Below, in pieces: positions 1 through 64,000 of a stretch of 64,000 nucleotides of DNA. How positions within the stretch are numbered: position 1 is the stretch's first letter; the number at the start of each line of letters is the position of its first letter. The notes below the pieces were generated by a model. That model had not been told where the DNA came from. It ran no database searches and worked only from the letters and a program-made list of their open reading frames with translations. This DNA comes from Curvularia clavata (lineage: Eukaryota). The position numbers and the translations under genes were made by a program. The stretch is taken from positions 248,001 through 312,000 of the forward strand of contig CP089280.1 of assembly GCA_023920165.1 (NCBI GenBank). Direction: 5' to 3'.

Positions 1-444
1 CGTACTCGCCGGCTGATCACGACCTTAGCAGAATATGACTTTAACGGTTCTCGAAAGGATCTGGTTTCTATACGAGGCTCGAAAGGGCAAATGATTGGTA
101 CTCTAGACTTTCTCTTATCTCTCCATCCACTTGATCTGCCCAAGCACAATGTCGAGCTCATTTGCATCAGTGTCAGCGAGCCAGTGTGCACAAAGCATGC
201 CCACACTCGAACACCTGGCTCCCAGTACCTCGTAGGCCAAAATTGTCTTGAAGAATGCTTCGAAAAGAGAGATCAACACTTAGAGTCGATATATGAACCA
301 GCATCCAATTGGCAGTTCAGATGTTACGATGTACTCTGGATCGAGTGGGAAGGCGACATTGCGTATCGAAAAGCTATAGGACAAGTCTGGAAAGAGGAAT
401 GGGACGCTGCGGACACAGAGGAGGTAGACATACGACTTGGATAG
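1..444 (+). CDS. 3' end of a probable HET (heterokaryon incompatibility) domain protein, truncated by window start
   Basis: Frame open from base 1 to TAG at 442-444. C-terminus YDVLWIEWEGDIAYRKAIGQVWKEEWDAADTEEVDIRLG resembles the typical tail of fungal HET-domain proteins; the HET domain itself is outside the window. Confidence 0.6.
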   Translation, partial: RTRRLITTLAEYDFNGSRKDLVSIRGSKGQMIGTLDFLLSLHPLDLPKHNVELICISVSEPVCTKHAHTRTPGSQYLVGQNCLEECFEKRDQHLESIYEPASNWQFRCYDVLWIEWEGDIAYRKAIGQVWKEEWDAADTEEVDIRLG

Positions 445-483
445 GGCGATAAGTGCCCGACAAGTGCACATTGGATTGGTACC

Positions 484-2742
484 CTACAGATGCGGTACCT
501 TCAAGCTGGCCAACAAGAGGTTCACGATACTGAACAACCCCTCTCCAAGAATTAACCCACTCGCAAGTACAACAATCGGGGTCTCGCTTCTGCCCTTCCA
601 GCGCCGCCACCATAAACTAATCAGACCCCCGATCGTGCGTGCTAGAGTGAAAGAAGGCGTGTTGTACATTCCTGTACCAAGCGTTAGTAAACTGAATAGG
701 CTGAGAGTAGAGCACAAAAACCTACCAACAGCAACAGCAATTCCACCTGGTACAAAGTCAACCCACCATCCGCTAAGGCCTCTCTGCTTCCGGTTGTTAC
801 CCCAGACTCTGACTATCGTACTAGCGGCAAATATAACAGCCGCTCCGCTCGCCCATTCTTTCACCATGGGTGGCAGACCCTTGCCCGTCACCAGTCGCGC
901 AGTAAAGACCCAAACATAGCCTGTTGGTACCTCGAATAGCCCACCTGGAATTGTGTACACATTCGTATACAATTTGTATACAACCGCCGACACCACTGCA
1001 CCAACTGCTGAGCCAATCATCTGACCCCAGAACTGAGCATTCGGTGCCGCACCCAGAATGTGCCCGCACTTGAGATCCTGCAGCAGATCCCCTGCTTGCA
1101 GCGCTGCGGACTCGGAGACTGCACCTGCGACGAGGTTGATAATGACTGCATTTTTGGCTCCTGGACCAGTCGTCGGCGTGACGAGGGCGAAGACGAGTTG
1201 GGTGAGCTTGGAAATTCCAGAGACTGGGTTCAGGTCGGTTTCACCGAGTGCGCGGACACCCATGATCGAAAGGAGGAGCGCGAGTACCAACGATAGCAGT
1301 GTCAGGCGGAAGGGGATGAGGCCGGGAAATGTTACATGAACGGCAACAACGCAAAGAACCAGGGATACGATCAGCCCGATGATGGTGGTACGGTTGGAAA
1401 CGAGGTGTTCAGGCGGCGCGTCTGGATCGGCATCTGAAGCGAGGTGCTTTTTGATAGATATCAATGGGGTCTCTGACGTCCCATCACCTAACTGCGTGTA
1501 TCTTTGCCTAGAAGTGATTTTGAGCGTGAAGATCTCCTTCCAGGTATGTGACTGAAAACTTTCTTTGGCTGTTGGGTAGTATGCTCTTGCAATAGCGATG
1601 AGTGGGCGCAAAACCAGCCACCCTAGACTGATAAGGGAGTCTGCCAGCATGATGGCAAGTGATATCCAGACGATCCATCCTTTCGAACCATCAGCCCAGT
1701 CAGAGACGGGCCCTGGTGCCCATCCCTTGTGCTTTGCAAGTGGCGAGAGGACACCCCAACCGATGATAGCGCCTATAAGCATATGGAGTGTTGTAGCCGG
1801 GCCCATGATAATGCCTTGGCCAACATATGCTGGCGAGGGATTCAAGGTCCAAAGCCATTTTTGCGCTAGTGTGAGACCAAAAACTGGAATGTCGTGTAAT
1901 TGCGGGATGAAATAGGACACAACAGTAAAGAGAGCGGATCCAGCAAAAGAGATTACCAGGAGCCTTATTTTAGACTTCCAATCTCCATCCTCTCCAGACT
2001 CTTGCTCCGCATCTTCCAAGTCGTTGTCCAAGGATGGCCTCAAATCATGCTCTTCCCTCTGTGCACTCGACCCCTGCAGTAGCCCCTGAGACGCTTCGTC
2101 ATCAGTGGATTGCTCTTGTTCGCGATCTACCATGACCTTTGACTTCTCATCTCCATGAAGCACTCTGATAAGCAGTGCAGTAGCGGTACCACTCGGAAAC
2201 TTGAGTTTTTCTCTGATAATCACCTCTTTCCGGAGCGGAACTGCAAAGACCACACCAAAGAAGCAAATTCCCACAGCCCAGACGATCAGCTTCCAGAGAC
2301 TGATGTCAAGTGGTCCATTCTCTTCTGGCTTCAGCAGATAGTTCAGCGCTGGAACGACGCCCACAAATCCACATCCGAGAGGCATCGTACCGACTGATCC
2401 CGCGACCGATTGAATCAAGACGTTCTCCACTGGCGTGAATGGCAGCTTAAGCGTCTTCGCGATCACTTTGAAGTACGCAAATCCAATAAGCGCCGAAGGC
2501 ATAGCCATACTGCTGACCCAACCCGTCTGCAATCCAAAATACATGTTGGAAAAACAGATCACGACCCCAATCACCAAGCCGACCAAAACACCACGGAGCG
2601 TAAAGTTCTGCGGTTGCGACGCCCGCTCAGCCAGATAACTACGCGTCCCCGTTCTGCTGCGACTCAGCCCCTCACGTTCCGTCTCTTCACCCTCTCCAGC
2701 TCTTTCATTCTGCAGCGATGAGTAACCTCGGTCTGGCGCCAT
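484..2742 (-). CDS. OPT/YSL-family oligopeptide transporter (YGL114W-like)
   Basis: Multi-TM protein with NMYFGLQTGW, ENVLIQSVA, LKFPSGTATA, GETDLNPVSG and DLKCGHILGA motifs. First ATG at 2742 (the ORF-track start at 2790 is TTG). In-frame 54-nt intron 725-672 (GTAGGT...CTAAC...CAG). Confidence 0.9.
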   Translation of the reverse strand: MAPDRGYSSLQNERAGEGEETEREGLSRSRTGTRSYLAERASQPQNFTLRGVLVGLVIGVVICFSNMYFGLQTGWVSSMAMPSALIGFAYFKVIAKTLKLPFTPVENVLIQSVAGSVGTMPLGCGFVGVVPALNYLLKPEENGPLDISLWKLIVWAVGICFFGVVFAVPLRKEVIIREKLKFPSGTATALLIRVLHGDEKSKVMVDREQEQSTDDEASQGLLQGSSAQREEHDLRPSLDNDLEDAEQESGEDGDWKSKIRLLVISFAGSALFTVVSYFIPQLHDIPVFGLTLAQKWLWTLNPSPAYVGQGIIMGPATTLHMLIGAIIGWGVLSPLAKHKGWAPGPVSDWADGSKGWIVWISLAIMLADSLISLGWLVLRPLIAIARAYYPTAKESFQSHTWKEIFTLKITSRQRYTQLGDGTSETPLISIKKHLASDADPDAPPEHLVSNRTTIIGLIVSLVLCVVAVHVTFPGLIPFRLTLLSLVLALLLSIMGVRALGETDLNPVSGISKLTQLVFALVTPTTGPGAKNAVIINLVAGAVSESAALQAGDLLQDLKCGHILGAAPNAQFWGQMIGSAVGAVVSAVVYKLYTNVYTIPGGLFEVPTGYVWVFTARLVTGKGLPPMVKEWASGAAVIFAASTIVRVWGNNRKQRGLSGWWVDFVPGGIAVAVGRFLCSTLSLFSLLTLGTGMYNTPSFTLARTIGGLISLWWRRWKGRSETPIVVLASGLILGEGLFSIVNLLLASLKVPHL

Positions 2743-3147
2743 GTTTGAAATCTCCTCGAGCTGGATTGACTCGGCCAGCGCGACGTCCAAGGAAGTATGA
2801 AGTCAAAAGCAAAAAAGTGGATCGGGGGAAGATCCACCTGATAGCAAGAAGATTACGGGATCATCTTGTCATAGTATGGCGTGCTCACGGCATGTGCACG
2901 CGATGATGCATAGCCCCGGTCTGATTAGCCTAGACGATCAGCCACGTGACGCGTGGCGGATCTTAAGCACGCGTTATCTCCGATTTGTCAGATGTCAGAC
3001 GTCGCCAATCAAACACCAGGCTGGGCGTTGCTGTATCCTGAACCTCCTCAGTCAGGAGCGCGTCGCGGCCCACATATCTACCCCAGGTCCGACTTGCTCA
3101 CGTTTTCGATTCTCTTTCTGTTTGCAGCAATCATTCGTATAGGGACG

Positions 3148-4329
3148 ATGAAGTTCTCTACGGTACTCTTGCCGCTGCTGGCAGCACCCTTTGCTGCCAG
3201 CGAACACACATCCAACTGGGCTGTCCTAGTGTCAACCTCGCGCTTCTGGTTTAACTACCGACACCTTGCCAATGTTCTCTCGCTGTACCGAACTGTAAAG
3301 CGCCTTGGAATTCCCGACTCGCAAATTATCCTCATGTTACCCGATGACATGGCGTGCAACCCACGCAACGCCTTCCCCGGCACTGTCTACAACAATGCCG
3401 ACCGCGCGCTCGATCTCTACGGCGACAACATCGAGGTAGACTATAGAGGATATGAGGTCACAGTCGAGAACTTCATCAGGCTTATGACCGATCGTGTGGG
3501 AGAAGACATGCCGCGAAGCAAGCGACTAATGACGGATGAGCGGAGCAACATCCTTGTCTACATGACAGGTCATGGCGGCAACGAATTCTTGAAGTTCCAA
3601 GACGCAGAAGAAATCAGTGCTTTCGACCTTGCCGACGCTTTTGGCCAGATGTGGGAGAAGAAACGGTAAGCTACCTCTCCTGTGTGAGTTGACTAAGAGT
3701 ACTAACTAACGACGACTAGCTATCACGAGATCCTCTTCATGATTGACACCTGCCAAGCAAACACCATGTACTCGAAATTCTACTCTCCCAACATCCTCGC
3801 TACAGGCTCCTCGGAAATCGACCAGTCATCCTACTCGCACCACGCCGACAACGACGTCGGTGTCGCTGTTATCGACCGCTACACCTACTACAACCTCGAG
3901 TTCCTCGAGAACCAGGTCAAGGATCCCACAAGCAAACTGACCATGGGAGAGCTCTTCGATAGCTACGACGAGGAGAAGATTCACAGTCGCCCTGGTATTC
4001 GGTACGACCTTTTCGCCGGCGGGGAGCAAGAAGCGCGAAACAGAAAAGTCATGGACTTCTTTGGCAACGTGCAGAATGTAGAGGTCGAAAGCCGCAATGA
4101 GACGGGATGGATACGTGAGGCAGGCCACAGTAGCATCAAGTTGCACAAGTCGCACGAACAGAGTGTTGCAAACGTAAGCTCGCAACAACCATCGGTGGAG
4201 AATCTACGGAGAGAAGGCGCATGGAAAGTCGACGAAGAGCAGGGCTGGAACAAGCAGGCTTATGGTGTTGCGGCCTTGATCGGTTGTGCGAGCATCTGGC
4301 TTGCTGGAAGTTGGCTCGAGTCTATGTAA
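3148..4329 (+). CDS. GPI8: GPI-anchor transamidase catalytic subunit (peptidase C13)
   Basis: Signal peptide, [17 protein letters not shown], catalytic MTGHGG and IDTCQA, C-terminal TM. Exons 3148-3665 and 3720-4329; intron GTAAGC...CTAAC...TAG. Confidence 0.96.
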
Positions 4330-5297
4330 TTGCTACGCTTCAAAAACGGCTATTTCTTCACGTTAAATGATACCCAAAATTTACCTATCCGATTGCAATA
4401 AACAATTATCTTCAAAAGAACAAGGAAGCACTGCACGACTAAGTTAAACGCATTTACAACTATGTGGTCGTGATTGAAAACTAAGACACAACCCCAAGTC
4501 TGATTTCTGAGTTTCTTCCAGCGAGAACTATTTGCCAACCACAGTCTACTCGCCTTCACACCCTCTCGACTGCCATTCAATACGCAACCTTGACTATCGA
4601 GACCTCAAAGCTGCTTGCTCATTTCCACTAATACCCATTTCACAACCAACCACACTTCTATACCTCAACACTCGGCCATGCCCGGTCCGAACCTTGTCCA
4701 TTCATCCCATGTCTAGCATGCAAGCGAACTCAATAAGCATGACAAGAAAAACGGCCAAAGTACATCTTCTTTCTACACTGGCTAGGCAAGACTCTCTCAG
4801 AACTAGTAAAATTACAATTAAAAATCTCAAAACGAGCTCAACTACATACAAGCTACGAACAGAGTAGATGATACATAACCATGACAACTGCCGCTACTCT
4901 TAAAAGTAGGACTGCCGTTTCTGGTTTCATCAGTTGTGGAAGAGGCACACCCACGCATTTGCTCTCCCGCTAAGCTAATTTCATTGAATCAGCGATATTG
5001 TATGCATTCTATGTCTGTTCAAGACATTTTTTTTATTCAGGACCGATAGACATGGTTACGTCTTTCATTATCATATACTTTTATCTAAGTTCTCGTTTGC
5101 CTTCCGCGCGTTACTCGTGTGTAGGCTTTGATGATGCGCGAGGCCATGCGAGGTATCATATGCTATATGTATCCGCCCGTACCTAATGCACCAGTATGCT
5201 CCAAACGCCGTAATGAAAAGATGCAGAGAGTAAAAAGAAAATGAAAATGAAAGCATTGAAAATCGACTGAAGAGTTAAGACGTCTTTTCTTGGACAG

Positions 5298-8200
5298 CTA
5301 AAAGGTGCCCATACCCTTTCCGCCCAAAGCCATCTCCCTGAAACCAGCTGGCACAGTCCAGCCATGGACAGCGCAAGCTCGTACGTAAGCTTCGACTGCT
5401 TCGCCGACACCGTAATCTGATGGGCCACCTGGTGCCAGACGAGCAGGCTTGGGATCAACGCTGGAAATAGCCATGCGGACCTGCAGGAGGACAGATTCAA
5501 TCGACGAAACAGCACTCCATCCGTCATTGGTCAGGAGTTCCATGCACATGGCACCGCCTGCAGTAACGTGGCCGCCTCCGCCTTGGGCGAAGCCGAGAAA
5601 GCGAGGGCGGATGACCCGAACAAATGGTGGACTCATGGGGTGATCCTTGCCAAAGCGAAGCTCCAGCACGATGCTCTTAATATTCTTCCTCTTCATGTCC
5701 TGGGCAAGTGGTAGTTTGGGGTCGAATGAATGCAGTTCCACGATCCATTGGTAAATATTTTCGATCTTGTCCTCGTCAATGTGCCAACCCAATTCGTGAA
5801 GCGGTTCTTTCTTTTGGATAGAAATGATCTCCTTGAAATCTTTCATCAAGCGTTTTGAAGCAGAGGTTGTCGCCCATGCCGGCACCTCAAGCATTGGAAG
5901 ACTGGAATAGTCCAGGGTACCAGGTACATAGTCGGTGAGAGATTTCTGTGATGGTGACGACTTGCCGAAAATTCTCGATGAAAAAGACGAGATTGCGGCC
6001 ATCTTCGACTTTCCTTTTACGTCTATGAGCGAGTTGGGAGTAGGAATCGAGTCCACAGGCAGTTGCGGCTTGAAATCATCTTCAAAGGTATCGTCTTCGA
6101 AGATTCGAAGATCTTCGTCAAGTGTCGCAACACTGTCTGTATCATCGTCGTCGTCGATCTCGATGGAATCATACTGCGATTTTCCGGAAGCTTTGCGACG
6201 TTTCGGCTGTCGTTGGGTCCTTGTCCTTCGAGATGCAGCAATAGCATGAACTGGAATGATTATGGGCCCGTCTACACCTACTGGTGTTCGAGCTGGATCC
6301 TGTTCAATGGATTCTAATGGCTTTACGCTCGAATGGGGTGTTGTCCGATTGGTAAAATCGTCGGTTCGTGTCTTTACAAAGAGATAGCGTGTTTGTATCC
6401 AGTCGAGCTGAGCAACAACCAAGTGCGGGTTCTGACTGACGTACTCTTGTGGCGCATTGACGATCTCGTTGAGTGCCAAAGCCTGTTGGATTTTGAGCTC
6501 GCTCTTCGGCCAGGAAACAGCACAGTTGACTGAGTACCCCAAGCTGGTGTTGACGTTGAGGGCATGGTATACGCCATGGCCATATGCCCGACCATGCTGT
6601 GTCTCTTTGAAGTGAAGCCCCTCTCTGATTATCCCATGCCAATTGAATAGCGGGCTGCCATGCCAGGCAAAGATAGTGGGATACTGCTGCAGCTTTAGCC
6701 TGGCCTTGGTGTCTCTCACCGCTTGGATAAACCGACGCTCCTTGTCAGGAGCACCCATTGCGAAGCGGAACTGTGCCCAGCCGCTCATACCACAGACTCG
6801 CTCTTCAGCCTTGTAGCTGGCTTCTTCGTCGACCTGCAGGATACAAGCACGATTCGAGGCAATGATCCAGCGTAGTATCCCAAGGACAGCAGGTGAAAGA
6901 CGATCAACCCAGGAGCTCAGTGTAGACTGCGCTGTACGTAGTAGATATTTTCTCATCTCCTGCACTGAAGGGAGTTGATCTAGCAGCGTGGATATGGTGA
7001 CCTGCTTCTCATGGACAGGCAGGTCGTCAAAATTGTTGTTGTAAATGTAGAAACTCGCGGAACGGAAGTGATTACTTTTGGGGGCTCTTGGTTTGGGTTT
7101 GGGTTCCTTGCTTTGACTTGTTGCATGAAGTTGTGGGTAGGGGTGCTGTGAGACTTCACCAGTCACTGATGAGACTATAGGTTCAGATAATTTCACCGAT
7201 GGATGGAGTGATGTATCTATCACACGGCAATGGAGCACCTCGTTTTGTTCACCATCCATCCGGATGACGATCCAAGAACCAGGTGCTACAGGGCATGGTT
7301 TCTTTGAGTCCTCGAAAAGCATTTCTAGTGTAGCCGCATTATATCTCATAGTCAACGCTGTAACCGGAGCTAAAGCGGCAGGCACTTTCTGTGCCTCAGT
7401 GAGGTTGACTCCAAGCAAGCCTGGTGAGTAATTGAATTGTCCTTGGTTGGTTGATATCGGAGGCGGAACAGCCAAGCTGAGACCAGTGGGGAAGTCTTTG
7501 AGTCTTCCGCCACGGGCACTGGCATAGCAGAAGCTGACGAGCAGGTCGACAACCTTTGGCTGAGAGATGATTTCATGCTCAATACTCGGACCGAATCCCA
7601 GTGACATATACTGGTACAAACACAGTGGGTTGTCGCATACGTAGGGCTTTATCGCCTGCAAATCATCGGGCATTTTGCTGAAACAGATCAAGCAAAACTC
7701 GGTACATCGCACAAAGTGCCGCAGTACGAATTGCATTCCGACTAGAGGCAGAGAATGCTGTTGGCCAACCACAGATGTGATGTGATCGGCGGTGACGATT
7801 TTAGGCCAAGAGGTGTTGCTGACGTGCTCGTCTTCATAGTACTTTGCGTGTGTAGCGTCTTGGTTTTGGTGTGCATGCGATGGGTTCAGGAGCATCTCGT
7901 TGTAGAATAGCTCGGCTCCTTGCCATGGCATTCCCCCATAACGATATTTTAGGAGCATGGCGAAGCGCTGGTCGCACACCTCATTCAAGGGCCTCGAAAC
8001 AAACGAGTTACGGAAGCCTCTGGGTCGTACGGGCAAGGCGTTCTGGGATTCTCCCTGCTGAGAATCCTCTTGTTTCTCTTCTTCTTTATTGTGGACCGCA
8101 AACGCTGCAATTGCCTCTTGTATGGTTGGCTTGTATGTGGTGCATATGCCAATGCGGATCCCAAAGTTGCGGCGAGCTTGTTGCGCATCGTAGGATCTCA

Positions 8201-9114
8201 TATCGTCCATGCTCTTGTAGCCAGCCGGATAGTGAAAGATGGCCACAAGATACTCGGAAGGCTCGACCTGCCATGCCTTCATGGCTTCTTCTGAAATACC
8301 CAGCTTCGATATGCGGATTGCTAGGGAAACGTAGCATGCCAGGCCCTTCATGAGACCTCCTAAATGTCCGACCTTGAAGCCTTCACTTTTTGCGAGTAAA
8401 AGATCGGTTCTAACACGGTCTAGGAAGGCAGAAGTTGCCTCGGTGAAGCCCTCGCCCGATGCTACTGGTAAGTTGTAAGCAACCCGGGGCTTAGGTAGCA
8501 TGTCCTCATCACCAGGAAAGTACTCTTCCTCTTCATCATCCTCTTCGTCGTCGTCTTCGTCGAAATCGAAGGCTTGTGAATCGAGCATTTGTGAGTCGCC
8601 GTCACCGTCGGTCGACCGGAGTCTGTTGGACACTAGCTCGAGGATTTGAGGTATTGTCTTGCCAGTAACGGCGTCTGTGATGCCATTCAGGGCGGCAGCA
8701 ACACTGGCGGACGCGTTGTCTCCAGCAAAGATCATGCATGTGTGGCTCGAGGGATAGTCGGAGACGTCTTTTGGTAGCATTATTTAGTAAGTTCCAAGTA
8801 AATCAACGATTTGGGTCTTTAGAAACCATGTGAGCACGATAGGTGTTTGGGGCGGATACGGGTATCTATAACCCTTTGACAAGATAGATGCTTGTGACAA
8901 ATACAAGCATCTAAAAACCTTTTGAAGGTAGGTGCTAGGGGCAAACACACGTACCTGTAACGAGCGCAGAAATCTTCAGCTGCTGGCCATCGGCGATACA
9001 ATTGAAGGTAAATTCGCCGTCGTCGGCGCCTGGTTGTACATTTGAGACGCCTACTGCTACTGAGAGGCCGCTAGTGGCCTTCTGGAGATCGGCCTGAAAT
9101 TGACGGCGCGGCAT
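5298..9114 (-). CDS. PARP-like ADP-ribosyltransferase domain fused to a C-terminal UBE2Q-like ubiquitin-conjugating (E2) domain
   Basis: ART motifs AWHGSPLFNWHGIIREGL and AYGHGVYHA; E2 motifs KRLMKDF, PMSPPFVRVIRPRF and HVTAGGAMCMELL. Exon 1 9114-8955 (MPRRQFQADL...), intron 8954-8768 (GTACGT...AAG), exon 2 8767-5298; the splice restores the frame. Confidence 0.88.
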
Positions 9115-9956
9115 GTTGGGCGTGGTTGTGTTGGATTGGAGAGACGGAGCAGTTGCTACCCACAGAAACCCCAAGCAGGGATGGGACAAACGCTAGAAGA
9201 CCCTGATCATATAGTGAGCAATGAGCAATGAGTAATGGTCAGACAGTTGGAGGAGCGTGAGGCAAACACGACTACCTGTGGAAGGTATGTAGGCGCATCC
9301 TCCCAGCGTAGTGCTGCAATAGTGCAACAATTACTCCAACCAAGATTGTGCAGCCACTCACTAGTCCTGATGGAATGCACTTACCAGCTCCCACTAGAGG
9401 CAGAATGCAGATGCCAAGTGTGTGTAGAGTGAGGGGAATGGATCATTGACGCATCTTTATGGTCTTGGTGGTGGTGATAGTGAGCTGAGCTTCTTTGGTG
9501 GAGTTGTCTATACCCAGGTATTTAAGTAGCAGACTAATGGGAGCTTGGCAAGGCTGTAAAACGCATCGCTGCCTGGCGACGGTCAACCAGAAGGGTAATG
9601 GGCCAATTCACGACTAGGAACTCTGGTGCCTGAAGAGGTGGAGCCGGTGGCTGAGCCACCCCGCAGCCTGTCTTAGTGCAGCTATTTGCTACCCACGACG
9701 GACTAGGTACTCTATTCATCCTTGAAGACAATCTCTCCCAATGCAGCCAAACAAGATTAGAGTCTTAACTATGTTTAAGAGAAAGACCAGAGTCCCCGGC
9801 AAGACCAAGATGCCGTCGCATTTGAGCCCAGTATAGCGCGCCCCTCCCCCACTTTTTTTAGACGCGGGAGAGGTTCCGAGCGTTTGGCACGGCTTCCAGC
9901 CCTGTCCAGTCCAGATATCCGCAATAGCTCCTCCACATCTCGGCCTATACGATACC

Positions 9957-10997
9957 ATGGCAGTCGCCCAAGAGAAGACGACGACGACAGCAACACCCAA
10001 GTCCACACACGTATCAGATCCCGCCCTCGCGCCCTTCCTCCAATCGCAATTCGACCCCGCCGACTACCTCAATGCCACACTGCCTTCGCTCTCGCTAGGC
10101 TCAAAGCCAAAGACCGCCAATGCCGCCTCACTGGCCGATCTCTCGTCCCAGACCCAGGATCTACTCTCACAATTGAATGCCCATACCTCGCGCCTTTCCG
10201 CCATACTGACGCAACTCACCGATGACATACTACGTAGCGGCGGGCGACTAGCCTACGAGGTTGAGGTCTTGCGGGGAGAAGCAATCGGGCTCACAGAGAG
10301 CTTAACAGATGGCCTCAAGAGCGACGTCGACAAGTTCCTTCCAGGCGGACTCAGCATAAAAGCAGAGTCCGCAGAGGACCCAACTACAAGCCCTACACAA
10401 GGCCAACCCGACGCACCCAGCGAAGCGCCGCCTGCACCACCAGCAGAAGCCCCAGACACAACCCCCGAATACATCTCCGACCTCCGCACCCTCACCACCG
10501 TGCGCTCCCGCCTGGAGAGCGTAATCAAAGTCTTCGGCGAAGCCATACACTGGACCATCCCTCCCAGTGAAGTCTCCCTCGGCGCCTCTCTCATCAGCGT
10601 TTCCGCTCCCGAACCCGGCACCGACAGCGCCTCACGCGAGCAAAAAGGCAAGGAATTTGCCGCCTCGCTGCGCTCCGAGATCGCCGACCTCATCACTGGC
10701 GACCCAGAGGGTGGCATGCACAAGGCCGAGGTGCGCATACAAGCGCTGCGAGACCTGGCGCAGTTGTGGAAGGGCACGGCGGAGGAAAAGGCACGGACAA
10801 AGTTTGTAGACGGACTGGTCAAGCTAGCTGAAGATAAGCAGCGCGAACTGGAAAGGGAGAGGGAAAAGACAAAAAGCCAGCAAAAGCCGGTTGTTCGTAA
10901 CACTAGTGTGTCGAAGCCACAACAACAGCCTCAGCAGCAGCAAAGAACCGGTGGCTTCCTCGAGAATCTACAGAGGATACGAGGCTTTGTGGAATAA
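9957..10997 (+). CDS. Uncharacterised coiled-coil protein with an N-terminus reminiscent of CATCHR tethering subunits (COG/Vps51-like)
   Basis: 346-aa intronless ORF with coding-like composition. PFLQSQFDPADYLNATLP is followed by a predicted coiled coil; family assignment is tentative. Confidence 0.6.
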   Translation: MAVAQEKTTTTATPKSTHVSDPALAPFLQSQFDPADYLNATLPSLSLGSKPKTANAASLADLSSQTQDLLSQLNAHTSRLSAILTQLTDDILRSGGRLAYEVEVLRGEAIGLTESLTDGLKSDVDKFLPGGLSIKAESAEDPTTSPTQGQPDAPSEAPPAPPAEAPDTTPEYISDLRTLTTVRSRLESVIKVFGEAIHWTIPPSEVSLGASLISVSAPEPGTDSASREQKGKEFAASLRSEIADLITGDPEGGMHKAEVRIQALRDLAQLWKGTAEEKARTKFVDGLVKLAEDKQRELEREREKTKSQQKPVVRNTSVSKPQQQPQQQQRTGGFLENLQRIRGFVE

Positions 10998-11490
10998 TCA
11001 GACATTGCGTTGCAAATTCCACATTCATTCATGATTGCATCACGTGATTACGCGTTTGCATTGCTCTCTGATACCAACAAGTATCTCTCAACGGCATTCA
11101 GCCAACTGTGCAGCCCATTCATGATCTCATCCCAACTTTGAAACAAGTAAAAACAGGCCATAGGCCTAAACATAAACAGAAACACAAAAGACAAACCATC
11201 TCTCCTACCACAGCCAACAACATCCAGGCTACGACGGATCCCCCGTAGGAGCCAGCCTTTGACAGCGGCTACAACTAACGAGTTCACCTTAAGCCCAAGA
11301 TATGCGGCAGAGGGGTGAGTGCCGGTTGTCGAATTAGAAGGGTAGAAGAAAAACAACAACAAGTGGTTATACAACGAAACGGATGCAAAGTGGACAATGC
11401 CCAAACAAAAACGCCCATCCTCATGCCGGGGTATCTCAACGACCGAACTCCAAAACAATCCATACAACCCTAATCAAACGTGCTTGAAAT

Positions 11491-12792
11491 TTAGATAGTG
11501 GGGATGGCCTCCAGGACGGCCATTGCCCGGCGGGCTTCCGCTTCGAATGCGAGAATTTGCTGTTCGCACGCCATTCGGAGCTTCTCTTCGCCTTTCTGGG
11601 CATTGTACAGGACCCATTGTTGGATTGACATGCGTTTCTCTTCTTCCGTGAGGCCAGCCATGACTAATTCGTAGAGACGTTCGGGGCTCATGTCGGCAGT
11701 CTGAGCAGTGTCGAGTCCGGCATCAACTAGGATGTCGTTCATGAAGCTGTGGACTTCCTCTGGTGATGTAAAAAAGCCATCAAGATCAGCAGGCTGCCAG
11801 AAAATGGCATCTTGTCCGTCGTCTGCCTCACTCATCATGGGCGGGGTCCTCTTAGGGGTCCCGACTGCTAGATCCGCCGGCAGGCTTGACATGTCAAAGT
11901 CATCGATGACAGTGTCCCTCACTCCTGTCGGGGTCTTCTTAGGTGTTCCAACGGGAAGATCGCTAGGGAAGCTTTCAATACTCGAGGATCGAATGCGTTT
12001 CGGAGCAGGCTGGATGATTTCAGAGAATTCTGTTTCTTCAACCGCCTCACTTGTCCGCTTCTTGCCACGAGTGGCCCTCTTGCTAGCTGTAGAGGCTGTC
12101 GATGTGCGAGTCGAGGCACGCTTGGGTTTGGAGGCGCGCTTGGTTTTCTTGGGTGCGGGTGCGGGTGCGGGCTTGTAGAGTTCGCAGAGGACAAAGAAGA
12201 GGCATTCGGGCGATCGCCTGCGGTGTTCATGCATAGGGTCGTCACCGATGTCCCATGCATCCAGTGCCAGAGAGCAGTATGGGCAGGTTACGCCGTCTGG
12301 AGTGTCTGTTGAGGGATCGTAGAACCAGCCGGCGGCCACCATCTGGTCGACGCTTGGGTAACCGGCAGCAGCGTCAAGCGGCCACATATCACCAAAGGTC
12401 GAGCGGCGTGCTGCCACCATTTTTTCGGAGGTCGGATCATCTTCCGTCCTGCCAGGGTCGCCCGCACGTAGGCGGATACACGCAATGGTTGCAAAGCCGC
12501 AGCTTGGGGAATGTGTTGCATGCTCGTAAGCAGGGACGTCGGCTTCCTCCCAGCCGTCTAGCTGGCACTCGCAGTTGAAGCATTGTACGTTGTCCGGGCT
12601 TGTAGACGTGGGTTTCCACACAAAACCGGCATACGCCAGATCCTGTGCCGAGGGTGCTTTGAGGGGCCATGCGGCTTTTGACTTTGTTCCTGCCTTCTTC
12701 GACCTGTTGCTGGTGCGGCGTCCTTTGCCAGTCGTGGCTGCTCCCTCAAAGGTAGCAAGACGCGCGTGGTACGAAGCCAGCGACGCGTCCAT
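11491..12792 (-). CDS. BIR1: BIR-domain protein (survivin/Bir1, chromosomal passenger complex)
   Basis: Two BIR zinc motifs: CFNCECQLDGWEEADVPAYEHATHSPSC and CPYCSLALDAWDIGDDPMHEHRRRSPEC; C-terminal helical tail. ATG at 12792 (12828 is TTG). Confidence 0.9.
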   Translation of the reverse strand: MDASLASYHARLATFEGAATTGKGRRTSNRSKKAGTKSKAAWPLKAPSAQDLAYAGFVWKPTSTSPDNVQCFNCECQLDGWEEADVPAYEHATHSPSCGFATIACIRLRAGDPGRTEDDPTSEKMVAARRSTFGDMWPLDAAAGYPSVDQMVAAGWFYDPSTDTPDGVTCPYCSLALDAWDIGDDPMHEHRRRSPECLFFVLCELYKPAPAPAPKKTKRASKPKRASTRTSTASTASKRATRGKKRTSEAVEETEFSEIIQPAPKRIRSSSIESFPSDLPVGTPKKTPTGVRDTVIDDFDMSSLPADLAVGTPKRTPPMMSEADDGQDAIFWQPADLDGFFTSPEEVHSFMNDILVDAGLDTAQTADMSPERLYELVMAGLTEEEKRMSIQQWVLYNAQKGEEKLRMACEQQILAFEAEARRAMAVLEAIPTI

Positions 12793-13086
12793 GGCGTTGG
12801 GTTGGAGTGGGGTTGGTCGAAATGACAATTTTTTGGTGTTGGACTCGATTTTGTATTTAGCAATTTACAGCAGGCTTCAATTTGCCGCGTGATATTGGGT
12901 GTTGCGGGTCTGGAGTGGTGTGCGTGCTGTGGTGTGTAGAAGTGCGGAGAGAAGTCGCGTCTCGAGACACGGAAAGCAGCGAGCGAACATCTGATCCGCC
13001 AAGCCCCCCTCTGTTGTTGGGAGCAACACGCTTACGTCATCCACACTGTCACTTTGCGCAACCTCAGGCATCCTCTTCTGCACAAG

Positions 13087-14445
13087 ATGTATCGACACCA
13101 ACCATTATTCCGGATAGCCTGGTGTAGAAGGCCGCTGGTGCATGCCAATCGCCGTTTCTTGTCATCGCAGAAGACAGCGCCCACCGATACGCCCCATGCC
13201 TTCCAATCGCTGCCGCCAGACTGGGAGGATGAAGCTCCCCCGTTGTCGGACTTTACGGAGCTGCCGCACAAGGACTTTGGGAAGAATCAGTTGATGCAAA
13301 CGAATGAGGACTTCAAGCGGGCACTACGAGGCATACTTCGGAAATTCCCTCCCGTCACCTATGCCTTCGCGTATGGCTCTGGCGTCTTTCCTCAGTCCGC
13401 TGCGACAGCTTCGCGCACAACGCAATCGCCTCATCCGAACCCTCCCGACGCGATTTTGAAATGGCAAAAGGGCGGCGGGAAAATGATTGATTTCATCTTG
13501 ACGCCTCGCTTCTCCCAGCACTTTCACTCACTCAATCTGCGCGAACACAGAGACCACTATTCGTTCCTTGGGTCGCTCGGCTCAGGTGTCGTCAGCCATG
13601 TGCAGGAAAAGTATGGCGCAGGCGCGTACTTTAACCCATATGTTGTAGTGAACGGAACGATGATCAAATATGCTGTGGTCAATTACGAAACGCTCCTCCG
13701 CGACCTTACCGACTGGGACACATTGTACTTTGCCGGTCGCTTGCACAAGCCAGTCAAAATTCTCCACGAAGAGCCCAATATCCGCGTCGCGAACCAACGT
13801 AACCTTCTCTCCGCAGTTCGTTGTGCGCTTCTCTTGCTTCCGGAGAAGTTTACGGAGAAGGAACTATACTCTACAATCACAGGGCTGAGCTATCAAGGCG
13901 ACCCGCGCATGCAGTATGGCAGCGAGAACCCCAAGAAGATTGACAACATCGTCACCCATCAATTGAAAAACTTCCGGTATCTCTACCACGACCTCATAAT
14001 GTCGCTTCCAAACATCAGGTACGCTGATGAGTCGGTGATTCTGAAGCCCGGCTGGATGGAGAACAGCGAGCTTGACCAGAAGATGTCGCAAGACATGGAT
14101 CCCGAGCGGCGGGCCAGTATGGTCAGGCGATTGCCTAAGAAGTTCCGTGAAAAGGTCTACTTTCAGTATCGCGGCAAATTTGGCATCTCAGGTCGTGAGT
14201 ACCAACAAATGCTGGAGGCAAGGAAAGATGAATCTTCGGGAGGTATTTTGAAGAAGCAGGTCGCCGGTGACTTTGACAGGCGGATAGCAGCTGAAAAGGA
14301 TATCCCACAAATGGTCACCAAGGCGATTAACCAGACAGTAAAGTGGCCGTCTACCGTACAAACACTCAAGGGTCCCTTTACGGCGGGCTTCTCAAAGTCG
14401 TGGAGGTACTTGCAGGAGAAGCGGGAAAAGGCAAGGATGAAGTAA
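13087..14445 (+). CDS. TAM41: Mitochondrial phosphatidate cytidylyltransferase (Mmp37/Tam41)
   Basis: Arg-rich presequence; YAFAYGSGVFPQ, KMIDFI, LYFAGRLHKPV, SYQGDPRM and ENPKKIDNIV motifs. Confidence 0.95.
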   Translation: MYRHQPLFRIAWCRRPLVHANRRFLSSQKTAPTDTPHAFQSLPPDWEDEAPPLSDFTELPHKDFGKNQLMQTNEDFKRALRGILRKFPPVTYAFAYGSGVFPQSAATASRTTQSPHPNPPDAILKWQKGGGKMIDFILTPRFSQHFHSLNLREHRDHYSFLGSLGSGVVSHVQEKYGAGAYFNPYVVVNGTMIKYAVVNYETLLRDLTDWDTLYFAGRLHKPVKILHEEPNIRVANQRNLLSAVRCALLLLPEKFTEKELYSTITGLSYQGDPRMQYGSENPKKIDNIVTHQLKNFRYLYHDLIMSLPNIRYADESVILKPGWMENSELDQKMSQDMDPERRASMVRRLPKKFREKVYFQYRGKFGISGREYQQMLEARKDESSGGILKKQVAGDFDRRIAAEKDIPQMVTKAINQTVKWPSTVQTLKGPFTAGFSKSWRYLQEKREKARMK

Positions 14446-14870
14446 GAGTAAGACCTTGCAGCTTGAACGTGGCAGCCACTCTTTTGGTATTTGTTATCTT
14501 GTGGCGCTGCTAAGAGCGGTCCAGTCTTCTTGGCTTTGTACTTGATATAAAATCACATTAGCCGCCGTCGCAAGCTCACGGGTCAGGCTTTGTACACAAG
14601 AAAAATAGAATCATGCGCAGCGTAATGTTGTAGGTTGTGTCAGCAAAGCAAAAATAGAAGGTGATATGGCACTTCATGATTTCAATATCAGACGCCATTC
14701 TTCAGTAAATTTGTGCGTCTAAATTCCGTCTCCCTAAGAATCTGAAATAAGCTCCTTTCAGCTGAATATAGGACAGAACCCCGCACAGCCGCACTACTAC
14801 TGTCTAGACACACACGATAACCTGGACTTGATTCTCTTCCCTCTGACTCTCTTATTACGGTCCCATCAAC

Positions 14871-16676
14871 ATGCTCGCTTACCGATACCAGCCACTACAG
14901 TGCAGCGACTCAATCCGTCTTCTTGTCCTTCATCCAAGTCCAACCCAGTTTGATCCCGTTCTATGTACAATACGACACAGTCGACTTTCTGACACATCCC
15001 TTAAGTACGAAGCATTGTCGTATACTTGGGGCGATGCCACTCAAAAGCGAGCAATCTGCTTCGATGACGGCTCCAGAGAATTGCTTGTCACGGAAAACTG
15101 TCACAGCGCCCTTCGGCACCTGCGCTACACTCATGAAGAGCGGTTGCTATGGGTAGACGCCATATGTATTAACCAGGAAAATCTTATGGAACGAGCAAGT
15201 CAGGTTTGCATGATGGATGAGATATTTGAACGCGCATTCAATGTCATGGTGTTCCTGGGAGAACTAGATTCGCGAAACAGTATTTTGTTCGAGGAACTAG
15301 CAGCAGGGGATGAAGTCATATCGCGCGTAGGACATTGCGACAGACCACCGCCGAGTAGGGTTGTCATTCAGCAGCTAGAGGAGCTGTTTCAAAATCCGTG
15401 GTTCAAAAGAGTTTGGGTATTGCAAGAAGTGTGTGCCAAAAGCTCCGTTACATTCATGTGCGGCTCCGCCCGCTTTTCCTACTTGAGTCTCCTAAATCTA
15501 TACATGGGTCATCGTGGGACGGTGGTGACTAAGGAATTCTGGCCTCTGACTACGCAGTGGATCCGCCAACCTCCGGAAGAGTTTTCAACACCACAGTTCA
15601 GCTTGTGGAATCGACTTGGCGAGAGTCGGAATTACTTGGCGACTGATCCCAGAGATCGAGTCTTTGCTCTGAAGTCTTTGATCGGTCTTGACCAGTCAAG
15701 AATGGATCGTCTGATCGACTATACGAGGAGCGTTGAGGAGTGCTTTACCGATGTTGCAACCTTTCTCCTACCTGTGCTAGGGCTTCGTTTGCTCACTGCT
15801 GCTCGTCATCCACACCGAAGACATATGCCGTCATGGATTCCAGATTGGTCTCAGACGCTTCCACTGCAGCTTTTGAGCTTTTTGGTTGAGTTTCCAAAAT
15901 CCAATGAGCCTGTGTCGCGCACCAGCGCTGCCAAAAAACAACGACACAAAATACAAGCATTCTTAACAGAGGACAACGAGCCTAGTCTAGAACTACATGT
16001 CACAGGCTGCCGTTATGCGCAAATAGTGAAAAGCAGTCAAGTTTTCCAGTTCAATAGCGGAGAGGATGCTATAAGACAGATGAAGAAGCTATACTACAGC
16101 CTGGATAATCTTAGGGGTTTCGTCGGTACGGAAAGCAAGATCTGTGATGATCCTACCATGTATCTGCCCCTCGATGAAGCTATCCTACATAGTAAGTACA
16201 AATTGCTCCTGCCCTTCGATTCTCCCTAACCAATTTGTAGCCATGAATTCTATGAGTGACATAGAACTCGATATGCACCTGAGGCGTGGGTCCTTGACCG
16301 GGATAGTAAGTCTAATTTTCCCATATATCGTGAAATCTTAGGCTGACATCAAAAGCATGTGTACTTTTTTTCGAACGTTGAAATCATGCGCGATTTATTC
16401 ACCTCCCTCCAAAATTGCAAGATCGCCCTTATGTGCGATGATGATTTGGTCATTGTGCCAGAGGCCGTACAACCTGGAGATATGATCTGCGTCCTTTCAG
16501 GAGCCATTTCACCATGCGCTCTACGAGCGTCTCCAGACGGAACCTGGAAACTTATCAGCGGCGACTGTTATATATTTACGGACCATTTTCGAGCGTATGG
16601 GGAGGAGTCATTCTTCATGTGCGACAAGTTTGTGGCGTGTAACGAGTATATGGCAGAAGAGTTTATACTGCGCTGA
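14871..16676 (+). CDS. HET-domain (HET-6-like) heterokaryon incompatibility protein
   Basis: IRLLVLHP, YEALSYTWG, LWVDAICINQ, WFKRVWVLQEV, ATDPRDRVFAL and PSWIPDWS motifs. Exons 14871-16191, 16241-16305, 16356-16676 (two GTAAGT...AG introns join in frame). Confidence 0.92.
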
Positions 16677-17327
16677 AGACACAAGCTCTACTGGCACCAC
16701 CTATGCCATATTTCTGACTCGCCTACTGTTGATGTACCGACTGGAGTAGCAATAACGACTCTTGCTATAGTATCTCCAGTTCTCGACTAGCAAGCCAGGC
16801 GACGCATAATGGCGAGTTTCATGTTATTGCGAAGGAATATGCTTCTTCTACTTATTTGTGAGAAATACATTTGATCTAGAGCAGCATTGCAAGTACTATG
16901 TAGGTGTCTCTGGTCGACGTCTCGACAGTCGTTGCTTCACCTTCTTACAAGTATCTTGATTGACCAAAACGCCGTCTAACAGAGATGTTCAGAGAGCGTG
17001 TATAGGCCAGCAGAGCCGATACTAGCTATCCGCTTTGTGTAATCCTTAGTAACTCTGAGGAGATGGCGGGCATATAACTCAATCCTGATCCGAACTCACT
17101 ATGTCAACAGTTGCATCTCAGATCGTCTCTGGCACCCCGCGCATAGCTCCAAACAGTCTAGAACAACAGTTTGGTCGTCTCTATACAACTCACCTGCTTC
17201 TCAAACCCTTGAAAATTTTCGATGTATAATTATTCGCACCACAAACCAAAACAACCGTTTGCGGACTACCACAAGCAGCTCACCTGGTTCCTTGCAAAGA
17301 AGCTTAGATATCGTCCAAGCAGCCTAA

Positions 17328-18152
17328 ATGCCACCACCAACTAATGCAGCCACTCACCCGTCCCTTGCCTCGCGGATGAAAGCCTATGAGGCAGAATATG
17401 ACCACACGCTACCTCTCGACAAGCCCATCATTCTTCGTCTCGATGGTCATGCCTTTTCCCGGTTCACGTCACATTTCGCGCGCCCTTTTGACTCGCGCAT
17501 CCACCTCGCCATGACATCCACCAGCAGTGACTTGCTCCGGTACTTTCCCCAAGCCACAGTCGCGTACACGCAATCCGATGAAATCACCCTTGTCTTCCCA
17601 GAAGGCGTGCAGTCTTTTAATGAGCGCGTGCAGAAACTCTGCAGCCTAAGCGCGAGCTACTGTTCCGTGCGGTTCCACGCGCACCTCGCTGCCTATCTGG
17701 AGAGCATGCCGGACCCCCCTGTAGTTGCAGGTGACGGCGATGTGGCAGAGCTGCTGTCAACAGTACATTTCGACGCTCGTCTGTTTGCTGTGCCGGATGT
17801 TCACGAGGCTGTGAACAATCTCATTTGGCGCTGTCGCAATGACGCCGTGCGCAATGCTGTTTCTGCTTTCGCGCGAACTATGTTTTCCACAGAGGAGATG
17901 CACGGAAAGAAGTCGCAGCAGCTTATCGATGCGATGTTAGCAGAGAAAGGGGTTAGGTTCGAGGATGCGGTGCCAAAGTGGGCAATTGAGGGTTGTTTGA
18001 TTAAAAGAGAGCAGCACGAGCATGAGGGTGTGAATCCAAAGACGGGGATGACGGAGAAGACGATGAGGACGAGAACAAGGATTGAGCAGCATGGGGTCAG
18101 GGTCTTTAATGAGGAGGCCATCAAGATAGTCACGGAAAAGTACTGGTGGTAG
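17328..18152 (+). CDS. Thg1-like protein (TLP), tRNA guanylyltransferase / 3'-5' RNA polymerase family
   Basis: Intronless 274-aa ORF with RMKAYE, RLDGHAFSRFT, RPFD, AYTQSDEITL, FDARLF and WRCRNDAVRN motifs. It lacks the HINNLYN motif of canonical eukaryotic Thg1. Confidence 0.9.
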   Translation: MPPPTNAATHPSLASRMKAYEAEYDHTLPLDKPIILRLDGHAFSRFTSHFARPFDSRIHLAMTSTSSDLLRYFPQATVAYTQSDEITLVFPEGVQSFNERVQKLCSLSASYCSVRFHAHLAAYLESMPDPPVVAGDGDVAELLSTVHFDARLFAVPDVHEAVNNLIWRCRNDAVRNAVSAFARTMFSTEEMHGKKSQQLIDAMLAEKGVRFEDAVPKWAIEGCLIKREQHEHEGVNPKTGMTEKTMRTRTRIEQHGVRVFNEEAIKIVTEKYWW

Positions 18153-18366
18153 GAACTTGGTCTTACGCTGGGCATACATCACTATCGCCAACGAGAAGGA
18201 AAAGCCCATTGCGCTGTCATGACTACAAAAGATACGCCATGAACAAAAGAAAGAAAACATAACCAACGCTCACATGTAACTGCATTTCGCACTACCATAT
18301 CATACCCCTCCATCCTAGCCATCTAGCCCAATCCCGCCAAAAACAAACCTCTCTTGTCGAGGCGAC

Positions 18367-18374
18367 AAAAAAAA
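18367..18374 (-). terminator. Pol III oligo-T terminator of tRNA-Pro
   Basis: T8 run on the minus strand, 7 nt downstream of the tRNA 3' end. Confidence 0.7.
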
Positions 18375-18381
18375 GAAGATG

Positions 18382-18538
18382 GGGCCTGACCGGGATTCGA
18401 CTACAACGCATGTTAGAGACTGCGTTCGTATTCTGAACCAGAATGGGTGATAACTTACACCCGGGGCCTCCTGCAGAATAGGCTTTGCAGAGTAATAGCG
18501 TACCCAAAGCAGGAATCATACCACTAGACCATCAGGCC
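18382..18538 (-). tRNA. tRNA-Pro(TGG) with a 27-nt canonical intron (18476-18502) and a 58-nt spliceosomal-type intron in the T-loop (18401-18458)
   Basis: Removing both inserts gives a 72-nt cloverleaf GGCCTGATGGTCTAGTGGTATGATTCCTGCTTTGGGTGCAGGAGGCCCCGGGTTCGAATCCCGGTCAGGCCC: acceptor GGCCTGA/TCAGGCC, anticodon stem CCTGC/GCAGG, T stem CCGGG/CCCGG. 70/72 identical to the copy at 28500-28584. Confidence 0.9.
18401..18458 (-). other. Spliceosomal (U2-type) intron-like insertion within the tRNA T-loop
   Basis: Minus strand GTAAGTTATCACCCATTCTGGTTCAGAATACGAACGCAGTCTCTAACATGCGTTGTAG: GTAAGT donor, CTAAC branch point 11 nt before the end, TAG acceptor. Length is typical of the mRNA introns in this window. 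Confidence 0.85.
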
Positions 18539-18953
18539 GGATTTTGGTTGCTCTTAAGGGAACACGATTGATGGGAGGAGGGCAGGCCTGAAAGAATATG
18601 AAGCGAGCGAAATGAGGGGGCTTTCGTCTGATGTGAGACGGAATGAGTCGAGGTGGGGGGAAAGGGGTAAGCGAGAGTGTGGAATGACTGTGCTGTGGGT
18701 ACCTACCCCTCACTGCTTTCCTTTGTTCGCTTGGATACGAGTACGAAGGTCCGCGCTTGTACGCCAGCTATGACTCTCGACTACCAGCAGGTCAAAAAAT
18801 GCAGCAGTCGAAGGACAATAGCCAAAGGATTGACGCATAGTGCAATTGAAATTGGTATCTCGTAATGTTGCAGGTCATGGTCCCGTTACGACATGTACAC
18901 ATTACAACGAAATATAAAAATACAACCACCGTGTTCTTCTCCCTCTTTGGCCT

Positions 18954-21836
18954 CTATGTCAGATCCAGGACTTCTACAGCACTTTCTCTCCACTTGCGTC
19001 TGTCTTTGCCTTTGAGTAGGGCCTCTGGGGATGCCTTTTCCGGTCTCTCCGGGCTGTCAATGTCTGCAAAGTCCCAAGCACCCACTACACTTCTTCGAAG
19101 TATGATGGCGCGCTTCTTCTTACTCTGAGCCTTCCATGCTGCCGGTGGTGATATAGGTTTCTGTGCAGGTGGTGATTGGTCCACTGATGAGTGCGACGAA
19201 TGTGTTGGATGAGGAGACGCGGGCGTTGCGTTCGTCGCCTGTGGCCCTGGCGCTCGCTCTCCTGCGGGCGACGAGCGTTCCGTTAGGTCAAGCACATCCA
19301 GCTTCGGAGACGCTGATCTTGGTTTTGCTGCTGCAGGATTGGGAGAAGTAAGGTCTAGGGTGTCGGGACTGGATGTCGTTTTGCTGAGACGTGGCGAAGT
19401 ACGGCGAGGTGGATTTGGATCGAAAACATCTTTGATACTCTTCTTTTTACCCAACGTGGATGTCGACGAAGTGGAACTTGTAGATGCATTTGACGATATC
19501 GAAGTCAAAGGCGGTCGTATTGTCGACGATCTCACAGATGGTTGCTCGCTGGTAGTATGCCGTGCGGCTTCTGGACGCCTTGGTGATGAGAGAGTCAAGT
19601 CCAACGATTCAACGTCTTTGGATGGTTGTCGAAGTTGTGATTTGGTAGGGACTGGCGCTTGAAACAATAAAGGAGTTGCACCTCGCTGCTTAGTTGGTGA
19701 CACTGATGCCCGCCATGCATCCAAGGTGGCTTGCATTGGCACAGACGAGTCGCGAGACGCCCTCGTTGTAGATGCGTATTTCTCTGTCCTTGTCTTGGCC
19801 TTCTTCGCCGGCAGCGGCGAAGGCGAAGGATGTGCCGGAGAGTCAATCAAGTCCAGTGTTTCTATCGTCTTCGGGAGTGGAGGCGTGGAAGGTCGGTCCA
19901 AGATCGTACTAGTATCGGCCGGTAATGTCTTTGAGCGCTGAAATGGAGCTCGCCTTCTCCTTTTTGCTACACTTGGAGGCAGGTCTCCTATGACTGGAGA
20001 CGGTGACTTTTCGCGCCCGGGTGAGGACTCTGGTGTTGTGGTCCGTGGTCTCACTGGCGGCGAGGACAACAGGTCGATTGTCTCGTTGTACGACGCTTCA
20101 GCAGGCGGAGATGCACGTGCTGGGGGATGATCAACCTTGTCTTGCGCCTTCGCGAGTGCTCGTGAGGCTCTCAACCCAGGTTTTGTGACCTTTGCGAAGG
20201 CTTCTATGCGAACTTGCGGTTGATCCTTAGTCGCCTTGGTCCGTTTCGTGGTAGTCCTGGCTTTTGGTGCGGTAGAGTCAGTGTGCTGAACTGGTGCTGC
20301 CCGTCTAGGTTTCTGCTTTGTCTGTCGCCCAGCCTCCCAGTCCTGAACTTTGAGCGGCACGCCGACCTTGACAAATGTCTCCATGACCCATATACGTGCC
20401 GGTTTTTCAGGATCGAATTTGGTGGGCCCACGTTTCTTAGGGCCGTCGTCCTCCAAGTCCAAAGGAATTTCTTCGTCGAGATCCTCATCTCCGGCGCCTT
20501 GTTGGGAACTAGGTGGTGGTAGGTCTATATCGTCGTCTGGATCTTCCTGACTAAGATCTATCTTCACAAGCTCAACAGGAGTGAAGCTTACGCGAAGCTC
20601 CGTACAATGGTCAGTGATCGCGTGCTGTCGTTTGCCGTGAAGTCCTTTGATGAGAGTTTCTTCATCCTCTTGTATGGCTTGTAGGTTATTAGTAGGCAGG
20701 CGATCGACTCGCTCAGCGCGCATCCGAAGTTCGCGCACGACGAGAGAGGGTGCCAAACTGCGAATAAAGTGTTTTGCGCCCTCGAGCTTGGCCCAATCGA
20801 AAGCATCTTGTGTGAACTCGCGCAGACCTGGAAAGTCGAGCTCCTGATCCCAGTTGATTGACCGACGTAACTTGTCCAGTCCAGCTTGGTTCGAGATTGC
20901 AGGATGCGTGTAGTACCCCAGAATATCCATTCGGGGAAAATCGTCTGGAATCTTGAGCGCACCATGCTTGCGTTTGAAAAACTTGCTCTCGTTTGTTTTT
21001 AGCTCGTGCTGTAATCGTTCCCTCCATTGGGATATAGCTCTGGAGTCGTTTCTGGGGATCCTGCACAATTCGGCACCAAAACCTGCCTTCGCGGCCTCGC
21101 ATGCAGTCTTGGGTCCGCAGCCAGGTATACCCTCCGGCACATAATCTCCTCCACTCATCAGAGCAACCAAGATCATGCCTTCGCGATCCAATCCAGAAGG
21201 CCCGTTTTTGGTTTCGACCGCATCGTATACGTTGACATGGGTTGGCGTCTTTCCTGATTTTTCTGGAGACCAATTTCGGAGGGTCACACCACTCCCAAAC
21301 ATGAGCGTATCCACATCCTCGCTCAGGACAGCGTCAACGATGCCTTCTCGTTGTAGTAAAGCGCACTCTGCCTCTGCCTCGCCTGGGGCCAGATGTATTG
21401 GGTATCCGAACTGCTTCAGCAGCTGTTTGGCGAGAAACTCGGGGATAGAAGCAACATTTGGACCGGTGCGTTTGTTGCGCTTGAAGGGTGGTTTATTTGG
21501 TCCATCAAAGACAAAGACGGGGTGGATCGCGAGGGAGATCAAGCGCAGGAGGCGGTAGTAAAAGGTTCGCAACGCAGGATTCGTGCCACCTGGTCGTATT
21601 CAGCATTCCGATGTATGCGCATGTCTCGAGAGACTCACCTTTGCTAGCTTGGATCTGGAAAAGCCAGATGGATGTGTCAATAGCGATGCGCAACGGGCGG
21701 CCAGTCTCTTCGAATTTTTCGACGGCGAGCTTGGACAGGGCTATGCGTGTGCCGGGGCCGATTTCTTTGTAGATGCTGCTAGTGTTAGAACTGGATCGCG
21801 AGATGCCGCACGCTCGACTTACCCGTGGATACCCAT
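18954..21836 (-). CDS. YEN1: XPG/Rad2-family Holliday junction resolvase (Yen1/GEN1)
   Basis: MGIHG...RIAIDTSIW N domain, PVFVFDG, APGEAEAECA, SEDVDTLMFG, GGDYVPEGIPGCG, long disordered tail. Introns at ~21822-21776 and 21638-21590. Confidence 0.9.
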
Positions 21837-22034
21837 TGCGACTCCATGCTCAGTCCTTCAACTGTCGAGCCGGCTGCCTTGTTCAATGTTGCGACCAGCG
21901 CGTGGTGATTAGATTGTTGCCACGACAACAACGCGTCGGCCGTCCCGCATGCCCACGGGTGCACGTTGATTCCCCACCACGCCGACCCTCTCGCACTAAC
22001 ACAACGCCCATCATCTTCACAAAGACCCTTGAAC

Positions 22035-25000
22035 ATGGCGCCCCGCGGCCGCAGCCTAACGGCGAGCGAAGATGCCTACTCGGATCGCAGCAACGACTCG
22101 AGTCCAGATCCTCTGGCAATTTCCTTCGACGAAAACATCACCTCATCACCGCGCAAGGCCAGCCCCAGGAAACCGATGCTGGGAAGCTCGCCAACCAAAC
22201 CAGCCCGCAGACCAGAACCTTCGGAAATGATCTTCTCGTCACCTTCCAAGTCCATGGTCTTGAGCACCCCGCGAGGGAATGGCGCCAGCCCCTGGCGCAT
22301 CAAGGTCACCGTCCAGGCCGAACCAGAGGACGGAGAGAATGCCGAATCGCCTTCAGTAAAGAGAGTGACGAGGACAAAAACCACAACCGTACCACTGAAA
22401 GACCCCGATGCGTCCTCCCCAGTCAAGCGCCCCCGCGGCCGGCCCAGGAAGTCTGAGACCGGATCAACGCCGAAGCCGAAGCGCAAAGGCACGCCGATCA
22501 AGAGGCCTGCACAGTTCAGTTCTCCGAGCAAAATCATTGGGGGTGGAGATTCGAGCGCAGCCGATGTTGACACCGACATACCACCCAGGAAGCGGAGGGG
22601 TCGCCCAAGGAAGAGCGTGGAGCCATCAAATGACGGCCAAAATGCTGCCGTGGGAAGCTCTGAAACTACCCCAGAATTTACTCGTGAACAAACGCCTCAC
22701 CCATCGGCGGGCGCGAGGTCAGGGAGCTCAGAAAAGAGTGCGCGATTTACGGAACCATCTCGCCCGGACCTTCAGACCATGGATGATGCACTGCGCACAT
22801 CGCCAACACGATCCGAACCCTCTCCCAGCCTAGGCACACCGGCTCATTCAAGCATGAGGAACAGTTTACGTGAACGCAGAGGCACACCGCATGCGAACCG
22901 GGTAGCCATTATTGAATCTGACGAAGACGACGACGGTGCCCTGACACCACCCAGCGGAGACGACGACAACGACAACGACGATCTCCCAGAGGTCCAACCC
23001 CTAAGTGGACTGGAAGACGACCAACAAGACGCGCTCACACCGAGCGAAACATCGGCACAATCCAGCGATTCGGATGATGATGCATCGAATACAGCTGGCG
23101 ACGGTGGAGCTCAAGATGCGCAAGAATACGAAGACGATGACGGAGATGATGAAACACAGGGCCACAATTTCACCTTTGACGAAGGTACCACGAGGATGCC
23201 AGATGACACAACCATGTTGGACAGCGAGACCTTTAGCATGATATCGGTGGAATCATTAAGAAACAATACCGCGCGACCCACCCCGCCAAGGCCTCAAGGC
23301 GTGCAGACCGCAATTGCTGCAAAAGCTGGATCATCGCTCAGGCACGAGTACCTGGGACCTGCTACTCATTCTGCGTCGGAGTCCGAACGTTCAACTAGTG
23401 AAGAGCACATGTCCGTGGCCCAAGCCAACGCAGAGACCGCACCCAACGATCCAGAACGGCCCAAACTTTCGCGCCATGTTACACCCGCTATGGATTACGA
23501 AGTCCCAACAGCTCCGCCAGCTCTACAGCCTGTCCAACCTACTCCGACCAAATCTCCGTCTCCCACTCTTGGGCGAGCAGTTACTGCTGGCGTAGCTTTA
23601 CAAGGCCTGCTAGATCCTAACCGACTCACCCCAGATGCATCACAAAAGACGCCCAATGCAAAGCGGGGTTCACTGGATGACCTATTCCGTGGTTTCAGCT
23701 CAGGGACGCGCAAGGATCTCCAGGCAGGCCTGCGACTTGGTGAGCAACTTGCTCAAGGCCAGACAGAGGAGGATATTGCGCCTGGGCGTTCGAGCCCCAT
23801 CAGGGCTCAACCCACAGTAGCGCCGAAATCAGGTGTGTTCCGAACGAAACGAAAATATCAACAATCACGTCTTCTTACACCCGAAGACCAGGATCACGTG
23901 GTCACAGCAGCGGGACCAGCGGTCGCAGCGAATGACGTCCAGTACCCGACCTTGGATGTTGAAGAGTTGGAGAAAACACCCATGAGCCCTGCGAGGAGCG
24001 AGTCTGCAATGAGCTGGCAGGCCGATACTCCTCCACGCGTGGCTGAAAATCAAATTCAACGGGATGCCGACATAGAAGAGGCTCGGGTGGATATCGCAGG
24101 TTCTGCAGAAGAAGAGGCGGTCCAACATGATGACTTTGGTGATATCTGGCAAGAGGAGGCCAGCCGCTCAGTGATTTCAACACACCCAGACGAACCATCA
24201 GCAGAAAAGTCCCCTGAGGTGCATGATCTCTTCACAGATGCCAGTGTTGTCAGGCCTGCTCGTGGTAGGGTTGCCCGAACCTGGCGTCGTAAGAAGGTGA
24301 ACGAGGGAACAGAGTCGCGACAAGAACCTGTGCCAGAACGCACTGAACCAAACACCCGGCAATCAAAGGACAATGAAGAGGATCAAAGGGTTGGCTCTGC
24401 AAGATCCGAGGAACAGCCTGTGCAGGCTGGCAAGCCAAACGCTGAAAGCGAGGAAAGTGACGATGCTGGTATGTTCTTCCATTCGAATGCGCCCAGCGCA
24501 TTAGACCAGAAGCGTCCTGCTCGGTTTCAACGGCGGCGACCAAGAAGACAGGAAGCAGAAAAGGTCAGCCTTTCTGAGCTTCTCGACCAAGGTGAAAGCT
24601 TTGTGCCAGAATCTTCTCCGCCCACGACAACACAGAAGACGCCTCCGAAAAAGACACCACCGAAAGCAAAGATAAATCCGTTCTTGGATACACCACCGCG
24701 CTTTCCCGCAATCATGAATTCGCCAAAGAAGAGCAGTCCTTTGAGGCAGGAGCTTCACAGCGGCGATATTTCTACAAGCTCGGTGCAGCAATTTGAGGAG
24801 TCTACATTGCCAATCGCACAAAGCTCGCCGTTCCACACTGTCGTTGATGGTGACAGCAAGATATCAGCAGCATCGGACCAACGGCAATTCCGTATGGAGA
24901 TGGAAGGCAATACGGCTTCTACCATTATACGAGTGCGCGAGGAGGCTAACGAGTACTTGGACGCATACGAGCCGCAGGAACGGAGTCTGAATGACATCAC

Positions 25001-25865
25001 AGAGGTCACTGAGGCCAGCAGAACGCACCAGGACATAAGCCATCTGCCATCGAGCCCGCCAAAGATGCAGCAACGGTTCGAGCAGCGACTGCTTTCTGCT
25101 CGCAAGCCTTCGCCGCTTTCCAAGACAACCCAACGCTCAGATAAGGCACCCACACCACAACCACGAAAACCATTGGCGCATTCCAAGCAACCAGAAGTCA
25201 TTGAGCTGTCGTCTGGATCCAGCTCAAGCGAGGAGCCAGAGACCAGCCCCAGCGTAGCTGCTCAACCCGCTCCACAACCTGCCGTGACAAAAAGTGCAAA
25301 GTCAACCTCCTCACGCCTACCTGAACCTCTGCCTGAACCTCAACCACACCCTATCCTCTCTCGCATGACACCATTACCAAAAGTTGAGCCATGGACAAGA
25401 ACCCACTACAAAGCCCTCGACAAACTCTACTCCACGCACCTCAAACACCCCGCCCTCTTCTGCCCGTTCAACGTCCCCCCTACGCCACTATCGCGAACAA
25501 ATGGCCACCTCCTCCGCCGCTTCCTCGCTGAAAACGGCAACTTGCCTTATGTCGGCGCCGTCTTCCACGCCTGGGGCTACAGCATGGTCATGACGGCTGA
25601 GCTCGTCGTCCTCTGCAGCGTCTTCATGGAATTAATGAGTCTCCGCAGCGAATTTGAGTACGAGCAGGTTGCAGGCAAGAAGCTGGAGATTGGCAACTGT
25701 GCGCCTGGTAGACGCGGCGACTGGATCTCGGGCGAAGACGTGCTGCAGCGTTTGGCTACGGTCGTCATGGGCGAGAGTGTGAGGAGAGATGAGCGAGCTG
25801 GTCGCGAGATTGATCGCTCGAGGTCGCTGTATATTGAGTGGCCGCAGACAACAGGGCGGTCTTGA
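22035..25865 (+). CDS. Large, mostly disordered AT-hook protein
   Basis: Intronless ORF of about 1276 aa from ATG 22035. AT-hooks KRPRGRPRKS and RKRRGRPRKS, many S/T-P sites, and a probable folded C-terminal region (PWTRTHYKALDKLY...). Confidence 0.8.
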   Translation: MAPRGRSLTASEDAYSDRSNDSSPDPLAISFDENITSSPRKASPRKPMLGSSPTKPARRPEPSEMIFSSPSKSMVLSTPRGNGASPWRIKVTVQAEPEDGENAESPSVKRVTRTKTTTVPLKDPDASSPVKRPRGRPRKSETGSTPKPKRKGTPIKRPAQFSSPSKIIGGGDSSAADVDTDIPPRKRRGRPRKSVEPSNDGQNAAVGSSETTPEFTREQTPHPSAGARSGSSEKSARFTEPSRPDLQTMDDALRTSPTRSEPSPSLGTPAHSSMRNSLRERRGTPHANRVAIIESDEDDDGALTPPSGDDDNDNDDLPEVQPLSGLEDDQQDALTPSETSAQSSDSDDDASNTAGDGGAQDAQEYEDDDGDDETQGHNFTFDEGTTRMPDDTTMLDSETFSMISVESLRNNTARPTPPRPQGVQTAIAAKAGSSLRHEYLGPATHSASESERSTSEEHMSVAQANAETAPNDPERPKLSRHVTPAMDYEVPTAPPALQPVQPTPTKSPSPTLGRAVTAGVALQGLLDPNRLTPDASQKTPNAKRGSLDDLFRGFSSGTRKDLQAGLRLGEQLAQGQTEEDIAPGRSSPIRAQPTVAPKSGVFRTKRKYQQSRLLTPEDQDHVVTAAGPAVAANDVQYPTLDVEELEKTPMSPARSESAMSWQADTPPRVAENQIQRDADIEEARVDIAGSAEEEAVQHDDFGDIWQEEASRSVISTHPDEPSAEKSPEVHDLFTDASVVRPARGRVARTWRRKKVNEGTESRQEPVPERTEPNTRQSKDNEEDQRVGSARSEEQPVQAGKPNAESEESDDAGMFFHSNAPSALDQKRPARFQRRRPRRQEAEKVSLSELLDQGESFVPESSPPTTTQKTPPKKTPPKAKINPFLDTPPRFPAIMNSPKKSSPLRQELHSGDISTSSVQQFEESTLPIAQSSPFHTVVDGDSKISAASDQRQFRMEMEGNTASTIIRVREEANEYLDAYEPQERSLNDITEVTEASRTHQDISHLPSSPPKMQQRFEQRLLSARKPSPLSKTTQRSDKAPTPQPRKPLAHSKQPEVIELSSGSSSSEEPETSPSVAAQPAPQPAVTKSAKSTSSRLPEPLPEPQPHPILSRMTPLPKVEPWTRTHYKALDKLYSTHLKHPALFCPFNVPPTPLSRTNGHLLRRFLAENGNLPYVGAVFHAWGYSMVMTAELVVLCSVFMELMSLRSEFEYEQVAGKKLEIGNCAPGRRGDWISGEDVLQRLATVVMGESVRRDERAGREIDRSRSLYIEWPQTTGRS

Positions 25866-26687
25866 TTTGTATGTTTTTTGTTTGGAATTTTGGCGTTGGG
25901 GTCTGGGAACGATACCATGTGAAGCTGCTGTGATTTACCTTTGTTGGGTCTTTTGCGTTTCCTATGATACCTTGTTGAATGCAATTTTTTGTATTATTTC
26001 ACCTGCTGAATTACGGTAGTAAAATATTTATTCATCCGAAACTGTTTCTACTATCCTGAGTGCAATTTTCCACCATGAAGTGCTATGATTAGAAAGAAAA
26101 TCGAGATTGCTGAATTGGTGTTCTTCAATCTTATTTGGGACAGAAAGGCAAAGAAGCTATCTTCCGAAGGGCATGATGGTCTAGTTGTATGATCCCTGCT
26201 CTGGGTTCGCACAGTACTATCGCGCTCACCAAGTCAAGCTCGAGTAATATATGAATCAATAGAAAGCTCATGAAGTAGTAATTATAGTGCGTAAGAGACT
26301 GTTGTTGGAGCTACGTGGACATGGTTTGTGTCCTAAACCTCCTCCTGCACGAGTCTTGGTGTTGTTGTCAGACCTGTCAACAATCAAGCTGGATCAAGTT
26401 CGTCAAGTCAAGCTGGGATGATATAGCAACCAAGAGAGGGCTCATGATAGCTCCTAAGTGGTGGCTCAATACGCAAGATACTGTTCTTGGAGCCATGAAG
26501 AGGTGTTGTGTGTTAGGGTGGGCGTGCCTTCCCTCTAGGTGCACCTCCCCAATCCAGCCGGATAGCTTAACTACCATTGCCTTCCTGCCCCATCTCTTCT
26601 CTCTTCTCTTCTTACCCCATCGCCGTCTCCCAGCTCTCTTTTTCTTTCATTTTCAAATTTACGATTTTTTTCAAGAGCATTGAGACC

Positions 26688-27314
26688 ATGGGCAAGAAGT
26701 CTGGCAAGAAGCGCGGTTTTTGCAAGCCGAGAGGCCCAAAGCCAAAGCGGTTGGCTCTCGCAGCCGAGCGAGAAGCGGCTGCTCGAGAGCAGACTGATGC
26801 AGCTGCATCAGCAGAATCATTGGCAATGGCCCTTAGCAAGCCTGTGGCAAGGCGAGCTGAAGCGGACGAGGAGGAGGAGCCAGACCTTTCTGCTGATGAA
26901 GGTGAGTCTATCGAAAGACAAGCTAACTTAGAAACAGAATATGAGTATCGTGGCGACGGCGGCGGCGGCGACGATGTCGACGACGCCAGCGATCGCGAAT
27001 ACCAAGATGGAGTCAGCGAGCCTGGAGCACGAGAGCCCACTCCAACTCTATTGAGCCCGGAAGAGGTAGAAGAGGGAAGTGGCTCGCCAGCCTTGCCCCG
27101 AAGCTCCTCTCCCACTCGAGCACAATCGGGGGAGGTGGACAACCTGCCCTCCGTCCCCACTCCCACCCGTACAGCGCACGGGCGAGTGTTGAATTGTGAT
27201 TTGCCGGCTGCCCTTCAGCAAACCAATCAAGGTGAACCCTGCACATCCCTAGACGATCCTGCTGCACCCAAAGAGGTCAGCAGTTTGTCAAGTTCTGCTG
27301 GTCGCAGCACTTAA
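26688..27314 (+). CDS. Orphan hypothetical protein (basic N-terminus, acidic low-complexity body), possibly a truncated or decaying gene
   Basis: ATG in ACCATGG context after a CT-rich tract. Possible in-frame 36-nt intron 26902-26937 (GTGAGT...GCTAAC...CAG). No recognisable domain. Confidence 0.4.
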   Translation: MGKKSGKKRGFCKPRGPKPKRLALAAEREAAAREQTDAAASAESLAMALSKPVARRAEADEEEEPDLSADEGESIERQANLETEYEYRGDGGGGDDVDDASDREYQDGVSEPGAREPTPTLLSPEEVEEGSGSPALPRSSSPTRAQSGEVDNLPSVPTPTRTAHGRVLNCDLPAALQQTNQGEPCTSLDDPAAPKEVSSLSSSAGRST

Positions 27315-28499
27315 AAGGGAATATGGCACATGTTTCACCGGAGAAGATGGCAGTGCAAGAGCATAACATCTTTTCAGATCCCTGCAAAGGGTAGCACAGT
27401 ACTTCGGGTTAGCATAACCTGAAGCTGTACAGTTCTGTTAGGCAAACAGAGCGGCCGATGAAGCATGACGGTAAAAAGTCTTGTGGAGGCTCCCCTAGGA
27501 CGAGTTCGCATCTTACCGCGATCTAGGGGTACGGCAAGACAACCACTCTTGTCGCCAAGACGAACTCATCGATGCCACTTGCGTTCCCTAATTGCGATAG
27601 TATAGATTGACAGGAAGGAAGGTGCAATACCATTCCCACAAGCGAGAACTGAGGCACGCAAGCATTGTGTAATACACTAAGAATTGTTCTTCTATTCGCC
27701 CAGCTAGTCAGAACATGAGCCGATGACCTGAGTAGCTACTTGCAGAATCATACTATAGCTGCTCTCTCAGCCTAAGCCTGCTATAAGTAATTCGGAAGAA
27801 GTGGCAGATATCTCATAATTTTAGCCAAAGTACCGAAGCGCAAGTCTTATTTGTCACATGGCACAGCATACAATGAGAAGCGTGGCTTGATCAATACAAC
27901 TGTATTTGGGCTACAGACTGAGTTGTCGTTAGCGCCCAAGGCAATGCCATGGTTTGACAAGCTGTTGCACACTGAACTGGCTTCGCTGTATTTTTCGTTG
28001 TTTTACAAAATAAACTACTTTTACCTAAGCAATAGTTAGTCTTTCTATCTTCTATGACTCCTTTCACGTAAGCTCTTCCTATTTTTGCTTGCAATGATAA
28101 TAGCATGCTATAGCAAATGGTAGGCGAAATGGCTTCCTACACAACCTAAACGGCTAGAAGGTGCAGTTCATATCCTACATACAAAGACAGCGTGTATAAG
28201 CTGTAGTCGGAAATGGGATAGGCAGGGCGCTAACGCAAAGAAGAAATCCATAGAGCTACTAAGCTGAGCGCACGCAACTCTCAACCTTTCCAACTGTAGC
28301 TGTTAACGATTCACACAACATCTCTGATATAAAAAATGCATCAACCCAGAGATTACTTAACAAGATAACTAAAATCTCCTTAGTCTGGCGTTCTGTACGC
28401 TAAAAAGAACAAAAAGAAAATTTGACATGATTCGAAGGGAATCTCAGCCTCCTTAAAGATATGCAGACAAAAATAAAAAAAGAAAGCCAATTATCCAAG

Positions 28500-28584
28500 G
28501 GGCCTGACCGGGATTTGAACCCGGGGCCTCCTGCAGTTTAGATGCGAACCCAAAGCAGGAATCATACGACTAGACCATCAGGCC
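28500..28584 (-). tRNA. tRNA-Pro(TGG) with a 13-nt canonical intron (28536-28548) and a G18-to-C variant in the D-loop
   Basis: GGCCTGATGGTCTAGTCGTATGATTCCTGCTTTGGG[TTCGCATCTAAAC]TGCAGGAGGCCCCGGGTTCAAATCCCGGTCAGGCCC. Intact B box; T-runs downstream at ~28469-28481. Confidence 0.92.
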
Positions 28585-29194
28585 GAGGAGATGTTGGTTG
28601 TTCTGATGACTAATTTCGGAATTAGCACATTGATATTGAGAAAATCATCATAATTGCTGACACCTGGAGTTTGAAAAGCCAAGAGATGGTTCCTGAAGGT
28701 GTTTTGTGGATGCAGAGAGTGAGTAAAGTGGAGATGGTGGATACTAGTAGTACTAGTGGGTGTGGCATGAGTCATGGGTCAGCATCATGAGTCTGGGGGT
28801 ATTGCTAGTAACACTGTGAGTATTATTGGGCAAGGCTTGTCGGTTGCAGTGGGTAAAAGGTTACCAGGAGGTTGAGTATCATTCTGTACATTACAAGCAC
28901 ATCTTCTTCAAAGGTACATTGAGGGACAAGCGATTGAGGTCTAGCTGTGCTTTGCACAGAGGGCTGTCTTATAATATATCTGGGATATATTTAAGTGGGT
29001 AGTATTAGAGCTAGTGATATTTCAAGATCGATGTATGCAGCTTCAAAATGATCGGAACATCAGAATGAATTATCCTTCACCAATCATCCGTTTACACCAA
29101 TGACTGGCCAAAATCCATGCTCCAGAGTACGCAGATCTCATCCAATCACATTATAATCTCATGAATTCCCCCTCAAATACCTATCATAGCCCCC

Positions 29195-30154
29195 TCAAGG
29201 CAAGCACGACAGAATCGGCTTGAGCTTGTTGATAATCTGAGTCTGAACAGCAGCATCATTGACGGTCGTCTTGTCGTTTGCGTCGCCAGGGCTAATAGTG
29301 ACGTAGCAGTCCTTGCCCCTGAAGAGAATCACATCCGCCTCCCAGGGCAGACGCGTGCTGCCGCACCATTGGGCATCGCGCGCGCTGACAAGACCAGTAT
29401 TGATACGAGTAAAGATGTACTTGAACTGGCTGGGATCACTGCATTGCGACGCTGAGACGTCGGGAAAGTTGACGTTGAGAAAAGTGTTGGGTGGGAGGTA
29501 GGGCTTGCCACTCTGGATGATGGTCGTGGTTACGTTGAGGGCCAGGTCGGCATAGATTTTGCTGTGGAGCGGCGTAGGTGCATTCCATGCGGTGGGGTCG
29601 CCAGTCTTGCCTGAGAAGGCGATGGCTGGGATCTGCGCCGTCTTGGCGGCGTAGACGGCCGCACCAACGGTGCCAGAAAAGGGCACTTGGACAGCCACAT
29701 TACTACCGACGTTCGGTCCGGTTAAAGCGAGTTCGGGCTTGGCCCCGTTCCAGAGGGCGGGTGCAGTAACGTCGATGCCATTTTTGATGGCAGTTACGGG
29801 GAAGGAGTTGACATAGTTCAGGCGTGGATCGGTTGCATTGGCTCCTGTGGGAGGGCTTCCGCCGGGGCAAGAGTTGTGGATGCAGCCATCGCTGTCGACG
29901 GTAGTCGGCGCTTTGTCGGACGAGCCTTGAATGGTCAATACGCGTGTTGTTTGTATCTCAGGGGCGCCTTGTCACATACCTGTGCCTGACTGGTTTTCAG
30001 CTGGTCCAGAGAGGACGACTTGATGGCCTGCTGCGTCCAAAACATTGAAAAAGGTGCGCAGGTTAGCCTCTGCCCAGCCATCGTCGTTTGACTGTACAAT
30101 GCGGACTGCTTGAGCCAGTGGCGCCGCCGCAGCGAGAAGAAGGAATGATCGCAT
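29195..30154 (-). CDS. Secreted SurE-family 5'/3'-nucleotidase / acid phosphatase
   Basis: Signal peptide; RIVQSNDDG, PAENQSGTG, GPNVGSN, SGTVGAA and LNVNFP motifs; intron 29979-29926. Confidence 0.92.
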
Positions 30155-31136
30155 GTTTGTTAGAACGAATGAAGTAGAAACGAACGTCACCGGACCAAGG
30201 ATTCAGATGGAGGATTTGGCGAGGCAAAGAAGCGCGCTGGGGGCGAATAGTCGTACTTGACCGTCTATACATATACATTTGTACCCATGTACTAAGTCGA
30301 ATTCAAAGCTCAGGTATTAACGACTCGGTGCCATCATGCACGCCAGGATGGGATAGGAGCGCAGGAAACACTGCCTTGGGCAAAGCCACAAACTCGCTGC
30401 AACGTGCGGCGAACAGCGATATGATTGATCGTCGCATTAATGAGCACCATGGCGACATGGTGGAGGCTGTCGGCTTTGGTGCTGTGAGTGGATGTTGACC
30501 TCCGTGGCAGAAACACATCCAAGGCTGGCGCTGGCGTCGAGTGTAGACCAGCTCGTCTTAGCGTCTCGGCGCCCGCCACTGGAACTGGCAACAGCGCCCG
30601 GCGCCTGGCCACACGTGTGCCCATGCTGGGACGTCATTCACGCGTCGTTTCACGAGTACCATCAGGTCGGGTATTGGATCTTTTCTCCAAGTACACATTG
30701 TCGCTTTCTAAACTCTGTTTCTTTTACTCCTGCCCTATACGACTATCCCCACCGCTGCTACATGGATCCAACGGCCCGCTCCCCACAGAAAATCAAGCTG
30801 GTGACGAATGATCTCAGGGTGATCGATCCTGTACCTGACAGCAAAGTCATGTCATGCATGGATGCGATTCCTACGTGCTTTGTGTCAAGGAACAGCAACG
30901 CGAGTTATTTCTGCACGTCAGCAAATGCCACGGGATATCCGCAAACCTCTCGTCTTGGTTTCCACATCGCCCAGCAAGCCTAGTCAAGGCTAGGACAGAT
31001 GGGGATGTTCTAATCTGTCGCTCCTCCATTCGCAGTATCTCGGACAAGCCGTTGGCGCCATGACATAAACAGCGCCTTTATATAAACAATTGTCTTAATT
31101 CACCCAAACTCCTTGTCATTATGGTTTTACATGCCA

Positions 31137-31849
31137 TCAAGCTATGTGGGCAGGCTTCATCGGCTGCTGGTAGTAGTCGTCTGAAGCACCATGCGTAGCA
31201 ACGGGCGGATACGTCTGCGAATGGTATGCGGTGCTTTGAAGATTGTGGTCGGGCTCGCCAGCGTAGGGAGTGGCGTACGGGTTGGTAGTGGGATTGTGAG
31301 CGGGCGCATAGTGGCCTCGCTGGGCTGCAGCCTTTGCGCGACGATATTTGATGATTGCGTAGACCTGAAGACCGAAGAAGGAGAGGCTGTATCATGTCAG
31401 TCAGCACATCATGTTGCGACGGAGCCGGCCCAAACATACAAGGCAATGATGCTGAATATGAGCCCAACTGGATTAGCACCTCTTCCGATGGATACGATCT
31501 CGAGGATCAAGATGCCGCCGAAGAAGCCGCTCTGGAAAGAAGTCGTTATGAGGAAGGATGCTGGCTGGAGCGCATCTCGAAGGAAGAGAACAATGTTGAG
31601 TACGTCAATCAGCAAGACAATGACCATGAGGATCATGAAGAAGACAACTGAGCTGCTGGCTGTCAGTACATGTGGGTGCGTATGTGTGCCTGTGCCATCG
31701 TACCCTACACCTGGTTTGGTGATGTTGAAACTATCCAACTGCCTCAGCGTGATGGCGGTTACGGCGATGATGGCAAGCAATATGCATATTCGCACAATCC
31801 AAAAGGGCACGAGAATGCGCTTCTTCCAGAATCCTTTTTCCTGTCGCAT
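31137..31849 (-). CDS. Small multi-TM membrane protein (MARVEL-like topology) with Pro/Tyr-rich C-terminal tail
   Basis: About four hydrophobic segments. Introns 31703-31653 (in frame, NAGNAG acceptor) and 31439-31387; the spliced frame ends ...YYQQPMKPAHIA*. Confidence 0.75.
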
Positions 31850-32656
31850 ATTGGTCAAGGTCGGCCGTGTTCGAGTATGCTGATGGGTGTAGGTGGGTGC
31901 AGTCAGTTGGCAGCGTCGTGAGCAACCTAAGGCAAGTGAAGAAGAGGAGGAAGAAATATATTAGCAGCAAGGCCAACCGCACGACGTCTCAATGTCGCCA
32001 AAATTTGATGCTGCGGCTCAATTGGTAGGCCTGAATCCAGGGGAAAGCACCGCCGCCGGTGATGAAACGCGCGTTCGGCCCTGCTAATCTTCATCTCTTT
32101 TACGAATAGCCACACGCGTTGGGCGGAGGCAATGCGCGGCCATGGTCAATGGGCTCAGGAGCACAACATGGGCTCAGTAAACGTCCACAACTGCGTTGTA
32201 TCGACTTGACATGAGATGGTTGCTGTCCTTACGACTTGAAACTGACCGTTGCCGCGCACAGGGTCTCGTGCCGATGGGACGGGCATGGCAGGCGGGGGAT
32301 GGGGCAACGGCCAGCATAGCCCTGCATCCGTGCTCGTAGAATAAAAATACCAGGCCGAGCTCGGCCTCGAACGAACGTCTTGTTGTCTGATCAGAAGGCT
32401 GAGTTGTTGGTGTGCCATGGCCACGCCCAGAAGGGAAGGCGGCGCGCTCCACTCGGGCCACCTGAGACTGTGGGTCTGCCACGCGCCCCTGCCACGCGCC
32501 GTCCGCCGATAAGCCCCGATAAGGGCCGACACCCTGATGGATGGTTGAGAGTGAATGGATGGGCGGCACACCTCTCCCACACGACCACCCCATCGCTCTG
32601 CGTTAGGGCAAAAGAGATATTTAGTCGCCGCCAGACCATCCGCCCTAGTATCCACC

Positions 32657-34313
32657 ATGGGTTCCGACCAGTCCAAGCAATCCGACGAAGCTGCCATCAA
32701 CGACAAACTGCTCGAACGCCTGCAAGCACTCAACATGCACCATGATAAGTACATGAACGAGAAGGACGGCTACATTGTCGTCGAGGGAGAAACAGAGGCC
32801 CGTACGTCTCGGCTCCGCCACCTCCAAAATACACCCGCGACTGACAATCTCTGCAGCGCCCCAGTACACTCCCGTCGTCAAGTATCAGCAGAACGTGTCC
32901 ATCCGATCCGTGGCAGAATGGGAAAAGGAGCTCCTGGCCGACCCAAAGGTACACTTGCTTTGCTACGCCTTTGCTTTCTTTATCGGCTAACCTCTCCGAT
33001 AGAACCGTCTTGCCCTCGCAGCCCTTAGCTCCAACTCTGCCAACGCTGTCCTCTCTTCCCGCTCAGCTGCCATCTCCGACACCCAAAAGTTCAACATCAA
33101 GATCCCTCTCGAGGGCTCTCCCGTCACAAACCAAGCCTCGTCTGGACGATGCTGGCTGTTTGCCTCCACCAATGTCTTCCGCATCGCCGTCATGAAGAGA
33201 TACAAGCTCTCCGAGTTTCAGCTGTCACAGGCATATCTCTTCTACTGGGACAAGATTGAGAAGGCAAACTACTTTCTCGAGAGCATACTGGACACAAAGG
33301 ACGAGGAGATTGACAGCCGTATCGTGCAGGCACTGATGGCTAGCCCGGTCGGTGATGGCGGACAATGGGACATGGTTGCCAACCTGGTACAAAAGTACGG
33401 TCTTGTGCCCCATTCCCTGTACCCGGATTCCTTCAATGCGACCAACTCGTCGATTATGGACCGTCTCATCACCACAAAGCTGCGCGAAAACGCAGTCCGG
33501 CTACGTTCCATTGCCTCGAGCAATATGTCGCCCGAAGCCATCAAAGCAACGCTTGGAAGCGAAAAGGAGAAGATGCTCCGTGAGATCCATCTCATCCTGA
33601 CGCTGATGCTCGGTCCTCCACCATGCGCCAACAAGCCCTTCACTTGGGAGTACTACGACAAGGACGGCAAACTAGGCACTGTTACCACACGGCCCGTCGA
33701 CTTTGCCAAGGAGCTCTCCGACCACCGCATTGTCCGCGCCTTATCCGGAACTGATGTGCACACTCTCTTTTCTCTCGTCAATGACCCGCGAAACCCCTAC
33801 AACCGCCTACTAAGCGTAAAGCGTCTAGGCAACGTCTGGAACGGCCGGCCCGTGACCTATGTCAACGTCGACATGAAGACGATCAAGGAGGCCTGCATCA
33901 CCATGCTGAAACGCGGCGTGCCCGTCTTCTTTGGCTCAGATGTAGGAAAGTACTCTGATTCGTCCAAAGGTATCATGGATACGGATCTTTTTGACTACGA
34001 GCTTGGCTTCAACATCAGACTCGGAATGTCAAAGGCAGAGCGTCTGCAGACTGGCGAGAGCCAAATGACACACGCCATGGTCTTGACTGCGGTTCACGTC
34101 GTTGATGGCAAGCCAGTACGCTGGCGGGTAGAGAACTCGTGGAGTGACCGTGTAGGTGACAAGGGGTACTTTGTCATGAGCGACGCATGGATGGATGAGT
34201 TTGTATACCAAGCTGTTGTTGACCCGAGTGTGGTTAGCTCGTCGATTAGAAAGGTGCTGGAGCAGCAGCCAAAGATGCTGGAGCTGTGGGACCCCATGGG
34301 TGCTCTGGCCTAG
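32657..34313 (+). CDS. LAP3: Bleomycin hydrolase / cysteine aminopeptidase (peptidase C1B, Lap3/Gal6)
   Basis: TNQASSGRCWLFA catalytic Cys, MTHAMV, RVENSW and the C-terminal WDPMGALA signature; introns 32802-32856 and 32949-33002. Confidence 0.95.
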
Positions 34314-34652
34314 ACTATGACATTTACGAATAACATGAGATAGATGACGCCTGTTTTTACTACAAATTAAACAACCGAGATTTTTTCTTTAGAAACATTT
34401 GTGCCGAAAACCTGACTCTAAGAGTCGACAAGTGCATAGTGAAGTGTGCTCAGAAAACGCCTTAAGCCGGGCGGTGCCGTGCACTGCCGAACCTCGGTCT
34501 GGTGTTGCAGCGTCATTCCTCCACATTCCGCCTGCGCGTCAAGTGCGGGCGGAACGGTTGCCGCCATGTGATAGCCACATATTGACTTGTGCGAGTTCCT
34601 TTTCTCCGCATTCTCGATCTTCTTTCCCATCCCGCCAGAAAACATCGTCACC

Positions 34653-36059
34653 ATGTCTTCGGCCGTCCTTCGCAATTCGATGAAAATGGCTTCACGGCCG
34701 CAACAGCGCCTTGCTAGCATCCAGAGACAGTTCAGCAGCTCTGCACCACAAAGGAAGGAGATTCGGGATGCGTACATCATAAGTGCTAGCCGGACACCGA
34801 CCGCGGTGGTGAGTAAGGATTGGCTCTGATCTGCTCATATGCTAACTACCTGTCAGTTTAATGGCAACTTCACAACCGTCTCCGCGCCACAGCTGGGTGC
34901 CACCGCCATCAAGTCTGCGCTCGAGAAGTCAAAGGTCCCTGTATCCTCGATAGATGCCGTGTACATGGGAAACGTGCTGGGAGGAGGTGTTGGACAAGCA
35001 CCCGCCCGACAAGCCGCCATATTCGCCGGTCTTCCTACCAACATTGAAGCCACCACTATCAACAAGGTCTGCGCGTCAGGTCTCAAAGCCGTCAGCATCG
35101 CCGCCTCGACCATTGAGCTCGGACAAGCGGAGGCCCAAGTTGCCGGAGGCATGGAAAACATGACAAGAGTACCATACTATCTGAGCCGAGCCAGCCAACA
35201 ACCAGCATTCGGACACCAGAAGTTGGAAGACGGTCTCATCTCCGACGGTCTATGGGACGTATACAACCAGATCCACATGGGTAACTGCGCCGAGAACACA
35301 GCCAAGAAGTACGAGGTCTCGAGACAGGACCAGGACGACTATGCTATCGAGACGTACAAGCGCGCGCAGCAGGCCTACAAGGACGGTCTCTTCAAGGACG
35401 AAATCGTTCCTGTTACCGTCAAGACACGAAAGGGTGAAACCATCGTCTCCGAAGACGAACAGTACAACAAGCTCAAGCTCGACAAGGTCCCAACGCTGAA
35501 GCCAGCCTTTGAAAAGGGTCCCAACGGCACCGTCACTGCAGCCAACAGCTCGCCCCTGAGCGACGGCGCCTCAGCCCTGGTGCTAGGCAGCAAGGAAATT
35601 GCACAGAAATACGGCAAGGACAGCCGTGTTCTGGCTAAGATTGTTACCTACGCTGACGCTGCTCTGGGTATGTTCCCATAATCCCAACCATCTCCACAAA
35701 CTCAGCTGACATGAACAACAGACCCCATCGACTTCCCCATTGCCCCCGCCTCCTGCGTTGAAAAACTCCTCGCCCAATCCTCCCTCTCCAAATCAGACAT
35801 CGCCATCTGGGAATTCAACGAAGCCTTTGCCGCCGTCATCAAGGCAAATGCGAAGATCCTAGGTCTCGACTCGCACAATGTCAACCCCAGAGGTGGTGCT
35901 ATTGCACTGGGTCATGCACTTGGTAGCTCAGGAAGCAGGATTCTGGTCACGCTCCTGCATCAGCTAAAGGTAGGACAGTATGGTGCGGCCGTTATATGTA
36001 ATGGTGGTGGTGCGGCGTCAGGTATGATTGTTAAGAGGGTGGGGCCTGAGGAGCTTTAG
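34653..36059 (+). CDS. Acetyl-CoA acetyltransferase (thiolase), mitochondrial-type presequence
   Basis: [27 protein letters not shown] and ICNGGG motifs; introns 34809-34856 and 35668-35721. Confidence 0.95.
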
Positions 36060-36511
36060 TTGTGAGACTTCAAAAAGGAAATGTCGGGACTGAGTAGATG
36101 GATGGTGAAATGGGATGAATAAAAAAGTAAAATGTTTCGGATAGTTATCGATGATGAATTCATCAGATTCATCGTACATGATTAGTATCAATCTTTTCCT
36201 ATATGCCATAGTTTGAGCATCCTAAGGCTTGCGGAATGATTATTTGCATCCATTACTCCGTAACATTAACTATGCCTAACTGAGGTTTTGTATCGTTTTG
36301 TGGTATATCATGACGCATTAAACCTTGACCAAGGCCCACACAGCGTGTATTTGAAGAAAAAGAAACTCCGGAACACCCCTACCCCTTTCGGCCAATAGGA
36401 AATATAAGTAGCGATAGAAAAAACCGTTCCATCTTGCAACGCCCGGTGAGAAAAAGAAAGATCGCTTTTCGCTTCTACTTCAGAACACTCACCCGAGTGT
36501 TCTCCTAAGAT

Positions 36512-39500
36512 CTAGTTCAAACCCAGGCTCAAGTCCATATCCATATCCATGTCCATAGCAAAATCCATCGTATCGTCCCACTGCGTTGCCAATACATTAT
36601 CGGCAGCAGCAGATGCGCTCACGCCAGCGTGGCTGTATTCGGCACTGCTGGTCGGGTTCTGTAGGTGCTCTGGAAGCTGGTCCCACGAGGGGAACTGCAT
36701 ATCGTCATCGCTACTTTGAGCAGCAGCACTGCACTGTTGATCGTTCAACGGCTCAAAGGAGCGGAGACCAACGGTTGAGCATTGGTATACGGGTTGTTGC
36801 TCGTCGGTGACGGATGTGAATGGCGACATGTGTACGTTCGTCTCGTTGAGCCAGTATCTCCTCTTTGGTGATCCGGGCTTTGTCATGGAAAAGCCTTTTT
36901 CACCGTGCTCACCGAAACATGGGCCTTTACCATTGGAGGGACAGGCCAGTTCGGAGATGGGCTCGTAGACACCCATTAGCGGATCATCGCTGGCTGCAGA
37001 TGTCACTGGAGCACACGAAAGCGGAGACGTAGGCGATCTGCTCAGTCCTGGTACGCTATAGGGCGTCTGTCGCCCAGACGAGAGCTTTCGTACATGTCCT
37101 TTGATGTGGTCCAGCGATCCTGAAAGCGAGCATTCGAAGGAGATTGCCCGCAACGGGTCGTTTTTAGGTAGATCTTCGCAAGTGAAGTTGTTGATGTTGA
37201 AGCTAGAATCCACTGCAGCTCCAGAATTGATGCCCAGATCCTCATAAACATCGTAGGGTGTGTCAATACCTTTGACTGGAGCTTTCGTGTCGATGCCGTG
37301 TGCTTTCTTGAAGAGATTGAGCCATTCGGGATTCTCAGCACAGGTCTGATTCCAAGGATCGTCGTCACCATATAAGATACGACGCGATTCGACTTGCAAC
37401 ATCTCATCAGTCACCGATCCAGCACCATGTTTCTCAATTTGTTGCCGAGCGAAGCGTCCAAGTTGCAGGGTAAGAATTTCCCAGCACGTTGCATTAGGGT
37501 TGGAATTAGGTGGCCCAGACGGTGAGAAGTCTTTGGGCGTAGTCAGGATGATTGGTCCGACCTTAGAAGGATCCTTCCCATCTTGATATGCGATAGAAAG
37601 ATCATGGTTGTTTGGTAGGAGGTATTCAAGATCTCGGCTCTCGAGTGATAGGTTCAGTTGCTGTTGAACAGTCAGTCAGAAAACCGTACCAAGCTACTGC
37701 GCTTCCTGACCTCGGAATGCCCCCGTGTATTCAATTTAGTGGTACGTACCTGTAGACTCGAGGAGTTGGTTGCAGAAAATGGGAAAGGCGACTTGCTCTC
37801 ATTCGCAATGAGATACGGTGGCATGGCGTTCGTCACATGGATCGCTACATGAGGATCCAGACCGCGACAGCCCTTCCAATTCTTCATGTTGGCTCCGTTA
37901 CGGAACTCCTTTGCAAGATGGTCGACGCGATCTTGCCACTTATCAAAGTTCATGCCGCAAAATCCGCAGCGTGATTTGATGTATTGTGCCTCAGACTTCC
38001 AGTTGTCCATGCTTGCAATCATCTTGCATCCGTGCATCAGTCGCAAGTGTTGCCGGAGGTGATCTTTCCTGTAAAACGTGCGGGACTCCGGACCTTTCTC
38101 ATAACAAGCGGTATGATTGTGTGTCGCCAGATGTTCCTTGCTGGGATCCAACTCGTCGCAATACACGCATCTGGGTTTTCCGGTGGCCTTGTCGGCAACG
38201 ATCTCTCCAAGAGGTGCGCATAGCCACTTCTCGAGAGACAGATGAAGGCTCTTCTCGTGGCGAGACCTTTAGTAAGTCAGCAACATGACATCAGTCAGGT
38301 GATACGTTTGTGCTTTGGGATGTCCATTTAGTTTTGCGTTGTTGTACATGCTAAAATCCCAGACAGCATCAGTGCGAAGACATGTCACTTACCAGTCATA
38401 CTTGGACTTGAAAGTATCAGTGCAGAATGTGCACTGGAAGATTCTTTGCCCCTCGTCTGGACTAGGTTTTGATACTCGAGCAGGAATTCGTCGGCGCCTG
38501 CGCCTTTCCTTGGCCTTTAGGCTGTTCAGAGAACCAAGAGAATGGCGAGAGCCGTGCGAATAGGCAGAATCCCGGGATCCCAACGAGTTGGAGGACATTT
38601 TGGTAAGTCCAGTCTCTAGGGAAGAGATGGAAGGAGCCTTAAACACCGAAAAGCTGCCGGTACTGTCGTTGGAAACATCTTTGCGGTAGCTGCTGCTCTG
38701 GCTGTTGGCTTCGGGCGGATCAAAAGTCTTGACGGCGTGGGCGATGGCATTCAAAGGTGCAGGTTCGTTTTCTGGAGGAGAGTGTTTCCATCGTTCGAAC
38801 GGACCTGTCGAGAGTTAACCGAAACATTCCTGCTGCTGTGATACTGGCATCCCAGAGATGCTAGTATCTGAGTTTAGGCACTCCTCGTCTGAACGCCTTC
38901 CACCTACACGGAAGACGGTAAATCTCCCGGTAGCTTTGGGCGCCAAAGTCTTGTGCGATCGACTAAACTCAGAGTCAATAGACGTACCCATGTTTTCCCA
39001 GGTTTTACCCGCGGGAATATCGATAACCTTTGTTGATGGCCGCAGACTCGGCGATGCAGATCGTTTGGGTCGTGCCTTCTGTCTTCGTCGGGTGTTGGCC
39101 ATCCAGTTGGAGATCTGGCCAATCGATAGACCGGTCTGCTCTTTCAACATCTCTTTGTCTTCGTCCGTTGGATAGGGGTGATCGATATGGGCCAACATCC
39201 AATCCTTCAGGATCTTGACAGCGGCCCGTGGGAAACGAGCAGCAGCAGCAGCAGTAGTCTTTCTGGTGCTTGGGTCTCCATGGAGCTCATCTGTTATAGG
39301 TCCAACATGACCTAGCGATCGCATCTGTTTCTTTCCAGTGAGCCCTCCGAAGCATCGTGTATCGTTTTCGGAAACGATATCTAATATGTCAAGCGCTGTC
39401 CTTTGCGTCATTGCGGGCATCATTTCAGGATTGACGAAGCTGCAAGGCCGGAAGAGGGCGTTGCATGGTGAGCATCCTAGCTGTTTGGTACCATCGACAT

Positions 39501-39909
39501 TGTAAATGACGCACTCAAGGGACATCGATCTACAATAATCACATGGTTGAGCAGACTTTTGATATGTTGGCAGCCAAGTACTAAAGTCTGTGTTGAAGTC
39601 GATGTCGGTAGTTTGGGCAGATTGCCCAAGCGCTCTAGAGTCTTCCTCTCCGAACGGGTGACTGATCTATATTAGAACCAAACAGACACATTTGAGGGCT
39701 AGTGGTGTCCTTGTGCACGTTGATCCCGGGGCATGTAGGTACCGAATTGGGATGGATGGTTGGGGAATGGTGGCCAGGGCACATACGCACCTTTCGTCCA
39801 ATGTCGGTTCCACTATGTTGAGGTCGGTTCCTTGCGATACGCCGGGCAAGCTCATGTCTCCGAAATCGACAAAGTCTGCCATATCGAAGGCTGCCTCGTT
39901 GGTGGCCAT
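36512..39909 (-). CDS. Transcription factor with Cys6 motif, TALE-type homeodomain and C2H2 zinc fingers
   Basis: Homeodomain ...HIDHPYPTDEDKEML...QISNWMANTRRR; C2H2 fingers FQCTFCTDTFKSKYDWSRHEKSLH, RKDHLRQHLRLMH and CGFCGMNF...HLAKEF. Five exons inferred (introns ~39786-39667, 38987-38805, 38392-38267, 37749-37661). Confidence 0.88.
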
Positions 39910-41751
39910 GACCGCGGGCCGGGATTTTTGCAGTCACACAGTGGATCGTAGTGGCTGCTGTCCAATAGCCAGCGATGGATGGAAGGACAAGTTCACGCCC
40001 TCCGAAGGAAATTGGCAATAAGGCGTGAGATGTCGTCGTGGGACGAAAGATGCTATGTAAGTAGGACCATGGCTTGGACTCATACTGCAGCCATGCCGAA
40101 GACGGGGACTACGCTTTCTACATGCGCTAAACCTAACTGGGGCGGATGTCGAGTTCGAAGGGCGCAGTCTGTGCGGCGTGCAGGATTAGCAGCCAGTGTC
40201 GGACTGGACGCCGTATAGAGAACACCTTGATACTGCTGACTCATGACGGCGGCCAGAGAGTAATAACTTTACATAACTGCCCCAGTCGCAGCTTGTTAAT
40301 TTGTGGTTGCTGCCACTGTGGTCACAATGTCATCAGTGTCTTGGACCTCCTCGGAGACTTGCTTCTCACACTCGCACGTTGGACACCCTGAACGCCCGAA
40401 GAAGTCGGACCATCAAAATTTACAGCAGGCTGGCGAACACTAATGAGCACCGTGAACGAACCCCACTTTCGGCTCTGGGACGCCGTGACGTCTGACCAGA
40501 CCAAGTTCGCTGCGCCAGAGATGGTCCACAATTGGAGGATACGAATCTAGAAGACCACAGACTGCTGGGGAGAAGCCAGATTTGCAGCGGGGAAAACTGC
40601 CGGATAGGCGCAAAGGATGTGACCAAGCGCATCTGCCAGTAATAGCCGTAGTATAAAAGTGCAGACAGGGCCGCCTGCACGCTGTACGTCGAACGGTCAG
40701 TTGCGTACGATAAGAGGCCGTCAACCGGAGGCCTCGGCTTCTGATTTGCGAGGAATGCGAGTGTCGTACGAAAAGCTCACAGTCTTTGGGACGGAACAAA
40801 GAGCGGTGTCGGTCCGTGACCATTAGTCACGTGCCAAAGACGTCACGCTCCTCTTCCGCCGACCAAATCGTCTTACCTCATCAAGCCAACACACGACAAG
40901 ACGGCCAGAAATGAGGCTTGCTACAAAGGCATTTGACCACGACCAACACAGAATGCATCATGCAGCTTTGGGGAAAGCTGTACAGTCACATGTCGCTCGA
41001 ATCGGTCGGCCGGCACCGTCGCAAGGCTAGAGAGCAGTGTTATTGACGGCACGTGTGCACAGATTGGCTGCTTCAACAACAAGGTATGCGCTTGCAGTCC
41101 AGGTTGGGCTGCTTGTCTCGAAACATACTTACCAGCAGACGACCGAGTCTTTGTGTAAACCAAAGAAGCCCGGACCCCCATCGGCTTCGTCGGACCATCA
41201 TCCTGGTAGTAGTGGGGTCGGTGAGATTGGCATCCAAGGCGGGGTAAGTAGATGAGGCATATCAACAACTACAAGACGACACCCTCCCGTCGGACATGGC
41301 TGTCCATGACTGCTAGACGGTGAAGCTCAACATAAACTTGTCCGTAGTCTCCGATCGATGTTATGCACAATTACTCCTAGTAGAAGCAATTAGTCTTGGC
41401 AAAGCACCGGAGCTACTGGTTAAGCCGATCCTAGCAACTCTGCCAACTCATAACGCATCCCAAGTCTGCCCAATCCATCAATCACTCCATAAGCCGCACC
41501 AAACTAGCCAGATCACGCCCCTCGCATCCACAGGGCTCGTCATGTAACATGTCACTTGTCAGTCGTCACCGCCTGTGCCTGACTACCCTAGCGCGAGCAT
41601 CCACCTTCAGTCGGGGTTAAAACCGACCTCACTCCAGACTTTCAGACCAAACACTCCTTCGATACCCCATCGACAAGCACCAAATCTACCCCGGAACTGT
41701 GTACGGCCCACTCTGGACCGACAATGATCAACACTGGCTCACCAACTCGCC

Positions 41752-42479
41752 ATGTATGAAATGGATGCAGCTCCCAACTGTGCCATCTGCAATGCGCCCC
41801 CCTACCCCGAATGCTCCTGCGAGTCGGAGCGGCTGCAGCTTGCTGTCAAGCAGGCAGAGCAACGTGCGATGGATGACAGGCTGGCTGAGATACGGTATGA
41901 TGAACCCGTTGGCTTTGGAACAAAACAACAAGATGTGTTGACTTGGGCGGTAGAGACTGGGTCATCACCCATGCGCGTCAGCATATACAGAACGCCTTTG
42001 GGCGGTTGACATCAACTCGCAAGCAAGCACATACGGCATACCTCGCCTCACTCCCACACTACGAAATCTATATGCGATACTCTGGTCACCCCCCAATCCA
42101 CCCCATGTACGTCGCAACGCTTCAGACACAGATCGCAGAAGCGCACGCAGAGCTCAAGCGCGGAATCGACGCCGACTGGCGAGCATCGGTTCTTCGTTAC
42201 CCGGAAGTCTTGGATTACTTCTACAGCCTTGTTGACCTCAGGCTGCCGGATGACCATTCTCGAGAGGTTATCGAGCCACCTTTTGCCGCTGCAGGTTATA
42301 CTGACATCGGATATGGGGTCAAAGAAAAGAAGAAGAAGAAACGACGAGACAGAGAAGGTTCAGTACAGCATGGACACATGGCAGTCAGCAGAGTGATGCA
42401 CGGACCGCCTCCGGTACCGATACCACCCCCAGTCCAGCACGTAGGATTTCCTCGGCCACATGGCCCGTATGCGTATTAA
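41752..42479 (+). CDS. Hypothetical protein with N-terminal Cys motif (CAIC...CSCE)
   Basis: Two ORF-track segments are joined in frame by intron 41895-41953 (GTATGA...TTGAC...TAG). Confidence 0.75.
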
Positions 42480-43124
42480 AGCGGCAAGACATTTGTTCAA
42501 CGCGACCCGATCGCGCATTCCGTCATCGCATAACGATACTTCTAACATTTTGCGGTCATTGAGAGCATACAACAGAAACGTCGTGGGTCGACAGGAGCTT
42601 CACTTCGCTGGAAAAAGGCGACAAGGAACCCATATATGACTCCAGGGTTGTATCGCTTCTTGTGACTCGTAACTTTTGTCCTGTCACGCTTCGGTGCTTA
42701 CAAGAAGCAGAGCATAGCGAGGAGTACTTTTTTTTTGGGTTTCCTATTGTTGAACCGTGGTCATCAAGACACACTTTTCAAACCCTGAGGCTGAAATCAG
42801 GCGAACATTTCTTAAATTGTTGATACATTAACTCAAATTTGAGCTTTCTCTCGTACATGCGCCGTTAGTCGTTCGTAAATATGTGGTGATGCGTAACTGC
42901 CCCAAGCTCTCTGTCTAGTCCGTGCGTCATGAACCAGAAAGTCACGGGCTTGACTGTCGAAAACCGCGCGCAATAACACCGTTATACTCCTTTCGCCCAG
43001 ATTTACGACGACACGTACGCGACATACAGAGTCGATCAATTGCTAATAACAGTAAACTGTGAACATCCCAACTCGCTCCACTACTATTATAACGAACGAA
43101 CGCGTCTCGCTCCCATTGCCCATC

Positions 43125-43818
43125 ATGAGCGGCAAAGCAGGCGCATACGGGACGACGGGAGGCGGCGACACGGATTTCAGGAAAACATGGGACCGCGAAG
43201 AGATGGCCAAAAAGGCCAAGGAAAGAGAGGCAAAAGAGCGCGAAGAGGGCAAAGAGCGATATGAGGCAAAGCTGGCTGGCAAGACATACAGACGGAGGGC
43301 ATCGACGCCCGAGGATCTGAAGCAAACAGAGGCGAGAGCAGAGCGGATAGATTGGAGCAAGATGATCGGAAAGCAAACTCTTACCTCAGCTGCTGCCGCA
43401 GTTGGGAAGAGAGGGCGTGGCGCCGGCGCATACTGTGCTGCTTGCGACCTGACGTTCAAGTGCGTCCGTTTCTTGAAATGCTTGCTTACTCTTGCTAACA
43501 GCTCACAGGGACAATATTCAGTATGTCGAGCATCTCAACAGCAAGCAGCATTTGGTTGCGACCGGCCAATCTGGCGAAGTCCGCCGCGCAACGCTCGAGG
43601 AAGTGCGAGACCGCCTACGATATCTCAAACGGAAACGAGACGAAGAAAAGGTTCTAGAAGTCACAGACTTGGACACAAGGCTGGCCATGAATAAGGAACA
43701 GATGGAAAAGGAGGCCGAGGAGAAGAGGCGGTTGCGCAATGAGAAGCGCAGGGCGAAAAAGAAGACAGACAGCAATGCCATGGAATGGAAGGTCGAAGGA
43801 GACGGTGTTATCCGTTGA
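43125..43818 (+). CDS. SNU23: U4/U6.U5 tri-snRNP zinc-finger protein (Snu23/ZMAT2)
   Basis: DTDFRKTWDREE and U1-type finger YCAACDLTFKDNIQYVEHLNSKQH, followed by a coiled coil; intron 43460-43508. Confidence 0.9.
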
Positions 43819-44402
43819 ACTGGCCCATGAAGACGAAAAGACCGTACGCTGCAGACGAAGGGTCACACTGAGCCATGGATTCGAACAACCCTTGTTGGAC
43901 AGACGGAGGCACATCCCACCCAATACTTCGCGGTGATACCTCTCAGCCCACTTTGAAACAACAAATGTTTCCTTGCGCACCGAAAAACGACGCGCCTCCG
44001 TCCACTGGGGACAACATGTATTGCGACCAAAGTCCACCTACACCTACGGCCGATGCATTTGTGAAGATCTTGCATACAAGTCTGGTGTTGCACGAGCATA
44101 ACATATGAGATATGTAGTGGTATCTTTGCCAGGCTGGCAGGGCAAAAACGTGGACATTCGTTCAAGAGGGTAACGCCCGACACATGGCCCCGCACCCCGC
44201 AGACAGATTGGATACGGATTTCTAAGCTTAACACCGAGCAGGACGAACTTCGGCGCAATATATCAATCACCATAGCTATTTAATGAATGACATATCCTGA
44301 TCAAAATAAAGCCTTCGGATACGCTTAAATTGATTTGAGCACATCACCATCTTCCTTCAATTCTTGCCACAGCATTCATATTGTCCTAATAGCTCAATCA
44401 CA

Positions 44403-45233
44403 ATGGCCCAAGTTAACGGCAACGCCCCTAAGATTACCCTTTACACGAACCATGGCTGCCCCTGGGCCCATCGAGCTCATATCGTTTTGAAGGAACTAGG
44501 GTTGCCATACGAAGAGGTTATCATCGATCTAGACAAGCCACGGGAACCCTGGTATCTTGAAATCAATCCCGTGAGTCTATGTTCGAGCTCTACGCAGTAG
44601 TGCATTGTTAACTCTCTATAGCGAGGCCTTGTTCCCGCCATCAACTTCAATGGTGAGATCATCACGGAGTCAGGCATCGTTGCAACGTTCCTGGCTGATG
44701 CCTACCCCTCACACGTCTTCCCTGCATCAGGATCTCCGGAAGCTGCTTTGGCCCGTGCTAGAATCAACTTTTTCACCGACACCTGGGGCAACAAGGCTGG
44801 TAGCTATTGGTACAAGATCTTAATGCAAGATTCAGAAGAAGAAAAGGAGAAGCTAATCCAGGAGTTCTTGGAGGTTGTGAAGAAAGAGATTGATCCTCTA
44901 CTCAAGGATGCAAAGCCATTCTTCGGCGGGAGCGAGAAAGTTACCCTTGCCGAGGTATGATCGCTACGTAGTCAAGACATTAGAGCACTACTGACAGCCT
45001 GGCAGGCCCTAACGGCACCTTTCATTCTCCGGATATATGCCATGGGCAAGCACGGCGTTTTTCCAAAGTCCCTGACATCTGGCCTGGACGCATTGCCGAA
45101 CTTTTCCAAGTGGGCTGCTGAAGTGATCAAACAGGAGAGCGTGACCTATATCTGGGACGAAGAGCGCATCATCTCCAGAACCGTTGAAAAGATCAACAGT
45201 ATGAAAGAGAAGGCAAAAGCAGGGTCAAAGTGA
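44403..45233 (+). CDS. Glutathione S-transferase (omega/Cys-type)
   Basis: LYTNHGCPWAHR, INPRGLVP, ITESGIV and PFFGGSEKVTLAE motifs; introns 44571-44621 and 44955-45005. Confidence 0.9.
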
Positions 45234-45658
45234 GCTCGTGCAACGTGCTACTTGTGGGCAACGAGATGACAATACCAAGGTTGTAATTTGAAAATGAATA
45301 GAGGCCGAATGCAACGATCTATCTGGCTATCTACATTTTTGGATACAGTGACCATCTGGCCTTTTCACAGTGAATTCTCAGAGAGCTCGGTTTCATACGA
45401 TGTACTTCTTTCCCGCTGAATCTTACACAAAAGCAAACACAAACATAAAGACGTAACATGTAGCCATACTCAGGCGCCAGCATTGCGCATCTTCCACCGT
45501 AAGAAAAGCAAGTTGAATTGGATGCAATTGCCCCATGAACATAGCCATAATGAACGCTTAAGTACCTACCAGATGTCATGAGCTGACGAAAAGGGAAGGC
45601 ACCATTGGCTTTGTACTAGCCACCAATGTCCTGGTGATGGGAAGGTGGGATATCTCCA

Positions 45659-47122
45659 CTATCTTGAACACCAAGAATCACGACGTGTCCGCTTCGAAGG
45701 CGGCATTGCATTGCCCGCTGTGCGTAGTGACAACAACATCTCCGCCACATCCATGTCCACATGACCGTGGTATTCGTCACCACCAGAAAACTCGGACCCG
45801 TGCGCACTGTCGACCGTGGCGGCTGTCGGAGGGCGAGCGACAGCTTCATCGATGGGATGCTCGTAGTAGGCCACCTTGGAATGATTACGCTTCGTTCGGA
45901 AGCTCTCGCCAGAACACTCATACGGAGCCGACGTCGGCGTGAGCATCGCTGGGGGTGCCCGCCCAATGACAGGTGAACTCACAAAAAGAGGTTCCGCGAT
46001 GCGTGGTGACTGTGGCCGATTGATGGGCGTGAACCGAGTGCGTGGAGATACTTCGGGAGAAAACAGATACCTGTCGCTCCGCTCTGTATCGGTTCCGTAT
46101 CCGCTCTCTGTATCTACCGGCTGTGCGCGCCGTTGTCTTACGATCCCGACACTGAAGGGTGGGTGTTCAAAGCGCGACGTTGGCGGTTCCACCGCTGCTG
46201 GAGTGACCGATCTGTCGACCTTATACGCTGGTCCAAGTTCTCGAAACCTTGTAGTCTCCTGTGTACAGAACTGCACGATGGCTGGGTCAATCACAAACTT
46301 CGCAAAAGCGGGATCATCTGGTGGCAAACAGATCAGTGGAAAGTCGTTGCCAAAGACAGGCGTGAGTGCCCATCGGATACTGTAACAAAAGGTGGCAGCT
46401 ACGGCTCTGGCAGCCTGGTACGGCATCCAATACCCTATTAACCGTCAGAAGACTCATCGGATAGGCTCGAAGTAACTTGACTGACCTTGGCACACCAGAG
46501 CGCCCCCAGTGATACTGTAGCTAATATCTTTCAGCCCCGGATTCTCTCTCAGCGCTTTCGCAGGTATCGTCTGTGACAGTCAGTACACCATTCGGTGGAC
46601 GCAGGCCGGAGAGCCTACCTTTGAGTACTTCAGTGATTTGAAGAAAGGCGTCATACGGACGAGACCGACGTTGTAGTCCCAGACTACGACGTATTCCTTG
46701 TCTTCGCCAGGTTGTTTGTATGTATACTGGAACACTGTACAAAGTTAGTTTCCGTTGCCATCTCCCTACCAGGTCAACTTACTCTCGAATGCGTCACGTC
46801 CAGTCTTTTCAAGAAAGTCCTTCTTATCACTGTTGTATGGAATGTGTCGAACTCCCTTCTTGGCAATCTCACCCAACGGATAGACCCGAAATCTGCGATG
46901 CTGTGCAAGGAGCTCTTTGTCATTTCCTGCTTCATGCGGTAGGAAGTTGACTACTCCAACGGTCTTGGTACCCTCAGAGAATATGGGAGCGTCTTTAGGT
47001 ATTTTTTGTCGCTTGGGAGCTGGAGCCGGGGCTACCGGGTGCGAAGATGGTGGTGGGGATTCTGAGCTACGGTCGTCATGACGGTCACCACAGAAAGGGT
47101 TGAGCAGGTATTGTATCTTCAT
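45659..47122 (-). CDS. APSES/KilA-N transcription factor, Xbp1-like
   Basis: [66 protein letters not shown]; three introns between ~46435 and 46782. Confidence 0.88.
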
Positions 47123-50100
47123 CTTGGATAAGGTGCAATCACTTGGAAACGAGTGACAAGGAGACTCTGGGATGCACCGGTAACTGTCAAGAGAAGAAAA
47201 AGAGACTTGAAAGCGCAAGAGCTAAGTTGAAAAGGACGACCGAAGTGCTGTAGACCAAAATCGAATTTGGGCGAGGTGAAGTTTGGTGACGGTGGAAGCA
47301 AGAAGAACCCAGCGACTGGACGTTTGCGAAGTGCCTATGACAAGATGGTCGTCCTACACCTCTGGCCGATAAGGACGTGGTTAGATGGGCACCCACGTTG
47401 GCAAAAGATCTAGATACCGTCGGTATTATGACAAGACTGGGTGAATGACCGTTGCGACGTACCTGTTGCGTTCGGATATCGATTCTATGAACAGTCCACC
47501 TGGAAGTAGGCGGAGACACGTGCACCGGGTGTTCGTCCAGCCCCGGTATCCAAGTGGCTCCGCTCAACAAACGGTCTGGTCCCGTGTGTAGTGTCAACGG
47601 ATAACTTTGCTCGGCTATCGCAGCGATACAAGCCAGCCAGCGACTTTGACATGCCAGGTCAGCTGACGTTAATGTTAACCATTCGTTGGAAGGTTGTCTT
47701 TACCAGTAACTGATATCTGTATAGCCACAGTGGGGTACTACTTGGTGGGATGCTATCCAACAAGGTTGAATATCTTGAAAAATCACCCGGAAAAGAATAT
47801 CTGGGAGTAGCAAGCGATGCACGACAGATGTATCAACAGATACTTGTGCTATTCAGAGTCGCCTTTAACGTATCAACACTCACCTGCACTTCGGCCCGCT
47901 AGCTACTTACCCCGGCGAATTGCGTCGCCAAAGCTTGCTCGAGCTCCTTGCAGACGACGTCCGGTGTGTAAGTGGACGCGCCTGGGCTCCAGGACGCACA
48001 TTGCATGGCTTGACAGGCTGCGAGATGACGGATCACTAATTGGACCAAACAACTGTTACCGACCGCAAGTGCTGAGCCATGGGCAGTGCGATAGTGCAGA
48101 ATGAATCGAGGGAATAGTGTCACACGACGTCAAACACTCTTCCCGTTCTGAGCCCTGCATCCTGGCTGGGACATATAGCCCAGCGTCTTTGTTTAACGCC
48201 TCCCCTTTGACGCCTGACATCGATCAGAGACATTTCCAATGGGTTGAAGAATATGCAGGTTCGCCACAACAACGCGAGCCGCCAGTTCATCACAAAGCTA
48301 ACCGTGAATTAGGACAGTTTTCTTGACATGATTGATGACTCTGCATGTTTTTCTCCCAATCGCAACACTTCATTTGGAAAAAACGATTTGTCATGTTGGC
48401 TGTGAAAGACAAAACCCTCCATCGCTACCTAGGATCGCGCAACACTCCAAGTGTTTCTTCCACGTATAAGTAACACTGCTGCGCTTCGCAATGGTCATAG
48501 CTCTCCGCCATCCGGGTTATAGCTACCTCAGAAGACCAGGTTCACCTGTCATGCACCCTTGTTGGTATGGTGTGGAGGAACAAATCGGCAAAGTGTTTAC
48601 CTGCAGCCTACCGTGAAGCACAAGAGCACGTATTTTCTTGGCTTTTGTTGCAAACGTGGCGCATCTCTTGCGCATTTCGGACACCTACGCAAATTTTGTC
48701 TCAGCAATCAATCGATTGGTCCATCTTCTATCGGTGGGTGATAAGAGGGCCTTTGCTTCCACTGGCGATACTCGAGATGTGTGATGCAGGAAATGGCTCG
48801 TTTACCACATCAGTCATAAATGACCATCATAGGAGTAAATTTGCCCCCTTCAGAGCAGAATATGGCCTCACCATGTACTGAGACACGGCGCTTTCTGATG
48901 CAAGCCTCTTCACCTACGCTCACAGCGAAGTTTTCAGATGACAACATTCACCTGACCCGTGCCTCACCGGACATTGGCCAGAAAAGCACCTTGTCTCAAT
49001 TGCTTGATTCTGTGGTTGTGTTGACGAAGGCCCATCTCAAAGGAGCAAATAGCGGTGGTAATGTCTCAGTCAGACCGCTCAAAGAAGACAAAGCCCAAGC
49101 TGCAGCTTTGCCTGTCGCGGTCCGTAGCCACTGATTGATCAGTGAGATCCAGAAGGCCTTTTTTGGAAACACGTTTTCTCAAATTTTCCTAGAGGCGGCA
49201 CGTCCATGTACAGTGCCATGGATAACCACCGCCGCGCCCACTGTCACTGCGCGCCCCCGGCGGTGGGAGATTCGAACAACTCACTCTCCTTTCCGGTCAG
49301 AGTACAGCACCTTCACAGGATTATACACAAACTCCTCTTAAGTTGTAATGTCTATTAGCTATTTATTCGATGTCATTAGAGACACCAGGTCATTCGCGCA
49401 GGACCGGACTGGCTAGGATAAGCGCATGCACAATTGATAACCATGCGCACAAGGAAAATCGCCCCGTTTCCGCTGGTTACACAAAGGCCACTACGGAGAG
49501 ATGACAGACAGCCTAAGTAACCTAGGGCAGCTGGGGTGACGCCGTTGTGATGCAAGTGTAAGTTGCGAATTGAGGGACGAACACGCCCGAAGGCAGACCG
49601 ATCAGCCCGCAACGCTTCCCAACGTTTATCGAACCTCGAGTCTAATACCGCGATCCGGATTGAGATGCGGTCAGACAATGATGTGATGTAGTAGTTTACT
49701 TATGGAGTCGTTACCCTCATTGGTCCAGACTCAAAAGTTCTTCCCCAGGTTTGGGTTCGGCGGTAAATGAGGCAGTGTCTTAGACAAGGGCATGGTGAAA
49801 GCGTGCCATATCCACACTGGAACACCTGACAACATGAGACAGTGCAGTGCCTTCGAGGTAATTGATCGCCCGGACCCAGCCCTTGCCCCTGCACACGCAT
49901 GCTGGATGAGATCGTCTTCCTACCCCTGCTCTGCCTTGTGGGTTTGATTCACATGACTGGAGTAGTCGAGGCTGATATAGTCTACTTCAGGTACACTAAA
50001 TTATCTGTGCTTAGCTGGGCTGCAGAAGTATGCAGCGGATCACAAAATCTTACGAATAGACATTACCAAAACTACTGGTACGAACAGGCCGCATCCTTTG

Positions 50101-52142
50101 AGCTACACGATTGGCATCGGGATACAACGATGTTGGCCAAGTAAAGTCAGTAAATTCGCATTTTCAGAGCCGGGCCAAAGAACATCTTCTAGGGGCATTC
50201 CAGAATCTGGTCTATGTATGTGATTGGAAGAATCCTCATCTATCCTCATAGTCATCGTGTAAGTACCGACTCTCAAGCTCTCTTCGCCTCCCCATTATGC
50301 TCTAGTGTAGGATAGCTATCCGGCTGCAATGCGCTAATATCGCAACCTCTTACACGACTTGCAGCGCTTAATCGATATACTGGCCCTTTCAACTACTAAA
50401 ATTGCTTGATAGTTCATCCGTATGCCGATTGGAGCGTGTCACAGTGTGGCAGTACGCGGAGAAAGCCTGCTCACAGCGTCTCAAGTCTATCTCACGACAT
50501 GTTCGGCTCAGTCTCCGAGCTCGAATAACGCGCGGAAAATTTTGCTACAGCATATCGTGCGACGAAGTTGTCAAAATCTCCATCCCTCGTGCCCGACGGG
50601 TGGCGCGTTAGGACGAACCTCGCGCAACCTAGCGAGACGCATGCTGTGAACGCAATCACCACACTGCCCCGCTGAACTACGTTTGCACAACTGCCTCTTC
50701 GATTGTCCCATCCTTCAGCCTTTGATACGGCCATTCGATGTTGATGCTGAGCAGCACTCAGGAATGTGCAGGGATTATCCCCTCTGGATTGCCACATGGA
50801 GGAACCTATTCCCGCTGTTACGCCAGGAACGACTGCTACCAGGCGTCACAAGGGGCTAGACTGAACACATAATCTCCTGTGGGAGAGTATGGGAGATTCA
50901 ACAATCGAGGATGAGCACCGTGTCTCCTGAGGTGGGTTCTACATGACAGCTGCGGTGATGAACTCAAGCTTTGTGGCGTTCTCCGGGGTGGGACGAACTA
51001 CAACACTGGAGCAGCAGGAGTTCGTTCAACCAAACCCGCATATCCATGAAATATATTATCCACTCAGAATATCACAAATTCGCTAATTTAAGCCAGCCGC
51101 ATTCACAGTCGTTCGATGGAAACCGCCGAATTATGATGACGGTGCGACAATCAGGCCACACTCCACCCTCTTTGCACAAGTGCTACTTTGACGATAGGTA
51201 TCCGCCACCGACATTACATTCTACCCACCACGTTCTTTTCCTAGGCTAACGGAGATGCGGGTCCTCTGCCTAGCGATCCGCCCAGCCTATGTCAGGCTAA
51301 AGTAGTGCCCGACTGTGAGACCCCGCTGACCCGGGAAGCCTCGCCTTGTACAAAACAGGCTGCCATCGTCATGTGACAGCGAGTAGTCTCCCACTGATGA
51401 GGGTCGTCTAGAGGAAACCATTGGAGATAAATAGATAGAGAAGGCACTGGTACAAATATATAGGGAGCTTGCATGCACACCATTACCTGGCGGGCCAGAC
51501 AACGACCGGAGCCTCTCTACACCCCCTCCCCAGAAGCCCTTGCTCTAGAGCAGACGCGCAAATGAAAACAAGTACCACAGTGGGCTAATAGTTGTGGTTT
51601 GGCTGGGTACTACTGGGCGGGGCAGAAATTTGACGTTTTTCTGACAGCCCTGACAGGTGTCACGGTGCGAGTCTTTTGGAACGCAAAAAAAGGACCGGGT
51701 GTCGCAGGGCATTGAGGCGGAGGCTTACACAAAGCAGCGGAGCAGGGCAAAAGTGCGAGTCTGTATGCCTCACTCTTTTCTTTGTTTTCCTTCTCCTTCT
51801 TTCTTCTTCGTCCTTTTCCACGTCACTGGGATTCCCTACACATATGCACAGCGATGTTTCAGACACCTAGGTCACGTCTGCTCTCAACTACACAAAAGTA
51901 CACGCTCCCTTTTACTTCTCTCCTCATCCCCTCGCTCTTCCTATCTAGCCTACCCACTCATCGCCCCTCCCAATCTTCCCGTTTTCCAGAAAAAAAGAAG
52001 AGGGTGAGGTATTTGTCAGTCCCTTCTCCTCCGTTTCCCCCCTTCCGCGCACCTCTCAAATCCCTCAGATACGTACCTAGCGCTTGACTCGCCCATCCCC
52101 GGAAGAAGAACAGCACATCAATGTCACACAAACACGCAACAC

Positions 52143-52963
52143 ACGAACGGAGGCCCCCGTCCGTAGACTATGAACGCACATTTTGACAGCACTAACACTG
52201 CCCCACTCTGTCCTCTTCTCTTCTTCTCCCGCTTTTCCACGCCTGACACATACTATTCGTATCGCTGTAGCTTCTAGCACACATATAGCGCTATATGTAT
52301 CTCTGGCTTTGTCATTAGTATCTTTCATCTCTCATTCTGGCTCTAGCGTTAGCGCCGGACCTTTCTTCTACTGTGCCATATCCTATCACTCCCTCCAGAG
52401 TAGTCATCACATAGCATATCGGCGATCATTCCCGCCCCACGGTATGCATCCCGTCACGCCATGTCTTTTCAACGTGGTAGATGCAGTGAGCCTGGGTGCA
52501 TCGCCGATATGAAGGGTCTGAGCTTAGGCCTAGGTTGAGTCTAGGGTCTTGGTCTAGAGACCTTTGATTTAGGTCTGGGTTAGGGAGGAAGGTTCCTCTT
52601 AGATGTAAAGGCCGATAAAATCATCGTACACATGATTGAGATGGAGACCAAGATGAGAAGAATACACACAACTATACTACATATATATACACAATATGCG
52701 TATACACACGTGAAGCAGTGACATACATGCCCATGTGTTATTTGAAGTAAGAGAAGACAACAGCGATAGCTTTCAGCATATCAATGAGGAAAGACGAAGA
52801 AATACGTCTACAGATAAAAGGGTCTAGCGTATCTGTACACAGCTTGTACAGGGTATGTGGACTAGATCTTGCAGCCTGTTTAGCCTACATAGTGTATAGA
52901 TGGGCAGCAGGAAGAGAGAAAGAGAAGGATGTGATTGTGGGTACATGGACAGAGTGGTAGCAG
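52143..52963 (+). ncRNA. Candidate large structured non-coding RNA of unknown class
   Basis: Nested helices 52203-52213/52947-52957, 52247-52253/52853-52859, 52260-52268/52760-52768, 52357-52364/52512-52519 and 52415-52426/52500-52511, plus local hairpins; no credible ORF. Confidence 0.5.
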
Positions 52964-53341
52964 GCTTCGTAATATTGATGAGGCTTTGAGACAAGCACAG
53001 TATACTGACGATTTAAGAGCATATGAAAAAGATCTTCAGATTCTTTGTCTAGATCAATCTTACAAAGAACCAGTTAGTCACCTGGGCCATGCACAAAGAA
53101 CGATCAAGTTTGAATCAAAGTCACTAAATTCAGTTGGATTTGAAATAAATTACACATGCTTGCACGAAGAGGAAACGAAGAATTCCCATAGTATGAACAA
53201 GCCGCCTAAACGCCATATAAAGCCTTACTACGCCCGTAGTATCCGCTCCTGACCAAAGAAACGCCGTGACTTAATCCGGGTATCAAACACCCCCACTCCC
53301 TTCACTCACATACACACAACAGACTCCCAGCAAGCTATCAT

Positions 53342-56300
53342 CTACTCGCTATCATCGTCGTCATCAAAACTAGGCTCAGACGCATCATCCGAGTCTCCCT
53401 CATCATCACTGACAACGTACTTGGCCGGCTTAGCAGCAGCCCTGCGGCCAGGCCGAGCAGCGGGCGCGCGTGGCTTAGGAGTCGGCTCATCTTCGTCTTC
53501 GTCGGACAGCAAGTCGTTGGCAAGGTCCTCTGCGTCTTCCATTTCTTCGTCAGAGTCGACGGTCTTCTTCTTCTTAGTCGCGGGCTTAGCTGTTTCTGCG
53601 TCCTTGCCGTGCTTCTTTGCGTAAGCCTTCGCTGCTGGGCTCTGGGCGGCAGGTTTCTTCGCGACAGCTTTAGGCTTCGGCACGGGTTTGGCAGCAGCAG
53701 TGGCCTTAGGCTTTACGGCAGGGCGAGCAGTCAGCTTGGTTGTTGCTGGCTTCTTGACACTGAGATTGAAGTCATCGTCGTCAGAGCTCATGATGGTATC
53801 GTTGATGTTGCGGGGAGTAGGGCGCTGTGGGGAGGACTGAGGCATCAGACCTTCGTAGTTGGTAGTATCACCGTCCACATCAATCGAGCTGCTCTTCTTT
53901 GCGCCGGCGGCGCTACCAGAACGAGCATGCCCGTTGCTACCTGGCCGGGCCATAGCAGTTGTCTTGAACATCGGAACGCCATTGGTGCCGGAACCAATTG
54001 TCTTGACCATGCTGCTCACATCGCCGAGGTCATCGGAGTCGGAGTCGGAGTCACTACCAAGGTTGTATTTCGGTACTTGCTTGGTCGCGCCACGAGGGGC
54101 CCGAGCTGGAGCAGCGGGTTTGGCTGGCTCCTTGGCTGCTTCAGCGGCGACTGCAGCAAAGACATCCGACTCTTCATCATCTGAAAGAACCGGGTCTTTC
54201 TTAATAGCCTTTGCACCAGCTGGGCGACCACGCTTTGCTGGTGCTGGCTTCGAGTCCGCAGTGTCCGGTCTTTCGTCCGATGCTCCATCGGTCTGCGGTG
54301 TCTCTTCCTTCTTCACAAGGTGCGAGAGCAGCGTACTCTGTTTTTGCGGTGCCGTGGAGCCGAACGCGCTACTGCTCTTGAGAGCTTCTGCTGCCGATGG
54401 CTTCTTTACTGGTTCTTGCTGAAGGTAGCTGAGCAACCCCTCCTTCTTAGGCTTTGCCTTCTTCTTAACAGGGCCAAAGTCAGAGTCAGAAGCATCCGAG
54501 TCGGAGCCGTCCGCCTTTCTCTTCTTCTTTCCCTTGCCACCCTTGCCTGCACCAATACCGAGCTTCTGGGAAGCACGGCGAGTGATGCTAGCAATCTTCT
54601 TCTTGCGCTTGGCGTCTTCCTCCTGTTGCAGATTCCATTCGTCCATGAAGGCGTCCAGGTCAACATTCCAGATGTCCTTGGGAGAGAGTCTGATAAGGGT
54701 GTCGATCTCGGCCTGCTTCTCAGCGATCTGCTTCATAAGCTTTTCGACACGCTCTTGCGTCAGGGACCAGATGGCCATCTGCGATCTGTTAGCATCTAAT
54801 AATTGGTTCAGGTCGATGATCACTTACGCCAAGCAGATAGTCGTAGTCGTTGGCGGATACTTCGACTTCATTCTCATCCGACTCATCCTCTTGAACGTCC
54901 TCATCCTCACCAGCAGCCTTGGCATCCTCAACCTTGGGGAAAGGTGTGAAGCCAAGCTTCTTGAGCTCTTGAACAAGGGCAGTCTTCTTCTTCTTGGAAA
55001 CGGTAAGCTTGCCATCGATGATCATCTGGATGAACCTAGCTTGGTTCGTCATCTTGAGGTGCTCCTTCTCCATGACCTGAAGTTGGTGCTGCTTCCGCTT
55101 TTCGTAGTAACGGAGGCGGATATGGTAGAACTCCTCGATGATATCAAGAACGCTCGAGTACTTGTGGATACGACCATGGGCGTCGAAGGCGACCAAGTTG
55201 CTCGTTGCCTGGGGCTTGTAGAGCTTGAACATCTCTTCTAGCCCCTTAGCAAGAGCCGTCGCCATGTACTTGTCCTCCATCTTGATGACGAAGTGAACGC
55301 GATCAGGGGTGTTGTAGTCGATGTAATCTTTGATGAACGATGGACTCTTCTCAGCCTTGATAATCTCTTCAAGCTTCTCCTTGAAATCCTGGGTCCAGTA
55401 ACGAACCGGCAGTTCAGTGACTTCAATTTCGTTGTCACCGGTCTGCCGGATAGTTCCCGTAAACTGGTAGCGGTCGGGACCAAGCACAGAGGTTGTTCCA
55501 GTAAAGCCCTTGTACCAGGGGGTCATCGGAGCCATGTCTTCCTTGGTAGCACCTGGCTGCATTCGGCGCCTGATATTCTCGATGATGTCCATGGGGTTGA
55601 AGTTGGGGATTTCAGAACTCCAACCAGTACCAATACCGCTCGAACCGTTGATAAGAATTGTAGGCAGGATGGGCACGTACATCTCCGGCTCAATCGGTTT
55701 GCCATCGGATTCCCCGTACTTCAATAACGCATCATCGTGAGGATGGAAAATGCGTCTTGCGAATGGCGACAGGCGGGTGTAGATATACCTGGCGCTGGCA
55801 GCGTCGGCACCACCCTTGAGACGAGAACCAAAGTTACCACTGGGCTCCAAGAAGTTGATGTTGTTGGTTCCGACGAAGTTCTGTGCGAGACCAACGATGG
55901 TGCCCTGCATGGAGGCCTCTCCGTGAGCATAGTCGGTAGATCCAGAGACGGAACCGGCAAGCTCAACCACCTTGACGTCCTTCTTGATGTTGCGCCTGAA
56001 GCAAGTATACATGACCTTGCGCTGACCAGGCTTCAGACCATCAATAACAGACGGGATAGACCGCACGTTATCAGCCATGGAAAACAGAATGAGCTCCTTG
56101 TTGACAAAGTCGTCGTAAGAAATATCTGGCGTAGTGAGGTCCAGATGCTGGCCTGGTACGAAGTCGCGTAGCCAGTCCTTACGAGCGTCTGCCTTCTTCT
56201 TGGAGAAAGCCAGCTCGATAAGCTTTTCTTCTTCCTCGCGCATGACCTGGAAGCGCTTCATGTGCGTGTCGAGATCCTTGAAGTAAATTTGAGCATCGGG

Positions 56301-58615
56301 AATGTCGCTGGTACCCAATCCCTTGTAGTATTTGTGGTCCCAGCCCTTTTCGTTGGCGTGTTGCTCTTTCCACTCCTCGTATTCTGGCATGGAGAAGAAG
56401 CTCTTCAACTGGCGTGGGTTCTTTGGATCGCCCTTCCAGACCTTGACAATAGGGGTGATGAACTCCAAGAGGAAGCCCGGGATTTTGAGCAAACTGGGGA
56501 ACTGGCACTGAAGGAAGTTGATCAGCAAACCCTTGATATGGCTACCGTCGTGATCCTGATCCGTCATGATCATGAGATGGCCGTATCGCAAGCTCTTTAG
56601 ATCTGCCACGGTGTATTCCTTCTTATGCTGCAGACCCATGAACTTTTTGATGTTCTGAATTTCGGCGTTCTTCATGATCTGATCAACAGTGGCGTCACGG
56701 ACGTTGAGGAGCTTACCACGAAGCGGAAAGACACCAAACAAGTCCTGGTTGACGACGGCACGCCCAGCCAGCGCAAGCACACTAGCCGACTCACCTTCAG
56801 TGAGGATAAGGGTGCAGAGATGTCCATCTTTGGTACCAGCCTTGTTGGCATCTGTGAGCTTCGCATTGCTGATTCGGTTGCGCTTGTTACCGTCAGTCTT
56901 CTTCATCATTTGGTCAGCCTTTTGCTGAGCAAAGTGCATGATGTTCTGAATGACATCGGTCTTGGCGATGGCGTTCAAGAACTTGTCGCTGAGAACAGGC
57001 TTGCTACCAAACTGGCTGGGCTTGGTCGTGAGCTGCTCTTTGGTTTGCGATGTGAAGGCTGGGTTCACAATTGAACAGTTCACAAACAGGAAGAGATGGT
57101 TCTTGATCTGCGCGGGTTTGAGCTTGACAGCAGCCTTGTTCTTCTTGTTCACAATGGCCATCAGCTTTTCAACAATCTGGTCGGCAATGTGGTTTACGTG
57201 AGTACCACCAGATGTTGTTGCGATCGAGTTGACAAAGGATACTTGATTGAAGGAGCCGTCCGAAACTGCGAAACCGACGTCCCAGCGATCCAGTTTGTCG
57301 GTGATAATGACATCCTTCTCCTTGTCTTCTTCGCTCTTGCCCTGCTCACGCGAAATAGACTTGGTGTACATTTCCATGTACTTCGCAAAAGAAGTAATCT
57401 TAATGCGGTCGCCATTGAGGTAGACCTTGACGCCTCGGAGTGTACCAGCCATATCGTAGGTCCTGCGTTTGACCATGGCTTCGAAATCGTCGTCAATGCC
57501 CGTCATGCCGAACCTGGTGTAGTCGGCTTTCCAGCTGACCTTGGTGTAGTCGTCTGTCTTGATGTCGGTAATCTTGGCTTTGCCCATCTTGCTCATGTTG
57601 TCTGTCCAGGTCTGCTTGTACTTCTTCTTCTGTTTTGAATCGACAGTCTCGACTGTAAATTCGGTACTGAATACGTTACAAAGCTTGGCTCCGTAACCGT
57701 TGCGACCACCGGTAATCTTTTGCTGGTCATCGTCGTAGTTGGACGATGTGAGGAGGTGACCAAAGATCATCTCTGGTACATATATGCCGTGTTCCTAGCT
57801 GGGTTAGCATTTGATTTTATCAGAATGAGAGGCAACCAACTTTGTGAATCTCAATTGGAATTCCCTTGCCATCGTTCTTGATGGAAATTTCGCCACTCTC
57901 TCGATCGAGCGTAACTCTGATTTCGCTCATGTTCTTGTCGTTTTGCTTGTTGTCTGCAGCGTTGACAAGGATCTCGTCAAAGATCTTGTACAGACCAGGC
58001 ACGTAGGATACGTCGCGGTACTCCATCGACTCGCTTTCTGAGTTGTACACCCACATTTTGTCTGTTTGTCGCTCCACTGATCCGATATATGTGTCAGGGC
58101 GCTTCATAATGTGCTCCAAGTGCGTCAACTAGGATTATGTTAGTTCTGGTCATGCCTACTGCGATTCGGATACCCACCATTTGGTACTTGCTACTGGCCC
58201 CCTTATCCTTGGGCTTTGCTGCTGGCTTATCGTCGCCATCCCCACCAAAACTCTCATTTTCAATATCTGCGAGTGGTTTACCGCTCGGTTTCTTAGGGGC
58301 GGATGGCTTTTTGGCCTTTGGTGGTGTGTCTGCGAGTAGCGACTCGTCGTCGATCGGGTCCTCACCCATTTCTACATCTGAGTTCTCGTCGTCTTCTGAG
58401 TCGGCCTTGGCCTTTTTCTTCGGCGGAGCCTTGGCTTTTGGTTTCGCGGTGGCGCCGGCAGGTCTGCCTCGAGGTTTCGCAGGACCAGCTGCTTTCTTCG
58501 TTGCGGCAGCCTTTGGCTTTGCAGCCGCCTTGGTCTTTGCTGGTTTCGCGGGCGGGGCGAAGTCAGAGCTGGCGCCCTCGTCGAACACGGAGTCGTCCAT
58601 TAGGGAGTCGTCCAT
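53342..58615 (-). CDS. TOP2: DNA topoisomerase II
   Basis: RPDTYIGS, EILVNAADN, GGRNGYGAK, TEGESA, PLRGKLLNV, MTDQDHDGSHIKGL, DGLKPGQRK and catalytic ASARYI; introns 58177-58129, 57840-57795, 54827-54779. Confidence 0.98.
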
Positions 58616-60267
58616 GGTAGGTTAGTATGAAGTCCCGCAGGACAGAAGATAAAAGGAAAGAAACAGAAACGCTCCGTCGCACGTGGCCTGTGCGGTAAGA
58701 AATGGCAGAGCGCAATGAGCGTAGAAGAAGGGAAGGTGTGGTGGCGAGGAGTTGGTTGTGAAGGCGTTGTGTTTTGCTTGCTGAGGTCTGTGTTTACGCG
58801 TTGGCGTTGCCAAAGCGAGGCGCTGCAGGGGAAAGCGCGCTAGTCAGGCGCTAGTGCGGGGCATTAGGAGTTCGACACGTGAACCAACAACGTCTATCAC
58901 GAAAGCAAAGGCGATGAGAGTGGTGTTTTCGATTATTTGTGGATTAAGATTGGAATAGGTAATGTTAACAAGACAGGTGAAGGCTAGGGATGGTAGCAGT
59001 CTTGCCTCATGGTGGCTTCTCACGTGACATAGGGATGCTGAAGCCTGCGCTGCAGCCTGGAGTCGAAAACACCATGTAGTTAGTGGTGATAGACATTCTT
59101 CACTTCCTCATGTGATTACGATGAGGCCGTCGAAGAAATCTTGTATCAGGACTGACCCGCGCCGACTGGACTATTATCTTTTTCTCTTATCAGAGCTGCA
59201 GATATCTCGACAATAACTTACCGACGGAATAGCATCGAGGCTATATCACTCTACCTTTTTGGGGTAACCTTAAGTCAGTGTATTGTATCAGTCTCAAGGT
59301 GATAACATCAACAGTATATCGCCCCAATAAATTAAGCTCTCTCCAAGCAACTCTCACAAGCCACCTCGGCCGCTAAGTCGCCTAGAACACCAAGGCAAGA
59401 TTATTTTTTTCCTCTTCCGTCCTTATATCCACGACTCAGTTTGTTTCCCTCGCACACTCTGTTCGGCCGAGCCTGGGACCAAACTCCGACAAAATCATGT
59501 GCGGCAGGCCATAAGGCAAGAAAAAACCCTCACTCTCAAGCCGAAAGTCCATCTCGGACGTTCGGGATATGATCTCCGCTGTGACCGATAGCCGAATCCG
59601 TCTTACTTTGTAAAATCAAATTCCCGAGAGATGAACAACGATCATTCCCGAAGGATAGGGTGTGCCAGAAACTCAAAACGAGGGGTTTGGCTACGTGCTG
59701 TAGCTTGGACCGAACAATAAGCATTATGCCGCAAGCATGGCGCTAATTTGGGGTTTGATTCAGGGAAAGCTTACCAGCTAATTGGGAGAGAGTAAAGCAC
59801 AGTAAGACGGTAGGAACGAAAAAAGCAGATGGACTAAGTTCGGAGGTGGGTCATCGGCCCTTTTCCCTGTCAGACAAACACCAATGGTGCTATGCATAAT
59901 GATGATGACGAAGACGGTAACAGTGATAATGAATATGATAATGATTGATTTTTTGGATTCGGAGAGATGCAGATTTCTATGCTAACCAAGAAAAGAGAAA
60001 GACGTAGATGTAGGTAGTAGCCACAATGTGGAGATGGGGCAAAAGTATGTGCAGGTGAAGAGTAGGAAGGAAATTGTACTTTACAGTAGTAAGGATAGGA
60101 CGAAGAAGACGGAACCTACAGGTCCAGCCTGGTTACTTCTATTAGCAATGAGAACCGAGAGAAAACGCCGCGTCCCGATGCTCTTGGAAAACTCGATGCA
60201 AATCCGATTTAGAAAAAAGAAAATATGGAAAGAAAGTAAAGGGAATCGTGCGGGACGTGTATGCATT

Positions 60268-62199
60268 TCAGGCCTTTTCTTTATGGAACATGTCTTTAAA
60301 GCGGAGCTTTATCTTGTAGACATACCAATCGCTCTTCCTCTTCAGGCCCAGGCCGTGATCACTGCCCTGGTCGCTTCGTTTGGTCTTTGACTCTTTGCTC
60401 TTGCTTCTCTCGCCCTTTTTTTCTTGCTTGCGCTTTTTTTCGTTCATGACAAACATGCTGGTAGGGCGTCTTCTGAGGCCAGGGCCTTGTGTGACTCCAG
60501 AATCCCACATACCAGTCGTCTCGACAGGTGTGTAGGTGGACTGCGTCTTTCGTGACCGGCTGGTGTCTGGCAGAGGCGGTGAGAGTAAAGGCGAGTCGAG
60601 CAACGGGGCAGGCGAAACCGCTTTTTCTGGAGAAGGAGGGATAACAATAGGAGAGGATATAGAGTCCATAGCGGGTCGAGTCGTCTCGACAGAGGGGCGT
60701 TCGATAGGAGATGGAAGTTGGAGCTCTTTGATGCGAAGCAACTCGATACTGCGTTTCATCTGGCGCTCTTCTACGCTCTCCAGCAGCGTCTCGTCTTCAA
60801 AGGGAAGACCGTACTTCTTTCTCATACTGCCAGTAATGCTATGGATGGCAGTGCCGGTCGAGTTTGCTCGTCGTGCACGGGTCGTGACCAGGGGCGAGGC
60901 CTTTGTTGTCGTTTTGGTGGAGGCGGGAGAGGAGGGAGCGTCTGTGTGCGCATGGGAGAGGCGCTCAATGCTGGGCTTGAACATGCGAGGAATTGAGCGT
61001 CGGTTTTCGTCTACAGTCGAAGCTGGCGATGACGAGCGAGGCGTATCGAGGGCAGACATGGAGCAACTGCGGTAAGCAGCCTGGCAGATTGTCGAACTGG
61101 GGGTCAGGGCAGGGATGGTTGCTGGGCCGGAACCGTCTGAGGCGAATTCTCTTGAAGCAACCCAAACACCAGATACGAGAATAAGGTTGCGAAGGGCTTC
61201 AGTGGTCTCAATGGGAAGCTTTTCGGCAAGGGCGTTGGCAAAGGAGTCGGAGTCGATGCTGAGAGGCGTGACAGGCGACTGGGTGTAGGAGGGCACGCTT
61301 GGGGTTGGCGGCGAGGTGGCCGAGGGCATTGCGTAGGTGTCCATGACATCTATACGGCTGTGCGTCATGGTTGCAATAATGGGATGGCGCCTCGAGTCGG
61401 AGCTGATTGTGCTAAATGTGAACTTCTTGTCGTCGGAGCCAGGGGCGAGTGCCGGTGTGGATGTGGAGGTGCGGCGGGCATGAGCAGGCTTCAGGACCCA
61501 GCGCGCCTTGACGGTGACAGCATGCTCGTCGGTAGAATTGAACTCATATCCGCCATTGGGCATGTCGGTAACGGACCAGCGACTGAAGCCATCACTGATG
61601 CAGATATCAGCTGACTCGGCAACACCCTTTTCGCACTTTCGAGTGCTGAGAACACCAATCACGTCGTAGGGGTTCCATTCGTCCTGAGAGCGGTCCTGTT
61701 CATCCTGGGACGTGTAAGGCCCTGCCTTGACAACCAGAAGATCGTTGGGGCCGAGCTTCTCCCTGGTGTTGAAGAAGCGGGCGAGCTGGCGGGTGGAGCG
61801 CTGGGGGAGGTAGGAGAAGGGGACAACGTCGTAGGCCGGCTTTGGGCGCTGCGAGGCAATGACCTGGTGCAGCTGGAGGTGGACCTTGTGGCGAGAGTGG
61901 CGCTTGGAGCGAGTGTTTACGGGGCGGGCAATGTTGTACGACGTCTTTGAGCGGCGGGAGCGCTTCTTGAGCTTCTCATCGGTGGTGTCGCTGTGGATGG
62001 AGGCAGGCCTCGAGGAGACGGGGTGAGCAGCAGCTTGTTCCTGGACTGGCTTGGGCGGCGCATCGGTGGGGAGTGAGGGTGGAGGAGTCTGGCCCCGCAG
62101 GACTGAGCCGAGTAGGGAGAGGGGCCTGAGGAAGGAGACATTGGCGGCGGTCGAGGTCGAGGTCGAGGTTGAGTCTGCGGCCAACATGTCCATCAACAT
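60268..62199 (-). CDS. Hypothetical protein (Ser/Pro-rich, basic C-terminus)
   Basis: 643-aa ORF with coding-like composition. Probable 5'-UTR intron (GTAAGT near 62326, ACTGAC branch point, CAG near 62208). Confidence 0.75.
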   Translation of the reverse strand: MLMDMLAADSTSTSTSTAANVSFLRPLSLLGSVLRGQTPPPSLPTDAPPKPVQEQAAAHPVSSRPASIHSDTTDEKLKKRSRRSKTSYNIARPVNTRSKRHSRHKVHLQLHQVIASQRPKPAYDVVPFSYLPQRSTRQLARFFNTREKLGPNDLLVVKAGPYTSQDEQDRSQDEWNPYDVIGVLSTRKCEKGVAESADICISDGFSRWSVTDMPNGGYEFNSTDEHAVTVKARWVLKPAHARRTSTSTPALAPGSDDKKFTFSTISSDSRRHPIIATMTHSRIDVMDTYAMPSATSPPTPSVPSYTQSPVTPLSIDSDSFANALAEKLPIETTEALRNLILVSGVWVASREFASDGSGPATIPALTPSSTICQAAYRSCSMSALDTPRSSSPASTVDENRRSIPRMFKPSIERLSHAHTDAPSSPASTKTTTKASPLVTTRARRANSTGTAIHSITGSMRKKYGLPFEDETLLESVEERQMKRSIELLRIKELQLPSPIERPSVETTRPAMDSISSPIVIPPSPEKAVSPAPLLDSPLLSPPLPDTSRSRKTQSTYTPVETTGMWDSGVTQGPGLRRRPTSMFVMNEKKRKQEKKGERSKSKESKTKRSDQGSDHGLGLKRKSDWYVYKIKLRFKDMFHKEKA

Positions 62200-63247
62200 A
62201 GCTCCAGCTGCGGAGGCAGGAGGAGAGGCATGCTGCGACGAGCGTCAGTAAAAACGCACGTCTCGCCTTGCGCCATGGTCGGTTGGTGTTGTTAAGTATA
62301 GTGTAATTGCGCCTGTTTGGACTTACAAGCCACAGCAAGCGGCGCACGAGCTGAGTTATGCAGGGCAGGGGTGCTAATTTCCCGCGAGGCTGCTGTCTTG
62401 GTAGATGGGAAGTAGGCTGCTATTATGCTAAAAATCAGAGAGACTGCAACCGCAACAAAAGAAAAAAAGAAAAATCAAGCGTTGCAAGCGGGCGCCCGTG
62501 GCAGGTCGTTCCGCCGGCGGGCGGACATGACATGGTTTTCTTTCTTGTCCGCGTCCATTGTCAACGCCCAGGCTGAGACGCCCGTCAGGTCAGTCAAAAG
62601 TCGCCGTCCCGCTAGCTGGCCACCGTCCGTCAGAGCGCCCTGCTCCTTGCACCTCCACCTGCTCGCTCGCTATCCACTCCTCATCCAGCCCTCGTCCTTG
62701 GGCCTCGCCATCCAATGACTCGGCTCCCACGGGCCCCGCTGCGGCTGCTTATGGTCTGCTGCTATCCGCCGAGGGCCGACCCAATCCAGAGCATGCGTCA
62801 CTCGGTGCTGTAAACTGCCAGCTCTCCTCTATCGAGCACATCGTCGACGTCGACAATAGACGTCGTGCCCAGCCTGTTCCATTCACCGACAATGACACGC
62901 ACCTCGCCGAGCCCTGCAAGGCCCCGCTCCCCCTCAACCGCCATCGTACTCGATGCCTGCTTGGTCCCGATCTTCGGTTGTGCCGGCCTCCGTCGTTCCG
63001 TACCTTCCATTTTTCCCCCGGCAAGGGCTCTCGTCAGCTGCTCCTCGAACCTCCAAACTTCTCCTCGGACGAACCCACCCTCCGAATCCGTTGCTCTCCA
63101 CGTGTACCTGCAGCCATCGTACCAGCAACTGCCGTATTGGCCGTATTGTCCCACATCTGAGCAACCAGGTCAAGCCGGAGCCGGACTGTTCTTCACCACC
63201 ACCACCACCATCTCCTCAGCGGCACTTGAGCCCTGCTCCCTAGACGA

Positions 63248-64000
63248 ATGCCTGCTTCCCAAATGGGCCATACCCCAAGCCAAGACCTCGCTGACCGTCT
63301 CGTTACCTGGTTTACCCAACATGGCGGCTACCTCAGCCCGGACGTCCAGCTCGTCTACTCCCGCGCCCAGGGCTTTCACCTGCGTGCTTTGAGCTCACTG
63401 GCTCAGCCCGTCGTGGCTTCCTGTCCGCTTGCTCTTACCTTGTCCGTCCTCAACCTAGACCCGACTGAGAAAGACGTGCTGCCTGTCCATTCTCCCTTGC
63501 AACAATGTCGAGGCACAATTCCAGACCATATATTGGCCTATCTCATGTTGATTGACCAGCGCAACAAGGCTGCCGATTCGCCTTGGTACGCTTATCTAGC
63601 ATGCTTACCGCAACCCCAAGACATGACCACGCCTCTCTGGTTCGACGAGGCCGACATGGCTTTTCTGGCTGGTACTTCCTTGGCCCCCGCCGCAAAAGAA
63701 AGAAAGGCGGAGCTGCACCAGCAATGGGAGCACGCCGTAGCGGTCATGAGGGAGGCGGGCATGCACCTTGCTGACGAAATCGATCTGTAAGTCTCCTAGC
63801 ACATGGCAATCTGTAGCAGCCTGGACTGTGTCTTTGGGGCGGGCTTGCACTAGGCCCATGTCAGCTCCACCACATGCATTAGCCACGCTCACCTGGATGG
63901 CTTTTTTGATACGTGATGTTTCCAACGTCCTCAATCACTACCCGTTTACGCCTTGGGCGCATGATTTTCCTTTTTTGCACCGGACGCCTTGACACACGCC
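63248..64000 (+). CDS. SET-domain protein lysine methyltransferase (Rkm/Efm/LSMT-like), 5' part, truncated by window end
   Basis: WFTQHGGYLSPDV, CPLALTLS, SPWYAYLACLP and TPLWFDEADMAFLAGTSL motifs; donor GTAAGT at 63787, with the intron apparently running off the window. Confidence 0.8.

Follow-up and report, generated by a model that had tools for sequence, protein, structure and literature searches.

A tRNA-Pro(UGG) gene of Curvularia clavata with a probable spliceosomal intron in its T-loop

Textbooks treat two types of intron as separate matters, the spliceosomal ones as a property of Pol II transcripts and those of tRNAs as substrates of the SEN endonuclease, and the relevant passages of PMC12530127 and PMC10275265 do the same. 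A locus of Curvularia clavata raises the question of whether a single small RNA can contain both. The window, by which we mean the whole stretch of 64,000 nt analysed here (contig CP089280.1 of assembly GCA_023920165.1, positions 248,001 to 312,000 of the forward strand), carries on its minus strand, at 18538-18382, a tRNA-Pro(UGG) gene with two interruptions, as seen by inspection of the sequence and with ARAGORN. The shorter interruption, of 27 nt, is located where tRNA introns usually are. The longer, of 58 nt, lies in the T-loop and looks like an intron of a protein-coding gene. Our full-text literature search found no description of a spliceosomal intron in a tRNA gene. We consider it probable that the 58 nt are a true spliceosomal intron of the U2 (GT-AG) type, which interrupts the T-loop of a functioning nuclear tRNA-Pro(UGG) gene in a filamentous ascomycete, and that this intron is conserved, old and selected in a fungal lineage.

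Anatomy of the split gene

The features of the locus are collected in Table 1. The initial annotation of this DNA, made from its letters alone, had described a 58-nt insert with GTAAGT, CTAAC and TAG between T54 and T55, and every one of these elements is present on the minus strand. The branch A of CTAAC, at 18413, is 12 nt ahead of the last base of the insert, and the 3' exon begins with TCGAATCC at 18400, directly past it. The same annotation held that removal from GT to AG restores the T arm with all stems intact, that a normal 27-nt intron follows position 37, that a T8 terminator follows the gene, and that a paralogue lacks the insert. All of this stands. With introns allowed, ARAGORN reports no tRNA at the raw locus; after deletion of the 58 nt it calls a tRNA-Pro(tgg) of 73 nt that contains a 27-nt intron. 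The boundary of the 27-nt intron is ambiguous by one T, and the ARAGORN call is one base later than ours. Rfam gives no match at gathering scores across the window and none at E<=1 over 18250-18700. The expectation that tRNA finders would miss the gene is thus borne out by both programs.

Table 1. Features of the split tRNA-Pro locus and its surroundings (window positions)
Feature	Positions	Strand	Basis
Thg1 (tRNA-His guanylyltransferase), convergent with the tRNA gene	17328..18152	+	Pfam, tblastn; neighbour conserved in related loci
T8 run, Pol III terminator-like, 8 nt past the discriminator	18367..18374	-	inspection
3' exon: T55-T60 (TCGAAT), T stem CCCGG, acceptor TCAGGCC, discriminator C	18382..18400	-	identical in 14/14 related complete genes, unforced by the search pattern
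58-nt spliceosomal-type intron between T54 and T55	18401..18458	-	GTAAGT 18458-18453, CTAAC 18416-18412, TAG 18403-18401
Candidate hairpin with the 5' splice site	18445..18462	-	MFE fold and 15-gene pairing count
Middle exon: T38, 3' anticodon stem GCAGG, variable loop AGGCC, T stem CCGGG (18464-18460), T54 (18459)	18459..18475	-	inspection, ARAGORN
Canonical 27-nt tRNA intron after position 37	18476..18502	-	ARAGORN, MFE fold, related genes
5' exon: acceptor, D arm, anticodon stem, anticodon, G37	18503..18538	-	identical in 14/14 related complete genes, unforced by the search pattern
Upstream elements: TATA-like CATATTC (about 18600-18594) and CCCATCAATC (18574-18565)	18565..18602	-	alignment
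GEN1/XPG-family gene, upstream, same strand as the tRNA	18954..21836	-	Pfam; stop 416 nt before the tRNA
Paralogous tRNA-Pro(UGG), 13-nt canonical intron, without T-loop intron	28499..28584	-	ARAGORN and inspection

After excision of the 58 nt, the gene yields a cloverleaf with intact stems, and oligo-T is found downstream of it and not inside it. The anticodon TGG is at 18506-18504, and the A-box region is uninterrupted in the window's 5' exon. The internal promoter as a whole is not intact: the B box, located in the T-loop by what we take to be its consensus, is split by 58 nt. The 27-nt intron is at 37/38, the place of a SEN intron, and its 3' part, GCCTATTCT, pairs with the anticodon region in the MFE fold. 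This part is kept in most related genes and reads CACCTATTCT in L016. Upstream of the gene, the CCCATCAATC element ends 26 nt before the tRNA 5' end, and a CATC in this region is invariant in 13/13 aligned sequences, the paralogue without the T-loop intron among them. The mature sequences of this paralogue and of the split gene differ at two positions, a D-loop G/C and a T-loop G/A. The paralogue is 10 kb away, and with it in the genome the cell need not depend on the split gene. Relatives have a third paralogue, which agrees with the split gene over its alignable parts, the first 25 and last 19 nt. These parts include both differing positions, so the third paralogue's product may be indistinguishable from that of the split gene.

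The insert itself has a GTAAGT donor, a CTRAY branch site, a suitably placed AG and a length within the range of the host. The window has 6 matches (5 elements) to the strict pattern GTAAGT..CTAAC..YAG, where 100 shuffles give an expectation of 0.16. The four other elements measure 47-56 nt, and the T-loop introns of related genes described below measure 51-58 nt. One of the four, at 21776-21822, is a verified 47-nt intron of the GEN1-like gene, which has two short 5' introns, the second being GTGAGT..CAG. The strict pattern alone is informative, as the loose one, GTRNGT..CTRAY..YAG, shows no enrichment, with 30 matches in the window versus 28 in shuffles. When 327 loose GT..AG candidates from the window and 20 related loci were deleted singly, a tRNA spanning the new junction arose only from the T-loop inserts of tRNA-Pro genes. 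No second copy of the 58-nt intron was found in the window, where matches of 9-13 nt are at chance level.

Introns in the D- and T-loops of tRNA genes have been described in archaea, the red alga Cyanidioschyzon and nucleomorphs, where they are marked by a bulge-helix-bulge (BHB) motif. The T stem of the present gene is able to close around the insert, and the insert could accordingly be read as a non-canonical tRNA intron that the tRNA splicing endonuclease cuts via such a motif. We regard this reading as extremely improbable. Inspection and the MFE fold give no arrangement of 3-nt bulge, 4-bp helix and 3-nt bulge over both junctions, and there is no pairing between the initial bases of the intron and those that open the 3' exon. 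The eukaryotic SEN enzyme finds position 37/38 by measuring from the mature domain, and the insert is at 54/55. Furthermore, the invariants over 15 genes (the window's and 14 related ones) are GTAAG(T), CTAA(C/T) and AG, spliceosomal signals that are irrelevant to SEN.

Comparison with the tRNA introns already described leads to the same distinction. Canonical nuclear tRNA introns are placed at position 37/38 and removed by the SEN endonuclease plus a ligase in those passages of PMC10275265 that treat them; the same passages contrast tRNA splicing with spliceosomal splicing and do not mention spliceosomal introns in tRNA genes. The split gene has one such canonical intron, with its anticodon-intron helix, but the 58-nt insert differs from it in position, in its GT-AG and branch signals, and in having neither BHB nor ruler geometry. 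The disrupted tRNA genes (with multiple introns, split or permuted) treated in PMC3978253 and PMC4390854 likewise have interruptions in the D-loop, the T-loop and other sites, sometimes with several introns, and standard tRNA finders miss them. According to the abstracts, however, their processing depends on the tRNA endonuclease and a BHB motif, whereas the tRNA-Pro gene carries spliceosomal signals.

Conservation in related tRNA-Pro genes

Related genes were collected by scanning metagenome contigs for the exon-intron junction. The scan gave 20 loci, or 17 distinct sequences: 14 complete genes, 2 cut by contig ends and 1 mutated, shortened copy. The pattern demanded the junction itself, so these numbers describe genes with the intron and make no claim that it is kept in all orthologues, those without it being undetectable by design. 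The initial annotation had proposed to look in related genomes for tRNAs split in the same way, and had named conserved splice signals around a divergent interior as support. All 14 complete genes are tRNA-Pro genes split at GGGT/TCGAATCC by GT...CTAAC/CTAAT...AG, with the signals kept around a diverging interior. The donor, which the scan forced only as far as GTRNGT, is GTAAGT in 15/15 genes (window + 14). The branch site was left free by the scan. CTAA is invariant in 15/15 genes, with CTAAC in 6 and CTAAT in 8 of the 14, and an AG abuts the 3' exon in 14/14 (CAG 8, TAG 4, AAG 2). All 56 exon bases that the pattern left free match those of the window in 14/14 complete genes. Deletion of the GT..AG inserts produces a tRNA in each of the 14, which ARAGORN calls Pro-tgg in 13; in the remaining gene, L012, it places the long intron differently and calls Gln. 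As they stand, none of the 15 split genes is found by ARAGORN (0/15). A T run of at least T5 occurs within 25 nt 3' of the tRNA in 15/15.

The surroundings of these genes have changed much more. The T-loop intron interiors are homologous yet diverged, with a mean column identity of 61%, and the flanks are at 47%. The neighbouring proteins are just 58-75% identical to those of the window. Thg1, at 72-75% amino-acid identity, is convergent to the tRNA in 10 loci. GEN1 is upstream on the tRNA's strand in 4 loci, as in the window, but it is convergent in L003, L011 and L018, so that the T-loop intron is there antisense to GEN1. In L011 and L018, roughly 1.5 kb of sequence upstream of the tRNA contains no large ORF. 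Judged from these arrangements, the T-loop intron travels with the tRNA and not with a neighbouring gene.

Some related tRNA-Pro genes contain one or two further GT-AG inserts in the same tRNA. Across the family, the insert positions are 10/11, 11/12, 20/21, 34/35 and 54/55, and the A-box region is also split in L003 and L011. The 34/35 insert, which interrupts the anticodon, is present in L009 and L016 and absent from L001, and the T-loop introns of L009 and L001 are identical.

An insertion into a tRNA gene may also be a sign of decay. By this account, the locus is a dead tRNA pseudogene with a chance insertion, and the joined contigs described in the next section come from the DNA or RNA of relatives in which the insert was never present or has been lost. 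There is a paralogue free of the insert, the gene has an interrupted internal promoter, and shortened dead copies of the family do occur. The initial annotation had itself named decayed splice signals or tRNA stems at orthologous loci as the mark of such a pseudogene. Instead, stems and exons are intact in 14/14 genes, which keep the 56 free exon bases, a canonical intron whose end pairs with the anticodon, the branch site, the AG and the terminator, while the intron interiors, the flanks and the neighbouring proteins have diverged to the extent given above. Decayed stems or exons free of constraint are thus not seen among the 14 related genes. The truly dead copy, an inverted one on the minus strand of L001/L006, is unlike them: it has two substitutions in the 5' exon, its intron ends after about 20 bases and it has no 3' exon. 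In addition, the probability of GTAAGT, a placed CTAAC and YAG in a random 58-nt insert is about 1e-7 by our own arithmetic. A dead pseudogene is therefore a very unlikely explanation of the locus.

Elements inside the intron were considered as well. In a candidate hairpin at the 5' splice site, G51-G53, T54 and the intron G+1 (18462-18458) pair with CACCC (18449-18445) around the loop TAAGTTAT. Over the 15 genes, 73/75 cells are paired and the changes lead to wobble pairs only, against 40-66% for slid controls; the 5' side is invariant, so two-sided covariation cannot be seen in this set. RNAalifold gives no consensus structure for the 15 introns. A hairpin enclosing the branch site was rejected (66% of cells paired, with 328/500 shuffles as high), and a central one (alignment columns 28-32 with 41-45) is not supported, being at 70% paired no higher than controls. 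A substitute for the B box within the intron was also rejected. The best site of the window's intron has 6/10 specified positions, which 61% of shuffles equal. A motif like GGTTCGA or GATTCGA is visible in many introns, but scored against an 11-nt B-box consensus it does not surpass shuffles in 14/15, L001 alone reaching p=0.01. T runs within the 15 T-loop introns reach T4 at most, which is roughly the chance level by our own arithmetic. A maximum of T4 is compatible with read-through by Pol III, and we do not count it as evidence.

Contigs joined without the 58 nt and the question of the polymerase

If the insert is spliced, molecules should exist that retain the 27-nt intron and lack exactly the 58 nt, as the initial annotation had proposed. 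Such molecules are found as contigs in three runs from close relatives. The contigs of X1, X3 and X24 join 18400 to 18459 exactly and retain the 27-nt intron. X1 and X3 come from organism A (two studies) and X24 from organism I, three studies in all, and the organisms are about 98% identical to the window. The join is unambiguous, its ends read CT..AC on the plus strand, and 195 or more bases flank it on either side; over the tRNA exons and the 27-nt intron the contigs otherwise match the window with no differences.

Whether the joined contigs reflect splicing depends on what they are made from. The library label of the runs is a guess, a point in favour of the pseudogene account, as is the divergence of the relatives from the window by about 2%. 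The depth of adjacent contigs differs 4-7 fold (3.3 vs 24.6; 5.6 vs 21.6), and the cover breaks between convergent genes. From this uneven depth and these gaps, the contigs look like RNA and not like single-copy DNA. The genomes of organisms A and I, about 2% diverged, could also be without the intron, in which case the join would not be a product of splicing. Precise presence or absence of a GT-AG insert does occur in the family (L009 and L016 versus L001). We take the contigs to be probably RNA of genomes that hold the intron. A contig of X9 (organism B, about 89% identity) crosses the insert, and the genome of this organism therefore holds it. This contig was rejected as a sign that the insert stays unspliced in vivo, as contigs are strandless and it may derive from a transcript of the convergent Thg1 gene.

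The joined contigs, of 3640, 3460 and 589 nt, begin 216 nt or more upstream of the tRNA and continue beyond T8 as far as about 18200 or 18133. Because they pass T8, they are not pre-tRNAs made by Pol III, and are probably long Pol II transcripts. Those of X1 and X3 span from about 18200 through the GEN1-like gene. In X24, a gap separates the 589-nt tRNA contig (depth 21.6) from the GEN1 coding contig (depth 5.6).

These lengths introduce a further reading, according to which the intron is real but the spliced unit is a Pol II transcript, which belongs either to the GEN1-like gene, as its run-on or 3' UTR, or to a non-coding host of its own. RNase P and RNase Z would then release the tRNA, or the tRNA-shaped module would act in some other way, and Pol III would not be involved. 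The sole molecules observed without the 58 nt are indeed long, and the depth gap in X24 hints at a separate transcript over the tRNA. The B box is split, as is the A box in L003 and L011, and the conserved TATA-like and CATCAATC elements could equally serve Pol II. On the other hand, the run of at least T5 in 15/15 genes is a Pol III feature with no obvious use for Pol II, and the upstream elements are common to the window's ordinary tRNA-Pro gene without the T-loop intron. L003, L011 and L018 have no GEN1 upstream of the tRNA on its own strand, and L011 and L018 lack large ORFs in the nearest 1.5 kb or so. A contig over two genes does not demonstrate a single transcript. Moreover, molecules of pre-tRNA size are rare in ordinary RNA-seq libraries, so their absence says nothing. 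On balance, we judge an exclusively Pol II origin to be unlikely.

The explanation that we prefer is transcription of the split gene most likely by Pol III, which is favoured by the TATA-like and CATCAATC upstream region shared with the ordinary tRNA-Pro gene, the intact A box and the T-run terminator. The spliceosome would then excise the 58 nt at GGGU/GUAAGU...UAG/UCGAAUCC, rebuilding the T-loop with no base gained or lost. The tRNA pathway would follow, with trimming of the ends and removal of the 27-nt intron by the SEN endonuclease and tRNA ligase, and a mature tRNA would be made. This order of steps is a proposal. A tRNA-Pro with a T-loop intron thus probably needs the spliceosome plus the usual tRNA-splicing enzymes. 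The split B box, together with the split A box of L003 and L011, fits badly with ordinary TFIIIC-driven transcription.

Spliceosomal introns in other structural RNA genes and the meaning of the locus

The intron of the Schizosaccharomyces pombe U6 gene reportedly carries a B-box match, a report attributed to Frendewey in 1990. In contrast, the tRNA-Pro intron splits the B box, and the motif inside it is no better than chance. In S. pombe and other fungi, the genes for U6 snRNA can contain mRNA-type introns (Tani and Ohshima 1989, 1991; Canzler et al. 2016, all referenced in PMC5855946). The likeness is close, as far as the passages of PMC5855946 on U6 go: a short GT-AG intron with a branch site, within a small conserved non-coding RNA gene of Pol III type, passes through the spliceosome. 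Reverse splicing is proposed there as the origin of U6 introns, and the initial annotation suggested that the tRNA-Pro intron, too, may have arisen in this way. U6 is located in the spliceosome's active site, which makes reverse splicing plausible, and a tRNA is not.

Spliceosomal introns are also present in U1, U2 and U5 snRNA, U3 snoRNA and ascomycete rDNA, according to passages of PMC5855946 and PMC5832005. These, too, are normal-looking fungal introns in structural RNA genes, at few preferred positions and partly lineage-specific. However, the genes that the passages cover are transcribed by Pol II or Pol I (U3 per PMC5832005), none of them also depends on another splicing system made of protein only, and tRNA genes are not among them. 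The treated part of PMC5855946 likewise names no tRNA among the non-coding RNAs with spliceosomal introns.

Extending the argument from the window to the family, we lean, with less assurance than for the intron itself, toward a wider interpretation. In a filamentous ascomycete lineage, the spliceosome may be a regular and required enzyme of tRNA maturation. The tRNA-Pro(UGG) family would have one to three mRNA-type introns beside the canonical one, with both promoter boxes split, and would be transcribed via the TATA-like/CATCAATC region into uncapped Pol III precursors that are spliced before SEN acts. The family would then represent a general, undescribed class of tRNA genes that standard annotation misses.

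If this is true, tRNA becomes one more of the few structural RNAs that the spliceosome processes, and one RNA of 72-73 nt relies on two splicing systems that are unrelated to each other. One would also have to ask how a gene can be transcribed when its A and B boxes are both split. The family would provide a compact system for the study of intron gain and loss, in which closely related genes differ by an intron inside the anticodon. Finally, since ARAGORN recovers none of the 15 genes and Rfam is blank at the window's locus, fungal tRNA gene counts would be underestimates.

Anatomy of the split tRNA-Pro gene

A tRNA-Pro(UGG) gene of the window lies in five pieces, with a canonical intron in the anticodon loop and a second, 58-nt insert between T54 and T55. 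Sequence reading, ARAGORN, and comparison with an ordinary paralogue confirmed every detail of this arrangement as described in the initial annotation. The mature sequences of the paralogue and the split gene have two base differences. It had also been predicted that tRNA finders would miss the gene. In fact, ARAGORN with introns allowed reported no tRNA at the raw locus, and Rfam gave no match there, either at gathering scores or at E<=1. When exactly these 58 nt were taken out, ARAGORN found a tRNA-Pro(tgg) of 73 nt whose intron measures 27 nt. We consider it quite likely that the insert is a functional intron of the spliceosomal type and that the tRNA gene around it is a working one.

Features of the split gene and its surroundings (window positions) and of extra inserts in related genes (tRNA positions)
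Feature	Position	Strand	Remarks
HET-domain protein	14847-16229
Thg1 (tRNA-His guanylyltransferase)	17328-18152	plus
T8 run	18374-18367	minus
3' exon	18400-18382	minus	19 nt, begins TCGAATCC
CTAAC of insert	18416-18412	minus	branch A 12 nt before last insert base
Insert	18458-18401	minus	58 nt, starts GTAAGT, ends TAG
Middle exon	18475-18459	minus	17 nt, ends T stem CCGGG + T54
Canonical intron	18502-18476	minus	27 nt, after position 37; one-base ambiguity
5' exon	18538-18503	minus	anticodon TGG at 18506-18504
tRNA-Pro(UGG) gene, five pieces	18538-18382	minus	sequence reading
TATA-like and CATCAATC elements, conserved	18565-18602	minus	alignment; matching upstream regions of 11 loci
GEN1/XPG-family gene	18954-21599	minus
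tRNA-Pro(tgg) paralogue	28584-28499	minus	ordinary, 13-nt intron
Extra insert	10/11		L003
Extra insert	11/12		L011
Extra insert	20/21		L018
Extra insert, within anticodon	34/35		L003, L009, L016

The gene content of the window is fungal and includes a HET domain, a typical feature of filamentous ascomycetes. The GEN1 stop lies 416 nt upstream of the tRNA gene on the same strand, and Thg1 is convergent with it. The strict pattern GTAAGT..CTAAC..YAG has six matches (five elements) in the window, where 0.16 would be expected. Removal of one element (21776-21822) joins MGIHG to IYKEIG..., giving the MGI..G start usual in XPG-family proteins, so this element is a real mRNA intron. The tRNA insert therefore has the ordinary intron signals and size (47-58 nt) of its host. 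Furthermore, when 327 loosely defined GT..AG candidates in the window and 20 related loci were removed one by one, a junction-spanning tRNA appeared at the tRNA-Pro T-loop inserts only.

Conservation and turnover among relatives

Metagenome contigs were scanned with the final 16 exon bases 5' of the insert followed by GTRNGT. This query demanded the junction, so that intron-less orthologues are invisible and the donor is partly forced in its yield of 20 loci (L numbers) with 17 distinct sequences, namely 14 complete genes, two partial genes, and one truncated inverted copy. Two loci (L008 and L009) are cut at contig ends and are intact as far as present. All 14 complete genes share the window's 56 exon bases outside the pattern and its insert site, with an insert of 51-58 nt that is closed by AG directly 5' of the 3' exon and has CTAAC or CTAAT shortly before its end. 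ARAGORN reported a tRNA in none of the 20 unedited loci. Taking out the GT..AG inserts gave a tRNA in all 14 complete genes, called Pro-tgg by ARAGORN in 13; L012 has a 51-nt canonical intron, and ARAGORN puts the intron elsewhere. In an alignment, 15 T-loop introns are homologous with a mean column identity of 61%; GTAAG, CTAA, AG, and a small number of further columns are invariant. The relatives thus bear out the expectation that tRNA-Pro genes would be split at the same site, with splice signals kept and interiors diverged.

A dead tRNA pseudogene is contradicted by the retention of exons, splice signals, and insert site across the 14 complete genes. An endonuclease-type, non-canonical tRNA intron is contradicted as well, since neither folding nor inspection found a bulge-helix-bulge and conservation falls on the spliceosomal letters. 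In L001, L002, L006, and L007, a truncated inverted copy is present on the minus strand, some 1.4 kb away from the intact gene. Its D arm (5' exon) carries two substitutions, its intron stops after about 20 bases, and the 3' exon is missing; this copy presents the picture of a dead split tRNA-Pro gene.

Thg1 (72-75% protein identity) is convergent with the tRNA gene in 10 loci, and this conserved neighborhood is probably plain synteny. In L008, L010, L015, and L017, GEN1 (58-64% identity) shows the window's arrangement, upstream of the tRNA gene and on its strand. In L003, L011, and L018, it is convergent with the tRNA gene and the intron is antisense to it; the intron is therefore part of the tRNA gene rather than of the GEN1 message.

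Several relatives carry extra GT-AG inserts with branch sites in the same tRNA. The tRNA-Pro(UGG) gene at L003:1334-1589 (+) has four interruptions, three GT-AG inserts (after positions 10, 34, and 54) and the canonical intron, and a 3-nt exon (GGG) separates the 34/35 insert from the canonical intron. L009 and L001:4364-4512 do not differ by a single letter in the T-loop intron and hardly differ in the canonical one. However, the 34/35 GT-AG insert of about 50 nt is present in L009, as in L016:28-226, and absent from L001. Inserts are therefore precisely gained or lost over short evolutionary distances, and this difference is a recent event of that kind. The canonical intron of the relatives is 15-51 nt long. 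In the fold, its end forms pairs with the anticodon region; this end is GCCTATTCT in the window and in 13 of the 14 complete genes, and CACCTATTCT in L016.

RNAalifold found no consensus structure in the T-loop introns, and two proposed intron hairpins were unsupported. At the 5' splice site, exon GGGU and intron G+1 (18462-18458) pair with a conserved CACCC at intron positions 10-14 (18449-18445). In the alignment, 73 of 75 cells are paired (slid controls, 40-66%) with nine one-sided changes, all to wobble pairs; the exon side is invariable, so the support is compatibility, not covariation. Such a hairpin (18445-18462, minus) would put the 5' splice site into a loop with UAAGUU, and its formation would be in competition with that of the T stem.

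Contigs lacking the insert

A search of sequencing runs listed 24, each with less than half of the sampled words of the window stretch. Contigs of X1 and X3 (organism A, two studies), X24 (organism I), and X9 (organism B, a more distant relative) were compared over 18000-19300. Contigs of X1 (3640 nt), X3 (3460 nt), and X24 (589 nt) join 18400 to 18459, skipping exactly 58 nt. The join is unambiguous in position with at least 195 bases on either side, and the skipped stretch is bounded by CT..AC when read on the plus strand and by GT..AG on the tRNA strand. These contigs retain the 27-nt intron, and this intron and the tRNA exons equal the window's; the 20 differences listed for the long X1 contig are all in the flanks. 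The molecule that the initial annotation named as a test, keeping the 27-nt intron but without the 58 nt, thus exists as contigs, and to call them RNA is a guess. This guess is favored by features unlike single-copy DNA: uneven depth of adjacent contigs (3.3 vs 24.6 in X1; 4.3 vs 22.5 in X3; 9.7, 21.6, and 5.6 in X24), gaps in cover of the convergent-gene region (18165-18205 in X3; 18066-18132 and 18755-18997 in X24), and long contigs that stop near the GEN1 5' end. Alternatively, the genomes of A and I may lack the 58 nt, a precise loss being possible given the gains and losses among relatives. The X9 contig runs continuously through the insert, with 46 differences and three gaps over 425 nt relative to the window. 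The insert therefore predates the split of the window's organism from A and I.

In X24, the contig over the tRNA (18133-18754; depth 21.6) is deeper than the contig of the GEN1 coding region (5.6), from which a gap divides it, and may come from a distinct transcript that covers the tRNA gene; its end at 18133 presumably consists of Illumina adapter letters. Organism A contigs have 17 nt fewer than the window at 18794-18810, an indel in the spacer that runs from the GEN1 stop to the tRNA gene. Relatives (X3 and X9) also hold a further tRNA-Pro paralogue, compared on 18382-18400 and 18514-18538. Its first 25 and last 19 bases equal those of the split gene, with 58 rather than 113 bases between them; it therefore has no T-loop intron and a different canonical intron of about 30 nt.

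Transcription and precedents

The insert-less contigs extend upstream of the tRNA and beyond T8. As RNA, they would therefore be long transcripts, probably from Pol II, and not Pol III pre-tRNAs. A Pol II host transcript carrying the split tRNA is the main rival to Pol III transcription driven by upstream elements, which we propose tentatively. Pol III is favored by the T-runs (at least five T within 25 nt downstream in 15/15 genes), the intact A-box region in the window, and upstream elements common to an ordinary tRNA-Pro gene. Their distances upstream of the tRNA 5' end are about 20-30 and about 55 nt, and the same arrangement precedes the intron-less paralogue (28585-28654, minus). The 70 nt upstream of the tRNA align at 47%, with CATC of the CATCAATC element invariant in 13/13 sequences. 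This region may be a promoter element, or else a 5' leader that is long and structured. A short inverted repeat, such as ATCTCTTCAAGAGAT in L005 and L019, separates the CATCAATC element from the tRNA in many loci. The B box, split by the insert, and the A-box region, split too in L003 and L011, count against ordinary TFIIIC-driven transcription. The S. pombe U6 intron contains a B-box-like motif (Frendewey 1990, cited in PMC5855946), whereas a similar substitute within the tRNA-Pro T-loop introns matched no better than chance.

Spliceosomal introns are recorded in U6, U2, U5, and U1 snRNAs and rDNA (PMC5855946) and in fungal U3 (PMC5832005), and PMC12530127 and PMC10275265 hold tRNA introns separate from them. 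A full-text search of largely open-access literature returned no description of tRNA genes with spliceosomal introns. The reading in the initial annotation is supported wherever a test was possible. Spliceosomal introns are known in small structural RNA genes; here a probable one lies in a tRNA, beside a canonical tRNA intron, and relative to the literature covered we judge it to be the first such case.

Follow-up and report, generated by a model that had tools for sequence, protein, structure and literature searches.

Introduction

The introns that lie in the arms of tRNAs of Cyanidioschyzon merolae and of archaea carry bulge-helix-bulge motifs and are of the endonuclease type. In C. merolae the arm introns are described, in the accessible text on that system, as being processed before the anticodon intron (PMC9602550), and the accessible part of a 2026 review treats tRNA splicing as independent of the spliceosome (PMC13149111). 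Spliceosomal introns have been described in fungal U6, U1, U2 and U5 snRNA genes and in rRNA genes (PMC5855946), and the available text of a 2017 paper states that, among small structured RNAs, frequent interruption is known for U3 and U6 alone, the U3 introns being thought functionally neutral (PMC5832005). Our search of the literature, made in a collection with few subscription journals, returned no description of tRNA genes with spliceosomal introns, and a phrase search gave as its sole match 'non-spliceosomal tRNA introns'.

Here we describe a tRNA-Pro(UGG) gene, in a stretch of 64,000 nucleotides of Curvularia clavata DNA (the window), that contains a spliceosomal-type intron in its T loop in addition to a canonical tRNA intron. 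The introns of U6, as in S. pombe (Canzler et al. 2016; PMC5855946), likewise bring a canonical donor, branch site and acceptor into a small structured RNA, and U6 is described there as likewise a Pol III transcript that can be interrupted at several positions and by several introns per gene. Fungal U3 snoRNA likewise has GT-AG introns in a structured non-coding RNA, and these are reported to be common in Pezizomycotina (PMC5832005).

Results

Structure of the tRNA-Pro(UGG) gene

The gene lies on the minus strand at 18538-18382 and has three exons. Exon 1 (18503..18538, positions 1-37, anticodon TGG at 18506-18504), defined by ARAGORN on insert-free sequence, is followed by a canonical endonuclease-type tRNA intron of 27 nt at 37/38 (18476..18502, ARAGORN); exon 2 (18459..18475, positions 38-54) ends in the 5' strand of the T stem plus U54, and exon 3 (18382..18400) supplies positions 55-73. 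Exons 2 and 3 are separated by a GT-AG spliceosomal-type intron of 58 nt (18401..18458), placed in the T loop between U54 and U55 by an RNA joint and by metagenome loci. Its 5' splice site is GTAAGT (18453..18458), as read from the sequence and from related introns, its branch site is CTAAC (18412..18416; CTRAY in relatives) with the branch A at 18413, at a distance of 12 nt from the end of the intron, and it terminates in TAG. On unedited genomic sequence ARAGORN makes no tRNA call at 18538-18382, and after deletion of 18458-18401 the call is tRNA-Pro(tgg), complete and interrupted at 37/38 by an intron of 27 nt. An Rfam search of the 64-kb window gave nothing reaching the gathering score, the sole match at this locus being a chance miRNA (E 2.3). 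Once the introns are removed the cloverleaf is complete; the exons are conserved, being identical in 9/9 aligned genes except at position 73, and a Pol III terminator-like run of eight T follows at 18367..18374. Judged by these sequence features, the gene is probably functional and would yield a mature tRNA. The final 8 nt of the canonical intron (GCCTATTC, 18476-18483, minus strand) are invariant in the same number of genes (9/9), and the remainder of that intron ranges in length from 14 to 50 nt across the nine.

Related genes and genomic surroundings

Metagenome sequence was scanned with a pattern that specified the T-arm halves together with GT and YAG, the last two separated by 40-70 unconstrained bases, and nothing else, such that neither a donor hexamer (beyond GT) nor a branch consensus was required. 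The scan gave 36 loci (given here by L numbers), 33 of which are tRNA genes for Pro-UGG, Pro-CGG, Gly-GCC or Gly-CCC; L002, L008 and L014 were set aside as chance matches. ARAGORN reports the correct isotype in 14 of the 33 after removal of the insert, and the others, which have additional GT-AG inserts or are truncated, were read by eye. All 25 distinct introns have a fungal-standard donor (GTAAGT in 19, GTATGT in three, and otherwise GTAAGC, GTGAGT or GTTAGT), and CTRAY is present in 24/25, with the branch A 10-12 nt from the intron end. A GTRWGT-like donor, CTRAY at a short fixed distance from YAG, and precise removal in RNA (below) are among the features of major, U2-type introns. The 4-bp helix of a bulge-helix-bulge motif, looked for in one register, is incomplete: 3/4 pairs form in the window (two of them G-U), 0-2/4 in 31/33 loci, and 3/4 in L027 and L036. 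No second copy of the intron pattern was found within the 64-kb window, and a match search against viral contigs gave 0.

Some of these genes contain further GT-AG introns, situated after position 6 (L003, L005), after position 11 (L015, L018, L019, L022, L024), after position 21 (L034), after position 34 (L009, L012, L017, L021, L032) or in the 5' part (L007, L013); one class of these interrupts the anticodon and one the A box, and some genes have three introns.

The window gene is flanked by a GEN1/YEN1-like resolvase gene (last exon, 18954..21599, minus strand; Pfam GEN1_C and XPG_I), whose stop lies 415 nt upstream on the same strand, and by a convergent Thg1-like gene (17328..18152, plus strand; Pfam Thg1, tblastn), which served as a synteny marker and adjoins the tRNA gene in eight loci. 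The Atlas clusters closest to the Thg1-like protein are mostly viral, as judged by their few labelled members, and the Thg1 protein of L001, 76% identical to that of the window, carries the label Alternaria alternata. A second tRNA-Pro(UGG) gene in the window (28499-28584, minus strand, ARAGORN) has no T-loop intron and is a C18/A57 variant. The same variant, with C18 in place of the usual G18, is seen in L007, L009, L015, L018, L019, L021 and L024, and being recurrent across loci it is not a sequencing error. L001 also contains, at 1000-1160 on the minus strand and 1.4 kb from its intact gene, a mutated and truncated tRNA-Pro copy that stops about 12 nt inside the T-loop intron.

Removal of the T-loop intron in RNA

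RNA contigs of four of the 23 listed runs (X5, X7, X21 and X22) were aligned to 16000-22000. In two of the four, X5 and X7, which come from two studies, position 18400 is joined to 18459 and exactly 58 bases are skipped, with 195-200 locus-specific bases on the shorter side of the joint. These contigs represent RNA, because four ordinary mRNA introns are also skipped in X5 and three in X7. The 58-nt intron is therefore removed precisely in RNA contigs, and the catalyst is very probably the spliceosome. The joint may also derive from an intron-loss allele in those strains.

The X5/X7 joint sits in contigs of about 3.5 kb that extend into the GEN1 mRNA upstream and, lacking the T-loop intron, still retain the canonical tRNA intron. 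The GEN1-like RNA contigs run some 750 nt beyond the stop, crossing the tRNA gene together with the T run behind it and reaching about 18201, and the spliced contigs may thus be the 3' UTR of GEN1 mRNA rather than spliced pre-tRNA. In this region (18201-18953) the contig end meets that of the Thg1-like transcript, which converges on it with its 3' end. The suggestion, made from the sequence alone, that the spliceosome acts first, before cloverleaf folding, RNase P and SEN, is consistent with the retention of the canonical intron in spliced contigs, but it loses force to the extent that these are mRNA 3' UTR. Such an order would in any case need no hairpins, because an insertion of 58 nt at this point would by itself be expected to block tRNA-like folding. 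X21 and X22 contain only an unspliced stretch of 176-221 nt, which spans the tRNA gene, has its end near 18555 and leaves the neighbouring mRNAs uncovered; this fits a separate tRNA precursor. X7 has in addition a loose contig end at 18382 with a different T-rich trailer, which points to a third tRNA-Pro locus in the same species.

If the intron were spliced solely as an intron of a read-through GEN1 3' UTR, and the tRNA gene were silent or a pseudogene, the GEN1-linked contigs with their canonical intron intact, the unspliced state of the short X21/X22 precursor contigs and the existence of an intron-less paralogue would all be accounted for. We regard this as very improbable, since the exons are invariant across lineages whose synonymous sites are saturated, the short contigs cover the tRNA gene without neighbouring mRNAs, like a separate precursor, and gene order and orientation vary. 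The intron is present in L022 and L034 although GEN1 there lies downstream on the opposite strand, and in L010 and L035 there is no upstream ORF within 1.4-1.7 kb; the intron thus travels with the tRNA and not with GEN1.

Predicted folding of the intron and the precursor

The sequence-only reading had proposed that the T-loop intron folds into three consecutive hairpins that display the splice signals. All three stems exist where it placed them on the minus strand, and they make up the minimum free energy (MFE) structure of the 62-mer: hairpin 1 (18445..18462) pairs GGGTG at 18462-18458 (exon -4..-1 plus G+1) with CACCC at 18449-18445, hairpin 2 (18430..18444) pairs ATTCTG at 18444-18439 with CAGAAT at 18435-18430, and hairpin 3 (18405..18426) pairs AACGCA at 18426-18421 with TGCGTT at 18410-18405 around the branch site. 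The 62-mer also folds better than shuffled sequence (-19.0 kcal/mol, z -3.14), with 1/200 shuffles as good and 1.2% of 5000 shuffles matching its energy when the splice signals are held fixed. The z depends on the ends, those of the 62-mer being the best among 30 choices (z -3.56); for the intron by itself z is -0.95 to -1.2, and for the intron with 15-20 nt of 5' exon -0.6 to -1.4. Nearly all of the folding signal of the 62-mer comes from hairpin 1.

The full precursor is predicted to fold differently. Hairpin 1 has a probability of 1.00 and hairpin 3 of 0.45-1.00 per pair, and hairpin 2 falls to 0.02-0.05, because the intron segment GGTTC(A)GA (18432..18439, minus strand, conserved) pairs instead with bases 1-7 of exon 3 (18400-18394), a helix that the earlier reading had overlooked. 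Hairpin 3 is nested within this intron:exon-3 helix, which has a probability of 0.88 in the window precursor. On these predictions hairpin 2 is an artefact of cutting the sequence at the intron end. Only 55.6% of its cells are paired in orthologues, and the natural allele of X21 and X22 at 18433 breaks its centre pair and drops it from the MFE structure, with the intron:exon-3 helix persisting at 0.71. Two hairpins of the proposed three therefore hold, and the consecutive arrangement is not the fold of the precursor. An internal alternative to hairpin 2 (TTCG/YGAA) was rejected, being 79.6% paired with no covariation and having a probability of 0.00-0.02 in full precursors.

Hairpin 3 does enclose the branch point in a 10-nt loop as proposed, but exposure of the branch A does not follow: A18413 is 41% unpaired, because two extra pairs form within that loop. 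The proposed competition between hairpin 1 and the T stem is borne out in the calculations, the two being mutually exclusive, with a T-stem probability of 0.00 and a cost of 8.3 kcal/mol for forcing it. Loss of the T stem is not special to this intron, since it also falls below 0.05 with 18/32 control introns and with 108/200 shuffled introns. The predicted precursor fold nonetheless has closed acceptor and anticodon stems.

Conservation of the pairings

The 11 distinct introns of the Pleosporales Pro-UGG family were aligned (alignment A2, without the duplicates L011, L017 and L033, without L027 and L036, and without all other gene families); L027 and L036, which have the same exons, unalignable introns and no fold, are included in alignment A1. 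Nine of the ten other A2 loci share Thg1 or GEN1 as a neighbour. Controls were 32 pattern-defined candidate introns from the window and the loci, a stricter set being 21. Fourfold-degenerate sites of the neighbour genes are 0.28-0.52 identical to the window, and the interior of the T-loop intron is alignable in 19/21 species pairs as against 3/21 for the variable part of these genes' canonical intron. The T-loop intron is thus constrained in its interior, being alignable where synonymous sites are near-saturated and the canonical intron has decayed.

This constraint is seen in both exon pairings. In hairpin 1 all 55 cells are paired in the 11 sequences, five of them being one-sided and G-U-compatible, and its intron arm has four changes and no transversions, compared with 13 and 8 in the next five spacer columns (binomial 0.004, Fisher 0.08). 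Among the controls 1/32 forms hairpin 1 with the tRNA exon, and 4/32 reach a similar -9 kcal/mol when a longer exon arm is used. At 12 further GT-AG introns of tRNA genes the junction hairpins are weak (-0.6 to -5.3 kcal/mol; controls -3.2 +/- 1.7), and hairpin 1 is therefore not general. For the second pairing, the start of exon 3 has its reverse complement in the family consensus GNTTCGA; 77/91 cells (84.6%) are paired in 13 sequences including the non-folding L027 and L036, and the helix has a probability of 0.52-1.00 in 11/11 family precursors. Hairpin 1 above 0.9 together with the exon-3 helix above 0.5 occurs in 11/11 family precursors, in 0/32 controls and in 0/200 shuffles. The two exon pairings are conserved in the family at the level of sequence, and it is probable that the conserved blocks work as RNA pairings, all the structures being predicted ones.

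For the whole three-hairpin structure 229/500 shuffles reach the covariation score, and RNAalifold on the family keeps hairpin 1 only, without any two-sided change; the exon arms are invariant, such that a two-sided change in them is nearly impossible. Two-sided changes were seen once in hairpin 3 (L032) and once between Pro and Gly genes, and family covariation is not significant. In the Pro/Gly case the tRNA-Gly(GCC) introns of L003 and L005 have the same two-pairing layout in different letters. Exon A59 lies opposite an intron T in 11/11 Pro genes and exon T59 opposite A or G in Gly genes, each of the 11 Pro introns pairs more strongly with a 3' exon of Pro than with one of Gly, and the Gly introns pair with their own 3' exon at 0.95 and 0.94 against 0.64 and 0.68 with the Pro exon, such that swapping exons weakens pairing both ways. 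When the Gly introns were added to the MAFFT alignment the arm was not in register, for which reason the case for compensation is made by duplex and ensemble calculations and not by pair count. It represents one or two events, in introns that are weakly alignable with each other (z 2-3).

Hairpin 3 is 71% paired in the register first proposed, and its register shifts between family members. In 11/11 precursors the branch site is enclosed by about 5-8.5 pairs, at least five doing so in 4/32 controls, and the claimed stem around the branch region is to this extent retained, although L022, L034 and L026 have a paired branch A. The claimed display of the splice signals likewise applies to part of the family: donor positions +2..+6 are unpaired at 0.99 or above in 8/11 family introns (at 0.9 or above in 4/32 controls), but the donor stem extends to +3 in those same three loci, and in Gly introns to +5. 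A strict form of the three-hairpin model, with local hairpins looping out the donor and branch point for U1 and U2 and so speeding splicing, would gain from the open donors, from the enrichment of branch-enclosing pairs and from the two-sided change in L032. With hairpin 2 not conserved, the branch A at least 0.8 unpaired in only 7/11 family introns against 16/32 controls, and the donor partly buried in three of the 11 and in both Gly introns, we consider this model improbable.

Thirteen of the 26 distinct T-loop introns are without the fold, namely L027, L036, six of a second Pro-UGG family, three of Pro-CGG, L013 and L029; the fold is therefore not needed for T-loop introns as such. In some members of the second Pro family (L015, L018, L019, L024) the branch site CTAAC and the acceptor GTTAG form a 5-bp hairpin with each other. 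That half of the introns lack the fold would be expected if the pairings were a functionless relic of intron origin, either from an introner-like element or from an inverted duplication of the near-palindromic T arm. Introner-like elements of Dothideomycetes are described as structured and as decaying into ordinary introns (PMC3609843), and C-rich introns pair easily with G-rich exon ends, as the controls that reach -9 kcal/mol illustrate. Such an origin without function has, in our estimate, a small chance of being correct. The conserved blocks have persisted while synonymous sites approached saturation and the canonical intron of the gene decayed, no intron copy outside tRNA genes appeared when the region was compared with the loci by blastn, and the intron alone is not unusually stable in any of the 11 family introns (z -1.3 to +0.6), unlike the stable structure that marks introner-like elements.

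Promoter elements and transcript ends

The T-loop intron interrupts the B box, leaving the gene without the intact internal B box of a type 2 Pol III promoter. A role for the middle intron block as a DNA element is to be considered, in which GNTTCGA, taken either in the forward direction or as the 3' half of the interrupted box in inverted form, would serve as a partial B box and restore the binding of TFIIIC, hairpin 1 being separate or incidental. A B block within an intron is described for S. pombe U6 (PMC5855946), the introns of L009 and L021 hold a full GTTCGAATC and that of L034 an inverted match, and the second Pro-UGG family, two members of which have the full intronic B box, keeps GTTCGAAT though it is unpairable with its own exon 3. 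TCGA is moreover palindromic, such that the B-box and pairing readings overlap, and a run of five or more T, 24-34 nt past the 3' splice site, is retained in 26/27 genes, the 27th being truncated by the contig end. Nevertheless a promoter role is unlikely to be the explanation. In the tRNA-Pro family no full B-box core is present on the coding strand from -250 to +350 in any of 14 genes, G53 occurs in 3/11 and C61 in none when the block is read forward, and G53 occurs in 1/11 when it is read as inverted. The position facing exon A59, which is free of B-box constraint, is T in 11/11 and changes with the exon in Gly genes, and hairpin 1 would be left unexplained.

Upstream of about nine genes a TATA-like element and a YCATC(C)AA/YCATCAA motif lie 26-28 nt apart (loci L001, L003, L005, L010, L015, L016, L017, L021, L022 and L031), and in the window the motif CCATCAAT at 18567..18574 (minus strand) marks a probable start region. 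The YCATCAA motif resembles the Pol II initiator consensus. A similar TCATCA motif also precedes the intron-less paralogue, and the motif was rejected as a Pol II marker, since it does not indicate the polymerase. The leader of the tRNA-Pro family, at 26-36 nt, is longer than that of other families, and between the YCATCAAT motif and position 1 a leader hairpin was recognised by eye in the window (18539-18574, minus strand; arms TGTTC/GAGCA) and in L001, L010, L017, L022, L026, L032 and L034, the arms being of the CTCT/AGAG type.

Discussion

The account that we favour, by a narrow measure of confidence for the whole, is that a spliceosome-removed intron has been selected to pair with both tRNA exons and thereby holds the precursor in a non-tRNA form. 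The T-loop intron would be excised by the major spliceosome from a tRNA-Pro(UGG) gene of the two-intron type. Its CRYCC block would pair with the end of the 5' exon to give hairpin 1, which could happen once 14 intron bases are transcribed and hence well ahead of the synthesis of the T stem's 3' strand. GNTTCGA would then capture the start of exon 3, closing a rod around hairpin 3 and the branch site, such that the T arm is replaced by two exon-intron helices while the acceptor and anticodon stems close. The precursor would be held compact and defined but not as a tRNA, with its splice sites in short helices that the spliceosome could open, and thus not beside a continuous acceptor-plus-T-stem helix. 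Splicing would remove both complementary blocks together and allow the T arm and elbow to form, with end trimming and removal of the canonical intron coming after the spliceosomal step, as in the sequence of events described for C. merolae arm introns (PMC9602550). For the holding or ordering role itself, which is drawn from the predicted folds, our confidence stops a little short of even, and a general preference of fungal splice sites for weak local folding, as described in the accessible text of one study (PMC4574748), counts against a fold at these sites.

A broader proposal, which we put forward more tentatively still, is that there is a fungal class of tRNAs without an intact B box that is matured by the spliceosome, and that the family intron is an anti-T-arm switch gating the supply of tRNA-Pro(UGG) and tRNA-Gly(GCC) through structure-controlled and possibly regulated splicing, perhaps of Pol II or TATA-driven transcripts. 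If that were true, the supply of these two tRNAs would be gated at splicing. Genes split in this way escape standard tools, as the window gene escaped ARAGORN and Rfam, and the tRNA sets of many filamentous fungi are possibly undercounted. The split B box raises the question of which polymerase transcribes these genes and how the spliceosome reaches tRNA transcripts, and the conserved exon-intron pairings offer mutable handles on it. The L001 orthologue lies beside the protein labelled Alternaria alternata, a species for which many strains exist.

Two further known systems are close to the present one. The introns in the D and T arms of C. merolae and archaeal tRNAs likewise include T-arm introns and likewise occur several to a gene, in the accessible description (PMC9602550), but the tRNA-Pro T-loop intron is, in the one register examined, without a bulge-helix-bulge and conserves spliceosomal signals. 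The introner-like elements of Dothideomycetes belong to the same fungal class and are likewise short spliceosomal introns with predicted structure, as far as the available texts describe them (PMC3609843, PMC4457414). Unlike these, the T-loop intron shows no evidence, within the window, of many near-identical copies, its sequence has been conserved over long times, and its predicted stability comes from pairing with the exons. To what has been described for introns in small structured RNAs, the present study adds an exact RNA joint within a tRNA gene and a conserved pairing of the intron with both of its exons.
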